A stretch of DNA of 64,000 nt, from contig JANNQV010000032.1 in NCBI GenBank assembly GCA_031400935.1, positions 62,001-126,000 on the forward strand. Direction: 5' to 3'. The position numbers and the translations under genes are program-made. Position 1 is the first letter of the stretch. Every line of letters begins with the position of its first letter. Source of the DNA: Armatimonadota bacterium. Lineage in GTDB: Bacteria; Armatimonadota; Fimbriimonadia; Fimbriimonadales; Fimbriimonadaceae. Below the pieces are notes generated by a model that was not told the DNA's origin, made no database searches, and worked only from the letters and a program-made list of their open reading frames with translations. Positions 1-64,000 of the stretch are shown piece by piece.

Positions 1-853
1 CGGCGTTGCAAGCGCTTGCCGCATCGCACATCGCGTCCTTCACTTCGGAGATTTGACTTCCGCGTTCCGTCATGATGTTTCCTGCTTCTTCAGTTCGTTC
101 ACGAGTCTCGTTTCCTCGATCGTGAAGTTCCTGGCACTTGTTTTGCGTCTCATTATGAGTTTCTTCAACAGTCTGTCGGCTGTATTCGCTGACTTCCTCA
201 GTAGTAGCCTCGACCTGCTGGTTCAACTCGTCTACGAGCTGTTCCATCGTGCTGGTGAAATCGTCAACAGTGCTTTGCACCATATCTGAAAAATCGCCAG
301 AGATACGATCTTGGAGCGAAGAAACTCGTTCCTGCATCTGCTCTCCGATGCTAGACACGTGCTCGGTAGACTGGTCAGCCAATCTTTCGCACCAATTGGT
401 TGAGTTCTCTTGGAACTGAGACATGAGGTCAATGATCTGCTCGAAGAAACTCTCAGAATGCTCTTCGGTTTCATCGTTCGCCTCTTCAACCTTTGTCTTC
501 GCTTCGTCCGTGGATTCGGTAAGGGATTCAAACTTTTCGTTGGTTTCCTTCACCTTGTCTGCGAACTTTTCGGTCATCTCTTCGAGCTTCTCTTTGGACT
601 TGTTGAACTCTTCCTTCGCATCTTTGACTTGATTTTCGAGTTCTTCATGTCGCTGTTCGAGTTCGCTTTTCAGCTGCTCGATCTTGTCCATCAGCTCTTT
701 GATTTTATCTTCCGATTCTTGTTCTTCATCGTCTATTTTATGTCGAAAGTCATTAACTTCCTCATGCAAGCCTTCGATATCTTTTTGAACGCCTTCGTAG
801 ATTTTCAGTGTTACATCTGCTTCCGCTTCTATTAGTTCTGCTGGGTTTGCCAT
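1..853 (-). CDS. Acidic coiled-coil (apolipoprotein-like) protein, 3' end runs off the window; 4th gene of a tandem array
   Basis: Not in the ORF track because there is no stop in the window. Manual translation from ATG at 853 (RBS AGGAG at 861-865) gives MANPAELIEAEADVTLKIYEGVQKDIEGLHEEVNDFRHKIDDEEQESEDKIKELMDKIEQLKSELEQ..., open to position 1 and very D/E-rich. Confidence 0.85.
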   Translation of the reverse strand, partial: MANPAELIEAEADVTLKIYEGVQKDIEGLHEEVNDFRHKIDDEEQESEDKIKELMDKIEQLKSELEQRHEELENQVKDAKEEFNKSKEKLEEMTEKFADKVKETNEKFESLTESTDEAKTKVEEANDETEEHSESFFEQIIDLMSQFQENSTNWCERLADQSTEHVSSIGEQMQERVSSLQDRISGDFSDMVQSTVDDFTSTMEQLVDELNQQVEATTEEVSEYSRQTVEETHNETQNKCQELHDRGNETRERTEEAGNIMTERGSQISEVKDAMCDAASACNA

Positions 854-877
854 TGTTTTTCTCCTGGACCTATGTCC

Positions 878-1795
878 TTACATGCACCCCATGAGGCCGC
901 CGACCATATCGGTCAGACCTTCGAATACATCGCTTAGCGAATCGAGAATCTCTTCAACCCCTGAGTTAGAGCTGTTGCCTTCTTCGCTGGATCCGAATAT
1001 CTGATCAATTGCATCGTTGCCCACTTCAGTCAACTGGTCAACAAAATCTGTGATCAGTTGTTTGAGGGCGTCCTCGATCTGTTGCTGAGCCATGTCAATG
1101 ACTGAATCAATTCCACTTACGATGGCTTCTTCGGTCATTTGCTGCAAGGAATCTTTCATCGTTCCTGATGTATCTTCCATGGTTGACTTGGCTTTGTCAA
1201 ACTCGCTCGAGGTTCGATCTTGGTTGTCTGCCGTGTGGCTTTGGAAATCCGAAGTCGTGCTTGACGCATCGTCTTGCCTCGACTTGGTATCGTTGTGGAA
1301 GTTTTCGACGTCTCCCTTGAAGCTGTCGTGAGTGTCCGCTTGTTTGCTCTTCACATCACCCAGGGTCTGCGTATGGTTATCGAAGTGATCCTTCGTTTGG
1401 CCTTGGCGATCCTTCAGCTTTTCGTTAGTTTGATCGTGCGATTCCTTGAGGTTGTCCGAGCTTTCTTGAAGATCTTTCAGCTTATCCTTTGCATCAGATT
1501 CGCTTTCGTCAATCTGCTTACGCATATCTCCGAACTTCTCAGAAAGTTCATCGGCCTCGTCTTTCAGCTCATCGAGCCATTCTTCGGCTTCGCCTTGCAT
1601 CTTTTGTAGTAGCTCTTCAAGTTCATCGAGGGCTTTCTCGGCGTCTTCGCCAAGTTGCTCCAAATTGCTCTTGAATTCTTTTACTTCGTTTATCGCTTCT
1701 TCTATGTCGTCGGCCAAGTGGCCTACATCGTTGGGAACTTGTATTGCCGTATCCAACATATCGGTTACGGTTTGACTATCTGCTGCTCCTGCCAT
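878..1795 (-). CDS. Acidic coiled-coil (apolipoprotein-like) protein, 305 aa
   Basis: Long ORF with RBS AGGAGAAAAACA-ATG; D/E-rich amphipathic helices, C-terminus ...LTDMVGGLMGCM; no signal peptide. Confidence 0.85.
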   Translation of the reverse strand: MAGAADSQTVTDMLDTAIQVPNDVGHLADDIEEAINEVKEFKSNLEQLGEDAEKALDELEELLQKMQGEAEEWLDELKDEADELSEKFGDMRKQIDESESDAKDKLKDLQESSDNLKESHDQTNEKLKDRQGQTKDHFDNHTQTLGDVKSKQADTHDSFKGDVENFHNDTKSRQDDASSTTSDFQSHTADNQDRTSSEFDKAKSTMEDTSGTMKDSLQQMTEEAIVSGIDSVIDMAQQQIEDALKQLITDFVDQLTEVGNDAIDQIFGSSEEGNSSNSGVEEILDSLSDVFEGLTDMVGGLMGCM

Positions 1796-1815
1796 TGTTT
1801 TTCTCCTCTAATTTT

Positions 1816-2748
1816 CTAGAATGCGTCCATCAACATCTTGATGAACTCGACAACCTCTTTTACGACCATGAGGGCTGGCAACCAAGGCGAGATCGCACCA
1901 GTTATCGAAGCGCCAATGCCCATCTGGACTGTGCACTCGATAATCGTAGTGATCATTTCTTGGATGGCTTCTTGGATCATTCTCATAAAGAGCTCCTTGA
2001 AGGCGTCCATAACTTCGCTCTCTACGTGCTCCATCAGGTTGCTCATCATTTCTTCGGCCCGATCGCCAAGCTGTGAGGCTTGATCGGTTGCGGCTTGAGA
2101 AAGTGAGTCGAACGTCATTTCCATCACGTCCGAGAAACCCTCTACCGCGCTTGGCAACAAGTTGCCAGAAATGTCTTCTACCATGCCACGCATGTCAGAG
2201 GCTGCTGATTCGACCGTATCAGTCAGTTCTCCGCTGACGGCGTCCATAAATTCGCCGACTTTGGATTCAGTGTCAGAGGCAAGATCGCCGATTTGGCCGA
2301 GCAGGTCGCCCATGTGTTCGCCAAGATCGCCAAATACGTCAGATAGACCGCTAGTTAGTTCTTCCATCAGTTCTTCGAAAGCTGAAAGATTCTCTTCTGT
2401 TTCGCCTACCTGCTCTTGCAGATTGTCGTGAGTCTCCTTGACGGAGTCAAAGTCATCGCTGATTTTCTCTTTGCAATCTTTGAGTTCATCAACCGAATTT
2501 TCTTTGTCTTCGTCCATTTGGTCAGTCGCTTCGTCTTCAAATTTGACGATATCGTCCATTACTTGAAGAAAGCTGTCTGAGCTACGTTCTGTGTCTGTCG
2601 TATCGAAGTGATCTTCGAGCTTAGGAAGCTCGTCAATTTCATTATCGAGCTGATCGAGTTCATCATTTGAATCGTCAATCTTGTCCGACGCCGACTTCAG
2701 CAAATCACTCCGCTCATCTATAGCTTGAAACATCTCAGGAAATGTCAT
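1816..2748 (-). CDS. Acidic coiled-coil protein with hydrophobic C-terminal segment, 310 aa
   Basis: ORF with RBS AAGGAG; hydrophobic tail MGIGASITGAISPWLPALMVVKEVVEFIKMLMDAF. Confidence 0.85.
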   Translation of the reverse strand: MTFPEMFQAIDERSDLLKSASDKIDDSNDELDQLDNEIDELPKLEDHFDTTDTERSSDSFLQVMDDIVKFEDEATDQMDEDKENSVDELKDCKEKISDDFDSVKETHDNLQEQVGETEENLSAFEELMEELTSGLSDVFGDLGEHMGDLLGQIGDLASDTESKVGEFMDAVSGELTDTVESAASDMRGMVEDISGNLLPSAVEGFSDVMEMTFDSLSQAATDQASQLGDRAEEMMSNLMEHVESEVMDAFKELFMRMIQEAIQEMITTIIECTVQMGIGASITGAISPWLPALMVVKEVVEFIKMLMDAF

Positions 2749-2781
2749 TTTCTTTTCTCCTTGCTTTTAAGCGGTCATTGG

Positions 2782-3669
2782 CTACGTGGGGATCAGCCCG
2801 CACATTTCGAGGACTGGTTCGATCATGTGATAGATTTCCATAACTTGATCGAGTGTGTCGAGGATGCCACCAACTTTTTCTTCGATGATGTCGAGCGGCT
2901 CGCCAAGATATTCGCCCACCGACATGATGGTTCCGCCGAGGTCGCCAGCTAAACTTTCGATAAGCGGGATGGCGCCACCCTTGAAAACATCGTCAAGTGT
3001 GCTTTGGCTATCCTGATTTCTCGAATCGAGTGCATCAAGGATATTGTGCTGCTCATCTTCCATCTGCGAAGTGAGGTCTTGGAATTGGCTCTGTATGTCA
3101 CTGAGCGTTGATTCCATGAACGACTCGAAGTCGTCTATGGAGCTTGTGAGCGAATCGAACGCCTCAGAAAGTTGGTTTTCGAACTCATCGCAACCGCTGC
3201 CGAGCTCGTCAATGTGATCGTCGCCGGAGGATTTTTCGCTGTCAATCCTATCCTGTGAGTCGTCGTGCTTGCCTCGGACGTTTTCCATTCCAGAGGAAAT
3301 AGAATCTGCTCCTTGCTCGCGCTGTTCCGAAAGTTCTTCGGATGTGGACTGTGTCTCGTCGCAAAACTCTTCGAAGTCATCGAATTGTTTTTCTACGTCG
3401 TCAATCGTGTCCTGAAGAGCTTTCATCAGGTTCTCGATTGCGGTTTTAGTGTTGTCGCTGTGGTCTTCGCTTTCTTTGCCGATGTCGTCCAGCTTTTCGC
3501 CAGCTTCGTCAACTACCTTTTGAATGTTGTCCACTTTTTGGAAGATATCTTGGCAGTCTTTGAACTGCTTCTCCCACTTCGTAACGTCATTCCCAAGGTT
3601 TTGGGCTTCTCCACCAAGTTCTTTGATTTTATCTACTGCTTCTTGTACATTTTCTGCTAGGGAAGGCAT
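2782..3669 (-). CDS. Acidic coiled-coil protein, first gene of the array (start refined to ATG of MPSLAEN)
   Basis: GGGGTG RBS before ATG at 3669; same acidic helical composition; amphipathic C-terminus ...EPVLEMCGLIPT. Confidence 0.82.
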   Translation of the reverse strand: MPSLAENVQEAVDKIKELGGEAQNLGNDVTKWEKQFKDCQDIFQKVDNIQKVVDEAGEKLDDIGKESEDHSDNTKTAIENLMKALQDTIDDVEKQFDDFEEFCDETQSTSEELSEQREQGADSISSGMENVRGKHDDSQDRIDSEKSSGDDHIDELGSGCDEFENQLSEAFDSLTSSIDDFESFMESTLSDIQSQFQDLTSQMEDEQHNILDALDSRNQDSQSTLDDVFKGGAIPLIESLAGDLGGTIMSVGEYLGEPLDIIEEKVGGILDTLDQVMEIYHMIEPVLEMCGLIPT

Positions 3670-3756
3670 ATTTTCACCCCGTTCTAACTTCACGTTCAGG
3701 AAATTCTTGGGAAGCCTTCGGAGCGCCCTCGTTATTCCTGAATCGCTTGACCACGT

Positions 3757-3785
3757 ATTATATCAGCATGTTCCAGAAAAAACAA
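3757..3785 (-). promoter_or_regulatory. sigma70 promoter of the coiled-coil operon
   Basis: Minus strand TTGTTT (3780-3785), 17-nt spacer, extended -10 TGaTATAAT (3757-3765). Confidence 0.6.
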
Positions 3786-3804
3786 GGGTTTTTTGAAAAT
3801 TTTG

Positions 3805-4569
3805 TTAATTATTTTTCGAAGAAGCCAAAATTGAAGCTAACCACCCATATGCAAGCATTGCTTTAAGTGTTAGTTCCGTCATATCGCCACTAGGACTTTC
3901 GCCAGCAGCTACCAATATCCAGTCGCTTCCAACTTCTTCCAATCCTTTAGTAGTAGAGGGATCTACACCCGCTTGCAATTGCGCCTCAATAAGAATTCTC
4001 TGCAAGATAACAAACGCAGCGTCAAATGGCATGATTCGATTCTGCATTGAGGCTCCAAAGTGATCACAGATCAAACTTGATATGTGCGTAAGTAATGTTG
4101 GTAGTGCGAGCGCAGGGGTCTTTTTCCATGCATCTCCTATTATCATTAGTGATGCATTTTGCTCTTCAGATAACAATAGAATTTCTAACCAAAAAGACTT
4201 CACTCCATTGCCCTGCATAAGTGACTTTCTTTTTCCAAAATAAGTGATCGGAATAAGCCATCCATTTCCCCACAATTCTGAGGCTTCTCTTTTCGATTTA
4301 TTCTTGCGGATTTGTGCGACAAAAGATGAGTTAGAAAGCACTGCTTTTGCGATGCGATCTTGCACTGGTTTTTTGCGCGATTGAAGCACCTCAGTTACCG
4401 ACACCAATTTCGTTTGCATGTCGCGCAATTCTGGGCCGTGTTCTCGCAATAGTTTCGTCAGCTTTTCTCGCTGTTCCGGTGACATCGAATCCAGCTTCGC
4501 TTGAAGCTGCTTCATATCGCTCATTGTCTTGTCAAGTCTTGCCTTTGCGTTTTCAGATTCGTTGCTCAT
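3805..4569 (-). CDS. Hypothetical protein, N-terminal coiled coil, 254 aa
   Basis: Long ORF, AT-richer than its neighbours; no motif recognised. Confidence 0.65.
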   Translation of the reverse strand: MSNESENAKARLDKTMSDMKQLQAKLDSMSPEQREKLTKLLREHGPELRDMQTKLVSVTEVLQSRKKPVQDRIAKAVLSNSSFVAQIRKNKSKREASELWGNGWLIPITYFGKRKSLMQGNGVKSFWLEILLLSEEQNASLMIIGDAWKKTPALALPTLLTHISSLICDHFGASMQNRIMPFDAAFVILQRILIEAQLQAGVDPSTTKGLEEVGSDWILVAAGESPSGDMTELTLKAMLAYGWLASILASSKNN

Positions 4570-4636
4570 TTTTTATCTCGTTTTTTGGTCTTGTTCTGTG
4601 ATTAAAATTGTTTTGGTTCGACTCCAAAATTCTAGG

Positions 4637-5506
4637 TCAATCGAACAGCGTTTTTGCTAGGTGATTTTTCAACGTGTTTTCCAGTTCGTTTTCGTTGGAA
4701 ATCGGTTCTCCTCCGCGCCTCAGAATCTCTTCGCATCCCGGACCTCCCGTGGTCCAAATTGCCACCCTTCCAATGCTCTTGGAAATTGCCTCGATGGCAC
4801 CCGACCAAGTTCCTCCAGCGCCTATGTCCGATTGTACTACGATTGTCAGCAATCCTTGCGCATATATAAGTTTGTTGCGAGACATCGCATTTCCTGCACT
4901 AAATGCAGCGTCCGGCGAAAATGGCGAGACTAGGCAAATCTGGTCGGGGTCAACATCCCCTCGGATGGATTTGGCAAGCTCAGGTGTGATTCCTATGCAT
5001 TTTCCGCCCGCTTCAAGGGCCGCTCCCATCGAAACCTGGTCTATTCCCCGCGCAGCGCCGCTCACGACGCTCAAACCAAGCCTAACGGCTTCGACTGCCA
5101 ATTCTTTGGCGAATTCGCGAGCCCCATCGCTTGCGTCCCGGGAACCCACTACCCCAACAGCTTCTCTATTCAAAAGGGAATTGTTTCCAAAAACAAAGAG
5201 AAATCTGGGAGATCGTTCGCCAAAAGTCCCAGTCCATCTGTCAGGATAGCCGGGATCGCCGTAGCAAATCGGGTGGATATCACGTTCGCGCCAGATTTCT
5301 AAGGCCCGCTCGAAATCTTCCAGGCGGCTCCAACGGTCTTCGAGCGCATGAATCGAGGTCTGGTCAATTTGGCTGCGAAACGCAGCCAGACTGGCTTCTG
5401 GGTCTTCTTCGACTAGGTTCCAAGCCAGGCGAATGACTTCCCCGCTTGGTCTTGAAAGGTCGCGAATCAGTTCCGTTGCCAAAGCGGCTCTTTGAATGAG
5501 AATCAA
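4637..5506 (-). CDS. dprA: DprA/Smf-family DNA-processing protein (RqlI-like)
   Basis: Motifs YP..., VGVVGSRDAS, VVSGAARGID, AMSRNKLIY, GGTWSGA. Likely TTG start at 5506 overlapping the helicase stop (TTGA), preceded by AAGGAG. Confidence 0.88.
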   Translation of the reverse strand: MILIQRAALATELIRDLSRPSGEVIRLAWNLVEEDPEASLAAFRSQIDQTSIHALEDRWSRLEDFERALEIWRERDIHPICYGDPGYPDRWTGTFGERSPRFLFVFGNNSLLNREAVGVVGSRDASDGAREFAKELAVEAVRLGLSVVSGAARGIDQVSMGAALEAGGKCIGITPELAKSIRGDVDPDQICLVSPFSPDAAFSAGNAMSRNKLIYAQGLLTIVVQSDIGAGGTWSGAIEAISKSIGRVAIWTTGGPGCEEILRRGGEPISNENELENTLKNHLAKTLFD

Positions 5507-7557
5507 TTCTGGCTCCTTGGTTTCGCAGTTGCAAGAGCAAATGGAATCACGGCTGCGCATCCCCTTTCTCGCAGCGCCATGCCAATTACCGTCAATGTCC
5601 AGCCTGAATCCACAATGTCGTCCACCAGCAGGCACCGCCCCGGCAGCACTTCGCCAACTTCAAAAACATCCATCACGTTCGCAAATTGTGCATGAGAATG
5701 GAGCATCGCCTTTTGCGGCAAATTTTCCACACGCTTTGAAACCGAGTCCAAAAATGGGATTTCTAGCTTCGCTGCGAGTAATCGGGCGAATTCTGGGACA
5801 AATCGCTTTATTTGGGATGGAACTGCTGCCACCCAATCGGGTGTCAAGCCTGCTTCACAGATGGCTTCGGCGGCGGCTTCCACCAATTCAATCTCAAAGT
5901 GCTCGCCTCGATACTTGGCTTGCTTCACCATTCGCCCAAATCCGCTGTCATTGTATATGGAAAGCGCGAGCCCAGCTTCTAGTCGAAGCCCTTCCGGTAT
6001 TTTCTTGCCCCGAGCCTCCGGCCCCATTGCTGGAAGCATTGCTCTTGGTTCGATTGTGAATCTTGCTGACCGGAGAAACATTTCCGCAGCCCGGATTCTT
6101 GCCGGATCGAGGGTTAACAATGCATGAGGCTGGCAGTTGTCGCATCGCCCACATGATTTGATGGAATTGTCTCCTAGTGCTTCTCCAACCAATTGCATTC
6201 GGCACTTTTCCGTTCGAGCGAAGTTCAGCATTTCGTCGCTGTCGTCCAATCTCTTCTTTTGCAGTGCCATATATCGCGCGATATCAAACCGCTTTGGCTT
6301 CTCGGGCAGCTGATAGCCACCAGTTTTCTTCCTTTCGATTGAATCGTCTACTTCAAGAATTGAAAGCGCCTGATAAAGCAGGCTTGCCGAAACTTTGAGT
6401 CCCCTTCCAAGTTCAGCAGGGCTCTTCGGTTCATTTGAAACATTGGACAATATGTGCTCGAAGACCCGAATTGGCGGGATCGAGGTCATCGCAAAGTGCT
6501 CTGCGATCTCTTGATCCCCTTCTGAAAACAAAAGACAGGCGAATGCAGAATCGAGCATTCGACCCGCCCTTCCGATTTGCTGATAAAAGGCAAGAATCGA
6601 GGGCGGTAGCTGGTAGTGAACGACAAATCCGACGTCAGATTTGTCGTACCCCATTCCCAAAGCCGAGGTCGCAACAACTGCTTTCAGTTGGTTGCCGCCA
6701 AATTGAGCCTCAGTTTCTAACCTTTGTTCGTGAGGAACAATTGAATGATACGCGGCGGCAGCTATGCCAACGGATTTCAAATATTCGGCAACTTGGTCGG
6801 CATCGTGGACAGTAAGCGTGTAAACAATCCCCGAACCAGGAAAGCGAGTCAAGTACTTTTCGAGCCAAGCTAGTCGCTCAGCGTGAGTCGGCAGTTCAAA
6901 TGAGGACAATCTGAGGCTTTCTCGCAAAATGGTTCCGCGCAGAACCTTCATTTCGCTACCTAACTGAGCGATCACGTCTTCGATCACCTTATCTGTTGCT
7001 GTTGCGGTCGTTGCCAAAATGGAGGAGACCGTGGGAATTCGCTCGACGAGCTGAATAATTCGACGGTAATCAGGCCGAAAATCGTGTCCCCAATCGCTGA
7101 TGCAGTGCGCTTCGTCAATCACAAGGAGCCCGATTTGGTTCATCAGAGAATTCAGAACAGTCTGGAATTGCTGATTTGCCAATCGTTCTGGCGAAACGAA
7201 GAGTACGTCAATCTCCTTTCGATCTAGCAGGTCAACGATGTGATCCCACTCTTCTGAATTGGTTGAATTTATGGTTGCCGCTCGCAAACCGAACTTGTTC
7301 GCCATCTCGATTTGATTTCGCATTAAAGCCAAGAGCGGGGAGAGAAGGAGTGTCATTCCTCGGCCCGCTTGGCGGTTTATTGCAGTTGCGACGAAATAGA
7401 CAATGCTCTTTCCCCAGCCTGTCCGCTGGACGATCAGCAATCGAGAACCTTCGTTTTGGACTGCTTGAATGGCCTCCCATTGGCCATCGCGATACTCGGC
7501 CGAGGGCCCAAGGGCCTTTTTCAGTAGCTCGCTAGCGATATTTTCTACGGTTGTCAT
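5503..7557 (-). CDS. RecQ-family ATP-dependent helicase with C-terminal phosphoribosyltransferase-like domain (RqlH-like)
   Basis: RTGWGKS, DEAHCISDWGHDFRPDY, QQIGRAGR, Zn motif CR..CGRCDNC, then PRTase motif CLLVDDIVDSGWT. Confidence 0.92.
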   Translation of the reverse strand: MTTVENIASELLKKALGPSAEYRDGQWEAIQAVQNEGSRLLIVQRTGWGKSIVYFVATAINRQAGRGMTLLLSPLLALMRNQIEMANKFGLRAATINSTNSEEWDHIVDLLDRKEIDVLFVSPERLANQQFQTVLNSLMNQIGLLVIDEAHCISDWGHDFRPDYRRIIQLVERIPTVSSILATTATATDKVIEDVIAQLGSEMKVLRGTILRESLRLSSFELPTHAERLAWLEKYLTRFPGSGIVYTLTVHDADQVAEYLKSVGIAAAAYHSIVPHEQRLETEAQFGGNQLKAVVATSALGMGYDKSDVGFVVHYQLPPSILAFYQQIGRAGRMLDSAFACLLFSEGDQEIAEHFAMTSIPPIRVFEHILSNVSNEPKSPAELGRGLKVSASLLYQALSILEVDDSIERKKTGGYQLPEKPKRFDIARYMALQKKRLDDSDEMLNFARTEKCRMQLVGEALGDNSIKSCGRCDNCQPHALLTLDPARIRAAEMFLRSARFTIEPRAMLPAMGPEARGKKIPEGLRLEAGLALSIYNDSGFGRMVKQAKYRGEHFEIELVEAAAEAICEAGLTPDWVAAVPSQIKRFVPEFARLLAAKLEIPFLDSVSKRVENLPQKAMLHSHAQFANVMDVFEVGEVLPGRCLLVDDIVDSGWTLTVIGMALRERGCAAVIPFALATAKPRSQN

Positions 7558-7611
7558 GCTGAAATCCGCCTTGTTCGGGCGGTATCCTTATAGCTCCAAC
7601 GTGAGGAAGCC

Positions 7612-8196
7612 ATGAACCGAATCCAAGAACTCGACGCCATTGTTAAACAGTATGATCTGAACGCCCATCCATTCTATCAAGATTGGCGCATGGGAACCCT
7701 GCCTGTTGAAAAACTTCGCGATTATGCCGCTGAGTATGGCAAGTTCGTCGGAACGATTTCAGATGGCTGGGAAACGCTGAACTTGGAAAAATGCGTCGCC
7801 GAAGAAAAGTACCATCAGCAGCTTTGGGCAGATTTTGAGCTCGAGATCGGCGCAACTGCGGGTCAAAACCACTCGACGACGGAAACTTTGGTATCGGTTG
7901 CTCAAAATTGTTTCAAGACCAAGACTCAGGCAATCGGCGCTCTTTACGCATTTGAAGCTCAGAATCCTGAAACTACCAAGAGCAAATACGACGGCTTGAC
8001 CGAGCACTATGGAACAAGTGAGAAAGGCAAGAAGTACTTTTTGGTACATACAACAGACTTTAACGAAATCACACTGTTGCGCGAAATGTTGGAAGGTTTG
8101 AGCGAAGCCGAGTTTCGGCAAGTAAAGAATGCCTGCGTTTCCATGTGCGCTGCAATGCTTGGCGGGCTGGATGGTGTTTACGACTTGGCTGCGTAG
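7612..8196 (+). CDS. Heme-oxygenase-like diiron protein (PqqC/TenA/CADD family)
   Basis: HPFYQDWRMG, EEKYH, GALYAFEAQ, YFLVH pattern typical of PqqC/CADD-like proteins. Confidence 0.7.
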   Translation: MNRIQELDAIVKQYDLNAHPFYQDWRMGTLPVEKLRDYAAEYGKFVGTISDGWETLNLEKCVAEEKYHQQLWADFELEIGATAGQNHSTTETLVSVAQNCFKTKTQAIGALYAFEAQNPETTKSKYDGLTEHYGTSEKGKKYFLVHTTDFNEITLLREMLEGLSEAEFRQVKNACVSMCAAMLGGLDGVYDLAA

Positions 8197-8439
8197 CATT
8201 CTTGGTAGAGTCCCGCTTCATGTAGGACATATGGGACACATGAGACTCAAATTGCACATTTGTCCTACGTATCCAAAATGTACTACAAAGTCTTGAACAT
8301 CTCAAACCCTAACAAACTGAACTAGGATTGCAGTAAAACTACGAGTTTTTTTGCTTCCCACCTATAAGGAAGTGGTTAGTCAATTGCCGACAATTTCCTT
8401 AGACCGGCGCAGAACCTGTGCGCGGATTGGGAAAACAAA

Positions 8440-9636
8440 ATGCCTCTATTTGGTTATTCAGCTATTGACGGAAACGGGAAAATGACGAAAGGCTCGATGG
8501 AAGCCGAGTCAGAAAATGCTGTTCTAGGCCGTTTGAGAGACCAATCTCTTCATGCCGTAGAGATCAAGTCCATTCGCAAAGCAAAGCACGGAAACGTCAA
8601 GAAGATGAAGCCCAAGGCACTTGTTGTGTTTTCGCGCCAGTTCGCGACGATGATTGATGCTGGTATCCCGATTTTGCGATGTCTGGACATTTTGACTTCA
8701 CAGACGAAAGACCTGGCTCTTAAATTTGCTGCTGAACAAGTCACATTAGATGTTAAAGGCGGTATGTCCCTCAATGAAGCATTGGTCAAGCACCCAAAGG
8801 TCTTCAGCAAACTCTACGTCAACATGGTGAGAGCGGCTGAGCTTGGTGGAATTCTTGATCAAATTCTTGATCGCCTCTCTGGGTTCTTGGAGTACGAGTC
8901 CGAGATTCGCGGAAAGATCAAGAGTGCGATGATGTATCCCGTCATGGTTCTTTGTTTCTCGTTTGTAATGCTCTTTGTACTGTTCAGTTTTGTACTGCCA
9001 AAATTCAAGGAGATTTTCACGGGCATGAATGCAGAAATGCCGCCCGTTACAAAAGCGCTCTTTGCCTTTGGCGATTTCATGAACAAGTACTGGTACTTAT
9101 TCATCGTCTTCGGTGTCGTAGGTTTCTTTGGATTCAAAATGTGGAAAAAGACGCCGAAAGGTCGTTGGCAAATTGACAATTTGAAACTAAGAATGCCTAT
9201 TGTTGGTGAGCTTTCATTAAAGATGTCAATCGCCCGATTTACAAGAACATTCGGTACCCTGATTAATTCGGGTGTTCCAATTATGAGAAGCCTTGAAATC
9301 GTTGGCGAGACTCTAGACAATGTTGTGCTTTGTTCCGCAATTGACCAGACTCGAATTGCGATACGAGAAGGTCAAAAGCTTTCAACACCTTTGACAGCTA
9401 CAAATTTGTTTCCAAATATGGTCACGACAATGATTGACATTGGCGAAGAGTCAGGACGACTCTCTGAAATGCTGGTCAAAGTTGGCGATTTTTACGATCA
9501 GGAAGTCGAAGCAACAGTGAAGGGACTTACCTCGATGATTGAACCAATGCTAATCATTTTCATGGGTGTTATAGTTGGATTTATCGCGATTTCAGTAATG
9601 ACCCCAATCTTTAAGCTGGTGAACAGCGTGCAATAA
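8440..9636 (+). CDS. pilC: Type IV pilus / T2SS inner-membrane platform protein PilC (GspF family)
   Basis: FSRQFATMIDAGIPI, AAELGG, GEESGRL, IEPMLI motifs; 398 aa. Confidence 0.93.
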   Translation: MPLFGYSAIDGNGKMTKGSMEAESENAVLGRLRDQSLHAVEIKSIRKAKHGNVKKMKPKALVVFSRQFATMIDAGIPILRCLDILTSQTKDLALKFAAEQVTLDVKGGMSLNEALVKHPKVFSKLYVNMVRAAELGGILDQILDRLSGFLEYESEIRGKIKSAMMYPVMVLCFSFVMLFVLFSFVLPKFKEIFTGMNAEMPPVTKALFAFGDFMNKYWYLFIVFGVVGFFGFKMWKKTPKGRWQIDNLKLRMPIVGELSLKMSIARFTRTFGTLINSGVPIMRSLEIVGETLDNVVLCSAIDQTRIAIREGQKLSTPLTATNLFPNMVTTMIDIGEESGRLSEMLVKVGDFYDQEVEATVKGLTSMIEPMLIIFMGVIVGFIAISVMTPIFKLVNSVQ

Positions 9637-9738
9637 GAGCACGGCTCAAAAGAGTAGTTTTGTTGTCTGGGTCGGCCAGGAGGGTAGACCCAGAACGCTC
9701 CAAGGATGGGAGCGAAATAGTGAATCAATGGAGTGATA

Positions 9739-11004
9739 ATGGCGAACGCATTTGCATGGCAAGAAGATCCTGAAAGTTTGGTACTACGGTACTTGGAAAA
9801 CCCACGTCCCGACCTAAAAGACCTGATTTTGACCCATTACGGGCAATTGGTCGAGCGGGTTGCAAGACGATTTACAGGACTTGAACAGCACGATGACCTC
9901 GTTCAGGTCGGTTTTATTGGGTTGCTCAATGCGCTTGGCAAGTTTGATCCAGAAGCTGGAGTTCGCTTTAACACGTATGCCACTTACCTAGTTGCAGGCG
10001 AGATCAAGCACTTCCTACGCGATCGTTCGCAAACCATCCGGCAGCCAGCTTGGCTTCAGGAACTCCGCCACAAAGTTGGCCGAACGCAAAGCTTGCTTCA
10101 ACACAATCTTGGGCGCCAGCCACATGAGTCAGAAATTGCATCGGAATTAGGAATCAGTGAGTCTTCGGTTCGCGAAGTGTTTCAAACACAGGAAATGCTT
10201 AAAGTAGCTTCTCTGGACGTAACTCCTTCGGATGACGATGGGGATTCAGACGCAGAAAAGTTGGATGCCGCAGAATTTTGCCCAGAGCAACTAGGATTTG
10301 AAGACCGAATGGTCCTAGAGCAAGCGATGAGGCAGTTGCGCGATTTGGAGCGTCAAGTGCTGATTCACTTCCACTTTGAATCCATGAATCAAACAGAAAT
10401 TGCATCAAAACTCGGAATTTCGTGCAATTACGTTTCTCACATCTTGCGGCAGTCGCTCAACAAACTTCGAAAGATTCTTACTAGCGAAGAGCGAAAAGAC
10501 GAGTTATTGAGAAGGCAAGAGAAAGACATAGACTATGATGTAGTTGATTCGGTAACTGGCGCATACACAGAAGCCTATTTCTTCAATCGCTGTGAGGAAG
10601 AGCTCCACAGAGCCTCTGGTGATAATGGTGCTCTTGGCTTGGCTCTCGTCGGCTTTCAAGGGCTAGATAAGCTCAAAAGCTTCTATGGAGAGGAAAGCGT
10701 AGTGGACTTCATTTGCGAAACGGCTGACTTCTTGAAAGACACCGTGAGACGGCTTGATGTAGTTTGCAGGTACGGGAAGAACGGATTTGCAGTCATTCTG
10801 CCAGCCACCGGAATTCATGCTTCTATCGTACAAAAGCGACTTGCTACTCGAATGGAGCATTGGGTGAAGGAGCGATTTGCGACGCTTGGATCAATCGAAG
10901 TCCACGTCGGACAGTCCTCTTTTCCAGAACATGGAAGCAGTGTAAATGATTTGATAGAATTCGCATTGAAGAACATGTGCGATATTGAAGATATCGCGGC
11001 GTAG
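9739..11004 (+). CDS. SigB/SigF/SigG-type sigma factor fused to a degenerate GGDEF domain
   Basis: DDLVQVGFIGLL..KFDP..GVRFNTYA..GEIKHFLRD (region 2) and a region 4 HTH, followed by DSVTGAY...RRLDVVCRYGKNGFAVILP. ATG at 9739 follows GGAG; alternative GTG at 9733. Confidence 0.88.
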   Translation: MANAFAWQEDPESLVLRYLENPRPDLKDLILTHYGQLVERVARRFTGLEQHDDLVQVGFIGLLNALGKFDPEAGVRFNTYATYLVAGEIKHFLRDRSQTIRQPAWLQELRHKVGRTQSLLQHNLGRQPHESEIASELGISESSVREVFQTQEMLKVASLDVTPSDDDGDSDAEKLDAAEFCPEQLGFEDRMVLEQAMRQLRDLERQVLIHFHFESMNQTEIASKLGISCNYVSHILRQSLNKLRKILTSEERKDELLRRQEKDIDYDVVDSVTGAYTEAYFFNRCEEELHRASGDNGALGLALVGFQGLDKLKSFYGEESVVDFICETADFLKDTVRRLDVVCRYGKNGFAVILPATGIHASIVQKRLATRMEHWVKERFATLGSIEVHVGQSSFPEHGSSVNDLIEFALKNMCDIEDIAA

Positions 11005-11161
11005 CTACTTTGGGAGTGCGCGGGCTTGACCGCGGCTTTCTACTTATTGCATCCATTGGATAAATATTCTCAATCTTTGGACTTTCATCCACTTTCCAAA
11101 TAATAGCGCGGTTAAGCCAGCCCACTCCCAAAACCGAACCAAACCGAACACAATATGTAGC

Positions 11162-11833
11162 GTGACCCGAATTTACGAGCGCATTGAGTTTCCGGTTCCG
11201 CCGAATGACAGGCCGTTCGTGTTCTGCAACATGGTCAGTACGATTGACGGCAAGATTCTGTCTGGCGAGCGACACGAAGGGGTAATGGATCTGGGCTCAG
11301 ATGTGGATCACCAGGCAATGCGAGACCTTGAATCTCATGCCGATGCGGTGCTCATTGGAGCTTCAACTTTGCGAGCCACAAAGGGAATTTGGTATCCAAA
11401 TAGGCTTTTGAAGATCGTAATCACGAATTCTGGCAATCTTCCATGGACTAGTCGCTTCTTTACCGATGATCCTTCGCGGGTTATCGTTGTCGCACCTAAG
11501 GTTTCGGAAACTGAGCTTCCTAGCGGAACTCACCGAATCAATCAGACTGATACGAATCCGATTCAGCACTTGCTAACCGAGTTGCGAAATACATTCGGCA
11601 TTGAAAGATTGATATTAGAAGGAGGTAGCGAAACGAATGCAGCCTTTTTCAAAGAAGATCTCATTGACGAACTTTTCCTCACCTTTGCGCCCTTAATAAA
11701 ACTTGGACGCGAAACACCGACCATCGCCGGAGGCGATCCTTTAACTCGTGAAGCCCTTTTGAAATTCAAATTGATTCAAAATCAAACGGTGGGTGACGAA
11801 ATTTTCCTGAGATACCAAAGGAATCGGAATTGA
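11162..11833 (+). CDS. RibD C-terminal / dihydrofolate reductase family protein
   Basis: RPFVFCNMVSTIDGKI, ADAVLIGAST, LILEGGSETN, LIDELFLTFAP. Confidence 0.85.
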   Translation: MTRIYERIEFPVPPNDRPFVFCNMVSTIDGKILSGERHEGVMDLGSDVDHQAMRDLESHADAVLIGASTLRATKGIWYPNRLLKIVITNSGNLPWTSRFFTDDPSRVIVVAPKVSETELPSGTHRINQTDTNPIQHLLTELRNTFGIERLILEGGSETNAAFFKEDLIDELFLTFAPLIKLGRETPTIAGGDPLTREALLKFKLIQNQTVGDEIFLRYQRNRN

Positions 11834-12978
11834 TACGAAATCACCCGTTAGGAATCCTAACGTTTTGGACTCGAAATTGGAAGCGTGCGGTTCCGCTAGT
11901 TGGCGTCATCGTGCTGGCGGTTCTGCTCGTTTGCGGAATCGTTTCCATGATGAATTCGATTCCCCATTCGATTCGAACCATATATTCTTATTCGAAGCAC
12001 TTTGTGGCCGTCACGCCTCGGGGCGATCCTGAAATGACCCCAAAAATCGTTGATCAGCTTACATCCGAATCGCCAATTCCAATCGAACGAATCATTCTTT
12101 GCCGGGCAACGGGCCGTCAAGTGATGAGCATAGTGGGCAAATGGCCGTTTGCTGTAATCGGCATGAAACCAGACGATGCCGACTACTACGTGAAGCGAAT
12201 GGGTGCAACAGAGATTGAAGGCAGAATGCCCAATGAAGCCAGTGCAGAAGCGATTATCAGCGAGCCTGTTGCGCGCAATCTAAGGCTGAAACTTGGAGAC
12301 AATCTGCAAAAACCAGACGACAACGAAAATTACTCGCCCTACCCGATCAAAATCGTCGGAATCGCGCAAACCGACGAATGGCTGATGGTTGGCGATTACG
12401 AATACCAAAAGGCGAACCATTTTCCGCCTGTGGATGGCGTTTTGGCGTTCGCTAGAGATTTGGATCAGCAGAACAAACTAGACCATTGGACATTTGATAA
12501 ATTCAAAGGCCAACGGGCGAGCGTTCTTGCATTCTTCGATCTGAACAACGACACCGACTTGATGTTCCGAACCCTTTACAAAATTCTAAATGTTGTTATC
12601 GGCACGTTAGTTCTGGTGGTCACGATCATGATGGGAATGCTCATCAATATCTATCAATCGCAGCGAGTGCTCGAATTCGGTCTGCTTCAAGCGCTCGGGT
12701 ATACGAAAGCCCAGCTTTTGGGTAGAGCCATCTGGGAAAACCTGATCATCGTTGGAATTGGGTGGGTTTTGGGGCTGTTTTCCGCCTTTGGACTGCTGGT
12801 ACTTGTTGATCGGCAATTAATGCGGCCGAATGCATACGCCATCGAAACTTTTGACTTGCAAGCGTTTTCCTACACGATTCCGGTGCCGCTTGCGATCATG
12901 GCGGTTGCGACCTTGACCATTGCACTCCGATTTCGAAAATTCGACCCGGTCGGCGTGGTCGAAAGGAGGCTTGTATGA
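11830..12978 (+). CDS. ABC transporter permease, FtsX/MacB family
   Basis: N-terminal TM, periplasmic loop, QRVLEFGLLQALG motif, three C-terminal TMs. Confidence 0.85.
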   Translation: MIRNHPLGILTFWTRNWKRAVPLVGVIVLAVLLVCGIVSMMNSIPHSIRTIYSYSKHFVAVTPRGDPEMTPKIVDQLTSESPIPIERIILCRATGRQVMSIVGKWPFAVIGMKPDDADYYVKRMGATEIEGRMPNEASAEAIISEPVARNLRLKLGDNLQKPDDNENYSPYPIKIVGIAQTDEWLMVGDYEYQKANHFPPVDGVLAFARDLDQQNKLDHWTFDKFKGQRASVLAFFDLNNDTDLMFRTLYKILNVVIGTLVLVVTIMMGMLINIYQSQRVLEFGLLQALGYTKAQLLGRAIWENLIIVGIGWVLGLFSAFGLLVLVDRQLMRPNAYAIETFDLQAFSYTIPVPLAIMAVATLTIALRFRKFDPVGVVERRLV

Positions 12979-13616
12979 TCGAAGCGATTGGTACCTCACT
13001 TGTCTACCAAGACCATGGCCGTGACGTTTTCGCCTGCCAAAACATCAATCTTTCAGTTTCTGAAAACTGCTTTTTGGGCATTCTTGGGCCGTCGGGTTCG
13101 GGTAAGTCTTCCCTGCTTTACCTTTTGAGCGGGCTCAAGATTCCAACAAGTGGATCAATTCAGTACCGGGGTACTGACCTAAAGGATTTGAGCGACCTTC
13201 AAAAGGCGAACCTGCGACTAAGTGAATTTGGCTTTCTATTTCAGCAATCTTATCTTCTGGGCTACTTAACGGCAGTTGAAAACGTAATACTCGGCGGGGG
13301 AAACAATTCCGAGATTCAGGAAGCTCGAGAACTCTTGAAAAAACTTGACATGGGTACAAAAGAACACAGGTTTCCTCATGAATTAAGCGGAGGCGAACGC
13401 CAAAGAGTTTGTGTAGCTCGGGCGTTGATGGGCAACCCAAAAGTCATTTTCGCTGACGAGCCAACTGCTTCCCTTGACCATACCAACGGCGCTCAAGTTG
13501 TAGCTTTGTTGAACGAAAATCGCGGCAAAGGGAGCCTTGTAATGGTGACTCATGATCCTTCCATGTTGGAGAAGGCAGACAAAGTTTTGGAGATTTCTGA
13601 GGGAGAACTTCGATAA
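12975..13616 (+). CDS. ABC transporter ATP-binding protein (LolD/MJ0796-like)
   Basis: GPSGSGKS, LSGGERQR, ADEPT, VTHD. Confidence 0.93.
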   Translation: MIEAIGTSLVYQDHGRDVFACQNINLSVSENCFLGILGPSGSGKSSLLYLLSGLKIPTSGSIQYRGTDLKDLSDLQKANLRLSEFGFLFQQSYLLGYLTAVENVILGGGNNSEIQEARELLKKLDMGTKEHRFPHELSGGERQRVCVARALMGNPKVIFADEPTASLDHTNGAQVVALLNENRGKGSLVMVTHDPSMLEKADKVLEISEGELR

Positions 13617-13713
13617 ATGGCAAACAATCGTTTCGGTTGGCAGATTTTGTCTAGATAGGAGCAGGTTGAACCCGAAAATACTGAATTCTGCTCTAAACCG
13701 CTATAATGAGTCT

Positions 13714-14019
13714 ATGACAGGCGACCACGATGTTCACGTTCTTGATGAGAAACGGCTAAAAAGCGAGCTTGCGATGTTCATTTGGGCGCAATCTGAACAA
13801 CGCCGGGAGCGACAAGGAAGCGATAAGCCGAGAGACAATGTGGCTTTCCTGCAAAGCAAAGAATCGCTTATGCTTGATGTTGTGAAGCTCGCAGGGCTCA
13901 CGATTCGCAATACAGATTTGATAGCACGCCTGAAGGAAATGCTCAGTCAAGGCAAATCGGAAGAGATCCAATTGCTTGATGCCAAGCACATTGCATCCAA
14001 GATCAGCGTAAAGGTCTAA
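13714..14019 (+). CDS. Hypothetical protein (~101 aa), probably leaderless
   Basis: TATAAT at 13702-13707, 6 nt before ATG 13714. Confidence 0.55.
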   Translation: MTGDHDVHVLDEKRLKSELAMFIWAQSEQRRERQGSDKPRDNVAFLQSKESLMLDVVKLAGLTIRNTDLIARLKEMLSQGKSEEIQLLDAKHIASKISVKV

Positions 14020-14123
14020 CCCATTTCTGCGACGGAGTTTCAGACAACGGTCGCAAAGGTTCGCAACTCGATCGTTTCGAGCCAAGACAATCTAAAGTGA
14101 GTTTAACACCGCCCTAGGAACAA

Positions 14124-14750
14124 CTACTCCAAGCTTGAATCAATACTCTCGCCAACTAAAGCTGGCTCCATGGCTGATTCAACAGGCGTTTCTTCAATCA
14201 CGACAGCACGAAGCACCTTCACAACAAATAGAATTGCATCTGGTGAACTAGCGAGTTCCATTCCTTTTGGAAGCTCGACATCGCCCGCCGTAATGTGATC
14301 GCCCATTGCAAGCTGAGAAATGTCAACGTCAATATGGCTTGGAAGGTCTCCGGCTCTACCTCGAACCTGAATCATAAGATTTGGATGAACCACGGTCCCT
14401 TCGGCTGCCAGAACCGCAGGAGGAGTTCCCGTATGGTGAATGGGAACATCAACAGTCATCGTTTCGTTTAGGTTCAAGTCCATGAGCACGACAGTTTGAA
14501 TGTGCTTTTGCATCAGGCTCTTTTGCACTTGCTTCACAACGGCGTTGCGGGTTTTGGTCTCGCCTTCAAGGTTGACTGTTATCATGCCCGCGCCTTTTGC
14601 GCCAGCCATTGCCTTAAGCAAATCGCCTTCCGTGGCTTTCAAGGTTAGCGTCGGCTGGCCTCGAATTACGTAACCTACAGGAATCCATCCCGCGTTTCGC
14701 ATAGCGTTTAGCTTTGTATTGTCTCGGTTCTTCAAGTTGAGTGCTGACAT
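14124..14750 (-). CDS. rplY: 50S ribosomal protein L25 / general stress protein Ctc
   Basis: MRNAGWIPVGY, VDVPI, LPSHIDVDISQL..GDHITAGDV; RBS AAGGAG. Confidence 0.85.
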   Translation of the reverse strand: MSALNLKNRDNTKLNAMRNAGWIPVGYVIRGQPTLTLKATEGDLLKAMAGAKGAGMITVNLEGETKTRNAVVKQVQKSLMQKHIQTVVLMDLNLNETMTVDVPIHHTGTPPAVLAAEGTVVHPNLMIQVRGRAGDLPSHIDVDISQLAMGDHITAGDVELPKGMELASSPDAILFVVKVLRAVVIEETPVESAMEPALVGESIDSSLE

Positions 14751-14848
14751 GATCCTTTCTCCTTCCGTCGTTGCATAAGGGTACCTAGTCAGGAGAGTTC
14801 GAGATTGGGCATGACTGCGCCTTCCCCTGACAAGTGCGGAGTGCCGCT

Positions 14849-15150
14849 CCTTCCCCCGTCAAGATGATTTACTTCCTAGGATTACAGGATGCCTTTGACG
14901 GGGGAAGGTTGGGATGGGGGCAGTTTGCGAGTTTCGGAGTTGGGAACTTCCCTCCTTTCGAAGATCCCGCCGAAGGGAAATGAGCTTGCGAATCGGAAGA
15001 AGCAGGGACTGAGGGTGGATGGCGAAGTTTTTCCCGATTTGATTCATTCGTTTCAGCTTGCCGCAGGGGGTTTGTGGTTTCAGTACTTCACTCTTTACAA
15101 TTGGGAAATATGCGCCATCCAACCCCGCCCTTCCTTCAAAGGAAGGGCGC
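14849..15150. repeat. Cluster of REP-like GC-rich palindromes
   Basis: 14-bp perfect inverted repeat CCTTCCCCCGTCAA (14849-14862)/TTGACGGGGGAAGG (14895-14908); GCCCTTCCTT..AAGGAAGGGC hairpin near 15127-15150; 16-mer shared with the fucI insert. Confidence 0.7.
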
Positions 15151-15180
15151 ATTTTCACCTATTCTTGAGTCGTGGCGCAC

Positions 15181-15375
15181 TCGATGGAGGTTGTGACGGT
15201 TTCCCGCCGACTTGTGAGGGCTTCGATGGGGGTTGTGGCGGTTTCCCGCTAAGTTGTGGCCGTTTCCCGCTCGGTTGTGGCGGTTTCTCGCCGAGTTGTG
15301 GAGCTTTCCTAGGGTGTTGTGGCGGTGTCCCTGCCTGTTGTGACGGCTTCGATGGGGGTTGTGGCCGTTTCGCTG
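15181..15375. repeat. Degenerate 21-bp tandem repeat, 9 units
   Basis: TTGTG core at 15191, 15212, 15233, 15254, 15275, 15296, 15317, 15338, 15359 (exact 21-bp period). Confidence 0.85.
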
Positions 15376-15485
15376 AGCAGCTCACTGATGAACTCGTTCA
15401 TGGCCTTTCGGTGCCACCCGGACCTTGAGTCATAATCTGCGGGCTCACATGTCAACGGCGGCGAGATACAATTACAGTTAAGCAA

Positions 15486-16331
15486 ATGCCAAGTGCAACG
15501 ATAAAACTCTTTTTGGTACACGGTGACGCGAAGCGATTGCGCACGGCCGAGCTTTCTAACTGGAATGGAAAGGCTGTCGCTGGACCCAGAAGTGAACTTG
15601 ATAGCCTCCTAGCCCGGGACGATTCTTTGAAATCTGGTGTCTATTTTCTAACTGGAACTGATTCGAAAACAGGTGAGGCTGTTGTCTATGTTGGCGAAGC
15701 AGAAGTCATTCGATCACGATTACGAGGTCACTTGGACAAGGAATTCTGGAACCATGTTGTGTTCTTTGTTAGTAAGGACGACAACTTAACGAAGGGCCAT
15801 ATTCGTTATCTTGAAGGCAGACTCATAGCAACTGCTAAAGAAGCCGGGAGAGCGAACGTAAGCAATGGTCAGTCGAGTGGGTCCCCTCTACCAGAATCCG
15901 ATCGCGAAGACATGGAGATTTTTCTTGAGAAGATACTTCAACTTATGCCAGTACTTGGAGCGGACGCTTTATTGCCCGTCAGAATGGCACCGCAAGGAGA
16001 GACTGAGAACGAACTCTTGATTTGCTCAATATTTGGGTTAGAAGCTAAAGGGAGAGTAACACCGAGTGGTTTTGTGATGCATAAAGGTTCTCAGGCAGTT
16101 CTCAGGGAGCGCCAATCTACAAAAAACTTTCCGCAAGCAATTGCCAGGAGGCTTAGCCTCATTGAAGACGGAATACTGATTGAGCAAGGTGATCATTTAT
16201 TGCTTACTCGAGATACGGAGTTTACGAGCCCAAGCGCGGCAGCAGCGGTTGTACATGGTGGTTCAGCAAACGGACTAATCGCTTGGAAAAACAGCAGCGG
16301 TAAAACACTTAAGGAACTCGAAGCAAATTAA
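15486..16331 (+). CDS. GIY-YIG nuclease with C-terminal DUF4357 domain
   Basis: SGVYFL..VYVGEAE..RL..H..KEFW; C-terminal FTSPSAAAAVVHGGSANGLIAWKN..GKTLKE. Confidence 0.85.
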   Translation: MPSATIKLFLVHGDAKRLRTAELSNWNGKAVAGPRSELDSLLARDDSLKSGVYFLTGTDSKTGEAVVYVGEAEVIRSRLRGHLDKEFWNHVVFFVSKDDNLTKGHIRYLEGRLIATAKEAGRANVSNGQSSGSPLPESDREDMEIFLEKILQLMPVLGADALLPVRMAPQGETENELLICSIFGLEAKGRVTPSGFVMHKGSQAVLRERQSTKNFPQAIARRLSLIEDGILIEQGDHLLLTRDTEFTSPSAAAAVVHGGSANGLIAWKNSSGKTLKELEAN

Positions 16332-16410
16332 TTGGACGCATCGATCTCCGACTGTTACAGCGAAACTGCGATCGTATGGTCTCGACCAATTTGCTGAGAT
16401 TTCCAGCCCG

Positions 16411-16453
16411 AACCCTCCATCCCCTTGCCCCTTCCTCCCAAGGGAGGAAGGGG
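16411..16453. repeat. REP-like palindrome
   Basis: CCCCTTCCTCCC-AA-GGGAGGAAGGGG hairpin; 17-mer identical to a segment inside fucI. Confidence 0.7.
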
Positions 16454-16529
16454 AATCTCTACTCAACATTCCAGTTCCCCCACACCACACCTAGCAACGG
16501 AAGCCCTCGAAGTTCCATAATCAGGTTCC

Positions 16530-17141
16530 ATGGCAGAGGTCGGCACAATTTGGAAGGAAGCGCTGCCCACGATCAAGCAAGGCGTGACGGGCGTGGGCGT
16601 TTGGGCTGCGCTCAATGCCGCCAAGGCGCTAGTGATCGAAGACGGCGTTTTAGTGCTCGGGCTAGACCACAGCGATTCAGAGCTTGCCGGGCATTTGCGG
16701 CTTCCGCAAACTCGAAACCTGATCGAATCTACGCTCAGCCGGTATGCAGGCGAATCCATTCAGCTTCGCGTGATTGACGGCCCTGGGCCGGAAGATTGGG
16801 AAAACACAAAGCGTCGCGACGCAGAATCGCGCCGGCTGCAAGAGCAGGCTTTGGCAAAAGCGAAGGCTTCGATGGATTCGCGGTCCAATTGGGATACGGT
16901 TTATGAACAGCTTGGCAGGGTTTTCGCCACGACTCCGAACAAATCGCTGCCGCAAAATCGCGCAAGATTCTATAAAGAAGCAATTAAGATCGTCGCCGAA
17001 GCGCGAAAGGCGCAAGCGAACACCGACGATTTGACCGAGCGAAACTTCGGCAGATGCATCGAACGGGTTGCACAATACAGCGAAGTGCCAAGCGCCGTCG
17101 TGGCGATGCACATTCTTCAGCAACTTGGCGAAATGGAATGA
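16530..17141 (+). CDS. Hypothetical protein; N-terminus resembles DnaA domain I / DnaX C-terminal fold
   Basis: 203-aa ORF, stop overlaps the next start (ATGA); pattern W..AL...WAAL....IEDGVLVLG...LIESTL...G..IQLRV. Confidence 0.7.
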   Translation: MAEVGTIWKEALPTIKQGVTGVGVWAALNAAKALVIEDGVLVLGLDHSDSELAGHLRLPQTRNLIESTLSRYAGESIQLRVIDGPGPEDWENTKRRDAESRRLQEQALAKAKASMDSRSNWDTVYEQLGRVFATTPNKSLPQNRARFYKEAIKIVAEARKAQANTDDLTERNFGRCIERVAQYSEVPSAVVAMHILQQLGEME

Positions 17142-18109
17142 GCCGGGCTGGCTTTGGCTTTCACGGCGGAGCGCGGGCACTCAGCCCGCATAAGGACCGC
17201 GGACACTCAGTCCGCGAATCTCGAGCCATCGTTTTGGGAAGCGGGACAAGCAACGGTGTTCCGATGCTCGGCGTGCGATATTCCGATGAATTTTTGGCGA
17301 ATCCAAAAAATCACAGGACTCGCTGTTCCCTACTTTTGCAAGGCCCAAATGGAAATGTTTTGGTGGATTGCGCGCCAGAAATGCGGCTTCAGCTTTTGAA
17401 GGCTGAAGTTTTCGAGCTAGATGCGGTGATTATCACGCACACCCATGCCGATCACATCATGGGGATGGACGATTTGCGCTCCTTTTGTATCATACAAAAG
17501 CGCGACATGCAGGTCTACACTCTTCCTCGATATCAGGAAGACATTCGGCGAATTTTTTCGTATGCATTTCAAGATTTTCCGTCGGGGATTGAGGTTCCGA
17601 GGTTCGATTTGCGGACATTTGAGGTACGTGCTACTACTCAGAGAGCTGATTCTGCGACTGCCGGACTGAGTGTCCGCGAACCTTGTGCGGACCAAGCGTC
17701 CGCGCTCCAGTCGGCTCGTGAAGAATCCAAAATCCACAATCCACAATCCAAAATTCTGAGCCTTTGCGGCCTAGAAATCCAGTTTCTCATTGTTGAGCAC
17801 GGCGAACTGCCAGTAATCGCACTTCGAGTGAACAATTTTGCCTACGTAACCGACGTAAGCCGGATTCCTAAGAACGCTTGGGACCAATTGCAGGGGTTAG
17901 ATACGCTGATTCTTGATGCTGTTCGAATCAAACCGCATCCGAACCATTTTCATCTGCAAGCGGCAATTGAAATCGCCCAAAAGCTTGGCGCAAAACAAAC
18001 TTACTTTACGCATCTGAGCCACGATTATGATCATGATGTGACAAATTCTCAGCTTCCAACGGGGATTGAGTTGGCATGGGATGGGTTGGAGATCGGGATT
18101 AGGTCTTAG
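17138..18109 (+). CDS. MBL-fold metallo-hydrolase (PhnP-like) carrying two in-frame repeat insertions
   Basis: VLGSGTSNGVP, THTHADHIMGMDDLR, AYVTDVS, HPNHF, FTHLSH; ATG at 17138 overlaps the upstream stop. Confidence 0.9.
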   Translation: MSRAGFGFHGGARALSPHKDRGHSVRESRAIVLGSGTSNGVPMLGVRYSDEFLANPKNHRTRCSLLLQGPNGNVLVDCAPEMRLQLLKAEVFELDAVIITHTHADHIMGMDDLRSFCIIQKRDMQVYTLPRYQEDIRRIFSYAFQDFPSGIEVPRFDLRTFEVRATTQRADSATAGLSVREPCADQASALQSAREESKIHNPQSKILSLCGLEIQFLIVEHGELPVIALRVNNFAYVTDVSRIPKNAWDQLQGLDTLILDAVRIKPHPNHFHLQAAIEIAQKLGAKQTYFTHLSHDYDHDVTNSQLPTGIELAWDGLEIGIRS

Positions 18110-18117
18110 GTTTTGGA

Positions 18118-18232
18118 TTGTTGGTGGTTATTGGTTGTTAGTTATTGGTTATTGGTTATTGGTTGTTGGTTGTTGGTTGTTGGTTGTTGGTTGTTGGTTG
18201 TTGGTTGTTAGTTGTTGGTTGTTAGTTGTTGG
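18118..18232. repeat. Heptamer tandem repeat (TTGTTGG/TTATTGG/TTGTTAG), about 16 units
   Basis: Directly visible; STRR-like. Shorter relatives at 33143-33190, 43775-43812, 56629-56710, 57233-57312 and inside the MBL gene (17726-17755). Confidence 0.9.
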
Positions 18233-18383
18233 TCTGGTCCAATTGGTTCAATTGGACACAGCCAATACGCCCGTAGCTCCCATTCGTCGGATAGGCACCA
18301 TTCGTCCCATAGGTCCCAATAACCGTTCCAACCTAAAATCAAGCCCCAACAAAAACTCCTCCTAACCTTCCAAAATATAATGC

Positions 18384-19910
18384 ATGTCCGTTCGAGTTCG
18401 CTATGCTCCCAGCCCTACTGGCTCTCCGCACGTTGGGAATATCCGAACAGCCCTCTTTTGCTACCTGTTAGCACGTAAGGAAGGCGGCTCGATGACGGTA
18501 AGAATTGAAGATACCGACCGAGCCAGAAGCGTTGAAGGATGCGAAGAAGAAATTCTTGAGAGCCTGACTTGGATGGGGATTGATTGGGACGAAGGGCCAG
18601 ATAAAGGCGGGCCATTCGCTCCATATCGCCAATCCGAACGAAAAGAAGAAGGAATTTATCAGCCGATTATTGACCAAATGCTCGATCAAGGAATCGTCTA
18701 CAAAGCTTTTGACACTTCTGCCGAACTTGATGAAATGCGAGAATTTCAGCAAATCAACAAGAAACCTCAAGGCTACTTCGGGGGTATTTGGCGAGATGCT
18801 CCGCCCAAGGAAGTTTCGGAAGCCGAAGCCGCTGGAATTCCTTTCGTTTTACGGCTGAGAATGCCTCGCGGAAAGACTTTGGCCTTCCAAGATGCAATTC
18901 GGGGAAGAGTTGAATTCGAAAGCGATACGATTGACGATCCAGTTCTCATCAAGGCAGATGGAATGCCTACCTACCATTTCGCGGCAATGGTGGACGATCA
19001 TTTGATGAACACTAGCCACATTATTCGCGGCGAGGAATGGATCAGTTCTGCACCTAAGCATGTTTGGCTGTTCGAAGCTATGGGATGGGTTCCGCCTATT
19101 TTTGTTCATGTTCCTGTCATCAAAGGCAACGACGGTAAAAAATTAAGCAAGAGGCATGGCGATACAAAGTGCCTCGATTTTCGCACTTCTGGCTATTTGC
19201 CAGAGGCATTAGCTAACTTTATAGCCTTAATCGGGTGGGCACCTGGAGGCGACCGAGAAATCATGTCGCCATCCGAGATGGTCGAAGCATTTTCGCTAGA
19301 TGGTCTACAGCCTTCACCAGGAATTTTCGATAGCGAAAAATTGAATTGGATTAACGGGCACTATATTCGAACTCTTGGAATTGATGACTTGATGTCACGC
19401 CTCGTTGGGCTTGTAAACATGCCGGATCAGGAGGCATATTGGACTCACGAAGATCGTGACAAGAACAAGCTTCCTGATATAAGCTTGCTCAAATCGGCAC
19501 TCTCAATGAACTCCGACTATGTTAAGCAATGCGTTCTGTTGGAGCAAGAAAGGGTAGCGACTTTAGTTGATTTTGGCGAAGTTTGCAAATTCTTCTTTGT
19601 AGAAGAAGTTGAGTTTGATGAAGCAGCGGTGGCTAAATGGAAAGGTCAAAGCCATATTGTTGAAATGCTGGATCATATAGCAAAGGAAGTTGTGTCGTTT
19701 GGAAACTCCATTTCAACGGATTCATGTGAGAAGATCATTCGAGACTATGCGGCGTTTAAGGAATTTGAGAAATTGGGCCCCGTGGTGCACCCGATTCGAA
19801 TTGCGCTAACTGGAAAATCGGCTGGGCCAGGGCTTTTTGAATTGATGCATATTTTGGGACCGGATCGTATTGCGCTGCGACTTCAAAGAGCTGCTGTTGT
19901 ACTTAGCTAA
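18384..19910 (+). CDS. gltX: Glutamate--tRNA ligase
   Basis: VRYAPSPTG.PHVGN (HIGH), RIEDTD, KKLSKR (KMSKS), PGLFELM. Confidence 0.97.
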   Translation: MSVRVRYAPSPTGSPHVGNIRTALFCYLLARKEGGSMTVRIEDTDRARSVEGCEEEILESLTWMGIDWDEGPDKGGPFAPYRQSERKEEGIYQPIIDQMLDQGIVYKAFDTSAELDEMREFQQINKKPQGYFGGIWRDAPPKEVSEAEAAGIPFVLRLRMPRGKTLAFQDAIRGRVEFESDTIDDPVLIKADGMPTYHFAAMVDDHLMNTSHIIRGEEWISSAPKHVWLFEAMGWVPPIFVHVPVIKGNDGKKLSKRHGDTKCLDFRTSGYLPEALANFIALIGWAPGGDREIMSPSEMVEAFSLDGLQPSPGIFDSEKLNWINGHYIRTLGIDDLMSRLVGLVNMPDQEAYWTHEDRDKNKLPDISLLKSALSMNSDYVKQCVLLEQERVATLVDFGEVCKFFFVEEVEFDEAAVAKWKGQSHIVEMLDHIAKEVVSFGNSISTDSCEKIIRDYAAFKEFEKLGPVVHPIRIALTGKSAGPGLFELMHILGPDRIALRLQRAAVVLS

Positions 19911-19957
19911 GGTCTATTACTCTATTTGAAGCTATTTCAAATATCTTTGTAATTATG

Positions 19958-22879
19958 CTACACTTCGACCTGCATCACTTCAGAAACTAGCACATCCCAA
20001 TCTGCACTAATTCCCTCATGCCAATACCTATCAAATTTGAATTCACCTATACACTCCCGCAAACTGGACGTAATGCGATCTAGTATGACTTGCTCATTCG
20101 CTGCGAGCGGTCTCGATTCTTCAATTCTAACGGTTACGCACTTTCCAAGTAACTTGATAGCCAAAACTGTGTGATTTAGTTGTTGGAGGGCTTCTGCGGT
20201 CTTCAAGAATATCCACTTTAGCCCTGCCAAGTAACCCGAGTCAAGTACAAGCTCAATGCTTTTCTGAAGGGATTGAAGAGCGTCTTCAGGGCGAGATAGA
20301 GATAGAAGTGCATCTCCCTCTTGCCAGCGAGTCAAGCCTTCCAATTTTCGGCTGTCAATCAGGTGACAAAGTTCAATAGCCTCGTCAAAAAGTGGCAGGG
20401 CATCTTCGCCTCGGCTTTGGTGAGCAAGTTCTGCACCAGTATCATAGAGGCACCGGATGAGCAAGTTCGGGTTGTCAGCTTTTCGAGCAGAGTTCAACGC
20501 CTGATACATATAGTCTAGCGATTTTTTATTGTTTTCTAAGCTACTTGATGTAAGTGCCATGGTATAAAGAATATGTGCCGAAACATCAGGATCGTTGATA
20601 TCAGAAAGTTCATTCCTCACAAACTCGCATTCCGCCATTGCTTCTTCGTAACGGCCAAGTGCTCTATATAAGGTAGCCAATCGAAATTTGAATTTCGCCC
20701 AAACCTTTCTGTCTCCCATTGCGATACTTTCATGCTCGACAAGCAAGCCTAACGCCTCTTCGGGATCTCGCTTGTCGCCTCCGAGGCGCACGACGGCTTC
20801 AACCAATCGCGCTCTTTGAAGAGGTTCAAGCTCATCAGGAACCCAAGAAAAAACATCCTTTGCTAGGGTCTCCAACTGATCAGAGAAATCGCGCACTTGA
20901 GCTAATTCGACCAAATTCAAAATGAGTTCGGCAGTTTCCTGAGTCGCGCACCGATTGGAAACACCGAATTTTGCAGCTGCCAAAAGATTTTCGACTTCAT
21001 TCGCTAGAAAGAGGATTTTCTCAGTTCTCTTTTTTAGAGTACTTCGATTCGTATCCGTGGCTAAATATGAAAAATGACAAACAAATTCATGTATCGCAGA
21101 TGGAAAATCTTCGCTGTCTTCTAGCTTTTCTATTGCGTAGTTTCTTAGAATTTCAAGCATCCAGAATTGCGCCTCTTTACCTGAAGTCTCAGAACTTAGG
21201 ATAGAAGAGCTTACGAGTTCTTCGAGCTTTCTAGATATTTCGGGGTCATCGCATATACTCTCAGCGGTTTTCATAGAGAATCTGCCGACCGGCAGAGCTA
21301 GTCGCATTGCCGCCCGTTGCAGTTCTGGAGAAAGCAACCTATAGCTCCAATCAATTGTTTTTGAAAGGCTAGAATGTCTAGGGGTCCCCCCTTCTTTTGC
21401 TGACTGGAGAAAGTCAATTGAACGTTCAATGCTTGATAAGATTTCAGAAGTAGAGTACGTCACTAGTCTTGCCGCGGCGAGTTCTAAAGCAAGAGGCAAG
21501 CCATCTAGCCGATTGCACAGTTCGACAACTGCAATTGCGTTATCAGGTGTCACAGTAAATCGAGGATTTGCAGAATGTCCTTCTCGTTCAAACAATTGAA
21601 CCGAACTACATTCCCGAATAGAAGAAAGTGTCATTGAACGAGTTGGCAATTCTAACGAACCGATTGCTATTCGCCTTTCTTTATCAAGATTCAGTGCGAT
21701 TCGGCTAGTTATCAACAAATTGCAATCGGGAGCTCCTGAGCATACTTCGGCAACCCACTCGGCACTTTCAGGTAGCAGTTGCTCGAAATTGTCCAACACG
21801 AGCAAACTTGGCTTGCCTCGCAAGAGCCTAAGAATTGAGGGCAAAGCTTCGGAAATCTCGCCAGTTGCGAGTCCCAAAATTGTCTGAAGTTTTCTTACGG
21901 CCGTCTCTTTGTCTGTGGCCGCCGTCAGATCCACAAACCAAATTCGATCTCCAAAGTGCGATTCAAGTCTTCGGACACACTCGATTGCAACAGAGGTTTT
22001 TCCTGATCCGCCAGGGCCCATTAGGGTTAACTGGAGGCCGCTTGATGCCGAAATCAGGTCGTCCACAAGTTCATCAAGTACAGAATTCCTTCCAATGAGC
22101 TGAGTCTTACCCATTCGAATTTCAGTGCTAACTGGCATAGATTCCATCCTCTTTCCGCGTGGAACTGACTCTAGGACATCTATCGATGCCTGAGAAGGCG
22201 GCTCGCCCCAAAGTTCGTCCAACTGAAGCTCCAATTCCTCGAATTGGGCAATTGCCAAGCTGCCAAAGCCAGCCTTCGCATGGAGGCGCATGATGCCGAT
22301 ATGGATGTCCTCTCGAAAATCCAGTAGTCCAAGCAATCTCTTGCCCTCTTGAACACCTAATTCGAAGTCTCCAGATTCTTGGCAAAGTGCCATGTAGGCA
22401 ATCCCTGCAGAGGAAATATGATCTTGAAGCCGAAGCCACTCTGGAGTGATCCAATCTTCTGACATGCCCTGCAGCAATTCGCCGCGAATCAACTGAAGTG
22501 CCTTTCCTAGACTCTCTTTTTGGTTGTCTGCACTCGATTTGGCAAGTTGGCGGAGAGATTCGAATTCGTCCAAATCGGTGTGGACGAGGTCGAAAACAAG
22601 CTGAACCGAATCGCGATCTGCGATTAGAATCTCGGAACCTAAGACTGAACGCAAGTCGCTCAATGCCATTCGCAGACTTTGGCGAGCTCCGTCGAATTCG
22701 CTTTCTGGCCAAAAGAACGAGGCCAATAACTCTCTTGAAAATCGCCTTTCCCCTTGCAATGCAAGATAGGCAAAAAGGCTTGCAGTTTTCTTGGTTCGAA
22801 ATCGCGCGGCAACGCCATGCCGATCCACCTCGAGGGGACCAAACAAGCGGACGTTCCAATGAGTCGAACTGTGCTTCAT
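19958..22879 (-). CDS. AfsR/SARP-like regulator: wHTH + BTAD + NB-ARC/AAA + TPR
   Basis: RLFGPL..., SLRMALSDLR, GPGGSGKT, LLVLDNFE, LDGLPLALELAAAR, IDWSYRLL, then TPR-like helices. Confidence 0.9.
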   Translation of the reverse strand: MKHSSTHWNVRLFGPLEVDRHGVAARFRTKKTASLFAYLALQGERRFSRELLASFFWPESEFDGARQSLRMALSDLRSVLGSEILIADRDSVQLVFDLVHTDLDEFESLRQLAKSSADNQKESLGKALQLIRGELLQGMSEDWITPEWLRLQDHISSAGIAYMALCQESGDFELGVQEGKRLLGLLDFREDIHIGIMRLHAKAGFGSLAIAQFEELELQLDELWGEPPSQASIDVLESVPRGKRMESMPVSTEIRMGKTQLIGRNSVLDELVDDLISASSGLQLTLMGPGGSGKTSVAIECVRRLESHFGDRIWFVDLTAATDKETAVRKLQTILGLATGEISEALPSILRLLRGKPSLLVLDNFEQLLPESAEWVAEVCSGAPDCNLLITSRIALNLDKERRIAIGSLELPTRSMTLSSIRECSSVQLFEREGHSANPRFTVTPDNAIAVVELCNRLDGLPLALELAAARLVTYSTSEILSSIERSIDFLQSAKEGGTPRHSSLSKTIDWSYRLLSPELQRAAMRLALPVGRFSMKTAESICDDPEISRKLEELVSSSILSSETSGKEAQFWMLEILRNYAIEKLEDSEDFPSAIHEFVCHFSYLATDTNRSTLKKRTEKILFLANEVENLLAAAKFGVSNRCATQETAELILNLVELAQVRDFSDQLETLAKDVFSWVPDELEPLQRARLVEAVVRLGGDKRDPEEALGLLVEHESIAMGDRKVWAKFKFRLATLYRALGRYEEAMAECEFVRNELSDINDPDVSAHILYTMALTSSSLENNKKSLDYMYQALNSARKADNPNLLIRCLYDTGAELAHQSRGEDALPLFDEAIELCHLIDSRKLEGLTRWQEGDALLSLSRPEDALQSLQKSIELVLDSGYLAGLKWIFLKTAEALQQLNHTVLAIKLLGKCVTVRIEESRPLAANEQVILDRITSSLRECIGEFKFDRYWHEGISADWDVLVSEVMQVEV

Positions 22880-22977
22880 GCAGGCCAGCCCAGTTTATCA
22901 TTGTTGCGATTTGGATTCGCGAACAACTTTCAGAAAAAATTGGCATTGGTTATCGAATGTATCATGCTTCAGACGGC

Positions 22978-22999
22978 GTCACAAGAACGTCACAGGAAT
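22978..22999 (+). promoter_or_regulatory. 11-bp direct repeat (Pho-box or SARP-site-like)
   Basis: GTCACA at 22978 and 22989, upstream of alkaline phosphatase and divergent from the SARP gene. Confidence 0.45.
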
Positions 23000-23094
23000 C
23001 TTGATTGGGGAAAGTAAGCTTGATCGCGCATCCCCAAATCATGCAAATTCCAACTATTAACACAACCGAAACGCCAGCCGTGTAACATAACAAT

Positions 23095-24654
23095 ATGAGA
23101 TTGTCACGCAGAGCAATGTTGGGCGGATTAGTAGTTGGGGCGGGGGCCTCCTGTATTGGATGGAAGGCGGAAAACACAAAACCAGTCGAAAGAGGAAAGA
23201 AGCCCAAAAACATTATTTTTTGCGTGGTGGATGGAATGCCAGTTTCAGCGATGACCGCTGTTGACTATCTTCGACAGATCAAAGATGGCAAATCTTCGTA
23301 TTGGGGATGGCTGGCTAATCAATCTTTTACGGTGAATGGGCTTCAAGTCACGCGAAGTTTGAACTCAGTAGTCACTGATTCTTCTGCGGCAAGTTCGGCT
23401 TGGGGGAGCGGCAGGCGAATCTGGAACGGCATGGTGAACATGTTCCCTGACAAAACTGATTTGCGTTCTATCACCGAATTGATGAGTGCTAAAGGAGTGA
23501 AATGCGGATTGGTTACTACAGCGACTATGACCCACGCAACGCCAGCTGGCTTTGCTGTTCAATGTGTTCAACGCGACCTAGAAGGGCTCATCGCAGAAAA
23601 GTATATGAAGTCCGGGGTTGATGTGCTTTTCGGCGGTGGAGCAAAGTTTTTCTCCCCAACAAGAAGGGCTGACAAACGCGATTTGTACGCCGATTTTGAG
23701 AAAGCGGGCTACAAAGTTGTCAAGAATCGGGATGATATGCTCGCTTCCAATTCTCCCAAGACTCTGGGGATTTTCAGTGACGGCCATATTCCATATACAG
23801 TAGATCGTGATCATGACGCAACTCTGAAAACAACCGTTCCAACTCTCGCCGAAATGACTCAAAAAGCCATTGAAGTGCTCTCAAAATCGGGATCAAGGAA
23901 CGGATTTCTGCTTCAAGTTGAAGGAGCGAGAGTGGATCATGGCGGACATTCAAACGACCTCGCCGCGATGCTTTTCGACCAAATGGCATTTGAAGATGCT
24001 GTCAAAGTTTGTATTGATTTCGCTATGGAAGACGAAGAAACTCTAGTCATAATCACGGCTGATCACGCGTGCGGTGGACTTGCATTGAACGGGTCAGGCG
24101 ATGAGTATGCTGATTCAACAAAGGGTCTTGAATCTCTGCTGAAAATGAGGTCGAGCTACGGCCCAATGCTGTCTTCCATTGGCACGGGCGCGACCGCCGA
24201 AAAAGTGCAATCCGCGGTTGAGGACAAGCTTCGAATTACCCTCAAAACGGAAGAAGCCGAGGCAATTGCGAGCTCGATGAAAGGCAAGCATCCGTTTGGA
24301 CTTTCTGAATTTTTCCGAAGTCCAAGCTCGACGACAGGCATGATTTTGGGGAATTACACGAAATGCACGTTCACCAGCGGGAATCACCATGCCGATCATG
24401 TTTTGGTAACTGCTTACGGCCCTGGAAGCGAGCTCTGCCACGGTACAACGGAGAATGTTGACTTTTACAAAATAATGACTGACTTAAAAGGGATCAAGCA
24501 CAAGAATCCCGAGATGACTTTTGAAGTTGCCGCACCGTTATACGAAAAGATGATCAAGGAGCTAAATCCTGAGCTTCATGCGTTGTTTTCGGACGCAGAT
24601 GTGGAATGCTGCGGAATGGACCATGGTTATGATTCTCGCAGCCCAGCTAGTTAG
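23095..24654 (+). CDS. Alkaline phosphatase, Tat-exported
   Basis: SRRAMLG Tat motif; NIIFCVVDGM, VTDSSAA, THATPA, VEGARVDHGGHSND, TADHA. Confidence 0.93.
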   Translation: MRLSRRAMLGGLVVGAGASCIGWKAENTKPVERGKKPKNIIFCVVDGMPVSAMTAVDYLRQIKDGKSSYWGWLANQSFTVNGLQVTRSLNSVVTDSSAASSAWGSGRRIWNGMVNMFPDKTDLRSITELMSAKGVKCGLVTTATMTHATPAGFAVQCVQRDLEGLIAEKYMKSGVDVLFGGGAKFFSPTRRADKRDLYADFEKAGYKVVKNRDDMLASNSPKTLGIFSDGHIPYTVDRDHDATLKTTVPTLAEMTQKAIEVLSKSGSRNGFLLQVEGARVDHGGHSNDLAAMLFDQMAFEDAVKVCIDFAMEDEETLVIITADHACGGLALNGSGDEYADSTKGLESLLKMRSSYGPMLSSIGTGATAEKVQSAVEDKLRITLKTEEAEAIASSMKGKHPFGLSEFFRSPSSTTGMILGNYTKCTFTSGNHHADHVLVTAYGPGSELCHGTTENVDFYKIMTDLKGIKHKNPEMTFEVAAPLYEKMIKELNPELHALFSDADVECCGMDHGYDSRSPAS

Positions 24655-24659
24655 GTACC

Positions 24660-25289
24660 GTGCGAGATAAGAAGCCTTTGAGCCAGATTACAACTGATGG
24701 CCTTCGTGAAGCACTTCGTGCCGACGTTCTTACTGCCGCCCCCCTCTTACTAGGCTGTTTTTTGATTCGTGGCGAACTTCGATCAAGAATCGTTGAGGTC
24801 GAGGCATATCGGGACAACGACGATCCAGGCTGTCATGCTTTTTACGGTAGAACACCGCGAACTGAAATCATGTTTGGGGAGCCAGGGTTTGCTTATGTTT
24901 ACTTCACTTATGGAAACCATTGGATGCTGAACATAACAGCGCACGAACCTGGACGCGGCGCGGCAGTGCTGATTCGGGCTGCTGAGCCAATTTCTGGGGT
25001 TGAACTAATGGGAGTGCGGCGCGGAGTCTTTGAAGAAAAACAGTTTCTTTCGGGTCCGGGAAAGTTGTGCAAAGCCTACGGAATCGAGCGTGCCGAATAC
25101 GGTATTGACCTCTTGTCGCCGAATTCGGAACTAAGAATCGAGACTGGAGCAAGAGTCGAAAATGTGGTTAGCGGAACCCGAATCGGCTTAACACCTGGCA
25201 AAGGCGATCTGTTGCTATGGCGATTTGCAGATGGAGACGCAATCAAGTGGGTTTCAGCCAAGAAGACAAATCTGGCAACGATTGGCTAA
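24660..25289 (+). CDS. DNA-3-methyladenine glycosylase (MPG/AAG family)
   Basis: RIVEVEAY, YVYFTYGNHW, AVLIRAAEP, GPGKLC, RIG. Confidence 0.92.
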   Translation: MRDKKPLSQITTDGLREALRADVLTAAPLLLGCFLIRGELRSRIVEVEAYRDNDDPGCHAFYGRTPRTEIMFGEPGFAYVYFTYGNHWMLNITAHEPGRGAAVLIRAAEPISGVELMGVRRGVFEEKQFLSGPGKLCKAYGIERAEYGIDLLSPNSELRIETGARVENVVSGTRIGLTPGKGDLLLWRFADGDAIKWVSAKKTNLATIG

Positions 25290-25753
25290 GCGACAATTTC
25301 AGCTTCAATAGGCTCTTCCATTAAGATAACCGCTAACACAGTTTCTGGTTTGGTTCTTCGGGTGAGAATATAGCCAATTCCTGTTATTCCTCCCGCTAAA
25401 ATTGCACCTCTAATCACCCAAGTACGAACCGGATCGGGCTTGTTTACTGTAAGGCAGGCAAACGAGCAAAACACCAAAATACAACTGCACGAGATGATCT
25501 TTACTCTTTTAGAAATCCACTTGTTTTGGTCCCAATCTCGCAATGTGGGTCCAAGGATTTTGTGGTTCAAAAGCCAGTTTTCTAGTCTGGCGCTGCTCCT
25601 TTTGAAGAAATAAAGCGCGATGATCGTGAAAACAGTCGTCGGCCAACCAGGAACAACAACTCCGATTAAGCCCATCGTTAAGAAGATCAATCCGAGGCAT
25701 AGCGAAACTGATCGCTGAATGGGTGGAATGCTTGCGGTCTTAGGGGTTTTCAT
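25286..25753 (-). CDS. YbaN/DUF454 inner membrane protein
   Basis: GLIGVVVPGWPTTVF..ALYFFKRSS.RLENWLL.H..LGP. Confidence 0.88.
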   Translation of the reverse strand: MKTPKTASIPPIQRSVSLCLGLIFLTMGLIGVVVPGWPTTVFTIIALYFFKRSSARLENWLLNHKILGPTLRDWDQNKWISKRVKIISCSCILVFCSFACLTVNKPDPVRTWVIRGAILAGGITGIGYILTRRTKPETVLAVILMEEPIEAEIVA

Positions 25754-25899
25754 TTGGTCGTTCGGTTACTAAATTGTGACACTTTGAAATGGAGTCTGGC
25801 ATGACGTTAATCATAGGCGCGCAAATACTTTGAAATCTGCCAAGTCGGAATATGCTTGCAATTTAGAAGATTGGGTCGAAATGGATTGTATGCGCGAAG

Positions 25900-25979
25900 C
25901 ATCGGCGAGACGCCGATGTCACACACGTCCGAGACGGACGTGATACACACCAGCGACACACATGTCTGGGACGGACATG
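25900..25979. repeat. Three REP-like hairpins with a conserved G(A/G)GAC loop
   Basis: CATCGGC-GAGAC-GCCGATG, CACGTCC-GAGAC-GGACGTG, CATGTCT-GGGAC-GGACATG. Confidence 0.75.
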
Positions 25980-26011
25980 CCACAAAAGCCATGCGCGGGT
26001 AACCTTCACTC

Positions 26012-26890
26012 ATGCTTCGCCCACCGTTGGAATCGCCTGGTGCTCGACTTCGAGAAATGTTTGCAAACGAAGCGGTCCTTTTGCCCGGAGCGTTTTCTCC
26101 ACTTTCTGCGGTTGCAGCTGTGAATCAGGGAGCGAAGGCTGTTTACCTTAGCGGAGGAGCGATCACCAATAACCTGCTTGGCGTCCCGGATATCGCAATG
26201 ATCACCCTCGACGAAATGGCAGGAGTTGCCGCCAGGGCCTGCCAAGTCGCAAAAGTGCCTATGATTTGCGATGCGGACACGGGATTTGGAGAACATTGGA
26301 ACGTTGCCCGAACCGTTATCGAGATGGAGCGAGCAGGACTTGCAGGAATTCATTTGGAGGATCAAGTGGGCCCAAAGAGGTGCGGTCACCTTGACGGAAA
26401 AGAGGTAATTCCAACTGCCCAAATGTGCAGCAAATTGAAAGCCGCTGCTGATTCGAAGCGAGATTCTTCGTTTCTTATCATTGCAAGAACGGATGCCAGG
26501 GGGGTCGAGGGATTTGATTCTGCTGTTATTAGGGCCAAGGCCTATCTCGATGCTGGCGCGGACGCAATTTTCCCTGAAGGTCTCGAATCTGAAGATGAGT
26601 TCGCAAGATTCCGAGATGCCATTTCTGCGCCACTTTTGGCAAACATGACCGAGTTCGGGAAAACGCCGCTGATTCCATTCGCGAAGTTTTCTCAAATAGG
26701 ATATCAATTGGTTATTTTTCCAGTAACTGCCCTTCGGGTTATGCTCAAGGCTGTTGAGGAATTCTACGCAGACTTACTTCGAACAGGAACTCAGGCGGAT
26801 TGGATGGATCGAATGCGAACCCGAACAGAGCTTTATGAGACGATTGGGTACGGCGAATACTCTGAGAAAGAGCAAGATTGGTCGAAATAG
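26012..26890 (+). CDS. prpB: 2-methylisocitrate lyase
   Basis: DADTGFG, EDQVGPKRCGH, IARTDA, LANMTEFGKTP. Confidence 0.93.
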   Translation: MLRPPLESPGARLREMFANEAVLLPGAFSPLSAVAAVNQGAKAVYLSGGAITNNLLGVPDIAMITLDEMAGVAARACQVAKVPMICDADTGFGEHWNVARTVIEMERAGLAGIHLEDQVGPKRCGHLDGKEVIPTAQMCSKLKAAADSKRDSSFLIIARTDARGVEGFDSAVIRAKAYLDAGADAIFPEGLESEDEFARFRDAISAPLLANMTEFGKTPLIPFAKFSQIGYQLVIFPVTALRVMLKAVEEFYADLLRTGTQADWMDRMRTRTELYETIGYGEYSEKEQDWSK

Positions 26891-27108
26891 GGCAATAGTA
26901 TTTGTCAGGTCAATTGTTGTACTGATGCACCAATGAATTGCCAATAATTAAGACCAATGCTGTGCTTTGCGAGTACTTCGTAAGGCTCAATTTACTGGGT
27001 AAACTTGCATTACGAGTCCTGAACCAGGATCGGCACGCGCCAGATCGAAATTCATCATCGGACGCGGACAAAGAGGTCCAGCACAACGACAAATAACCGA
27101 GAAAAACA

Positions 27109-28257
27109 ATGAGCGCAACAACAATGCATCCAAACTACAGCCCTGGTCTCGAAGGTGTGATCGGGGGCGTCACGACTATTTCCGAAATTGTCAGCGAAAC
27201 GAGCACGCTGATTTATCGCGGATACGACGTGCATGATTTAGCTAGCCGAGGCTCTTTCGAGCAAACGGCATATCTTTTACTGTTCGGCAAATTGCCTAAC
27301 CAAACTGAACTTGTAGCATTCACAAAAACTCTTGCTGAAGAACGTGAGGTACCCGAACAAGTTTATATGGCTCTAAAGCAGCTTCCTGCAAATACGCATC
27401 CGATGGACATTGCAAAGGTTGGGTTCGCGGCTTATGCGCCGTTCGACCCAGACTACGCTGCTGTTGCGACTGACATGGAAGCGAATCGCCGCAAAGCTGT
27501 TCGAATTCTTGCGAAAGCGAGCACCATTGTAGGAAACGGCCACCGAATTCGAAAGGGCCAAGAGCCGTTGAAGCCGAACCCGAGCCACACAATTGCACAG
27601 AACTTCCTCTATCTCATGTCTGGCGAATCTCCAAACGAGCGAACCGCACATGTTTTGGACAGTTCCTTGACGCTGTATGCTGAACATGGGTACAACGCTT
27701 CAACTTTTGCCTGCCGAGTAACGGTTGCAACCCTTAGCGACATCTATAGCGGAATCGTAACAGGAATCGGGACGCTTCGAGGCACGCTTCACGGCGGCGC
27801 CAACGAAGAAGCCATGAAGATGATCATGGAAATCGGTTCTTCAGACAAGGCAGAAGTTTGGATTCGAGACGCACTCGCAACCAAGAAGAAGATCATGGGA
27901 TTTGGCCATCGCGAATACAAAAAGCGCGACCCTAGAGCGATTTACCTCACAAAGGTTGCAAAAGAGCTTTGCATCGAAAAGGGACAAACGGAATGGAGCG
28001 CCATTGCGGACATTCTTGAGAACGTAATGGAAACCGAAAAGGGAATCTATCCGAATGTTGATTTCCCTGCTGCTTATGCTTACTACGTTTTAGGTATTCC
28101 GATCGACCTTTACACGCCGATCTTTGTAATTGCGCGAGTGAGCGGCTGGTCGGCGCACGTGCTTGAGCAGCTTGCGAACAATCGCCTGATTCGCCCGGCT
28201 TGCATCTACGAAGGGCCAGAGCACGAAACCTGGGTGCCCATCGAAGAAAGGGTCTGA
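27109..28257 (+). CDS. prpC: 2-methylcitrate synthase / citrate synthase
   Basis: GLEGVI, YAEHGYNASTF, LHGGANE, IMGFGHR, YPNVDF, RLIRP; adjacent to prpB. Confidence 0.85.
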   Translation: MSATTMHPNYSPGLEGVIGGVTTISEIVSETSTLIYRGYDVHDLASRGSFEQTAYLLLFGKLPNQTELVAFTKTLAEEREVPEQVYMALKQLPANTHPMDIAKVGFAAYAPFDPDYAAVATDMEANRRKAVRILAKASTIVGNGHRIRKGQEPLKPNPSHTIAQNFLYLMSGESPNERTAHVLDSSLTLYAEHGYNASTFACRVTVATLSDIYSGIVTGIGTLRGTLHGGANEEAMKMIMEIGSSDKAEVWIRDALATKKKIMGFGHREYKKRDPRAIYLTKVAKELCIEKGQTEWSAIADILENVMETEKGIYPNVDFPAAYAYYVLGIPIDLYTPIFVIARVSGWSAHVLEQLANNRLIRPACIYEGPEHETWVPIEERV

Positions 28258-28360
28258 TACTTTCAATTTAAAAGAAGAATAGGACCTATAGGGCAAATTA
28301 GTCCTTTAGGTCCTATTTGACCTACCATGCCTATTTTTTGAATCAGCTATAGCTGCTTTC

Positions 28361-28410
28361 AAACAAAGAAAAGCGCGTTGATTTAGACCGAAGTCAATTC
28401 CAACGCGCTT
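28361..28410 (-). terminator. Intrinsic terminator ending the putative ncRNA
   Basis: Stem AAGCGCGTTG/CAACGCGCTT with inner GAC(TTCG)GTC, followed on the minus strand by TTCTTTGTTT. Confidence 0.75.
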
Positions 28411-28870
28411 CCTTCTGCTAGCCGTTACAGTTACCGAAGTATCTGCCGTTCTAACAAAACTCAGTTTTTGTTGCAAGGTATCGCGACCGAAGTCGTGCTA
28501 CTGGTCCGCAACGCCTACTAAGTATCGGTCATCCGCAGGTCGAAAGAGGAAACCTCTCCCGACCCTGCTTTGGCTCGTTGACAAGTCAACCTGCCTCTGC
28601 ATGCGGAAACCGCATTGTCTCTTGTTGCAATGAAAGCGAACCTTGACCGCTTTCATGCTACTTTCGCCGGGACAAGATTCAAGAGAACCCTGCGAGGTCG
28701 CAAGAAACATTTGCTCTTTTGGCCGTCTTAACCGTGCCTCTGGCGGTCCGAAAACCGTTTGCAAAACTCGTTTGCTCTGAGCGCGTGCTTTGGCTGATCA
28801 GGACCGTGATCCCTTTCTCTCCGTTTTGATTACTCGCTTCGGAGGAGACTTTCGTCTCTCGCTTGGCACG
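28362..28870 (-). ncRNA. Putative large (~500 nt) highly structured non-coding RNA of unknown family
   Basis: Upstream promoter, more than 10 hairpins including three C(UUCG)G loops plus GAAA and CUUG loops, G-U pairs that work only on the minus strand, 3' intrinsic terminator, no credible ORF. Confidence 0.75.
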
Positions 28871-28875
28871 TGAAT

Positions 28876-28904
28876 ACTTTATCCCATTGGAAACCGTTTG
28901 TGAA
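28876..28904 (-). promoter_or_regulatory. sigma70 promoter for the putative ncRNA
   Basis: TTCACA (28899-28904), 17 nt, TAAAGT (28876-28881); A-tract UP-like element upstream. Confidence 0.65.
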
Positions 28905-29048
28905 GTACTTTTTTTATGAGTTTTTCACCATTGGCGGTGGAAAAGTGTGGCAAAAGCCCTTTGCAGATTCGCACGATTTACAACAAAATGGTGGAAAACT
29001 TTTGAAAAAAAGTGACGATTACCCTTGACAAGATTTTGTTCGGCGTTT

Positions 29049-30170
29049 CTACCTGGTCGTGAAAGACCACTTTCGGCTGATGTCTTCGCCTTGAGGAGAC
29101 ATCGCGATCACCGAAACTTGATAGGTTGTCCTAGGTTTCAAAGGCTTTACAGGGATCAAAAACACAGAGTCTGTTAGCTGAGTGTCGTTTTCGGGAGAAT
29201 TGACAGCGAACTCAACCGATGTTTCCAAAGGGAGTTCAACTAGCGAAGCTTCCTGAAATCGAATCGGTTTGGGGTCAGAAGTGGCTCGACTAAAGACAAT
29301 TGGATAACCGGTTGGCGTAGAAAGGGCTTTGTGAATTCGTAGCGGATTGGGTCGCTCATTGCCATTCCAAGATAACGGAGCCCCTCTTTGCCCATCGCAA
29401 GGATGAACAATTGTTTCTGGAGTGCGAATGTCGCCGAACACGATAACAAGCCTTTCACCAAACTGCGAACCACCTGCTTCGACTTCGCCGCCTGCCAGAA
29501 AAGCTTGGCGGTGATAGGGCGCACCTATTAGCAGATCAAGTGCCTCATCCAGGTTTGCTCGTCCAGACTGAACCACTTCCATGCTTCCACCCACATAGCC
29601 AAATGCGTTTAAACGGTCGTCGGGAGTGATTCCAACAAAATTCGGCCTTCCTTCACCTTGATAATGGCCAGTCAGCCGGTTTTCGGAAAGGTATTTGGCA
29701 TGTTGACTTGCGGCTGCACACATTGATCGGTTGGCTGTAACAGGTCGCAAGCCAAGTGAAGCTCTAAAATCGTTTACTTTTTTCAAAACAAGTTCTTGAT
29801 CGGAACTTGTTTCAGGAATTGTGGTTTGAGCATTTGCTACAACATCCACGGTCCAATCTTTGCGAACGGTGATTTCGTCTGAAGACGTGGCCCCCATCTC
29901 GATTTTATGCTCGCCTTGTCGAAGTTGCGAAGGAGGTTGGGCTTCTATTCTGCGGAAGTTCTCAACGTATCTAGACGGAATCTCGACACCATCAACTTTG
30001 CACCAGACTTTTGTTACAACTGAACCTTTGTCGCCCCACACTTGCCACTGCAATAAGGGTGTGGAAATCATAAGCTGACCTTTCGGCCCAGCTGCACGGC
30101 TCCAAAGACTGGCATGAGCCACAGAAGTAGCCAGCGAGAGTCCTAGTAACAAATATCGGCAAATCCGCAT
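29049..30170 (-). CDS. Secreted CAP/SCP-domain protein with Ig-like flanking domains
   Basis: Signal peptide; VNDFRASLGL..AAASQHAKYL..GH..APYHR; PLKPRTTYQV..WSFTT. Confidence 0.85.
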   Translation of the reverse strand: MRICRYLLLGLSLATSVAHASLWSRAAGPKGQLMISTPLLQWQVWGDKGSVVTKVWCKVDGVEIPSRYVENFRRIEAQPPSQLRQGEHKIEMGATSSDEITVRKDWTVDVVANAQTTIPETSSDQELVLKKVNDFRASLGLRPVTANRSMCAAASQHAKYLSENRLTGHYQGEGRPNFVGITPDDRLNAFGYVGGSMEVVQSGRANLDEALDLLIGAPYHRQAFLAGGEVEAGGSQFGERLVIVFGDIRTPETIVHPCDGQRGAPLSWNGNERPNPLRIHKALSTPTGYPIVFSRATSDPKPIRFQEASLVELPLETSVEFAVNSPENDTQLTDSVFLIPVKPLKPRTTYQVSVIAMSPQGEDISRKWSFTTR

Positions 30171-30356
30171 TTATAGTTCAAATCTTCCGCAAATTTGTCA
30201 AAATCTGTAGCCAGTAATGTGCGGGTTTTTTGCGATAATCTATTTCAAGAGTGCAAATGACAACGCTTTGATACCAAAATTTCGTCTAAGTTGTTGAAAT
30301 CGTGCATTTGAAAAGACGGAATATATCCGAAAATAAACTGTGATAGTTGAAAAATC

Positions 30357-32144
30357 ATGAGCGGCCAAACAGGAACATTGGGCAAATATCAAATCATCCG
30401 AGAAATTGCCCGGTCAAATGATATTGTCTACGAGGCTTACGATCCTATTATGAACCGGCGGGTCGCGCTCAAGGAACTTGCTGTTTTGTCTGGCTCAACA
30501 GATCAGCAAAAGAGTGACCGCAGAACCCGATTTTTGCGTGAAGCTAGAGCCGCTGGAACGCTCACGCATCCAAACATCGTCACGATATACGAATACGGCG
30601 AAGAGGCTAGCAGGCACTACATTGCCATGGAGTTTCTCGATGGGCATACATTAAGAAATGAAATAGATACTCATGGATTCCTGCCAACTGACCGCGCAAT
30701 AGAAATCTCGATCGAAATTCTCGAAGCTCTAGATTACGCACATACTCATGGCGTCATTCACCGTGACATCAAGCCAGACAACGTTCAGCTGCTTCCAGAT
30801 GGGCGAATTAAGATTACAGATTTTGGAATCGCCCGATTGACATTCGAGCCAAACCTTACAATAGATGGACAAGTGTTCGGAACTCCCAGCTATATGTCGC
30901 CTGAACAGGTCGTCGGCAAGGAAATAGATGCGAGAAGCGATTTGTTTTCAGTTGGAGTTTTGCTATATGAAATGGTTGCTGGAAAAAAGCCGTTCGGTGG
31001 AGATTCGGTTGTAAGCATCACGTACGCAATCATGAACACGACTCCGACTCAGCCTTCGCAGGCTAATTGGGCTCTATGGCAAGTGATCGAACGCGCATTG
31101 GATAAATCGGTTCAACTTCGACAAGCGTCGGCGAAGGAGATGATTTCGGCGCTTGTTTCTGTACAACGAGGCGCTCAAAGCGTAGTTCAAGACCCATCGC
31201 CAGCGCTCGGAATGCCAACCGCGATGCCGATGCCTTCAACAGCGCCCCCGCCAAACAATCCGTACGTTGGCAACCCGTACCTAAACAACCCGTATGGGGC
31301 ACCACCTCCCCAGATTCCGAACTCAGCTCCAGGAACCTATGCATACAACCCGTTTGGATCTGGGCAATCGCCGTCAATTGGCTATCCGCAGAATCCACAA
31401 TTGCCTACAGGCAACTACGTGCCGCCGCCAGTTTATTATCCGCCGCCACCTCGCACACCAATGATGCGGCCTGAATCGAGGCAGTTCCTAGGAAAACTTC
31501 TTATTGCAATTCTGGTTCTCGGGACGTTTTTTGGGCTTGTCATTGTTTTAGTTACTACGCTTAGTACTGCTTTTCAACGAGATGCGGCTATGAGGCAAGA
31601 TTCATCCGCGCTCGAGCAATTGCAAACGGCAGTTTCTGGTTCAACGGAAACGGCGATAAACGTATACGAAACCACAATTCCGAAGTTGAAAGACAACGTA
31701 AATCGCGCTTCTGCAATGAGTCAACTTGCAGTTTTATATGAAAGAAAGGGCAAGGAATTCATGCGGGCTCGCGATTATGTCCGCGCAGAGGAGTGGTTCA
31801 AGAAAGCGACAGAAACGGACTCAATAAACGCGGCATATCCAAGCGATCTTGGCGAACTCTATTCGATAGTAGCCAGCCAAGAATCAAATTCAAGCCAGAG
31901 GCTTGTTCAGCGCGAAGAGGCCGCCAAACATTGGGCGCAGGCAGTAGCTTTGGAAACGATGAATTCGGTTCGGCTTGCCGAATACAAAGATGCAGCGGCG
32001 GCGGCTTATGTTGAGCTTGCTAATGAAAACGTATTGAATAGCAACATTGACATAGCAAGGTCGGCACTGCTAAAAGCTCTTGACTATGTGAGTCCTGGCA
32101 GCAACAAAGCGCAAACGATCGAGAATCAACTTAGTAACTTGTAG
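30357..32144 (+). CDS. Hanks-type Ser/Thr kinase with Pro-rich linker, TM helix and TPR-like extracytoplasmic domain
   Basis: VALKE, HPNIV, HRDIKPDN, TDFGIA, GTPSYMSPEQ, SDLFSVG. Confidence 0.93.
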   Translation: MSGQTGTLGKYQIIREIARSNDIVYEAYDPIMNRRVALKELAVLSGSTDQQKSDRRTRFLREARAAGTLTHPNIVTIYEYGEEASRHYIAMEFLDGHTLRNEIDTHGFLPTDRAIEISIEILEALDYAHTHGVIHRDIKPDNVQLLPDGRIKITDFGIARLTFEPNLTIDGQVFGTPSYMSPEQVVGKEIDARSDLFSVGVLLYEMVAGKKPFGGDSVVSITYAIMNTTPTQPSQANWALWQVIERALDKSVQLRQASAKEMISALVSVQRGAQSVVQDPSPALGMPTAMPMPSTAPPPNNPYVGNPYLNNPYGAPPPQIPNSAPGTYAYNPFGSGQSPSIGYPQNPQLPTGNYVPPPVYYPPPPRTPMMRPESRQFLGKLLIAILVLGTFFGLVIVLVTTLSTAFQRDAAMRQDSSALEQLQTAVSGSTETAINVYETTIPKLKDNVNRASAMSQLAVLYERKGKEFMRARDYVRAEEWFKKATETDSINAAYPSDLGELYSIVASQESNSSQRLVQREEAAKHWAQAVALETMNSVRLAEYKDAAAAAYVELANENVLNSNIDIARSALLKALDYVSPGSNKAQTIENQLSNL

Positions 32145-32147
32145 AAC

Positions 32148-32190
32148 TGGAGCGCGGGATGCCAGGTGGAGCGCGGAATTTATTCCGCTC
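32148..32190. repeat. GGAGCGCGG REP-like pair between convergent genes
   Basis: TGGAGCGCGG twice, with GCGGAAT..ATTCCGC hairpin; same motif at 17168, 17700 (reverse) and 40122. Confidence 0.55.
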
Positions 32191-32223
32191 AAATACGAAT
32201 CGTTCACTTTCTTCCGCCAAATC

Positions 32224-33000
32224 CTATATCCCTTTCACCATTCCGCCATCTACCAGAATCGAAGTTCCAGTAATAAACGCCGCTTGTTGAGAGCAAAGAA
32301 ATGCAATAACTGCACCAATCTCTTCTGGCTTCCCCATTCTTCCGACGGGGATCACCTTCGCTTGCATCGCAATTTCATGCTCGAGAGATGTGCCATTCTG
32401 TTCCGCACGAATACCGCACAAATGCGTTTGCCTGTCAGTCAGCGTGTGGCCTGGCTGAACGGTATTCACGGTAATTCCGTGCTTAGCAAGTGCGTTAGAT
32501 TGCACTTTGGCTAGAGCTTCGATTCCGCTTCTAATTGTCGAAGAAATTGGCAACAAATCGTTAGGTTCCCTAGCGACCAAAGATGTGACATGGACAATTC
32601 TGCCCCACCCGTTTTCTGCCATTGAAGGGGCGACAAGCCTAACCATCCTTACAATATTCAGTAGCGTTGAGTCTATTCCCGTTTGCCATTGTTCGTCTGA
32701 AATCTGCATAACTGGACCTACCGGTGGCCCTCCCGTGTTTGTAATGAGAATATTCGACTCTCCAAGTTCAGATTTTGCGGCTTGAATCCAACTTTCAATG
32801 GACTCCAAACTTGAGACATCGCAGACGTGCCAATGGCAGTTGGGCGATACCTTTTCGGCGGCACTTCTCAAATTCGTTTCTGATCTGCCGCATATTGAAA
32901 CACGACATCCTTCTCCCGCCAACAGCTTGGCAGTTGCAAATCCGATGCCCTTGCTGGCAGCAGCGACAAGCGCAACTTTTCCCGAAATTCCGAGGTCCAT
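32224..33000 (-). CDS. SDR family oxidoreductase
   Basis: LVAAASKGIG, TNTGGPP, GITVNTVQPG, PVGRMGKPEE, VDGG. Confidence 0.92.
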   Translation of the reverse strand: MDLGISGKVALVAAASKGIGFATAKLLAGEGCRVSICGRSETNLRSAAEKVSPNCHWHVCDVSSLESIESWIQAAKSELGESNILITNTGGPPVGPVMQISDEQWQTGIDSTLLNIVRMVRLVAPSMAENGWGRIVHVTSLVAREPNDLLPISSTIRSGIEALAKVQSNALAKHGITVNTVQPGHTLTDRQTHLCGIRAEQNGTSLEHEIAMQAKVIPVGRMGKPEEIGAVIAFLCSQQAAFITGTSILVDGGMVKGI

Positions 33001-33046
33001 GGCTTAGTTTGACACCTGCTTGGCAAAAATCGGGATAATTCCTCTT

Positions 33047-33134
33047 GGAGCGATGGCAGAGCGGTTTAATGCGGCAGTCTTGAAAACTGTTGTGGGGCAA
33101 CTCACCGGGGGTTCGAATCCCCCTTGCTCCGCCA
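33047..33134 (+). tRNA. tRNA-Ser (anticodon TGA)
   Basis: GGAGCGA/TTGCTCC acceptor stem, anticodon arm GCAGT-CTTGAAA-ACTGT, long variable arm, GGTTCGAATCC, encoded CCA. Confidence 0.96.
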
Positions 33135-33345
33135 GAATTTTTTCGGTTGTTGGTTATTGGTTATTGGTTGTGGGATTTTGGTTATCGGTAAGTTCGAACA
33201 ACCTGCTAGCCATTTGGCAACCACCTGCCGACCACATGCTAACCCAATCTCTCTAAAGCATATTCAAGAATTTACACTTCGTGGAACTTTCCGAATTGAA
33301 ATTGTGGTAGACATACGTACCACGCAAATGTGGGAGGAGAAAAAG

Positions 33346-33756
33346 ATGTCTGAACAAACAATGGAAAATCATGCAATTGCAGTCGGCAACACGTTTTGCT
33401 GGCACGAACTCTACACGCCGAACAGCGAAGCATCGGTGAATTTCTATAAAGAATGCCTTGGATGGGGTACTCAAGAGATGGATATGGGCGAGATGGGCAC
33501 TTACACGATGCTCACCGTGGACGGAACTGCAGTCGCGGGAACGCAACAAACTGCTGGCAACCCTGAAATGGAAAATGTGCCGCCTCATTGGGCAATCTAT
33601 GTCGCCGTTGACGACGTTGATGCTCGATTGGCGAAGTGCTTGGCAAACGGAGCCACAAATTTAGTGCCGCCGATGGACATTCCATCCGTTGGCCGAATGG
33701 CTTTGGTTCAAGATCCGTTAGGTGCGACGTTCTGGCTGTACAAGTCAGCTCATTAA
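33346..33756 (+). CDS. VOC / glyoxalase family protein
   Basis: FCWHELYT..FYKECLGW, PPHWAIYVAVDDVD, GRMALVQDPLGA; RBS GGAGGA before ATG 33346. Confidence 0.9.
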   Translation: MSEQTMENHAIAVGNTFCWHELYTPNSEASVNFYKECLGWGTQEMDMGEMGTYTMLTVDGTAVAGTQQTAGNPEMENVPPHWAIYVAVDDVDARLAKCLANGATNLVPPMDIPSVGRMALVQDPLGATFWLYKSAH

Positions 33757-33765
33757 TAAGCTCAA

Positions 33766-33798
33766 GAGCGGTTCGGGTCAAATGGCCCGAGCCGTTTC
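33766..33798. terminator. Hairpin between convergent genes
   Basis: GAGCGGTTCGGGTCA/TGGCCCGAGCCGTTTC stem. Confidence 0.55.
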
Positions 33799-33800
33799 AA

Positions 33801-34859
33801 TCATTTTTGAGGTGAAAATACAATCAAATCCAAAAGTGGCTTGATTGTGTAACTGGTGCCTATGGAAGTAGGTTTACCATCAAAGAATTCTTGCCAGCGG
33901 ATGGGCAGCGAGGCACCATTATGCGACTGCCATTCTGAGAATTCACGGCGAGCTAAGCCCATAAATGAATTTGGACCACGTCCTGTAAATTCTTGTGCCA
34001 AGACTTTGCCTTCAGCAGATGTTTCAAGTTTTGTGGCAACGCCTTCATGCCAAACGTTTAACGTGGCTGGCGAATCAAAACTTGAAAATACATGGGCTCT
34101 TCGTTTAGCAATCGCCCACAGAACCGAGACAAAGTGTTGTCCTCGTTTGCGGGTCAAGGAACGAACTTGTTCTGGATGCATTTCAAAATCCCATTTGTGC
34201 TTGCTCACAAAACATGATTTCTTACCGTTTGTGGCGTTGCCATATTGATAATCGTCCCAAGTCTCGCCATCTGCATACATGCCATTTGCAAGATGGAAAG
34301 CGTATCGAGATTCAAACTTGTAAGTTCGATTCCCAGCAACATGACTTCCCAAATGGATCATTTCGAAAGCGCCAAGGTTTAGAATCGTATTACGCCCACC
34401 GTGAGCTGCCAATACTCTTTCTGCAAGCTTTTTGCCTTCGACGATTGATGCTCGCATGACCTTCGGCTTAGGGTCGTCGAATTCTAACAACTTCTCGGAA
34501 TGCTTTTCGAAAGTTTGTTTGCATGGAGCCGAAGCAAAGGAATAAAGCTTGCCTCCCTTCACCAGAAAGTGATTGGGATTGCCGATTCCGCTTAACGGTC
34601 CCATCCGGCCGCACGCCCCGCCAAACTGAAATTCGTATTTCTTAGGGTTCCTAATGAATTCTGCCTTCGATTCTGTGCTGGAAAATAGGTACGTGAACTC
34701 ATACCGCGACACTTCCAGATCAGCTTTGCCCGAAACCGATTCGCCTGTACGAACCAGAATTACTGGATCAAATCCAAAGACTCGCTTTACTCTGTCCTGG
34801 CCTTGACCCGAGACTGCACAAATGGTAAGTCCGAATAATAGAGTGAGACCGTACTTCAT
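33801..34859 (-). CDS. Secreted YHS-domain protein
   Basis: Signal peptide; GFDPV..TYLFSS..KAEF..NPKKY..QFGGAC and a second YHS-like unit KLYSFAS..CKQTF. Confidence 0.7.
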   Translation of the reverse strand: MKYGLTLLFGLTICAVSGQGQDRVKRVFGFDPVILVRTGESVSGKADLEVSRYEFTYLFSSTESKAEFIRNPKKYEFQFGGACGRMGPLSGIGNPNHFLVKGGKLYSFASAPCKQTFEKHSEKLLEFDDPKPKVMRASIVEGKKLAERVLAAHGGRNTILNLGAFEMIHLGSHVAGNRTYKFESRYAFHLANGMYADGETWDDYQYGNATNGKKSCFVSKHKWDFEMHPEQVRSLTRKRGQHFVSVLWAIAKRRAHVFSSFDSPATLNVWHEGVATKLETSAEGKVLAQEFTGRGPNSFMGLARREFSEWQSHNGASLPIRWQEFFDGKPTSIGTSYTIKPLLDLIVFSPQK

Positions 34860-35371
34860 TTCAGTTCATTTCCCTTTACTTTCGTTCTGTCATAGGACAT
34901 GAGTGGTTTCCATTCTGCCCCTTGCTTCATCCAAAACTCGGTTTTCATCACTTCTGGTTTCGGAAAAGAGATGGCAACTTTGTACTCGACATCCTTGTGC
35001 CCCGCGTGCTGAAACTCCAGAATGATCTTGTCTGCTTCCATCCAGCCGAAGCCCGAGTAAGCTTCTGGGCCGCCGTGAACGTCCATGTAAATCAGCTTCT
35101 TGTCCTTTTTCAAATATGCGTAGTACGACTCCGAAATCATTGGATTTTTGGGATCTGCAGCAATGGATGAAATCGCCTTGACAGCGCTTTTATTCGGTCC
35201 CCAAACAAATTCGGCTTTAACTTCGACCATGCCTTGGGGGCCGACTATGTTTCCCGCCCAAGTTGTGCCGACAAGCGTCTCAAGTTTTTGATAGGCTTTC
35301 AAGGCTGGATCGTCTTGAGTCGTTGTAAGGTTTGCTAGTGAAAATGGAAAGAGGAGTGCAAGTTTTATCAT
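34856..35371 (-). CDS. Hypothetical secreted protein
   Basis: Signal peptide, LVGTTWAG, beta-rich; translationally coupled to the downstream gene. Confidence 0.7.
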   Translation of the reverse strand: MIKLALLFPFSLANLTTTQDDPALKAYQKLETLVGTTWAGNIVGPQGMVEVKAEFVWGPNKSAVKAISSIAADPKNPMISESYYAYLKKDKKLIYMDVHGGPEAYSGFGWMEADKIILEFQHAGHKDVEYKVAISFPKPEVMKTEFWMKQGAEWKPLMSYDRTKVKGNELK

Positions 35372-35380
35372 GTTTTTTTC

Positions 35381-36022
35381 CTAAAGTTCGTGTGGAGATA
35401 GTGGGGACTGCCTTGGTGCCGACCAGCTAATTTCGTCGCGTATGAGCCTTTCATAGTAGTCCCGCAACACAGCAATGGAGTCCTCAAATGGCTCGGCAGA
35501 TCGAGAAGTGCGGCTAAGCATCAGGCCGCCTTCTAGTACGGCCAAAGTGAAAAGTGCAATTTGCTTTGGTTCGATTTCCTTCGGAAATCGGTCGCGGGCA
35601 TCTTGAATGCAAATCTCAATCGCTTCAATCCAGTTGTCAAAATTGGATTGCAAAAGGGCTCGCACTCCAGGGTGGCTGTTTGAAACTTCTAAAGCCAGGT
35701 TTCCAATAGGGCAACCAAGCTCGAATTCAAACATCAGCAAAAGTTGCCGGTAGCTATCGAGCACACCAAATATCCGCTCGACAGGATCCGAGATTCGTTC
35801 GTATACAGGCTGAAGTAGGCCTTCCCAAATGTGAGTTCGATACCAATCCAATACTGCAAGCAACAAATCTTCCTTAGTTGGAAAGAAATAATACAGGCTT
35901 CCACCGCGCACGCCAGCAGCCGTCTGAATTTGCGACATACCTGTGCCGTTATAGCCGTTAACCAAAAAGAGGTCACGGGCGGCTTCGACGATTCGATCCC
36001 TTGTACTAATAGTTTCGTTCAT
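35381..36022 (-). CDS. TetR/AcrR family regulator (NemR/LmrA-like)
   Basis: TRDRIVEAARDLF...GSLYYFFPTKEDL; GCPIGNLALE. Confidence 0.92.
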   Translation of the reverse strand: MNETISTRDRIVEAARDLFLVNGYNGTGMSQIQTAAGVRGGSLYYFFPTKEDLLLAVLDWYRTHIWEGLLQPVYERISDPVERIFGVLDSYRQLLLMFEFELGCPIGNLALEVSNSHPGVRALLQSNFDNWIEAIEICIQDARDRFPKEIEPKQIALFTLAVLEGGLMLSRTSRSAEPFEDSIAVLRDYYERLIRDEISWSAPRQSPLSPHEL

Positions 36023-36120
36023 AGGGTTGGACGATCATCTCAGAGTGGGACGACCAACCAACATAATATCTAATTGCTTTCAAAAAGTCAAGCTGTTCTT
36101 GAAAAAACTCAGAAATTGTT

Positions 36121-38025
36121 CTAACGTAGTTTTTGCACAGAGATCATTTCTTCAATAATCTTTGCAATTGAAGCAGCATCTAGTCCAACTTGCGCTCGAA
36201 GAATGGGCTGAGTTCCATGTTCGACAAATTCATCAGGCAAAGTGATCAACTTGATTTCAACATCGACTAGCCCCATTTCCGCCATCCTGTCTCTAACTTT
36301 TTGTCCAAATCCGCCAGAGCGAACATTTTCCTCGATCACAATCAGCCGTTTGGTCTGCCGAGCCGAATCAAAAATTCGTTGCTGGTCGAAAGGAGCAATC
36401 CATCTAGCGTTTATCAAAGTGCCATTGAATTCTTTCTCCTTAAGAATTTGAACAGATTCCCAGGCTGGAGAGACCATTGAGCCGACGGCTACTAATGTAA
36501 AGTCTTCACCCTCGCAAAGTGTTTCCGATTTTCCGAGTTGAATTGGGGTTCTTTGTTCTGGAAGCCTGTCATCGCTCGCGCCGCGAGGATAGCGAACGGC
36601 TAACGGGCCCTCATTGAATCCAGCAGCAAATCGAACCATTTCTCGCAATTCTGTAGTATCGCGAGGAGCCATTAGCCTCAGATTCGGAATCAAAGTCAAA
36701 TAGCTGATATCAAACGCTCCGTGGTGAGTGGGCCCGTCGTCGCCGACCAAGCCTGCCCGATCCATGAAGAAACGAACTGGTAGATTCTGAATGCATACAT
36801 CATGCAGAACTTGATCAAATGCTCTTTGCAAGAAAGTGGAGTAAATCGCGACAAAAGGCTTCATGCCGCCCGCCGCTAAGCCCGCTGCAAAAGTGACCGC
36901 ATGCTGTTCGGCAATTCCGACGTCAAAATACTGCTCTGGGAGCTCCTTAGAGTACTTTACTAGTCCTGTCCCATCCGGCATCGCGGCAGTGATCGTGCAA
37001 ATTGAAGGGTCTTCTTTGGCTGCCTCGAGAATGGCTTCTCCAAATGCATTTGTATAAGTTACTGGGCCTGCGGACTTAACCATTTCACATGCTTCTAGGT
37101 CGAAAGGAACCACTCCATGCCACTTTGTCGAGTCGCTTTCTGCAACGTCGTAGCCCTTGCCCTTAACAGTGATGGCGTGTACGAATACTGGACCTTTAAC
37201 CTCCCGAACATTTCGGAAGATTTCAAGCAAACTCAAAAGATCGTGCCCATCAACCGGGCCGATGTACTCAAATCCCATCTCTTCAAAGATCGTCCCCGTT
37301 TCTTCTGGGGCAAAATAGTGGGTGATACCATGCCGCAAACCTGCGGCAATTCGCGGAGCTGGTCCTGGGATTCGTTCGATGATTTGCTTAGCTCTTTGCG
37401 CTAAATCTTGCACATAAGGTCGAGATCGCAAACGTGTAAAGTAGTTCGTCAATGCTCCGACGTTTGGTGCGATTGACATACGGTTATCGTTCAAAATGAC
37501 TGCGAGATCTGTGCCCATTTCGCCAGCATGGTTTAAGGCTTCCCAGCTCATTCCGGCGCAAATGGCAGCATCGCCTGTAATCGCGACAACTCTCTCTTTT
37601 GAGTTTTTTCGGTCGCGCGCAGTGGCGAATCCTAGTGCTGCTGAAATGGCCGTGCCGGCATGTCCAGCACCAAACTCGTCTAATTCATGCTCCTTTCGGC
37701 TCAAGAATCCTGACAAGCCTTTGTGCTTTCTAAGGGTGTCAAAACGAGGCAACCTTCCGGTCAATAATTTGTGAGCGTATGCCTGGTGCCCAGTATCCCA
37801 AATGACTTTATCTGGCGGAATTGAGTATGCGGCGTAAAGTGCTACCGTTAACTCGACAGTCCCAAGATTTGAACTAAAATGGCCACCGGTTTCTGAAACC
37901 TTCTTCAAGATCGCATTTCTAACTTCAGCGGTAAGTTCTACAAGCTCTTTTTCATTGAGCCGATGCAAATCGGTGGGCTTAATAATTTTCGACAGCAAGG
38001 GGAAAAGTTCGTTTTGTTCGATCAT
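36121..38025 (-). CDS. dxs: 1-deoxy-D-xylulose-5-phosphate synthase
   Basis: GGHFSSNLG, WDTGHQAY, GIAEQH, YSTFLQR, DGPTHHG, VRYPRG. Confidence 0.97.
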   Translation of the reverse strand: MIEQNELFPLLSKIIKPTDLHRLNEKELVELTAEVRNAILKKVSETGGHFSSNLGTVELTVALYAAYSIPPDKVIWDTGHQAYAHKLLTGRLPRFDTLRKHKGLSGFLSRKEHELDEFGAGHAGTAISAALGFATARDRKNSKERVVAITGDAAICAGMSWEALNHAGEMGTDLAVILNDNRMSIAPNVGALTNYFTRLRSRPYVQDLAQRAKQIIERIPGPAPRIAAGLRHGITHYFAPEETGTIFEEMGFEYIGPVDGHDLLSLLEIFRNVREVKGPVFVHAITVKGKGYDVAESDSTKWHGVVPFDLEACEMVKSAGPVTYTNAFGEAILEAAKEDPSICTITAAMPDGTGLVKYSKELPEQYFDVGIAEQHAVTFAAGLAAGGMKPFVAIYSTFLQRAFDQVLHDVCIQNLPVRFFMDRAGLVGDDGPTHHGAFDISYLTLIPNLRLMAPRDTTELREMVRFAAGFNEGPLAVRYPRGASDDRLPEQRTPIQLGKSETLCEGEDFTLVAVGSMVSPAWESVQILKEKEFNGTLINARWIAPFDQQRIFDSARQTKRLIVIEENVRSGGFGQKVRDRMAEMGLVDVEIKLITLPDEFVEHGTQPILRAQVGLDAASIAKIIEEMISVQKLR

Positions 38026-38128
38026 TTGCGATTCCTGTTCCTATAGTTCTATACGCCATTTCACCACATCTGATTCAAATTGAACACGGAGTAAGATTTT
38101 GCACAGCGAAGCCGACTAAAATCAAGAT

Positions 38129-40084
38129 ATGCCTTCGCCACAAACTTATTCGTCCAACCTCCCAAGAGTCGGTATTCGTCCGACCATTGACGGTCGTTAC
38201 GGGGGCGTGCGAGAATCGCTCGAAGGGCCAACGATGGCGATGGCGCGAGCAGCGGCTGATTTGATTTCAAGCAACTTGCGCCACGCCTCCGGTCAACCCG
38301 TGGAATGCGTAATCGCTGAAACTTGCATTTCGGGAGCGACTGAGTCAGCGCAAGCGGATGCCCTTTTTCGAACTCAAAATGTGGGCTGCACTCTAACTGT
38401 CACGCCTTGTTGGTGCTATGGATCAGAAACGATTGATACCGACCCAATCCGACCGAAAGCCATTTGGGGCTTTAACGGCACCGAACGACCCGGTGCCGTT
38501 TACCTTGCCGCTGCATTAGCAGGACACGCTCAATCGGGCATCCCTTGCTTCGGAATATACGGCAAGGAAGTGCAAGATCAGGGAGATTCGAGCATCCCCG
38601 ACGACGTCCGCGAAAAAATTCTGCGATTTGCCCGCGCTGGAATCGCCGTGGCAACAATGCAAGGCAAGAGCTATCTAGCAATTGGAGGAACAAGCATGGG
38701 CATAGCTGGCTCCATTGTTGACCCATTGTTGTTCGCCAATTATCTGGGAATGAGAGTCATTGCAAGCGATATGAGCGAGGTCTTGGGTCGAATCGAAAAG
38801 GGAATTTTTGACCAAGAAGAGTTTACTATTGCATTAGCGTGGGTCAAAGTAAACTGCAAAAAAGGCGACGATCCGAACGAGCCCAGCAAGCAGCGATCTC
38901 GCCTACAAAAAGACGAAGATTGGGAAACCAGCATCAAAATGACGCTAATTGCTCGCGACATGATGATTGGGAATCCAAAACTCGAAGCGCTTGGCTACCC
39001 AGAGCAAGCGCGGGGCAACAACGCAATCGCCGGAGGCTTCCAAGGCCAGAGGCAGTGGACAGACCACTTTCCAAACGGCGATTTCATGGAGGCAGTGCTC
39101 TGTTCCAGCTTCGATTGGAATGGGATTCGCGAACCGTTCGCATTCGCTACCGAAAACGATTCGCTCAACGCCGTTTCGATGCTTTTCGGAAAATTGCTGA
39201 CCGGCACCGCTCAAATGTTCTCCGATGTTCGTACCTATTGGAGCCCGGAATCGGTCCACCGGGTAACTGGGCACAAACTCGATGGCAAAGCCGAAGCAGG
39301 CATTGTCCACCTCATCAATTCTGGGCCTACTGCGCTTGATTGGACGGGCGCAAGTTCCGCCTCGCCCTGGAACTTAGGAGAAGTGGAAACTCCGAATTCC
39401 CCCTCTCCCTGGAGTCCCCGAGAGGGTGAGGGGGCAGGGGGTGAGAGTCAAGAAAAGTTGGAAAACCCTCCGTCCCTCCCGATCTTCGATTACCCTTCGG
39501 CGGGATCTGCTTCTACCCCTTCCTCCCAAGGGCGGAAAGGGCTTTTGAAGCCCTGGTATGAAATGACTCCTGAAGACGCAACCGCTTGCCTCGAAGCCAC
39601 AAGATTCTGCCCTTCCATTCTCGAATACTTCCCTGGCGGTGGATGGTCAACCGACTTCACCACATTGGGAGAAATGCCCGTTACGATGTTCCGAATCAAC
39701 CTCGTTCAAGGACTGGGGCCTGTGCTTCAAATTGCGGAAGGTTGGACCGTTTCCCTGCCAGATGCGGTACACGACACGCTCGACCAAAGAACCAATCCAA
39801 CTTGGCCGACGACTTGGTTCGCTCCCCGCCTGTCTGGCTCGTTGCCATATGACTCTGTTTACAATGTCATGCTGCATTGGGGAGCGAATCATGGCGCGAT
39901 CAGTTATGGGCATATTGGAGCGGATTTGATAACACTTGCATCAATGCTTAGAATTCCAGTCTGTATGCACAATTTGGAGTCAGGCGAGTTGTTCCGGCCT
40001 AATAGTTGGTATCGGTTCGGTTCGCTGGATGAACAATCCGCGGATTATCGTGCGTGCGCGGCGTATGGGGCGGTTTATTCGTAG
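38129..40084 (+). CDS. fucI: L-fucose isomerase with an in-frame palindromic insertion
   Basis: [62 protein letters not shown]. Confidence 0.95.
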
Positions 40085-40104
40085 GACAGGATTCATCCTG
40101 TCTT

Positions 40105-40345
40105 GGCGGAGTGCGGACCATGGAGCGCGGAGCAACTCTTGGATAAGTCCTTGGAATTCACTAGTCGCTAAGCTCCGCATCCCGCCTGTCCCGTCACCCC
40201 TGGTTGGGAGTCCACGGTGCACAAGTGTTTCACACTGACGTGTCCCACAGCTTCAGCTCGGTGTCGCATTTCGACCAAAATTCTCAAGAATCCCTCACCC
40301 CCTTCCGCCTCTCCCTCTCACTACGTTCCTGGGAGAGGGGGATTC
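40105..40345. repeat. Intergenic REP-like palindrome cluster
   Basis: GGAGCGCGG motif; CCCTCACCCCCTTCCGCCTCTCCC...GGGAGAGGGG resembles the reverse of the fucI insert. Confidence 0.55.
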
Positions 40346-40386
40346 CGCACTCAACACTCACCACTCGAAGGTATCCTTCACCATCC

Positions 40387-42435
40387 ATGAAATTCCCAAT
40401 TTCGATGCTTCGCGACTTCGTCGAAACTCGCCTTGACGCAAATCAAATCGGCGATCTGCTTACTATGGCAGGCTTCGAACTTGAGGGCATTGAAGAAGTC
40501 GAGGGTGAATCCGTTCTTGACATCAAAGTCGTTTCGAACCGAGGCGATGGGCTGTCGGTTTTCGGGCTTTCGCGGGAGATCTTGGCCAAAGATCAAGAGG
40601 CAAAGCCGACGAAACTATATGACCAAGCAGTTGCAGGATTTTCGATTGGAGACGAAGCCAATACAGAAATCTCAAAGAAAACAAGCGCGATAATTGAATC
40701 TGAAGCTTGCACCCGATACGCCTGCCGACTGTTTGAAAATGTCAAGAACGAATCGTCTCCGGATTGGCTCCAAAAGCGGTTACGGCAAGCTGGTCTGCGG
40801 CCTCTTGGAATTTTGGTTGACCTTTCAAATTACGTCATGCTCGAACTTGGTCAGCCGCTTCACGCATTTGATCAAGACACCCTTACAGAAGGTCGAATTG
40901 TCGTTAGGGGCGCAAAGTCAGGCGAAAAACTCACGACACTCAACGGAATCGAGCACGAACTTCAGCCGCACCATTTGATGATCTGCGACGCCGAACGCGC
41001 CGTGGCGGTGGCAGGTGTCATGGGCGGTGCAGAAACCGAAGTCAGCGATTCAACAAAAAACGTATTGCTCGAATCAGCTCATTTTGTCAACAATTCGATT
41101 CGAAAAACCAGAAAGGAGCTTGGACTTTCAACCGATGCCAGCTACAGATTTGAAAGAAGCGTAGACCCTAACGGCGTCGTGCGCGGCCTAAATCGCTTTG
41201 CGAGTTTGCTCCAGGAAGCCACAGGCAAGAGCGGATTGGTGCCAGGGGTTCACGATGTTTTCCCAACTCGCCCAGCAACTGGAATCGTAAATGTTCGCGT
41301 TTCAAGAGCTTGCCATTTGCTAGGAATGAATGTGACTTCGATCGAAGTTAAAAGCTATCTGGAAAGGCTTGGTTTTAGCGTTTCTGGAAATGGCGAACCG
41401 TTTCAAGTTGAGCTTCCCAGTTGGAGGCCCGACATTGTTCGCGAAGAAGATTTGATTGAAGAAATCGGAAGAGTTCATGGGTACGAGAAAATCCCGATCC
41501 TTCCTCCGGCGGGAAGTACACCGATAGGCGGATTACAGGGACTCGAAAAACTTCGCGAAGATATCAAAGATTGCCTTTTGCGGCATGGACTTGTACAAAC
41601 CATTAGCCATTCCCTTCGAGATGTTCATCCGCTCGATTCGCCAAATTGGGAAGCTATTGGGCCGAACAATCCTGGCTCGCCGGAAATGGCTTTTCTGAGA
41701 ACGTCCCTTTGGCCGTCTCTTGCTGAAGCTGCGCTTCGAAACGGCGCGAAAGACGTTCACCTGTTTGAAATTGGAAGGGTGCACGGTTCAATTGATGGCA
41801 AAACTGTCGAGGGACAACGAGTCGCAGTGCTTTCAACTGGCAAACTCGGTTCTCCCCATTGGACATACGACGATCAATCAGAAGGTGATTTCTATTCAAT
41901 CAAAGGCATTGTTGAGTCTATTTGCAACTTACTATTCGGCGAATGCGAATTTGAAAACTCAAATCAAGATTCGAGGCTCCACCCTACAAGGCAAGCCTCG
42001 ATATACATTACTGGCAAATCCGTTGGCGTATTCGGACAAATTCACCCAACTTTGGCTGAAGAAGCCGGGCTTCCAAACAAAACATTTCTAGCAACCATCG
42101 ACCTGGAAGCTGGCTATTCTGAAGGCCATCGTAATATTAAACTTCGCCCAATTAGCAGAAACCCGGCGGTTCGACGAGATGTTTCCTTGTTAATTGAAAC
42201 AAAAGTCCCGTTTACGACAATCGAGGAATCGGTTCAAAAAGCGGGAGGTGCAGTTCTTGAAAAATTCTGGCTGGCCGATGTCTACACAGGAAAGGGAATT
42301 GAACCTGGTTTTCACAGTTTAACCATTGCCTTGCAGCTTCGAAAATTGGGTGAGAACTTCACGGACGAGGAAGCGAATGCGATTAGGGATTCGGTTGTGG
42401 CGGCACTTGAATCGCTGGGTGGGAAGCAGCGATAA
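40387..42435 (+). CDS. pheT: Phenylalanine--tRNA ligase beta subunit (short form, no B2 domain)
   Basis: MKFPISML, SNRGD, ELGQPLHAFD, AGVMGG, DLIEEIGRVHGY, RRDVS; start refined to 40387. Confidence 0.95.
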   Translation: MKFPISMLRDFVETRLDANQIGDLLTMAGFELEGIEEVEGESVLDIKVVSNRGDGLSVFGLSREILAKDQEAKPTKLYDQAVAGFSIGDEANTEISKKTSAIIESEACTRYACRLFENVKNESSPDWLQKRLRQAGLRPLGILVDLSNYVMLELGQPLHAFDQDTLTEGRIVVRGAKSGEKLTTLNGIEHELQPHHLMICDAERAVAVAGVMGGAETEVSDSTKNVLLESAHFVNNSIRKTRKELGLSTDASYRFERSVDPNGVVRGLNRFASLLQEATGKSGLVPGVHDVFPTRPATGIVNVRVSRACHLLGMNVTSIEVKSYLERLGFSVSGNGEPFQVELPSWRPDIVREEDLIEEIGRVHGYEKIPILPPAGSTPIGGLQGLEKLREDIKDCLLRHGLVQTISHSLRDVHPLDSPNWEAIGPNNPGSPEMAFLRTSLWPSLAEAALRNGAKDVHLFEIGRVHGSIDGKTVEGQRVAVLSTGKLGSPHWTYDDQSEGDFYSIKGIVESICNLLFGECEFENSNQDSRLHPTRQASIYITGKSVGVFGQIHPTLAEEAGLPNKTFLATIDLEAGYSEGHRNIKLRPISRNPAVRRDVSLLIETKVPFTTIEESVQKAGGAVLEKFWLADVYTGKGIEPGFHSLTIALQLRKLGENFTDEEANAIRDSVVAALESLGGKQR

Positions 42436-43729
42436 GCGTTGCCTGGCCCGCAAGACCGAGCAAGGCCACAAAAAACGCAGCCCGAAGTGCCATCGGCAGA
42501 TAGTGGTAGTGGTCAAACTGTTTAAACCACGCCATCGGCAAGTAGGCAGCGACTGATGCTCCAAAATAAAAGACCGCTTCGTTTGACTTGCGGATCATCT
42601 GCCAAACGGCCACGACGTTTGAACTGAATTCGGCTATTGCAATCCACGGAGCCGCAAACAAGAACGCTGTCCAGCTTGTCGAAACCGCTATATATTGCCA
42701 TCTAAGCGCATGAATCCCCGGTATCAAATAATCAAGAATCGCATTTATGACGCTTATTGAAAATCGAAATTGCTGCTCTTGATAGGCAGACGAAGTTGAA
42801 GGAATCACCTGATGCCGAATCAGCAGATAGATGATAAGCAAAACGAAAGATGAACTCGCCCAATGCCATCTGACCATGTGCCCCTTTTTCCGCATCAGCC
42901 AAGCGAGGCCGAGATAGATCGGCGGCAGCATGATGGCTTGTTCGTAACTTCCAAGCGCGCAGGTTAAACAGATCAGGCTCAATCCTAGCCACAAATAGGG
43001 CTTCCAACCCGAAATTTTCGGCGAAACAAAAGACTTGGATGGAGGTAATTCGTATGGCGATGGCGGAGGGTCTGGGGCGGAAGGAGCTCCGATTCTTTCA
43101 AAGCGAACATAAGCTGCTAGAGCTAGCAAGGCAAAAAGCGTCATTGTGGAAGCCGTTCGGCCCGGCAACCAATCAATCATTCGAAACTGAAGTTCGGAAA
43201 CGCCGCTGACTTCAAATCCGACAAACACCCATAAGAGCGAAGCAACCAATGCGTTTTGCCACTTTCTGCCTTTCAACAACAATGTGCCCAGTGTAAGAAA
43301 CGCGATTGTATAAGCTGCGTTGCCCAGCAAATCGCCCCGATCCAAATTCCAAAGAACGAATATTCCGGCTGAGCCTAATGAAAGGGTTCGGGAACCTGAA
43401 ATTTCACGGACTAGCCAAAACAGCGCCCAAACGCATGCAATTGCGAGCAATGCGTTTGTGAGCCCGAATCCAGCCGCATCTGACCCCCATTTCCAATGAT
43501 CGAATTCAAAAGTTAGTGTTGATATTGGGCGGTAAAAGTGGTTTCCAAGCGGCCAATCGCCCCAAAACCATTTGAATATGGATTCGCCATTTTCAATTCG
43601 TTCACTAAGTTTTCCTAAGAGGACATCTGTGTCAGTGTCTTTGAGCAAAAAAGATGTCGTTGCCCTGGCGAGAAAAAGTGGAACGCAAACCAAGACAACC
43701 AATAGATATGTCGGCCCCCATCGTTTCAC
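42383..43729 (-). CDS. Polytopic membrane protein, possible GT-C glycosyltransferase
   Basis: Multiple TMs; DTD after TM1, FYRPI..F.FD..WG motif; SYEQAI. Confidence 0.65.
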   Translation of the reverse strand: MKRWGPTYLLVVLVCVPLFLARATTSFLLKDTDTDVLLGKLSERIENGESIFKWFWGDWPLGNHFYRPISTLTFEFDHWKWGSDAAGFGLTNALLAIACVWALFWLVREISGSRTLSLGSAGIFVLWNLDRGDLLGNAAYTIAFLTLGTLLLKGRKWQNALVASLLWVFVGFEVSGVSELQFRMIDWLPGRTASTMTLFALLALAAYVRFERIGAPSAPDPPPSPYELPPSKSFVSPKISGWKPYLWLGLSLICLTCALGSYEQAIMLPPIYLGLAWLMRKKGHMVRWHWASSSFVLLIIYLLIRHQVIPSTSSAYQEQQFRFSISVINAILDYLIPGIHALRWQYIAVSTSWTAFLFAAPWIAIAEFSSNVVAVWQMIRKSNEAVFYFGASVAAYLPMAWFKQFDHYHYLPMALRAAFFVALLGLAGQATLIAASHPAIQVPPQPNP

Positions 43730-43872
43730 AATCGAAAAGGATACCGACTTACGTGACTTTGGCGTCTCGAGTAGGAAGTTGGCGGTTAGCGGATTGCAGT
43801 TAGCGGTTGACAGCTCTCCCTTGTATGAAACAAAGACAAAGCGGCATTAGTCAAATGCCTTACGAGTGAAAT

Positions 43873-44961
43873 CTACTGCGAAATTGGCGAAAAAATTCGC
43901 AAGCTTTTTGCTTTTGGAACAACGATCGCCCAATGCCCAACCCTCGACTTCACCGCCGCACCCGAGATTTTTGCTCCTTTCGGATAGGGAACCCACATCG
44001 GCTTTCCTACAAAGTTCACGGGTACTCGAACTGAAACCTCGGGCAATTCTGCCACTGCATTTACGATAGATTCAGGATAATCAACCGCTTTAACCGATCC
44101 AATGATTTTCAATGACCTGGAAAAAACGGATGGCGGAAGCAACAAGTCAGCATAAAGAGCCAAACCCAGATAGGCATCCATCGCCTTCTGGCCTTTGCTC
44201 CCAATCATCTTGAGATTGGGACCAGAACGGCAAATCGGCACCCATAGCGGATCTATCTCCTTTGCGGCGAACTGTTTTAACTCGGAAGCGGTTGCCCCCA
44301 AAGCGTCTTCTGGGCCCAGGCGTTTTGCCACAACTTGATTCATCAGGTATCGCATATACAGCTTTTCGCCTAGATAGCCATTTCCCCAATCTTCTGGAGT
44401 TTGAAATCCGCCTACAGGCGGCAAGACCGCATGGCCATATTCGTGTGCAAGCTCGCGTACCATTTCTATCGGATTTGTAAAGGTACCTATCTGATAGATG
44501 TAAATCGTGTTCACTCGTCGTGAAATCCGGTTCTCGTATTCCTCATCAAAGAGCTGCTCTCCGCCTGCTTCGCCGCCAAAGCAAAGGTAAATGTCTACGA
44601 TCCCATTGTTGTAGCCGATGTTATGTTCAAAGCGTAACCTCCGAAACGTGTAGTCCCAAAGCCGAATGAGCGTTCTGCCAACGAGCGGTGCCGGATCGTT
44701 TTCGTCCTTCATGCTCTGTGAAAAGACACGAAACTTAAGGTCTAGGTTTACATCTTCTGCGACCTGTTGACGTCCAAAAGAGTTGGACACGTATTCAAAA
44801 AGCCATTTTTGTTTAGGCGATATTTTTGGAGGATCAAGTTTGTTCAGGTCGGTACGGACTTGGAATCGTACGGCGGTTTCTCCAGGGCCGGCAAATTCCT
44901 GAACCTTTACCTGTCCTTGCCCGGATGCAAGCAATATTCCCAAAGTCAGAATTGTGTTCAT
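43873..44961 (-). CDS. Secreted protein with HExxH zinc-metallopeptidase motif
   Basis: Signal-like MNTILTLGILL; ELAHEYGHAVL..EDW. Confidence 0.65.
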   Translation of the reverse strand: MNTILTLGILLASGQGQVKVQEFAGPGETAVRFQVRTDLNKLDPPKISPKQKWLFEYVSNSFGRQQVAEDVNLDLKFRVFSQSMKDENDPAPLVGRTLIRLWDYTFRRLRFEHNIGYNNGIVDIYLCFGGEAGGEQLFDEEYENRISRRVNTIYIYQIGTFTNPIEMVRELAHEYGHAVLPPVGGFQTPEDWGNGYLGEKLYMRYLMNQVVAKRLGPEDALGATASELKQFAAKEIDPLWVPICRSGPNLKMIGSKGQKAMDAYLGLALYADLLLPPSVFSRSLKIIGSVKAVDYPESIVNAVAELPEVSVRVPVNFVGKPMWVPYPKGAKISGAAVKSRVGHWAIVVPKAKSLRIFSPISQ

Positions 44962-45046
44962 TGCGTTGTTAACATTTTGAACGATTGGAGGAGCAAGGTG
45001 GTTCAGAGAATGTCTTACCAAGTAACCACAATGCTAGAATCTTCAC

Positions 45047-45856
45047 ATGTTCAGTATTGGTATTGCCGCTGGCTTCTTGCTTTCTAGTCACCAGGCGTTA
45101 CGAAAATCTTCCGATTTTCGCCCCATCAATATTGGAAGTGGGATCATTATCGAGCAGATCTACGTTAATGATGACCATGCCAGAAAGAGTTGGAGAATAG
45201 ACGGAACACCAATAAAGAACTGGATTGCGACCGCTGAAATGCGATCCGGAAGCTCGCACTATATGTCCCACCGATGGAACTTGTATGTCAAGTATCGCCA
45301 CGCCGAGTTCATTCACTCTCCATCAATAATCTTGCAGCCAATTCGAGGTGCCTTGATTGCCGTTCAAGGTCAAATAGAAGTCTTTGACCTAAATCAGGAA
45401 GGCGAGGAATTCGCGAGTTTTCCAATTCAAAGTATTGCGGAAGGAACAACCGAATTCAAAATTGGAATCGAAGGTGGAAAGTGGAACGACGTCACCGTAT
45501 ACGAAAAGAGAAACAAGATATTTGAATTGGTCAAGGGCTCGCCATTTGATTTCGTAGTAAATGACCCAGCTGGATTGTCTTGGGGTTCAAATCCGGGAGA
45601 CATTGGAGTGACAATTCCACAACCATTCGATGGTGAACTGCGAAATTACCGAGTTGCGTTCATAAATGGAAAACATACATCGTCGCCGTATGGTGGGTTT
45701 TATGGAGCCAGTTCACAAAGTAGTTATTTCAATTATTCAAATTGGTATCGCGGGCCATTTTTAAAAGGGGACAAAATTGCATTGCAAACCCGTGGGTACA
45801 AGTGGACGACGATCAAAGGTGCTGTCTTGAGACCCGATAACCGTAAATCACTTTGA
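45047..45856 (+). CDS. Hypothetical secreted protein
   Basis: 269-aa ORF with N-terminal hydrophobic stretch; TGcTAGAAT 6 nt upstream of ATG. Confidence 0.7.
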   Translation: MFSIGIAAGFLLSSHQALRKSSDFRPINIGSGIIIEQIYVNDDHARKSWRIDGTPIKNWIATAEMRSGSSHYMSHRWNLYVKYRHAEFIHSPSIILQPIRGALIAVQGQIEVFDLNQEGEEFASFPIQSIAEGTTEFKIGIEGGKWNDVTVYEKRNKIFELVKGSPFDFVVNDPAGLSWGSNPGDIGVTIPQPFDGELRNYRVAFINGKHTSSPYGGFYGASSQSSYFNYSNWYRGPFLKGDKIALQTRGYKWTTIKGAVLRPDNRKSL

Positions 45857-45890
45857 AACCTAAACTGCGCTGTCGCAATCGCCCCAAAAC

Positions 45891-46835
45891 CTAATGCCCT
45901 TGCGATTCTAAATACTTCTCAGCATCTATCGCAGCCATGCAACCCGTTCCTGCTGCGGTCACGGCCTGGCGATAGTAGCTATCCGCCACATCTCCGCACA
46001 CGAACACGCCAGGAATCTTAGTTTTCGTGCCTTTTCCGGGGAGAGAAATGTAGCCATTCTCATCCAAATCCAAAATGCCTTTGAACATTTCAGAATTCGG
46101 TTTATGTCCAATGGCGATGAAGACGCCATCCATATCCATTTCACTTGTGTTGCCAGTAACGGTGTCCTTCAATCGAACTCCGGTCACCTTTTTGAAAGGC
46201 TCGGTTTGGCCAGTAATCTCATCCAATGCCGAGTTCCAGATCACTTCCACCTTTGGGTTTGTAAGAACACGATCCTGCATCACTTTTGAAGCTCGAAATT
46301 GGTCGCGCCTATGAACCAAATACACCTTAGAGGCATGGCGGGTGAGGTAGTTGGCTTCCTCCATTGCGGTATCTCCGCCGCCAACTACGGCAACTGCCTT
46401 CTCCTTGAAAAATGCTCCGTCGCAAGTCGCGCATGCCGAAACGCCGTAGCCTCCAAACGTGACTTCAGATTCCAGCCCGAGCCATTTTGCCTCGGCACCA
46501 GTGGCAATGATTACTGAGTTTGCAAGGATCAGTTCATCATCGCACCAAATCTTGTGTGGGCTAGAAGAGAAATCAACTTTGGAAGCAATTTTGTATTCAA
46601 CAGTGGCACCAAATCTTTCGGCTTGCTCTCTGAACAGTTCCATCATCTCCGGACCCATAATGCCTTTTGGAAAGCCTGGATAGTTTTCCACGTCAGTTGT
46701 AATCGTCAATTGTCCGCCCGGTTGCAAGCCAGCTATGACGAGCGGGGCAAGGTTTGCCCGCGCGGCATATAAGGCTGCGGTGTATCCGGCAGGGCCGGAA
46801 CCGATGATGACAACGTCGTGAATTGTGGATGACAT
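45891..46835 (-). CDS. trxB: Thioredoxin reductase
   Basis: GSGPAG, CATCDG, GGGDTA, YRQAVTAAG. Confidence 0.97.
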   Translation of the reverse strand: MSSTIHDVVIIGSGPAGYTAALYAARANLAPLVIAGLQPGGQLTITTDVENYPGFPKGIMGPEMMELFREQAERFGATVEYKIASKVDFSSSPHKIWCDDELILANSVIIATGAEAKWLGLESEVTFGGYGVSACATCDGAFFKEKAVAVVGGGDTAMEEANYLTRHASKVYLVHRRDQFRASKVMQDRVLTNPKVEVIWNSALDEITGQTEPFKKVTGVRLKDTVTGNTSEMDMDGVFIAIGHKPNSEMFKGILDLDENGYISLPGKGTKTKIPGVFVCGDVADSYYRQAVTAAGTGCMAAIDAEKYLESQGH

Positions 46836-46967
46836 AGGGAACCTAATTCATTCAGGGTACCTTTGGTTCCCATTTGAATTGTAGGGACCATACGATTCAA
46901 ATTTCGTCGGAAAATGGCCAATTGGGTCGCATCCAAATATGTGCCTTTATCGTCTGGAACGGTACCG

Positions 46968-47264
46968 ATGTCCGATCAGGAATCCCACGCCCAACCCGAA
47001 TCCATTGATGTTTTTGCAGCATTGGCGATCATGGCAGAACAGCTTGCCGGAATGGCTTGGCAGCGAATGGGATTGCAGCACGACATGATAACTGGCAAGA
47101 TCGAACGCGATCTTCCTCAAGCAAAGGCAGCGATAGATGCTTCAGCGGCGCTCGCCGCCATTCTCGAGCCTCAGCTTGATGAAGGCGATCAAAGAATGAT
47201 GCAAAACCTGATCCGCGATCTTCGAATGAACTACGTCCAGCAGAGCCAAGGAGAATCCTCATGA
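46968..47264 (+). CDS. DUF1844-family protein
   Basis: AWQRMGL..ITGKIERDLPQAKAAID...LRMNYV. Confidence 0.75.
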   Translation: MSDQESHAQPESIDVFAALAIMAEQLAGMAWQRMGLQHDMITGKIERDLPQAKAAIDASAALAAILEPQLDEGDQRMMQNLIRDLRMNYVQQSQGESS

Positions 47265-47800
47265 CAAGCCAAAACGCAGTCCAAAAAGTCACTCGCAGCG
47301 CCACAGGCGCATGGAGATTTGTTGAGCGAATTCCGACTCGGCTACGACTTGCAATGAAGGATTTCCACCAAACTCAAGAAGCGGCAAAATCGAAGGGATT
47401 GCCAACTGTTGCGGAACGGCAAGACGAGCTGGTGCACTTTTACACTCGTTACGAAACGCTAGTGGAACTCCTTTGCAGTGCGTCTAATTACGGTCCAGAT
47501 AGCAAACTTGAAGAGAAATACTCGGGAGTTAGAGTTTGGATGCAAGCGAATTATCCTGCATTGCGAATGTTCGTTGTCGCATATCTCAAGTACGATTCTG
47601 CCGACGCAAGAAATGCAATAGATTGGCATGGCATTGCTGGAGATGCGTTTGAAGCGCTCTTTGCAGCTCCAAGCCTTGAAGATTTCTTGAGAATTGACGA
47701 TGGTGAAATGATTTGGCGTATCGAACGCACCCGAAACGCGATAAACTTGTATGGTGAGCACCTTCGGCAGCTTGCGGCACAAGAAAAAGAATGCGAATAG
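47261..47800 (+). CDS. Hypothetical protein
   Basis: 179-aa ORF overlapping both neighbours; RBS AGGAG. Confidence 0.7.
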   Translation: MTSQNAVQKVTRSATGAWRFVERIPTRLRLAMKDFHQTQEAAKSKGLPTVAERQDELVHFYTRYETLVELLCSASNYGPDSKLEEKYSGVRVWMQANYPALRMFVVAYLKYDSADARNAIDWHGIAGDAFEALFAAPSLEDFLRIDDGEMIWRIERTRNAINLYGEHLRQLAAQEKECE

Positions 47801-48729
47801 GATTTGACAAGGCGAACTTTGACCAGTTAGCCGAGTTGTGGAATGCCTTCTATCCCGAGAAATATCGGATTGATGCTGATATCTTGCGGCAAAATTCGGT
47901 TGATTCTCATCTTTTCGATTGGGGAGCTTCTATCATCGAAGTCGAAGACAACCAAGTGGTAGCGTTTGCAATCGTGAAGAAATCGGCCGCCTCGCTCTAT
48001 CGGGGCCCCGACCCAGATCAGGCCCATCTCTCTGCAATTGCGTTCAAACATCCCAATCATGCAATTGATCTTTTTAGCGAAAGCAAGAAGATTCTGCTGA
48101 ATCGTGGCGTCTATCGGGTCATTTTTGGCCAAGATAGTCGGCACTTCTTTCCGGGCTGTCCTCTTGAAGCAAACACGCTTCGAGACTTCTTGATGGTAGA
48201 GGGGTTTGAATCTGGCGTAGAGCAATTCGACTTGCAATATGATCTCGCCAACTATGTTGAGGAAGTCCCAATTCCTGAGAACGCAAGAATTCGACCTGTC
48301 CAACTTGAGGAAGCTTCAATTCTTAGAGAGTTTTTAGAGCGCGAATTTCCGGGTCGTTGGCGCTATGACACTTTGGCGAAAATTGGTTTGGAGGAAAGGT
48401 CGGATTTTGTAGACGGACTTTGGATTGATGAAAGGCTTGAGGGCTTTTCTTTCACACAAGATTCCTCACACAAATTTCCGATCGCGGGCGGTGTGTGGCG
48501 GCAATCCTTAGGTCCCGATTGGGGGACATTGGGCCCGATTGGAATTTCGAAATCTTTTAGGGGAAAAGGCTATGGCAATGCCTTATTGTCAGAATCATTG
48601 CTCGGCCTAAAGCGGCTGGGCGTTCGGAATTGCCTGATAGACTGGACCACGCTGGTGGACTTTTATGCCAAGCATGGATTTGTACCAACGCACACCTACA
48701 ATAGTTATACTTTGCAGCTTAATTCTTAA
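47791..48729 (+). CDS. GNAT family N-acetyltransferase (tandem fold)
   Basis: LGPIGISKSFRGKGYG, IDWT..DFYAKHGF. Confidence 0.85.
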   Translation: MRIGFDKANFDQLAELWNAFYPEKYRIDADILRQNSVDSHLFDWGASIIEVEDNQVVAFAIVKKSAASLYRGPDPDQAHLSAIAFKHPNHAIDLFSESKKILLNRGVYRVIFGQDSRHFFPGCPLEANTLRDFLMVEGFESGVEQFDLQYDLANYVEEVPIPENARIRPVQLEEASILREFLEREFPGRWRYDTLAKIGLEERSDFVDGLWIDERLEGFSFTQDSSHKFPIAGGVWRQSLGPDWGTLGPIGISKSFRGKGYGNALLSESLLGLKRLGVRNCLIDWTTLVDFYAKHGFVPTHTYNSYTLQLNS

Positions 48730-48730
48730 C

Positions 48731-49540
48731 TCATCTGAATCGCCAAATCACTTTGCCAAAGACGTTTAGCTCGTTTGATGAAAAGCTCCTTACATGACCG
48801 TCAGCAAAAATAATGGGTGAGCGGCCAGCACCTTTTTTGTCAGAAAAATAGCGGCAGTGGATAGGCTTCAAAGCCCCCGGAGCAAGGCTTGGTGAGGTTG
48901 GATAGCGACTGTCGCCAGTTTCGGAAACTAAGTCGCGATCGGAGATCATCGGCAACCCTTTGATGTATTCGCCGCCGGGATCATTTAGCCCGTTGTAAGG
49001 ATTAAAAACATATCCCCGATGCTTTGTCGTTGTGATACCTACAGCACTGTTCGGAGTTGTCGCAAACAGCGCAACTCTGGCAGTCTCTTCGGCTTGTCCA
49101 AAATTTGCGGTGCTTGTAAAGCCTTCAGTTCCAGCAGGTGCTGCACCGAGTTGCGCCGTACTAAGCGGATCGTAACCCGTTGCGTCGCTATACCCAATGG
49201 ACTGATGGCGCCTTTCGTTCCAATTTGCGGAATATCCACCTGTGGAGCCTGCGGCAATGAAAATATCTCGATTTCTTACGTAAGGTTCGATACCCTGAGT
49301 CCAAATGTACGGTGTATCTGTTACGATTGTAGTTCGCATGGTCGCAGCTACAAAGTAGTCATCGTTATCCCCGGCATACATCATCACAGAAGCTGCCATT
49401 TGACGCATTTGGGCAAGCGATTTGGTGGCTTTTGCTGATTCTTTTGCTCTAGAAAAAACGGGGAACAGAATTGCGGCGAGAATCGCAATGATAGCGATCA
49501 CAACCAGTAGTTCGATCAGAGTAAATGCGCGAGCTTTCAT
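48731..49540 (-). CDS. Prepilin-type N-terminal cleavage/methylation protein with H-X9-DG-like C-terminus
   Basis: AFTLIELLVVIAIIAILAAILFPVFSRAKE; C-terminal IIFADGHV. Confidence 0.9.
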   Translation of the reverse strand: MKARAFTLIELLVVIAIIAILAAILFPVFSRAKESAKATKSLAQMRQMAASVMMYAGDNDDYFVAATMRTTIVTDTPYIWTQGIEPYVRNRDIFIAAGSTGGYSANWNERRHQSIGYSDATGYDPLSTAQLGAAPAGTEGFTSTANFGQAEETARVALFATTPNSAVGITTTKHRGYVFNPYNGLNDPGGEYIKGLPMISDRDLVSETGDSRYPTSPSLAPGALKPIHCRYFSDKKGAGRSPIIFADGHVRSFSSNELNVFGKVIWRFR

Positions 49541-49616
49541 GATTTGGTACCTAGAATATGACAATCAGTACGACAATTTGGTTCGTTGAATAGCCCAAAT
49601 AGCTATTTTGCGATGA

Positions 49617-50006
49617 TTAATACCCGAATAATGCGGGCTGATCCGGACGCCGCACATCAACAATCACGAGTTGAGATTCGGAGTATTGAAACAGAATTCG
49701 CACATCGTGCGGAACGTTTCCGCACTTTGCCAACTGGGTTTCGCCAAAACCTGCAAAGTTCTTCATTTGCTTTGTTCTAACTGCCTCTAAAAGACTTGAA
49801 ACTGTCTGCTGAACTGCAGTTTCCGTATCGCTAAACAAGGATTGCAACTCCTCAATTCTCTCTTTTGCCGCAGCCGTTACAGATACAGCAACCCAATAAG
49901 GAGTGGCCGCCATCGGCCTTGGCCTCTCGATAACAATGGGACTCTTCCCTAACTCGACCTGGAGCAAAACAGGTTGCTCGGTCACTTTTCGTGTAAACAT
50001 TGCCAT
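49617..50006 (-). CDS. Hypothetical protein, possible RelE/ParE-like fold
   Basis: VSVTAAAKERIEEL ... VRILFQYSESQLVIVDVR pattern. Confidence 0.5.
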   Translation of the reverse strand: MAMFTRKVTEQPVLLQVELGKSPIVIERPRPMAATPYWVAVSVTAAAKERIEELQSLFSDTETAVQQTVSSLLEAVRTKQMKNFAGFGETQLAKCGNVPHDVRILFQYSESQLVIVDVRRPDQPALFGY

Positions 50007-50012
50007 TTGTTA

Positions 50013-50738
50013 CTACAATTGTACTTCGACATTCATCATTCGCTTTACCGTTGGCAATATCGCCTTGGCCCAAATCTCGTATCCGCCTTGGTTTAAGTGC
50101 AGATAGTCAGGCATCAGCCTATCTCTCAGCGTTCCGTCAATTCGAACAAAGTGTTTGCCAATATCGAGGAATTCGATTGACTTTCCATCCGCAAGCAATT
50201 GATATTTTGAATTTGCTTCGGCGACTTGAATTCTTAGTGAATCTGTTGATTCTTTGCCACGTGGAAAGATTCCGAGCAATAGAATCTTTGCGTTTGGGAC
50301 TTTGGTTCGCAAAATCTGAATGATGCTTTTCATTCCATCGGCGGTTTGAGTTGGATTTGAACTGCCATGCCCCATGTTGTTGGTTCCAAGCATGATAACG
50401 ATCAGCTTTGGTTCTAAACCAACAATTTCGCCATTGCCAAGTCGCCAAAGCACATGCTCCGTTCGATCGCCAGAAAATCCGAAGTTCCCCGGCTTCAATG
50501 GTGCGAAATCCTGATCCCACGAAGGTTTGCCGCCTCCTTCCCAACCTTGTGTGATTGAGTCACCCAGAAAAACGAGATCAATCCCACCAGCCTTGGTTAA
50601 CTCGACGCAATGATTGTGCCTTTGTTTCCACCAATCTTCGTTGAGTCTTTCAACAGGAGTTGTCGCAACAGGCTGTTGGGATGACATATTGACACCAACC
50701 ATTAGAATCAGGGAAAATTTTAGAATACTTCCGACCAT
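50013..50738 (-). CDS. SGNH/GDSL hydrolase (PAF-acetylhydrolase-like)
   Basis: FLGDSITQGW, GFSGD, LGTNN, PDYLHL. Confidence 0.92.
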   Translation of the reverse strand: MVGSILKFSLILMVGVNMSSQQPVATTPVERLNEDWWKQRHNHCVELTKAGGIDLVFLGDSITQGWEGGGKPSWDQDFAPLKPGNFGFSGDRTEHVLWRLGNGEIVGLEPKLIVIMLGTNNMGHGSSNPTQTADGMKSIIQILRTKVPNAKILLLGIFPRGKESTDSLRIQVAEANSKYQLLADGKSIEFLDIGKHFVRIDGTLRDRLMPDYLHLNQGGYEIWAKAILPTVKRMMNVEVQL

Positions 50739-50905
50739 TTCGGCTTATATTATAGAGCCTAAATTTGTGAATCCCCTTCAGCTAGCCGAAAAAATGAGGA
50801 AATCGCGGAAGTTTGTTTTCATTTTGTGACATGAGGAAGGTTCGTCGCGTCTATAATGAGTAACGAAGGGCAGATTAGTTCTAGCCCGTTTGGAGGAATC
50901 GAAGC

Positions 50906-52393
50906 ATGAAGCGACTTGTCGCCGCAATAGTTTTTGGATCGTGTGCCGTGTTTGCCCTTGCGCAGGCCCCGTTTACGATTGTTCGCCCCCTTGATGGTTC
51001 GAAAGTTCGTGAGAAAGTTCGAATTCAAGTTCCGAAGGCGTCCATCGCTCTCAACGCCGAAGGGCGTCAGACCCAATATGTAGGCATTTTGCTAGATGGC
51101 AAGTTCTTGGAGGCAAGAGTTCTCGATCTAAATGGCAAGTTTTTTGAGTACATCTTAGATACCAAAGAGCGACGTGTTGCTGACGGTAGCCACAAAATTG
51201 AAGTCGTGCTTTATGCAGACACAGCGGATAGAGTTCGAATAATGGATCGCTCTTCAGTCGAAGTGATTGTAGCGAACTCAACTTCGATTCCTGTGCCAGA
51301 CAATGGGTTTAAGCTTCGATACAAATTCGTATCTGGAAGGGAGTATCCGTACCGAATTGAACAAAAGGTAAAAGTCTCTACAATTACAGAAGCTCAAGCA
51401 AAGCTTGGTGGACGCGCTTCGACCCTAAACGTTGAAGGAGAGACAATTCGGATGCTCTATGCCGTTGACAATGTTTATGGAAATGGCGATGGCCTGATGA
51501 GAATGCAAGCACTTCCTGAAAAGGGTAAAGATTACGCTTGGCTCACAGTTGTTGGTCAAGAGGCTGCCAATAAATACTACACAACACAAATGCACCCGGT
51601 CTACATGAGACTTACGAACACCGGATGGGAAAATTTTGGTTCGGTTCCAATCTACATTCCCATAGCGGGATCAGGTGACCAACCGCCAGCGACCGATCTG
51701 TTTGCATCGTTCCCGTTGCCAACTTTGCCTACCAAAAATGTTCGACCAGGTAGTACTTGGGAAGGAAGATTTCTATACGGAATTCTAAACCTCGAAAAAT
51801 TCATCGAAACTAAATCTGTAACACGCAACTCACCCGCTCGGGGCGAACTGCTTGGCATGGAATGGGAAATGGGGCATCCATGTGCGAAGATTAGGTATTC
51901 GATTGCAGCTGGTTCTGGTGTTTTACCAGGAACACAGAAAGTTCGAGATGGTCTTGGACGAGATCGAGTTCAATTGGAGCAAACATTCTGGTTTGCTCTC
52001 GATATAGGCGCAACGATCAAGATTGTTGATGACTTCCAGATTGATACGCGAATGGCAGATTCCGCGCCTGCAGGTGCCGGCGGAGCTGGTGGACCTGCAG
52101 CAGCTGGTGGAGGCGGAGGGACTAAACCCGGAGCTGGAGGCGCAGGAATTGGACAAATTCGTCCTGATAACGGTCCGACGAATTCGCTCCAAGGTCGAAG
52201 AGGTCCTGGTGGCCCCGGTGGTGGCACAGGCGGAGCTGGCGGAGCAGGAGCACCAACAGGACCAGGAGGAGCCGGTGGACAGGGAGCGCTTGCTGGGGCT
52301 GGCGGCCAGACTGGAGGCCGAACTGGCGCTCCTGCAGTTGGTTCCATTCGCTATTTGCGATATCGAATCCAACGCATCCAAACTCTGGAATAA
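50906..52393 (+). CDS. Hypothetical secreted protein, Ig-like N-terminus, Gly/Ala/Pro-rich insert
   Basis: Signal peptide MKRLVAAIV..., RBS GGAGG, DTKE..DGSHKI Ig-like motif. Confidence 0.8.
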   Translation: MKRLVAAIVFGSCAVFALAQAPFTIVRPLDGSKVREKVRIQVPKASIALNAEGRQTQYVGILLDGKFLEARVLDLNGKFFEYILDTKERRVADGSHKIEVVLYADTADRVRIMDRSSVEVIVANSTSIPVPDNGFKLRYKFVSGREYPYRIEQKVKVSTITEAQAKLGGRASTLNVEGETIRMLYAVDNVYGNGDGLMRMQALPEKGKDYAWLTVVGQEAANKYYTTQMHPVYMRLTNTGWENFGSVPIYIPIAGSGDQPPATDLFASFPLPTLPTKNVRPGSTWEGRFLYGILNLEKFIETKSVTRNSPARGELLGMEWEMGHPCAKIRYSIAAGSGVLPGTQKVRDGLGRDRVQLEQTFWFALDIGATIKIVDDFQIDTRMADSAPAGAGGAGGPAAAGGGGGTKPGAGGAGIGQIRPDNGPTNSLQGRRGPGGPGGGTGGAGGAGAPTGPGGAGGQGALAGAGGQTGGRTGAPAVGSIRYLRYRIQRIQTLE

Positions 52394-52403
52394 TTAAGGG
52401 CGC

Positions 52404-53246
52404 ATGCCCGTTTCCACAAAAACAAAGAAAGCAACGATACGAAACTCTTCCGAAGACCCGGAAGAGTTTCGTATGTCGCTGGCTGGGCACATTGACGAGC
52501 TTCGGTCTCGCATTATCCGGATCGTACTCGTCATTGCGGGCTGTTGGGTTATCGGCTGGATTCTTGAACCTGCCGTTTACAAAGGCATCAATTCAATCGT
52601 TGAAAAAGCCGTGGCAAACTACCATGTAACTCATCCAAATTTTGATTACAAAGAAATGCTTCCGAAACTGACGGACGCTTTCATGATCAAATTCAAGCTT
52701 TCGTTTATGATCGGCCTGGGAATCGCACTTCCTATAATCGTTCTGGAAATATGGGGATTCATTCGACCCGGCCTAAAGCCAACAGAACTCAAACCGATCA
52801 CCCGACTCGCCCCATTGAGCGTACTGCTCTTCTTTTTGGGGGCATTTTGCTGCTGGATGATACTACCAATAACCTTTCAGTGGTTCCTCGTATTTTTTGA
52901 AGACTTTGACGGCGCTTCACTTTTCCAAGAGGCGGGAAGCATGACCTACTTCACGTTAAAGATGCTTTTGGCGTTCGGGCTTGGATTCCAACTTCCGCTA
53001 GTTGTCTTCATTGCAGGGAAGATCGGATTGGTAAGTTCGGAGACTCTAACACATTACTGGCGACATGCGGCAGTTTTCGTTTTTGTCGCAAGTGCCATTT
53101 TGACCCCAAGCCAAGACATCATCACGATGTTGATGATGGCCATCCCCCTTACCATTCTGGTTCTCCTGAGCATCTGGGCAGTCAAACTGACCACTCGGGG
53201 CGCCAAAGGAAGTCGGCGTCCGGCCGAGCTCGACGACCTTGATTGA
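52404..53246 (+). CDS. tatC: Twin-arginine translocase subunit TatC
   Basis: MSLAGHIDELRSR, WGFIRPGL, FGLGFQLP, AILTPSQD. Confidence 0.95.
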   Translation: MPVSTKTKKATIRNSSEDPEEFRMSLAGHIDELRSRIIRIVLVIAGCWVIGWILEPAVYKGINSIVEKAVANYHVTHPNFDYKEMLPKLTDAFMIKFKLSFMIGLGIALPIIVLEIWGFIRPGLKPTELKPITRLAPLSVLLFFLGAFCCWMILPITFQWFLVFFEDFDGASLFQEAGSMTYFTLKMLLAFGLGFQLPLVVFIAGKIGLVSSETLTHYWRHAAVFVFVASAILTPSQDIITMLMMAIPLTILVLLSIWAVKLTTRGAKGSRRPAELDDLD

Positions 53247-55497
53247 CCACACTGATAATCTCCTCTCTATTGCGACAGGTGTCCTTTCGGATTACGAGGG
53301 ATTGGAGATTTCAACCATTTCTCGGCCCAAACGTAAAGCTCGGTTGGGTGATCTGCCCCCATATTTGCATCCCCAACTTGTTGATCTAATTTCCGAAAAG
53401 GGCCTGGAGTCGCTCTATTCTCATCAAACCGAAGCCATCGAAGCAGCGCTAAGAGGGCGTGATACGTGCATCACAACAGGAACGAATAGCGGCAAATCGC
53501 TCTGCTACATCCTTCCCACAATGCAATGGTGCATTGAAGAGCCAATTGCGCGAGCACTGTATTTGTTTCCTACAAAGGCGCTTGCACAGGATCAACTCGG
53601 CAAAATCACGAGTTGGCTACCTAACCGAAGTATTCGGGTTGGAGTTTATGATGGTGACACGCCTCAGAAAGAGAGATTGGCAATCAGGAAACTTGCCAAT
53701 ATTGTCGTCACGAACCCAGATATGCTCCATGTTGGAATTCTGCCGAATTATGAAAATTGGATTCCGCTCTTCAAGTCGCTCAGATGCATCGTTTTGGATG
53801 AAATTCATACCTACCGAGGCGTATTTGGTTCGCATGTAGCATGGGTGATCCGCAGACTCTTACGGCATTGCGAAGCCTTTGGAAGCATGCCCCAAATCAT
53901 TGCGTGCAGTGCGACGGTTCAAAATCCCTCCGAATTCTTTACGACTCTAGCGGGACGCGATGCAACATTCATTGACGAAGATGGTTCGCCGCATGGGCGT
54001 CGGCATTTCATTTTTGCAAACCCGACGCCCGACGAAGATGGCAAAGAGCCAAGCAGAAACTACTTGACCGGGAAAATTCTTGCGGATTGGGTAAATCATG
54101 GAATTCGGAGCCTAGCGTTTTGCCGATCAAGGGTCGGAGTCGAATTAGTTGGCAAATATGCTCGTGATATTGTCTCAGACTTTGGAAATTCGGCGTTGAC
54201 ACCGATCGAAAGTTATCGGGCTGGCTATACACCAGCTGAACGCAGAGAGATCGAAGCAAGATTTGCAAGCGGAAATCTACTTGGACTGGCAGCAACTTCC
54301 GCAATGGAACTTGGAATTGACATTGGTGGACTAGACAGCGTGATAATGAACGGCTACCCGGGTTCCATATCCAGTTTTTGGCAACAGGCAGGTCGAGCAG
54401 GAAGGGGATCGCGTGACGGAGTCATTGTATTCATCGCCGACGATGATCCACTTGACCAATTCCTGGCAAGCTCTCCAAATTTGCTCCTGGCGAGTGAGTC
54501 CGAGCCCGTAACCATTAACCCGTTAAACCGAGCGATCGCTTCGGACCAGATTCGCTGCATGGCGCATGAGCGGCCGATAGCTGCCTCAGAACTACTGGCA
54601 ATCGGAGAGGAAGCACTCGAAACGGCAGAAGCTCTGGACGCCGCAGGAATACTCGAGCAAAGAGCAGGCAGGTTTTACTATCCATCCTATGAAGCTCCGG
54701 CTTCTGGCATCAATATTCGTTCATCAGGCGGACCGATTGTCTCGCTGACGGTTGATGGAACTGAACTTGGTTTCATGGAAGAGTGGCGAGCTCACCAGTA
54801 TGCGCACGAAGGCGCCGTCTATCTTCACCGCGGGGCTGCTTACCGTTCCAATGAACTTCAACTTGATAGCAAGGTTGCCATTTTCGAGTCAATTGCCGCA
54901 AAAACATACACTCAATCTATCGTATCCAATCTCGTTCAACCACTCCAATCTATTCGCAAAAGCACAATGGGCTCAGCTCATATCGAGCTTCAGAGCCAGA
55001 GAGTTACTTCTCAGGTGATCGGCTATCGCGAGAAATCACTCGACACCCATCAAACAATTGGCACTTATGATCTTGATTTGCCAGTGATTTCATTTGAAAC
55101 TATTGGCATTCGATTCGATATGCCTGAACTAGAATGGGGCGAAGATCGAATGAAGTTTATCGCCGCCGTTCACGGACTTGAACACGCTGTTATCGCAGTT
55201 GCTCCGTGGTTTGCAGGTTGCGATAGAAGCGATATCGGCTCGGTTTGGTTTGCTGAAGCTCCAGAATCAGATCTCCCAGCCGTCTTCATTTTTGACCGCA
55301 ACCCTGGCGGAGTTGGTCTTGCAGAGCGGGTTTTCACTCGGATTGAGGACGTTATTGCCGCTGCCAGAAAGTTGCTGGTTACGTGTGCGTGCGAAAAAGG
55401 GTGCCCTCGATGTTTGCTTTCGTCTCGTTGCGAAGCTTCAAACCAGCTTCTCGACAAAGCTGCGACGGTCCAATTGTTGAGTCAGGGATTTGGATAG
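53239..55497 (+). CDS. DEAD/DEAH helicase with DUF1998 (MrfA/YprA/SftH-like)
   Basis: LYSHQ, TNSGKS, PTKALAQDQ, DEIH, QAGRAGR, HGLEH, C-terminal CACEKGCPRC. Confidence 0.92.
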   Translation: MIDHTDNLLSIATGVLSDYEGLEISTISRPKRKARLGDLPPYLHPQLVDLISEKGLESLYSHQTEAIEAALRGRDTCITTGTNSGKSLCYILPTMQWCIEEPIARALYLFPTKALAQDQLGKITSWLPNRSIRVGVYDGDTPQKERLAIRKLANIVVTNPDMLHVGILPNYENWIPLFKSLRCIVLDEIHTYRGVFGSHVAWVIRRLLRHCEAFGSMPQIIACSATVQNPSEFFTTLAGRDATFIDEDGSPHGRRHFIFANPTPDEDGKEPSRNYLTGKILADWVNHGIRSLAFCRSRVGVELVGKYARDIVSDFGNSALTPIESYRAGYTPAERREIEARFASGNLLGLAATSAMELGIDIGGLDSVIMNGYPGSISSFWQQAGRAGRGSRDGVIVFIADDDPLDQFLASSPNLLLASESEPVTINPLNRAIASDQIRCMAHERPIAASELLAIGEEALETAEALDAAGILEQRAGRFYYPSYEAPASGINIRSSGGPIVSLTVDGTELGFMEEWRAHQYAHEGAVYLHRGAAYRSNELQLDSKVAIFESIAAKTYTQSIVSNLVQPLQSIRKSTMGSAHIELQSQRVTSQVIGYREKSLDTHQTIGTYDLDLPVISFETIGIRFDMPELEWGEDRMKFIAAVHGLEHAVIAVAPWFAGCDRSDIGSVWFAEAPESDLPAVFIFDRNPGGVGLAERVFTRIEDVIAAARKLLVTCACEKGCPRCLLSSRCEASNQLLDKAATVQLLSQGFG

Positions 55498-55605
55498 TGC
55501 GGCTCGATCATGACTTGGCGTGAATCTTGCTGGCAGGTAAGCTTGAAGTTCAATTTTTGAGACTACGCTATTGACATAACTCTCAACACAAAAAACCCAT
55601 AGATC

Positions 55606-56625
55606 ATGATTATTTTGATGCAAGCAGGAGCCGCACAGGCCGAAATTGATGCCGTTTGTCAAGTGATTCGGGAACTTGGGCTTGAGCCTCTAGTTTTGCC
55701 CGGCGATCAAGTTGCGATTGGAATTCCAAGCGCCATTCCTCAAGACAAACGTGACCAACTAGAAGGTGCTGTCGCCACCCTGAGCGGTGTAAGCAAAGTT
55801 ACTCATGTTAGCCGTCCGTTTAAGTTGGCCTCGCTCGAATGGAAACGCGATCTGACAACTGTCCAAGCGAAAAACGTAGCTATTGGCCCTGGCACATTTA
55901 CACTTATGGCGGGCCCATGTTCCATAGAGTCCTATGAGCAGTTTTCAACATCGGCAGCAGTTGTTAAGGAATCTGGAGCAACAGTGCTTCGTGGAGGCGC
56001 ATTCAAGCCCCGAACTTCCCCATATTCGTTTCAAGGTTTAGCTCTTGAAGGCCTCAAAATCATGAAGGCCGTAGGCGATGAATTTGGCCTAGTTACAATT
56101 TCCGAGGTCATGAGCGGCGAAACGGTAGGAATGGTTGCTGAGCACGTTGACATTCTGCAGATTGGCGCACGCTCCATGCAAAACTTCCCTCTCCTGATCG
56201 AAGCTGGGAAAAGTATGAAGCCAGTTTTCTTGAAGCGTGGTCCATCAGCCACTATTGACGAATTTCTTCTTGCAGCCGAATACATCTTGAATCAAGGTAA
56301 TGAGCAAGTTATCTTATGCGAACGTGGCGTTATCCCTCTTGACAAATCATATACTCGCAACACGCTTGACCTTTCAGCCGTGCCAGTTTTGAAGCAATAC
56401 AGCCATCTTCCAGTTGTCGTAGATCCGTCTCATGGCACGGGCGTCGCACGTTACGTTGCCCCAATGGCAATGGCAGCAATCGTTGTCGGTGCCGACGGAG
56501 TCATGATCGAGATGCACCCAAATCCAAAGTTGGCGCTCAGCGATGGCTCTCAAGCCCTGAACCCACAAGCATATTTGGACCTTGCGAGCGACTTGTTTAG
56601 GCTCAAGTCGTTATTGGGTAGCTAA
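55606..56625 (+). CDS. aroF: 3-deoxy-7-phosphoheptulonate (DAHP) synthase, class I beta
   Basis: AGPCSIES, GGAFKPRTSPYSFQG, GARSMQN, DPSHGTG. Confidence 0.95.
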   Translation: MIILMQAGAAQAEIDAVCQVIRELGLEPLVLPGDQVAIGIPSAIPQDKRDQLEGAVATLSGVSKVTHVSRPFKLASLEWKRDLTTVQAKNVAIGPGTFTLMAGPCSIESYEQFSTSAAVVKESGATVLRGGAFKPRTSPYSFQGLALEGLKIMKAVGDEFGLVTISEVMSGETVGMVAEHVDILQIGARSMQNFPLLIEAGKSMKPVFLKRGPSATIDEFLLAAEYILNQGNEQVILCERGVIPLDKSYTRNTLDLSAVPVLKQYSHLPVVVDPSHGTGVARYVAPMAMAAIVVGADGVMIEMHPNPKLALSDGSQALNPQAYLDLASDLFRLKSLLGS

Positions 56626-56714
56626 CGCTTGTTATCGGTTGTTAGTTATCAGTTATCAGACGATTGGTGCTGAACATTTTCCATTCCGAACCAACAACCA
56701 ACAACCAAAAACGC

Positions 56715-57164
56715 TCAGAGCTTAATATCCACAATGCCGCTCACACCAACTTGATCCACAATCTCAAGCCCGCTTGCATCCTTTGCGCCCTTTGTATTCT
56801 TGCTTGCAATTGGAATGAGCGCACGAAGCCGAATCTCACCGAAAATGGTCACTTCTGGCTGAGCAACGGCTACAACACGATCAACCTGTGATGCTGGGCC
56901 CATGACTTGAACAGCCCCGATTGCAGTTCCTGAGCCAAGCGAGAGAATTGGCACGACTTTGGTCTTCACTTTGCTATCTTTTCCTCGTCCCCAAAGTTTG
57001 TTAAATCCGTTATTTATGTCTTTGCCAAAAGCAGAAACAACGGCAACCATGCCGCCAGCCTTCAGAATTGACTTTAACTGTGGTGCGGCAAACGACGCCA
57101 CGATGAGGGTAACCATTGCTACCGCCAGGGTCTTGCTATTACAAATACGCTTTAATTTTTCCAT
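56715..57164 (-). CDS. Conserved hypothetical exported protein
   Basis: Signal-like N-terminus from ATG 57164; TKVVPILSLG.GTAIGAVQV.GP; GVSGIVDIKL. Confidence 0.7.
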   Translation of the reverse strand: MEKLKRICNSKTLAVAMVTLIVASFAAPQLKSILKAGGMVAVVSAFGKDINNGFNKLWGRGKDSKVKTKVVPILSLGSGTAIGAVQVMGPASQVDRVVAVAQPEVTIFGEIRLRALIPIASKNTKGAKDASGLEIVDQVGVSGIVDIKL

Positions 57165-57314
57165 CTCAAGTATGAGGACGTACAGCACGGCTGCTGGGTT
57201 CCAACTTTGGGAGGAAAGGGTTTGGGGTATGGAAACCGAAAACAGACAACTGATAACCGCTAACCGACAACTGACAACTGTCTGGCGACCCCATACCCTA
57301 AACCCCCTACCCAC

Positions 57315-57355
57315 AAAAAAAAGACCGCCCCCCGAATTTTCGGGAGGCGGTCTTT
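57315..57355 (-). terminator. Intrinsic terminator of the SLH-porin gene
   Basis: AAAGACCGCC(T/C)CCCG stem pair with T-run on the minus strand. Confidence 0.85.
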
Positions 57356-57374
57356 GATCTCAGTATCGAGCTGA

Positions 57375-59402
57375 TTAGAACTTGATGCCGAGTGTGCTAG
57401 AAATGAGGCCACCCTTAGCGTCGCCATTGGAGCCAAATGCACCCATGCCAGCGATACCGTTTGATTCGTAGTCGCTCATTTGCCATCGAACTGACCACCA
57501 AGCGTTTTCGCTCATGTTGTATCGGAATCCGATGTTGTACCATCGTTCGTCAACATCGCCGCCGCTGAATCCGCCGCCAGTTCCGTCTCCGGGAGCAGCA
57601 CGATCAACAAGCGTCCACTTAACTAGCTCTGCGCCAACCCAGAAGTTAACGTTCTCTGAGAGCTTGTAAATCAAATCTAGCTTGTATGACGAAATTTCAT
57701 CATCGCTAGTCAGACCTACGTTGCCACCAATGTCCGTATTGGATCCTTGATACATTTCGGCAGAACCGTGAATCATCATTCGATCGCTAAGCGCGAAATT
57801 AGCCTTTACGTAGAAGCCTTCGATATCGGTAGGATTCCACCAGATTCCGAGTCGGCCCCAGTCGCCAGGAGCAGCAAATTGCGGTTCGATTGAGCGTGCG
57901 CCCAATTCGATTCCCCACTTGTCGCTCTTTGTGCTAAGCGATGCCCACATTGCAGCATTGTTGTCATCAACAAGAACTGTATCGTCGTTGTTGAGGTTGC
58001 TCTGTGAGTAACCAGCATTCAGCATCCAGCTACCAAGGTTGAAACCAAGTTCGCCGCCATAGACGACAGTTCGATTCACGCCACCGGGGCCATCGTTATT
58101 GTTGTCATTCTTGTTGTCAAGCTGAATCCAATTTAGGTTCAAGGTTCCCTTTTCGGTTAGCTTGATTCCCAAAGTTGCACCAAACATGGAATCTACCCAC
58201 ATTTCTCCGAATCCGAGACCGCGAGGTCGCTCATCGTTGGATCCATCACCACTGATATCGCCTGGAGTGAACGCATGTCCAACTCGACCAGCGGTCATCG
58301 GTTGGATGGTATCTCCATCGTCCGTCTCTTGAGTACCGACCGTTCCAACCCACATCTTAAGGTTGGTTCCGCCGAAATTGAAGTTAGCTGTAGCTCCATC
58401 GTACATCCAATCATGGTTATCCCAATATTGGTTTGAATAGTACGGCGTAACATCAGGTCGCTTCAAGAAGAAAGCGCCAGCTTGTCCGCCCTGTCGACCC
58501 ATCTTGAAATTACCAGTTTGGCCACCAATGCTGAAATCCCACCAAGCGTTAAACTCTTGGAGGTAGGTTGTCGAATCAGGATCGCTGTTCCAAGCAACCC
58601 CAGTATTAGTTGTAGACTGGCTGCCGAATCCGCCCGATGAGAAACCGTCGTTGTTGCTATCGCCATCCAGCATATTGCCTGTCGCAAGCACAACCTTCCA
58701 TTTTGGTCCAGTATCGTTTGTACCCGTCAAGGCAATATGCCCTTCGTGATACATACCCCAATCATTGTCAACGCTTGATGCGTTGCCTGTATTTGTGTTG
58801 AATCCAGTTGGCCGACCGTCAACTGTAATGCCGCTAAGACCATCAGTCGAATATCCGCCCCACATGAACATACCCACGTCGCCGTGAATGTCAACTGCAG
58901 GCTTTCTCTTTTCGAGAGCTGTAACTCTTGATGCTATGTCATTGACGCTCTTCTTTAGAGCTTCAATGTCAACGCCCATCGAGGCCAATTCCTTCTCGAA
59001 TGTGCTTGCCATCTTCTTGAGGTTAGCAATGTCATCGCCCCAAGCTTTCATGCCAGCCATTTCGGCCCGCATGTCTTCTAGCATCTTCTTGATTGCTGAG
59101 AGGTCTTGCTCTGGCATTGTTTCAAGGGCCTTGATTCGGGTTTCGTAACCGTCCATCATCCCCTTCAGGTGCTGCCACAATGCGTGGAGTGCAACTGCCA
59201 TTTCATAGCGACTGGCCGGTCGGCCGCCGCGGAAGTATCCGTCAGGATAACCAACGAGCAAACCAGCAGCCTTCATTTTGGCTAGTGCTTCGTATGCCCA
59301 GTGGTTTTCTTGAGTGTCAGGGAACGCATCTTGCGCGATTGCCTGTGTAGCGAATGAAGCTCCGATCACAAGACCGAGAGCTAATGTTAATGTACGCTTC
59401 AT
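57375..59402 (-). CDS. SLH-domain outer-membrane beta-barrel protein (OmpM/SlpA-like)
   Basis: Signal peptide, FPDTQENHWAYEAL..GYPDG..SRYEMA (SLH), coiled coil, beta-rich barrel ending in Phe. Confidence 0.9.
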   Translation of the reverse strand: MKRTLTLALGLVIGASFATQAIAQDAFPDTQENHWAYEALAKMKAAGLLVGYPDGYFRGGRPASRYEMAVALHALWQHLKGMMDGYETRIKALETMPEQDLSAIKKMLEDMRAEMAGMKAWGDDIANLKKMASTFEKELASMGVDIEALKKSVNDIASRVTALEKRKPAVDIHGDVGMFMWGGYSTDGLSGITVDGRPTGFNTNTGNASSVDNDWGMYHEGHIALTGTNDTGPKWKVVLATGNMLDGDSNNDGFSSGGFGSQSTTNTGVAWNSDPDSTTYLQEFNAWWDFSIGGQTGNFKMGRQGGQAGAFFLKRPDVTPYYSNQYWDNHDWMYDGATANFNFGGTNLKMWVGTVGTQETDDGDTIQPMTAGRVGHAFTPGDISGDGSNDERPRGLGFGEMWVDSMFGATLGIKLTEKGTLNLNWIQLDNKNDNNNDGPGGVNRTVVYGGELGFNLGSWMLNAGYSQSNLNNDDTVLVDDNNAAMWASLSTKSDKWGIELGARSIEPQFAAPGDWGRLGIWWNPTDIEGFYVKANFALSDRMMIHGSAEMYQGSNTDIGGNVGLTSDDEISSYKLDLIYKLSENVNFWVGAELVKWTLVDRAAPGDGTGGGFSGGDVDERWYNIGFRYNMSENAWWSVRWQMSDYESNGIAGMGAFGSNGDAKGGLISSTLGIKF

Positions 59403-59694
59403 AGTTCCGTTATTTCTCCTATAAGTTTTTTTGACCTTAGGAGGCGTACAAAAGCCTTTCGTCGCTGACTCGCTTGCACAACTATCCAAAGTTTCCTGTG
59501 CCAGCCCGTCCTCAATGTCAGCTTCTAATGCGCATCCTGCGATCAATCTAGATTCAGACGTAGTCCTATCTATTTAGATTATGGGCGATCTCCTGTTAAA
59601 ATTGCAAGTAGTGAACTTTGCAACTAGACCAAAATACCCATCATATATGTACTGCGTCTACAAATGTAGATACGTTTTTGGCAAAAGCAACGAT

Positions 59695-60708
59695 TCAGGC
59701 AATTGGCGAAGGATGACCGCAGTTTCGCCTAAATGCTTCTGGCGACAAGCCAACTCTTCGCTTGAAAAGCCATGAAAACGAACCTAAACTTTGGAAACCC
59801 ACTGCGGCGCACACTTCAGATACGGAGCAGTTCGTCTGCAACAAAAGCTTCTTGGCTCGATCCATGCGCCGTTCAATGATGAATTGATGCGGGGTTTGTT
59901 TAAAGAGACCTCGAAAGCTTCGCAAAAAGTAATTTGTGGAGAGGCACGCCACATAAGCGAGATCGTCCAACGAGATGGACTCGTCTAAAGTGGCGTAGGC
60001 ATAGTCTCTTGCTTTATACAATCGCCTGTAAAGCTCTTCCTTTGTGTTCGCACGTACGGCCTGGACTTCTTCAACTTCTTTCAAGACTTCGCTTTGCCGT
60101 TGAATGAGCAAGTTTAATGTCAAATGAAGGCTTTCTTGAACCCATAGCGGGTCTGAATGCATGATTGGAAGCTCTTCGCGAACTTTGCTTAGTCGGTCGT
60201 GAACCGGGTCTGCTTCAAAAATTCTTTCAAAAAAGTCGCCCGACTGCAAAAAGTTCTGATAGGAATTGTCGAGTTGTTCATCTATTCCCGATTCAAACGA
60301 TGCAAGCGCCTGGCGTGCCATTTTGGGATCAAAATAAAGCGACAGTCCGTCTACGCCAGATTCATCGTTGAACTCTATGGAATACTCACGTCCATGATTG
60401 ATGACTACATAGTTTGTTGGCTCTACTCTATGAATTCCGCCGTCTGATTCAACTTCAGCAAAGCCGGAAAACACTGTCTTGATGCTTAGATTGCCCGTCC
60501 CGCGCCAACAAAAGTGATTCACCTTTCCAAACACGATGTGGCTTTGGTCTCGATTTCGAAGTGATTGATTTGGATACGCCGCAAGCCATGGATTTAATTT
60601 TGGAACGTCGCCCTTTAGCCCGGCTAGAGTCAGGCCTTGCGACTTTTGTCGCAATCCATCAATCCCTGCACCAAAGTCATCTGTCGAATGTATCAATTCG
60701 AGTCTCAT
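59695..60708 (-). CDS. AraC family transcriptional regulator
   Basis: SLDDLAYVACLS.NYFLR.F..TPHQF; VGFQSLGSFSWLFKRRVGLSP. Confidence 0.93.
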   Translation of the reverse strand: MRLELIHSTDDFGAGIDGLRQKSQGLTLAGLKGDVPKLNPWLAAYPNQSLRNRDQSHIVFGKVNHFCWRGTGNLSIKTVFSGFAEVESDGGIHRVEPTNYVVINHGREYSIEFNDESGVDGLSLYFDPKMARQALASFESGIDEQLDNSYQNFLQSGDFFERIFEADPVHDRLSKVREELPIMHSDPLWVQESLHLTLNLLIQRQSEVLKEVEEVQAVRANTKEELYRRLYKARDYAYATLDESISLDDLAYVACLSTNYFLRSFRGLFKQTPHQFIIERRMDRAKKLLLQTNCSVSEVCAAVGFQSLGSFSWLFKRRVGLSPEAFRRNCGHPSPIA

Positions 60709-60842
60709 ACGAAATAGTATTTACGAAAAGTTCCCAAACATTGCTTACCAGGTTTTCATTGCAGAATGAGTCTTGACATGCCTGTCCGCCTTTTAGGCTC
60801 GTCTTTCACGATACAATAGTATCTTGAAATTAAGGCTTAGAT

Positions 60843-62348
60843 ATGTCGTTTGATTTTCTGGAAAGGTTTGAAAAAAGTGCAATTTCTCGAAGAGATTTGT
60901 TACGCTATGGCGGAATGGGTGTTGGTGCGTTCGCGACCGGGGGCATCGCAAGAGCGCTTGCTCCAAGAAAAATTGACGTACATATTCAATTGATCGCATC
61001 AAATAGTTCGGCGCAAATCCTATCCGGCAGCGCAACCAGCACATACCGTTATACGGCGCGGCTTCTCTCTGGCCCGAGGCAAACTCTTAAGCCAATTCCT
61101 GGATCGTTCCTTGGTCCAACAATTCATTTGTGGAAGGGCCAACGTGTACGAATTGACTTCTACAACCAGCTTGCAGAGGACACTGTCGTTCATTTCCATG
61201 GGCTTGAAGTTCCGCACAATGCTGACGGGCATCCACTTCATACGGTTGCACCGGGTGGAAGCTGGAAACATGAATTCGAAGTCGTAAACAACGCAGGGAC
61301 ATATTGGTACCACGCTCACACCGATATGCGAACCGGATTTCAAGTGAACAAGGGGCTTGCCGGCCTAATTATTGTTCATGAACTGATCGAAGAGAAGCTT
61401 GGGCTTCCCAGTGGCAACTTTGATGTACCCATCGTTATCCAAGATCGAAGATTCAATGCTTCCAACCAATTCATCCATTCAACTGGAAGCCAACTTGGGC
61501 ACCTGGGCAACTACATTTGCATCAATGGGATGTTTGGACAGACCTTGAATATTGGCACCCGACCCTATCGCCTTCGATTACTCAACGGCTGCAATTCGAG
61601 AAACCTCAAAGTTGCCTGGAACAATGGAATGCCGATGACAGTAATCGGCACGGATGGCGGATTGTTGAACCAGCCAATCGAAAAGCCATATTTGATGATG
61701 TCATCCGGCCAACGAAGGGATATTTGGGTTGATTTCAGTCAATATCCGGTCGGCACCCAAATAAAATTAGTCTCACAGGCATTTGATAGAGGCGGTGCCG
61801 GTAGCGGGACACCTGCCCAAGGGACTCCGATGGATTTGCTCAACGTTAATGTGAGTCAATCCATATCGAGTTCAGCCTCACTTCCATCTTCGTTGGCGAG
61901 CTTTCCAATTTGGCAAGAGGCGAATGCAGTCAATTTTGGAAATGAGAGAACTTTCGCCCTCGAATATATGAGTATGTGGACCATTAATGGAAACACATTT
62001 GAACTTAGTAACTACACGAACGATGAGATTATAACCATGAATCAGCTTGAAGTGTGGGAGGTTCGAAACGATCTCATTGGTGCCTTGGAGCAACCACACC
62101 CAATGCATTTTCACGGGCCTCAATTCCAGATTTGCAACCGAGAAAATACCGACCCAGGTACTTGGTACGACACTATTAGTGAAGGATTTGTAGATGAAGG
62201 TTGGCACGACACGGTGTTTGCGTTTCCTCGAGAAAGGGTCAAGCTGCTTACAAAATGGACAAAGCACTCAGGGCTGTTCCTTTATCATTGCCACAATTTG
62301 GAGCACGAAGACATGGGCATGATGAGGAATTTGATGGTGGTGCCATAG
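60843..62348 (+). CDS. Multicopper oxidase (CueO/laccase-like), Tat-exported
   Basis: SRRDLL; HFHG, WYHAH, HPMHFH, HCHNLEHEDMGM. Confidence 0.95.
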   Translation: MSFDFLERFEKSAISRRDLLRYGGMGVGAFATGGIARALAPRKIDVHIQLIASNSSAQILSGSATSTYRYTARLLSGPRQTLKPIPGSFLGPTIHLWKGQRVRIDFYNQLAEDTVVHFHGLEVPHNADGHPLHTVAPGGSWKHEFEVVNNAGTYWYHAHTDMRTGFQVNKGLAGLIIVHELIEEKLGLPSGNFDVPIVIQDRRFNASNQFIHSTGSQLGHLGNYICINGMFGQTLNIGTRPYRLRLLNGCNSRNLKVAWNNGMPMTVIGTDGGLLNQPIEKPYLMMSSGQRRDIWVDFSQYPVGTQIKLVSQAFDRGGAGSGTPAQGTPMDLLNVNVSQSISSSASLPSSLASFPIWQEANAVNFGNERTFALEYMSMWTINGNTFELSNYTNDEIITMNQLEVWEVRNDLIGALEQPHPMHFHGPQFQICNRENTDPGTWYDTISEGFVDEGWHDTVFAFPRERVKLLTKWTKHSGLFLYHCHNLEHEDMGMMRNLMVVP

Positions 62349-62669
62349 GATAGTTGTTGGGGTTTTGGGTGAAAATGGCCTAACTGTTCAATAGGTCTAG
62401 CAAGTCCGAAAAATTCTACAATTCAATTAGCCTGAAACCGATTCAACCTAAACAAACCCGAAAAAGGATGCCCAAAAGTCCTGATTTGTTTACGAATTGG
62501 TGTAACATGACTGGACAATTCAACGAAGGGTTGGTGTCGCCGACCTCATAGTGCCCTTCGAGTTTTTCGGGCTCCGCTTTTCAAGCGTTGTAGCCCTTTT
62601 ACTTGTTTTTACCCACAGTCATTGGTTCTTAGGCACTTTGAACGCTAGAATTCTTTTTGGAAGTTATTT

Positions 62670-64000
62670 TTGAGCATTTCTGAAATACAAATTGCTCCGG
62701 CAGAAAATATAGCCGGATCGGAAAGCGAAATACTCATTTCGCTGGAAGCGGATTATGGTGCCGATGGGCGCTTTGGCCGCCGCATTTTGGAAGTGACAGC
62801 CGACAACGTTCGAACTTTTGAATCCGACGGAGTCCAGTCGTTCCAGATTCCAATTTCGGAGATCGTATCTTCGAGAAATGAACCGCTAGTGAGCGGCGGA
62901 AGGCTAGAAGTAACCACAAAAACCGGCGAAATCCTCCCAGTCATCAGCTATTCATTAACGGTTTCTGCAAAGTTCAGTGAGGCCGCAAGGGGAATCGAGC
63001 AGCTAGCAAAGGGCGAACCGCTTTCAATCAATTTGAAGGACGAGGCTCTTCGATGCCCAAAATGCAAACGGCTCTTGCCTGAAAAGGACGGCGTTTGCCC
63101 AGCTTGCGTGAATCGAGGCAAGACTCTGCTCAGAATCATCGGATTCATGGCACCTTACAAAAAGCAGGCCGCGATGATGGCGGGGCTTTCGCTTGCGACG
63201 ACGATCCTCAATCTTGCGCCGCCGTTCATTCAGGGCCGTTTGATTGACGAAGTGTTTCAAGGTCCGAAAAACCTGCCGCTCTTGTGGCAACTCATCGGAG
63301 TTTGGCTTGTTGTTCTTTGCATAGGTTCAGTTGTCAACATAACCCGTGATCGCTTAGTCGCATTTCTTGCTGGGCATGTGGCCGCGGATTTGCGATCTGC
63401 TGTTTATCGAGCCATTGAATTTCTACAGCTCACTTATTTTGACAAGAAGCAGGTTGGTGCGATTTCCAGCCGGGTCACCAGTGACACCGACCGTGTGTGG
63501 GGCTTTTTGGTTGAAGGTGTTCCCTATTTCATGCTGAATGGCTTGACACTTTTGGGTGTTTCAGGATTCCTTTTCTTCACGAATCCGACGCTTGCCGCCG
63601 CGATCTTGGCTCCAATTCCGATCATTGTGGGAATCGGGGTCAAGTTTTGGCGTCCAATGGCTCAAATGTTTTACAAGGTGGGTCAAAAATGGTCCCGCTT
63701 CCACACACATTTGAATGAGTCATTAAACGGAATTCGGGTTGTAAAGGCATTTGCAAAAGAGGACACCGAATACAACAAATTCACGACGAGAAATCAGGAG
63801 CTTCGAGACAGCGGCGTCAACGCTGACACTCGCTGGTTCACCATTTTTGGTGGGATGATGTTCTTCACGAGTCTCGGCTCGGTCATTTGCTGGGCTGCGG
63901 GCGGATACATGGTGTACCAAGGCAAGCTGACTATCGGCGAATTCTATCGGATTTTTGCCTTGCTCGCACTTGTCTACGGCCCACTTCAATGGTTCGCTGC
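62670..64000 (+). CDS. ABC exporter (TMD) with extra N-terminal domain and CxxC..CxxC zinc finger, runs off the window
   Basis: Manual translation from TTG 62670: ...RCPKCKRLLPEKDGVCPAC...LAPPFIQGRLID...YFDKKQVG..SRVTSD...ESLNGIRVVKAF; absent from the ORF track (no stop in window). Confidence 0.85.
   Translation, partial: MSISEIQIAPAENIAGSESEILISLEADYGADGRFGRRILEVTADNVRTFESDGVQSFQIPISEIVSSRNEPLVSGGRLEVTTKTGEILPVISYSLTVSAKFSEAARGIEQLAKGEPLSINLKDEALRCPKCKRLLPEKDGVCPACVNRGKTLLRIIGFMAPYKKQAAMMAGLSLATTILNLAPPFIQGRLIDEVFQGPKNLPLLWQLIGVWLVVLCIGSVVNITRDRLVAFLAGHVAADLRSAVYRAIEFLQLTYFDKKQVGAISSRVTSDTDRVWGFLVEGVPYFMLNGLTLLGVSGFLFFTNPTLAAAILAPIPIIVGIGVKFWRPMAQMFYKVGQKWSRFHTHLNESLNGIRVVKAFAKEDTEYNKFTTRNQELRDSGVNADTRWFTIFGGMMFFTSLGSVICWAAGGYMVYQGKLTIGEFYRIFALLALVYGPLQWFA

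Follow-up and report, generated by a model that had tools for sequence, protein, structure and literature searches.

A new family of large, modular non-coding RNAs in the Fimbriimonadaceae, with a DnaA-box-like dyad at its promoter

What is encoded on the minus strand between a gene for a CAP-domain protein and a convergent methylcitrate/citrate synthase gene in a member of the bacterial family Fimbriimonadaceae (phylum Armatimonadota)? The window analysed here is a stretch of 64,000 nucleotides (GenBank assembly GCA_031400935.1, contig JANNQV010000032.1, positions 62,001 to 126,000), for which a preliminary description, made from the sequence letters, had proposed at 28362-28870 (-) a stand-alone, highly structured RNA in the size class of OLE, ROOL and GOLLD. 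We report that this locus is a chromosomal, vertically inherited gene of a new non-coding RNA family; that the family is genuinely one of non-coding RNAs we regard as virtually certain. The coordinates given earlier for the individual sequence features proved correct, and what had been overlooked was a kissing-loop core, a modular arrangement of domains and a dyad resembling a pair of DnaA boxes (Table 1).

Table 1. Features of the RNA locus and its neighbours in the window
Feature	Positions	Strand	Basis or remark
RNA gene, ~509 nt	28362..28870	-	folding, homologs, covariation; RNA-library contigs span 28386-28861
Domain 1, junction of several hairpins that the 5' end closes	28784..28870	-	RNAalifold on 5 homologs; 5' alignment
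Domain 2, three hairpins (28761-28775, 28744-28757, 28721-28738)	28713..28783	-	alignments, folding, covariation
Domain 3, conserved core, three-way junction with invariant GUAG	28621..28704	-	comparative alignment, covariation
Predicted 5-bp loop-loop kiss, 28683-28679 with 28646-28642	28642..28683	-	pairing in 30 sequences
Domain 4, a further junction module similar to the core	28535..28615	-	junction motif in homologs
Domain 5, lineage-restricted, conserved motif 28520-28497	28412..28525	-	motif comparison
Intrinsic terminator: long stem, internal loop, tetraloop cap, then U tract	28362..28408	-	folding, homologs
88-aa ORF, judged a non-gene	28498..28764	-	codon changes against G001, no Pfam match, 1-nt insertion
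Sigma-70-type promoter (-35, 17 nt, -10)	28876..28904	-	motif scan; arrangement common to homologs
Inverted pair of DnaA-box-like 9-mers upstream of -35	28921..28944	-	dyad counts, homologs; DnaA binding inferred
Upstream neighbour, CAP-domain protein	29049..30170	-	gave access to homologs; does not always accompany the RNA
Convergent neighbour, 2-methylcitrate/citrate synthase, after prpB	27109..28257	+	annotation

The gene is single-copy in the host genome, and its 509-nt product folds at -188.6 kcal/mol (z -4.85), a value that none of 100 shuffled sequences equalled. For the 88-aa open reading frame within it, comparison with the copy from the same genus (G001) reveals no coding constraint: 2 synonymous and 9 non-synonymous codons differ, with changes at the three codon positions of 5/4/4, whereas the CAP gene of the same two genomes differs in 125 synonymous and 38 non-synonymous codons, with changes of 33/19/142. 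Identity to G001 is 93% for the RNA as against 83% for the CAP gene. The frame has no Pfam match, and two RNA-library contigs carry a 1-nt insertion at 28516, inside it. Past the synthase gene lies a separate long hairpin (28275-28319), covariant in G001 and likely the terminator of the synthase gene.

None of the known RNA families accounts for the locus. Rfam 15, whose families covered include ROOL, GOLLD, OLE, raiA, HEARO, introns and 6S, gave a tRNA as its sole match in the window; at the RNA locus the best score at E <= 10 was 21 bits, and none reached the gathering score. Ten homologous loci yielded no relevant match either, eight of them giving 0 matches at E <= 3, so that neither the locus nor these homologs has a significant family match. 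The earlier exclusion of RNase P RNA and tmRNA, argued from missing hallmarks, is confirmed by the true, model-matched copies of both on other contigs of the host genome (C65 and C55), and the small SRP RNA also lies elsewhere. Rfam found no 6S RNA in this genome (assembly 96% complete); we rejected the locus as the missing 6S since no 6S-like rod is predicted for 28362-28870.

Homologs were hard to recover by direct comparison. Searches at the level of BLAST returned the same-genus copy as the sole homolog, three weak matches within the family being rejected because their positions lie in coding DNA, and early pattern scans of GTDB gave that copy, chance matches and nothing else. The sequence downstream of 30 CAP orthologs led to distant RNA copies in two genomes (G027 and G173), and a profile built from four copies recovered another (G022) at E 2e-40. 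A sequence model found matches in 34 of 150 genomes of the host family; a covariance model of the core, 127 positions long, matched in 35 of the 150, distributed over 13 of 50 genera, with two matches in each of three genomes. Outside the host family this model matched none of the 137 genomes of the phylum sample, and weak matches to 3 of 24 genomes from sister families of the order (E 0.002-0.42) were rejected as coding sequence. About three quarters of the sampled family genomes, closed ones included, have no core match, so the RNA is either dispensable or too diverged to be recognised in them; the counts come from the sequence model and the model of the core, and members without a core are thus undercounted. 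A GTDB-wide pattern scan gave 23 loci, of which 19 were confirmed and 18 are labelled Armatimonadota, mostly Fimbriimonadales. One full core match (L138) lies in a record labelled as an archaeon, likely a mislabel. From metagenomes 54 of 55 pattern loci were confirmed, and after removal of near-duplicates the distinct homologous loci number 76. Diverged copies near the window lineage occur in RNA libraries (runs X1, X14, X15, X20 and X24), and none was found among GTDB representatives.

The window copy itself belongs to a long-branched lineage, which is why a full-length profile built without that lineage missed it under default filters; its homology to the family is argued from synteny, the core and domain 5. 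Although the 3' halves are barely alignable, 25 of 32 full-length copies measure 486-525 nt.

Inheritance appears to be vertical, since the RNA tree tracks host genus, with 12 genus changes as against 21.9 when shuffled. The neighbours differ between genera, falling into 75 protein clusters, the largest of 6, and the 56 of the 75 cluster representatives that were scanned are ordinary metabolic genes, with no phage, integrase or transposase family among them. BLAST found no match in phages and plasmids, and none of the at least 234 loci from viral scans (0, 17, 97 and 120 loci, the last scan being too loose and covering 7 of 64 parts) was scored by the model. The patchy distribution might still be read as that of a mobile-element or prophage remnant or cargo, a leader regulating in cis or a gene for a small protein, a set of readings that we consider exceedingly improbable and largely refuted: the neighbours and the tree speak against mobility, a leader would be at odds with the terminator that closes the RNA and with the lack of any constant downstream gene, and the one candidate protein, the 88-aa frame, is non-coding.

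The structure shared by the homologs is centred on a three-way junction, defined by the top covarying columns of a MAFFT alignment of 30 core sequences. Its stems are a closing one (28704-28701 with 28624-28621) and two arms, 28698-28688 with 28671-28660 and 28658-28650 with 28635-28627. Over 35 pairs, 88% of the alignment cells are paired as against 77% in shuffled alignments, and 25 of the 35 pairs show double changes; none of 500 shuffles did as well, and slid controls gave 33-42%, although the score is somewhat overstated, the same 30 sequences having served to derive the structure and related copies not being independent of one another. With homologs that covary in this manner, 25 of 35 pairs having changed on both sides, and no matching Rfam family, the original proposal of a stand-alone large structured RNA in the OLE/ROOL/GOLLD size class stands. 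The loops of the two arms are predicted to kiss through five base pairs, 96.7% of cells being paired across the 30 sequences, with CUUGG facing CCAAG in most. Three of these pairs are invariant, and one has undergone a compensatory G-C to A-U change, a single event in the window lineage; in diverged copies, read by eye, the complementarity of the loops is kept or shifted.

Three of the pairings first assigned give way to others once homologs are considered. The 5' end, thought to pair with 28738-28733, pairs instead with 28788-28784, and 28738-28736 pair with 28723-28721; this third hairpin of domain 2 covaries, with double changes in 4 of 4 pairs. The covarying stems of the core take the place of a hairpin assigned to 28691-28702, and that at 28453-28472 is probably replaced by a long-range pairing of 28522-28517 with 28465-28460, identified by eye, in part from a variant at 28462 in RNA-library contigs. 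Nine of the hairpins in the preliminary description fold on their own, whereas the C(UUCG)G element at 28434 does not fold in isolation.

Domain 4 repeats the theme of the core, its junction motif occurring in 45 of 76 homologs as against 3.8% of shuffles. Its caps are tetraloops in the window lineage and potentially pairing loops in other lineages; a first test for covariation of this second kiss gave no signal (4.46 for own pairs and 4.40 for crossed ones), and a second gave a weak one (p 0.025), computed from 12 non-independent pairs with two loops mis-extracted. The motif of domain 5 was found in 9 of the 76 loci and in two further genes, one of them core-less. From these comparisons, the RNA appears as a string of separable domains that have been duplicated, swapped or lost between genera: 1) In G132 (L124), domain 2 is present as a tandem repeat. 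2) In G161 (L120), there are two tandem RNA genes. 3) In G025 (L465), promoter, 5' domains, domain 5 and terminator are present and the core is absent, so that the core model missed this gene. 4) In genus g17, the 3' halves are shorter. Among other members, two genomes of genus g18 (G018, L313; G156, L314) have second RNA copies elsewhere in the genome, the core of G169 (L466) has diverged so strongly that the core model missed it, and the RNA copy of G025 adjoins a tRNA gene.

Junction-plus-kiss folds are common, the purine riboswitches being one example. The bacterial Alu core, in the excerpted account of PMC4231752, combines a three-way junction, two hairpins joined by five consecutive loop pairs and a short conserved linker, and the predicted topology of our core equals it. 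The RNA might then be a free-standing, Alu-like modulator of the ribosome, whose core would dock at the elongation-factor site and slow translation under the control of DnaA; the repetition of the junction in domain 4 would suit such a role, as would the host SRP RNA, which matched the S-domain part only of the large-SRP model. We nevertheless regard this as quite unlikely, given that 1 of the 30 core linkers has the defining UGU, that the large-SRP model misses the locus at E <= 1 and cmscan does so at E <= 10, that the junction lengths are unlike those of Alu, that G025 does without a core, and that such folds are widespread. Equally doubtful is a broader version, in which a DnaA-controlled, very abundant RNA of repeated Alu-like kissing junctions binds ribosomes or forms a ribosome-binding particle; if true, an RNA would connect the initiation of replication directly with translation capacity in these bacteria, and it would be without precedent both as a free-standing regulator with an Alu fold and as a large ornate RNA belonging to the DnaA regulon.

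Both ends of the transcription unit suggested earlier are supported. The -35 and -10 elements lie at 28904-28876, where taken alone they are at chance level (2 found, 1.6 expected), and their spacing recurs in homologs. The terminator was not listed by a simple scan, yet the segment 28368-28408, followed by a U tract, folds at -17.1 kcal/mol, and the homologs end alike. Upstream of the promoter, the two boxes of the dyad can be compared with the DnaA box consensus TTATnCACA (as excerpted from PMC5742627), which they match exactly in many homologs and nearly in the window, where one box is off consensus. A DnaA-box-like 9-mer about 16 nt upstream of -35 is present in 46 of the 66 loci with sufficient upstream DNA, a few of them mis-assigned, many of the loci without a box being chimeric contigs, and the inverted partner is present in 26 of the 66. 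In the host genome the dyad occurs three times only, before dnaA, before the RNA gene and before a coiled-coil gene with a DivIVA-like match below cut-off. A strict pattern of dyad and -35 was found in 33 of 175 genomes, the reversed control giving 3 matches, and among 18 loci fetched by this pattern there are six more RNA-like genes. The other host dyads lie at C59:3465 (dnaA) and C20:1602-1633 (coiled-coil gene, L308), a further DnaA-box-like site lies near 28991, and in G105 (L470) the dyad precedes an ORF that resembles ftsZ by eye. Together dnaA, the DivIVA-like gene and the ftsZ-like ORF possibly outline a DnaA regulon in the family, to judge from their upstream sequences; the dyad could alternatively be bound by another dimeric regulator.

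The same dyad and promoter also stand before a different RNA-like gene of 230-330 nt in four genomes (G077, L461; G078, L462; G085, L463; G090, L464). It is made up of small hairpins arranged in strings, with loops of the UUCG type recurring among them, is present as two tandem copies in three genomes and has neither an Rfam nor a core-model match; its sequence would suit either a degenerate relative or a second new family. A dyad in G012 was rejected as a family member, the surrounding DNA being unrelated and mobile-looking.

The dyad and the AT-rich DNA upstream also raise the question of whether the selected element is the DNA itself, as an origin or DnaA-titrating site, with the RNA serving replication locally. 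In two closed genomes the gene lies far along from dnaA (1.25 Mb in G173 and 3.09 Mb in G073), and in G173, where skew is weak, there is no GC-skew switch at the locus, making an origin unlikely. Moreover, the neighbourhood moves between genera, and covariation of the RNA type requires selection at the level of the transcript; a role for the DNA is, in our estimation, very improbable. The weak skew of G173 (C1) reverses at about 0.9-1.0 Mb and close to dnaA, with unequal arms, and no large DnaA-box cluster typical of an origin was seen in the host genome (assembly 96% complete).

Transcription is supported by public sequence runs. Parts of the stretch are present in 24 runs, which come from 18 studies and nearly all derive from freshwater; 17 of the runs are recorded as RNA. 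In eight runs from eight studies, contigs (strand not given) extend over the body of the gene and end at its borders, the matches outside the gene being short, mostly below 90% and confined to the conserved synthase gene. The predicted transcript thus finds support in RNA-library contigs restricted to the gene (28386-28861), which give neither strand, ends nor level; the bare flanks are a weak hint, because the runs were chosen by the RNA stretch and have no DNA control. Summed contig depth reaches 6.7e5 in one run, a poor measure of abundance, with the library type guessed. Of the metagenome contigs (54 in all), the native promoter is preserved in 18, the RNA body is joined to foreign upstream sequence in 28, and 8 start inside the body; 26 of these 36 non-native contigs start within 33 positions of the predicted RNA start, as would fit chimeric cDNA assemblies of an abundant transcript.

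What might such an RNA do? We tentatively favour an abundant RNA of several domains that acts in trans, is coupled to DnaA and serves proteins as a scaffold or sponge, as proposed for raiA and OLE, an account that we consider quite possible without calling it probable. A strong sigma-70 promoter would give rise to one stable RNA of about 500 nt ending at its own terminator, and DnaA, by binding the upstream dyad, would couple its level to growth and the replication cycle. The domains would fold independently, as tetraloop-capped stems on A-rich linkers and a three-way junction locked by the loop-loop kiss, each offering one conserved surface for binding. If the number of such surfaces matters, this would explain why domains and genes are duplicated and why no domain is universal. 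Action in trans is suggested by the RNA having its own promoter and terminator amid neighbours that vary by genus, and raiA offers a precedent, being described in the excerpted text of PMC12968392 as a single-locus, very abundant, trans-acting RNA within RNPs. Among candidate partners, CsrA occurs in 169 of 175 genomes, whether or not they carry the RNA, and TROVE does not track the RNA in 5 genomes; both were rejected on co-occurrence, as their distributions do not follow that of the RNA.

A more specific version, a CsrA sponge of the CsrB/RsmZ kind, is very improbable for the same reason. Such sponges carry many GGA motifs in loops, and GGA is mildly enriched in the homologs (mean 15.3, with 11.9 expected), in several loops, in a family and host that possess CsrA. 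The window copy, however, has 8 GGA where 9.5 are expected, with zero of them unpaired, and a conserved tertiary core is not known from CsrB.

An RNA-only multimer or cage, in the manner of ROOL and GOLLD, would dispense with proteins altogether, being held together by kissing loops and by A-minor contacts of GNRA loops. Covariation-predicted kisses of ROOL and GOLLD turned out to be intermolecular (as excerpted from PMC12286853), and several properties of our family are in keeping with this: its length is held within narrow limits despite the barely alignable 3' halves, GNRA is the commonest class among 418 predicted loops, and domain 4 has a self-complementary hexamer loop in 31 of 75 loci. 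The window copy lacks this hexamer loop, though, and in two cases non-palindromic loops complement the neighbouring loop, favouring an ordinary loop-loop pair; the loss of whole domains fits a fixed cage poorly, and the collections examined revealed no phage association. We hold a cage to be unlikely, and prefer the protein scaffold or sponge.

Few large ornate RNAs are known from bacteria, and the structures recently obtained for ROOL, GOLLD, OLE and raiA did not settle what these RNAs do. The present family adds at least 76 distinct homologous loci usable for modelling, and its natural deletion, duplication and swap variants are ready-made domain experiments. The dyad shared with the dnaA promoter is a concrete regulatory lead absent from the other ornate classes, and the family explains deep, unannotated reads in freshwater RNA libraries. 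The literature searched describes no structured RNA of Armatimonadota, though the family might be entered in large candidate lists such as PMC8040213 and PMC10690425; by term look-up, the taxon names are absent from the main texts of PMC11109978 and PMC8632094 and from one supplement of the latter.

Comparison with known classes places the RNA nearest to several of them and within none. Like raiA and OLE, as these are portrayed in the excerpted parts of PMC12968392 and PMC12286853, it is chromosomal, usually at one locus, highly structured with pseudoknots and of unknown function, and it shares with them a stand-alone chromosomal gene with a covarying ornate structure. Both of those RNAs are abundant according to the same excerpts; ours may be as well, given its deep RNA-library contigs, though these carry no same-run yardstick of tmRNA or RNase P RNA. 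The Rfam models of neither match it; raiA is about 200 nt long and found in Bacillota/Actinomycetota, as against about 500 nt and Fimbriimonadaceae here, a constant neighbour like OapA of OLE is missing, and the DnaA-box-like promoter dyad and swappable domains belong to our RNA. The likeness to ROOL (550-659 nt) and GOLLD drawn in the preliminary description holds for the size class and fails for the phage link, none having been found here. The RNA resembles them in its numerous tetraloop hairpins and its kissing loops, in having a conserved half and a variable one, in dispensability and in occurring in lake data, but has no Rfam match to them and is absent from the phage, plasmid and viral collections examined; they often lie near tRNA islands, whereas it lies beside one tRNA only, in G025. 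With the SRP Alu domain it has in common a three-way junction, a 5-bp loop-loop pseudoknot (predicted here) and a short conserved linker; it differs in lacking UGU in 29 of 30 cores, the S domain and any model match, and the host carries a separate small SRP RNA. The smtA / Soda Lake RNA (PMC11109978) is also large (>350 nt), lineage-restricted, covarying and of unknown function, but is confined to Thioalkalivibrio and tied to smtA, a distinction drawn from its description and not its sequence. Within the loosely defined class of large ornate RNAs, the RNA is best regarded as a new family, set apart by its swappable domains and its DnaA-box-like promoter.
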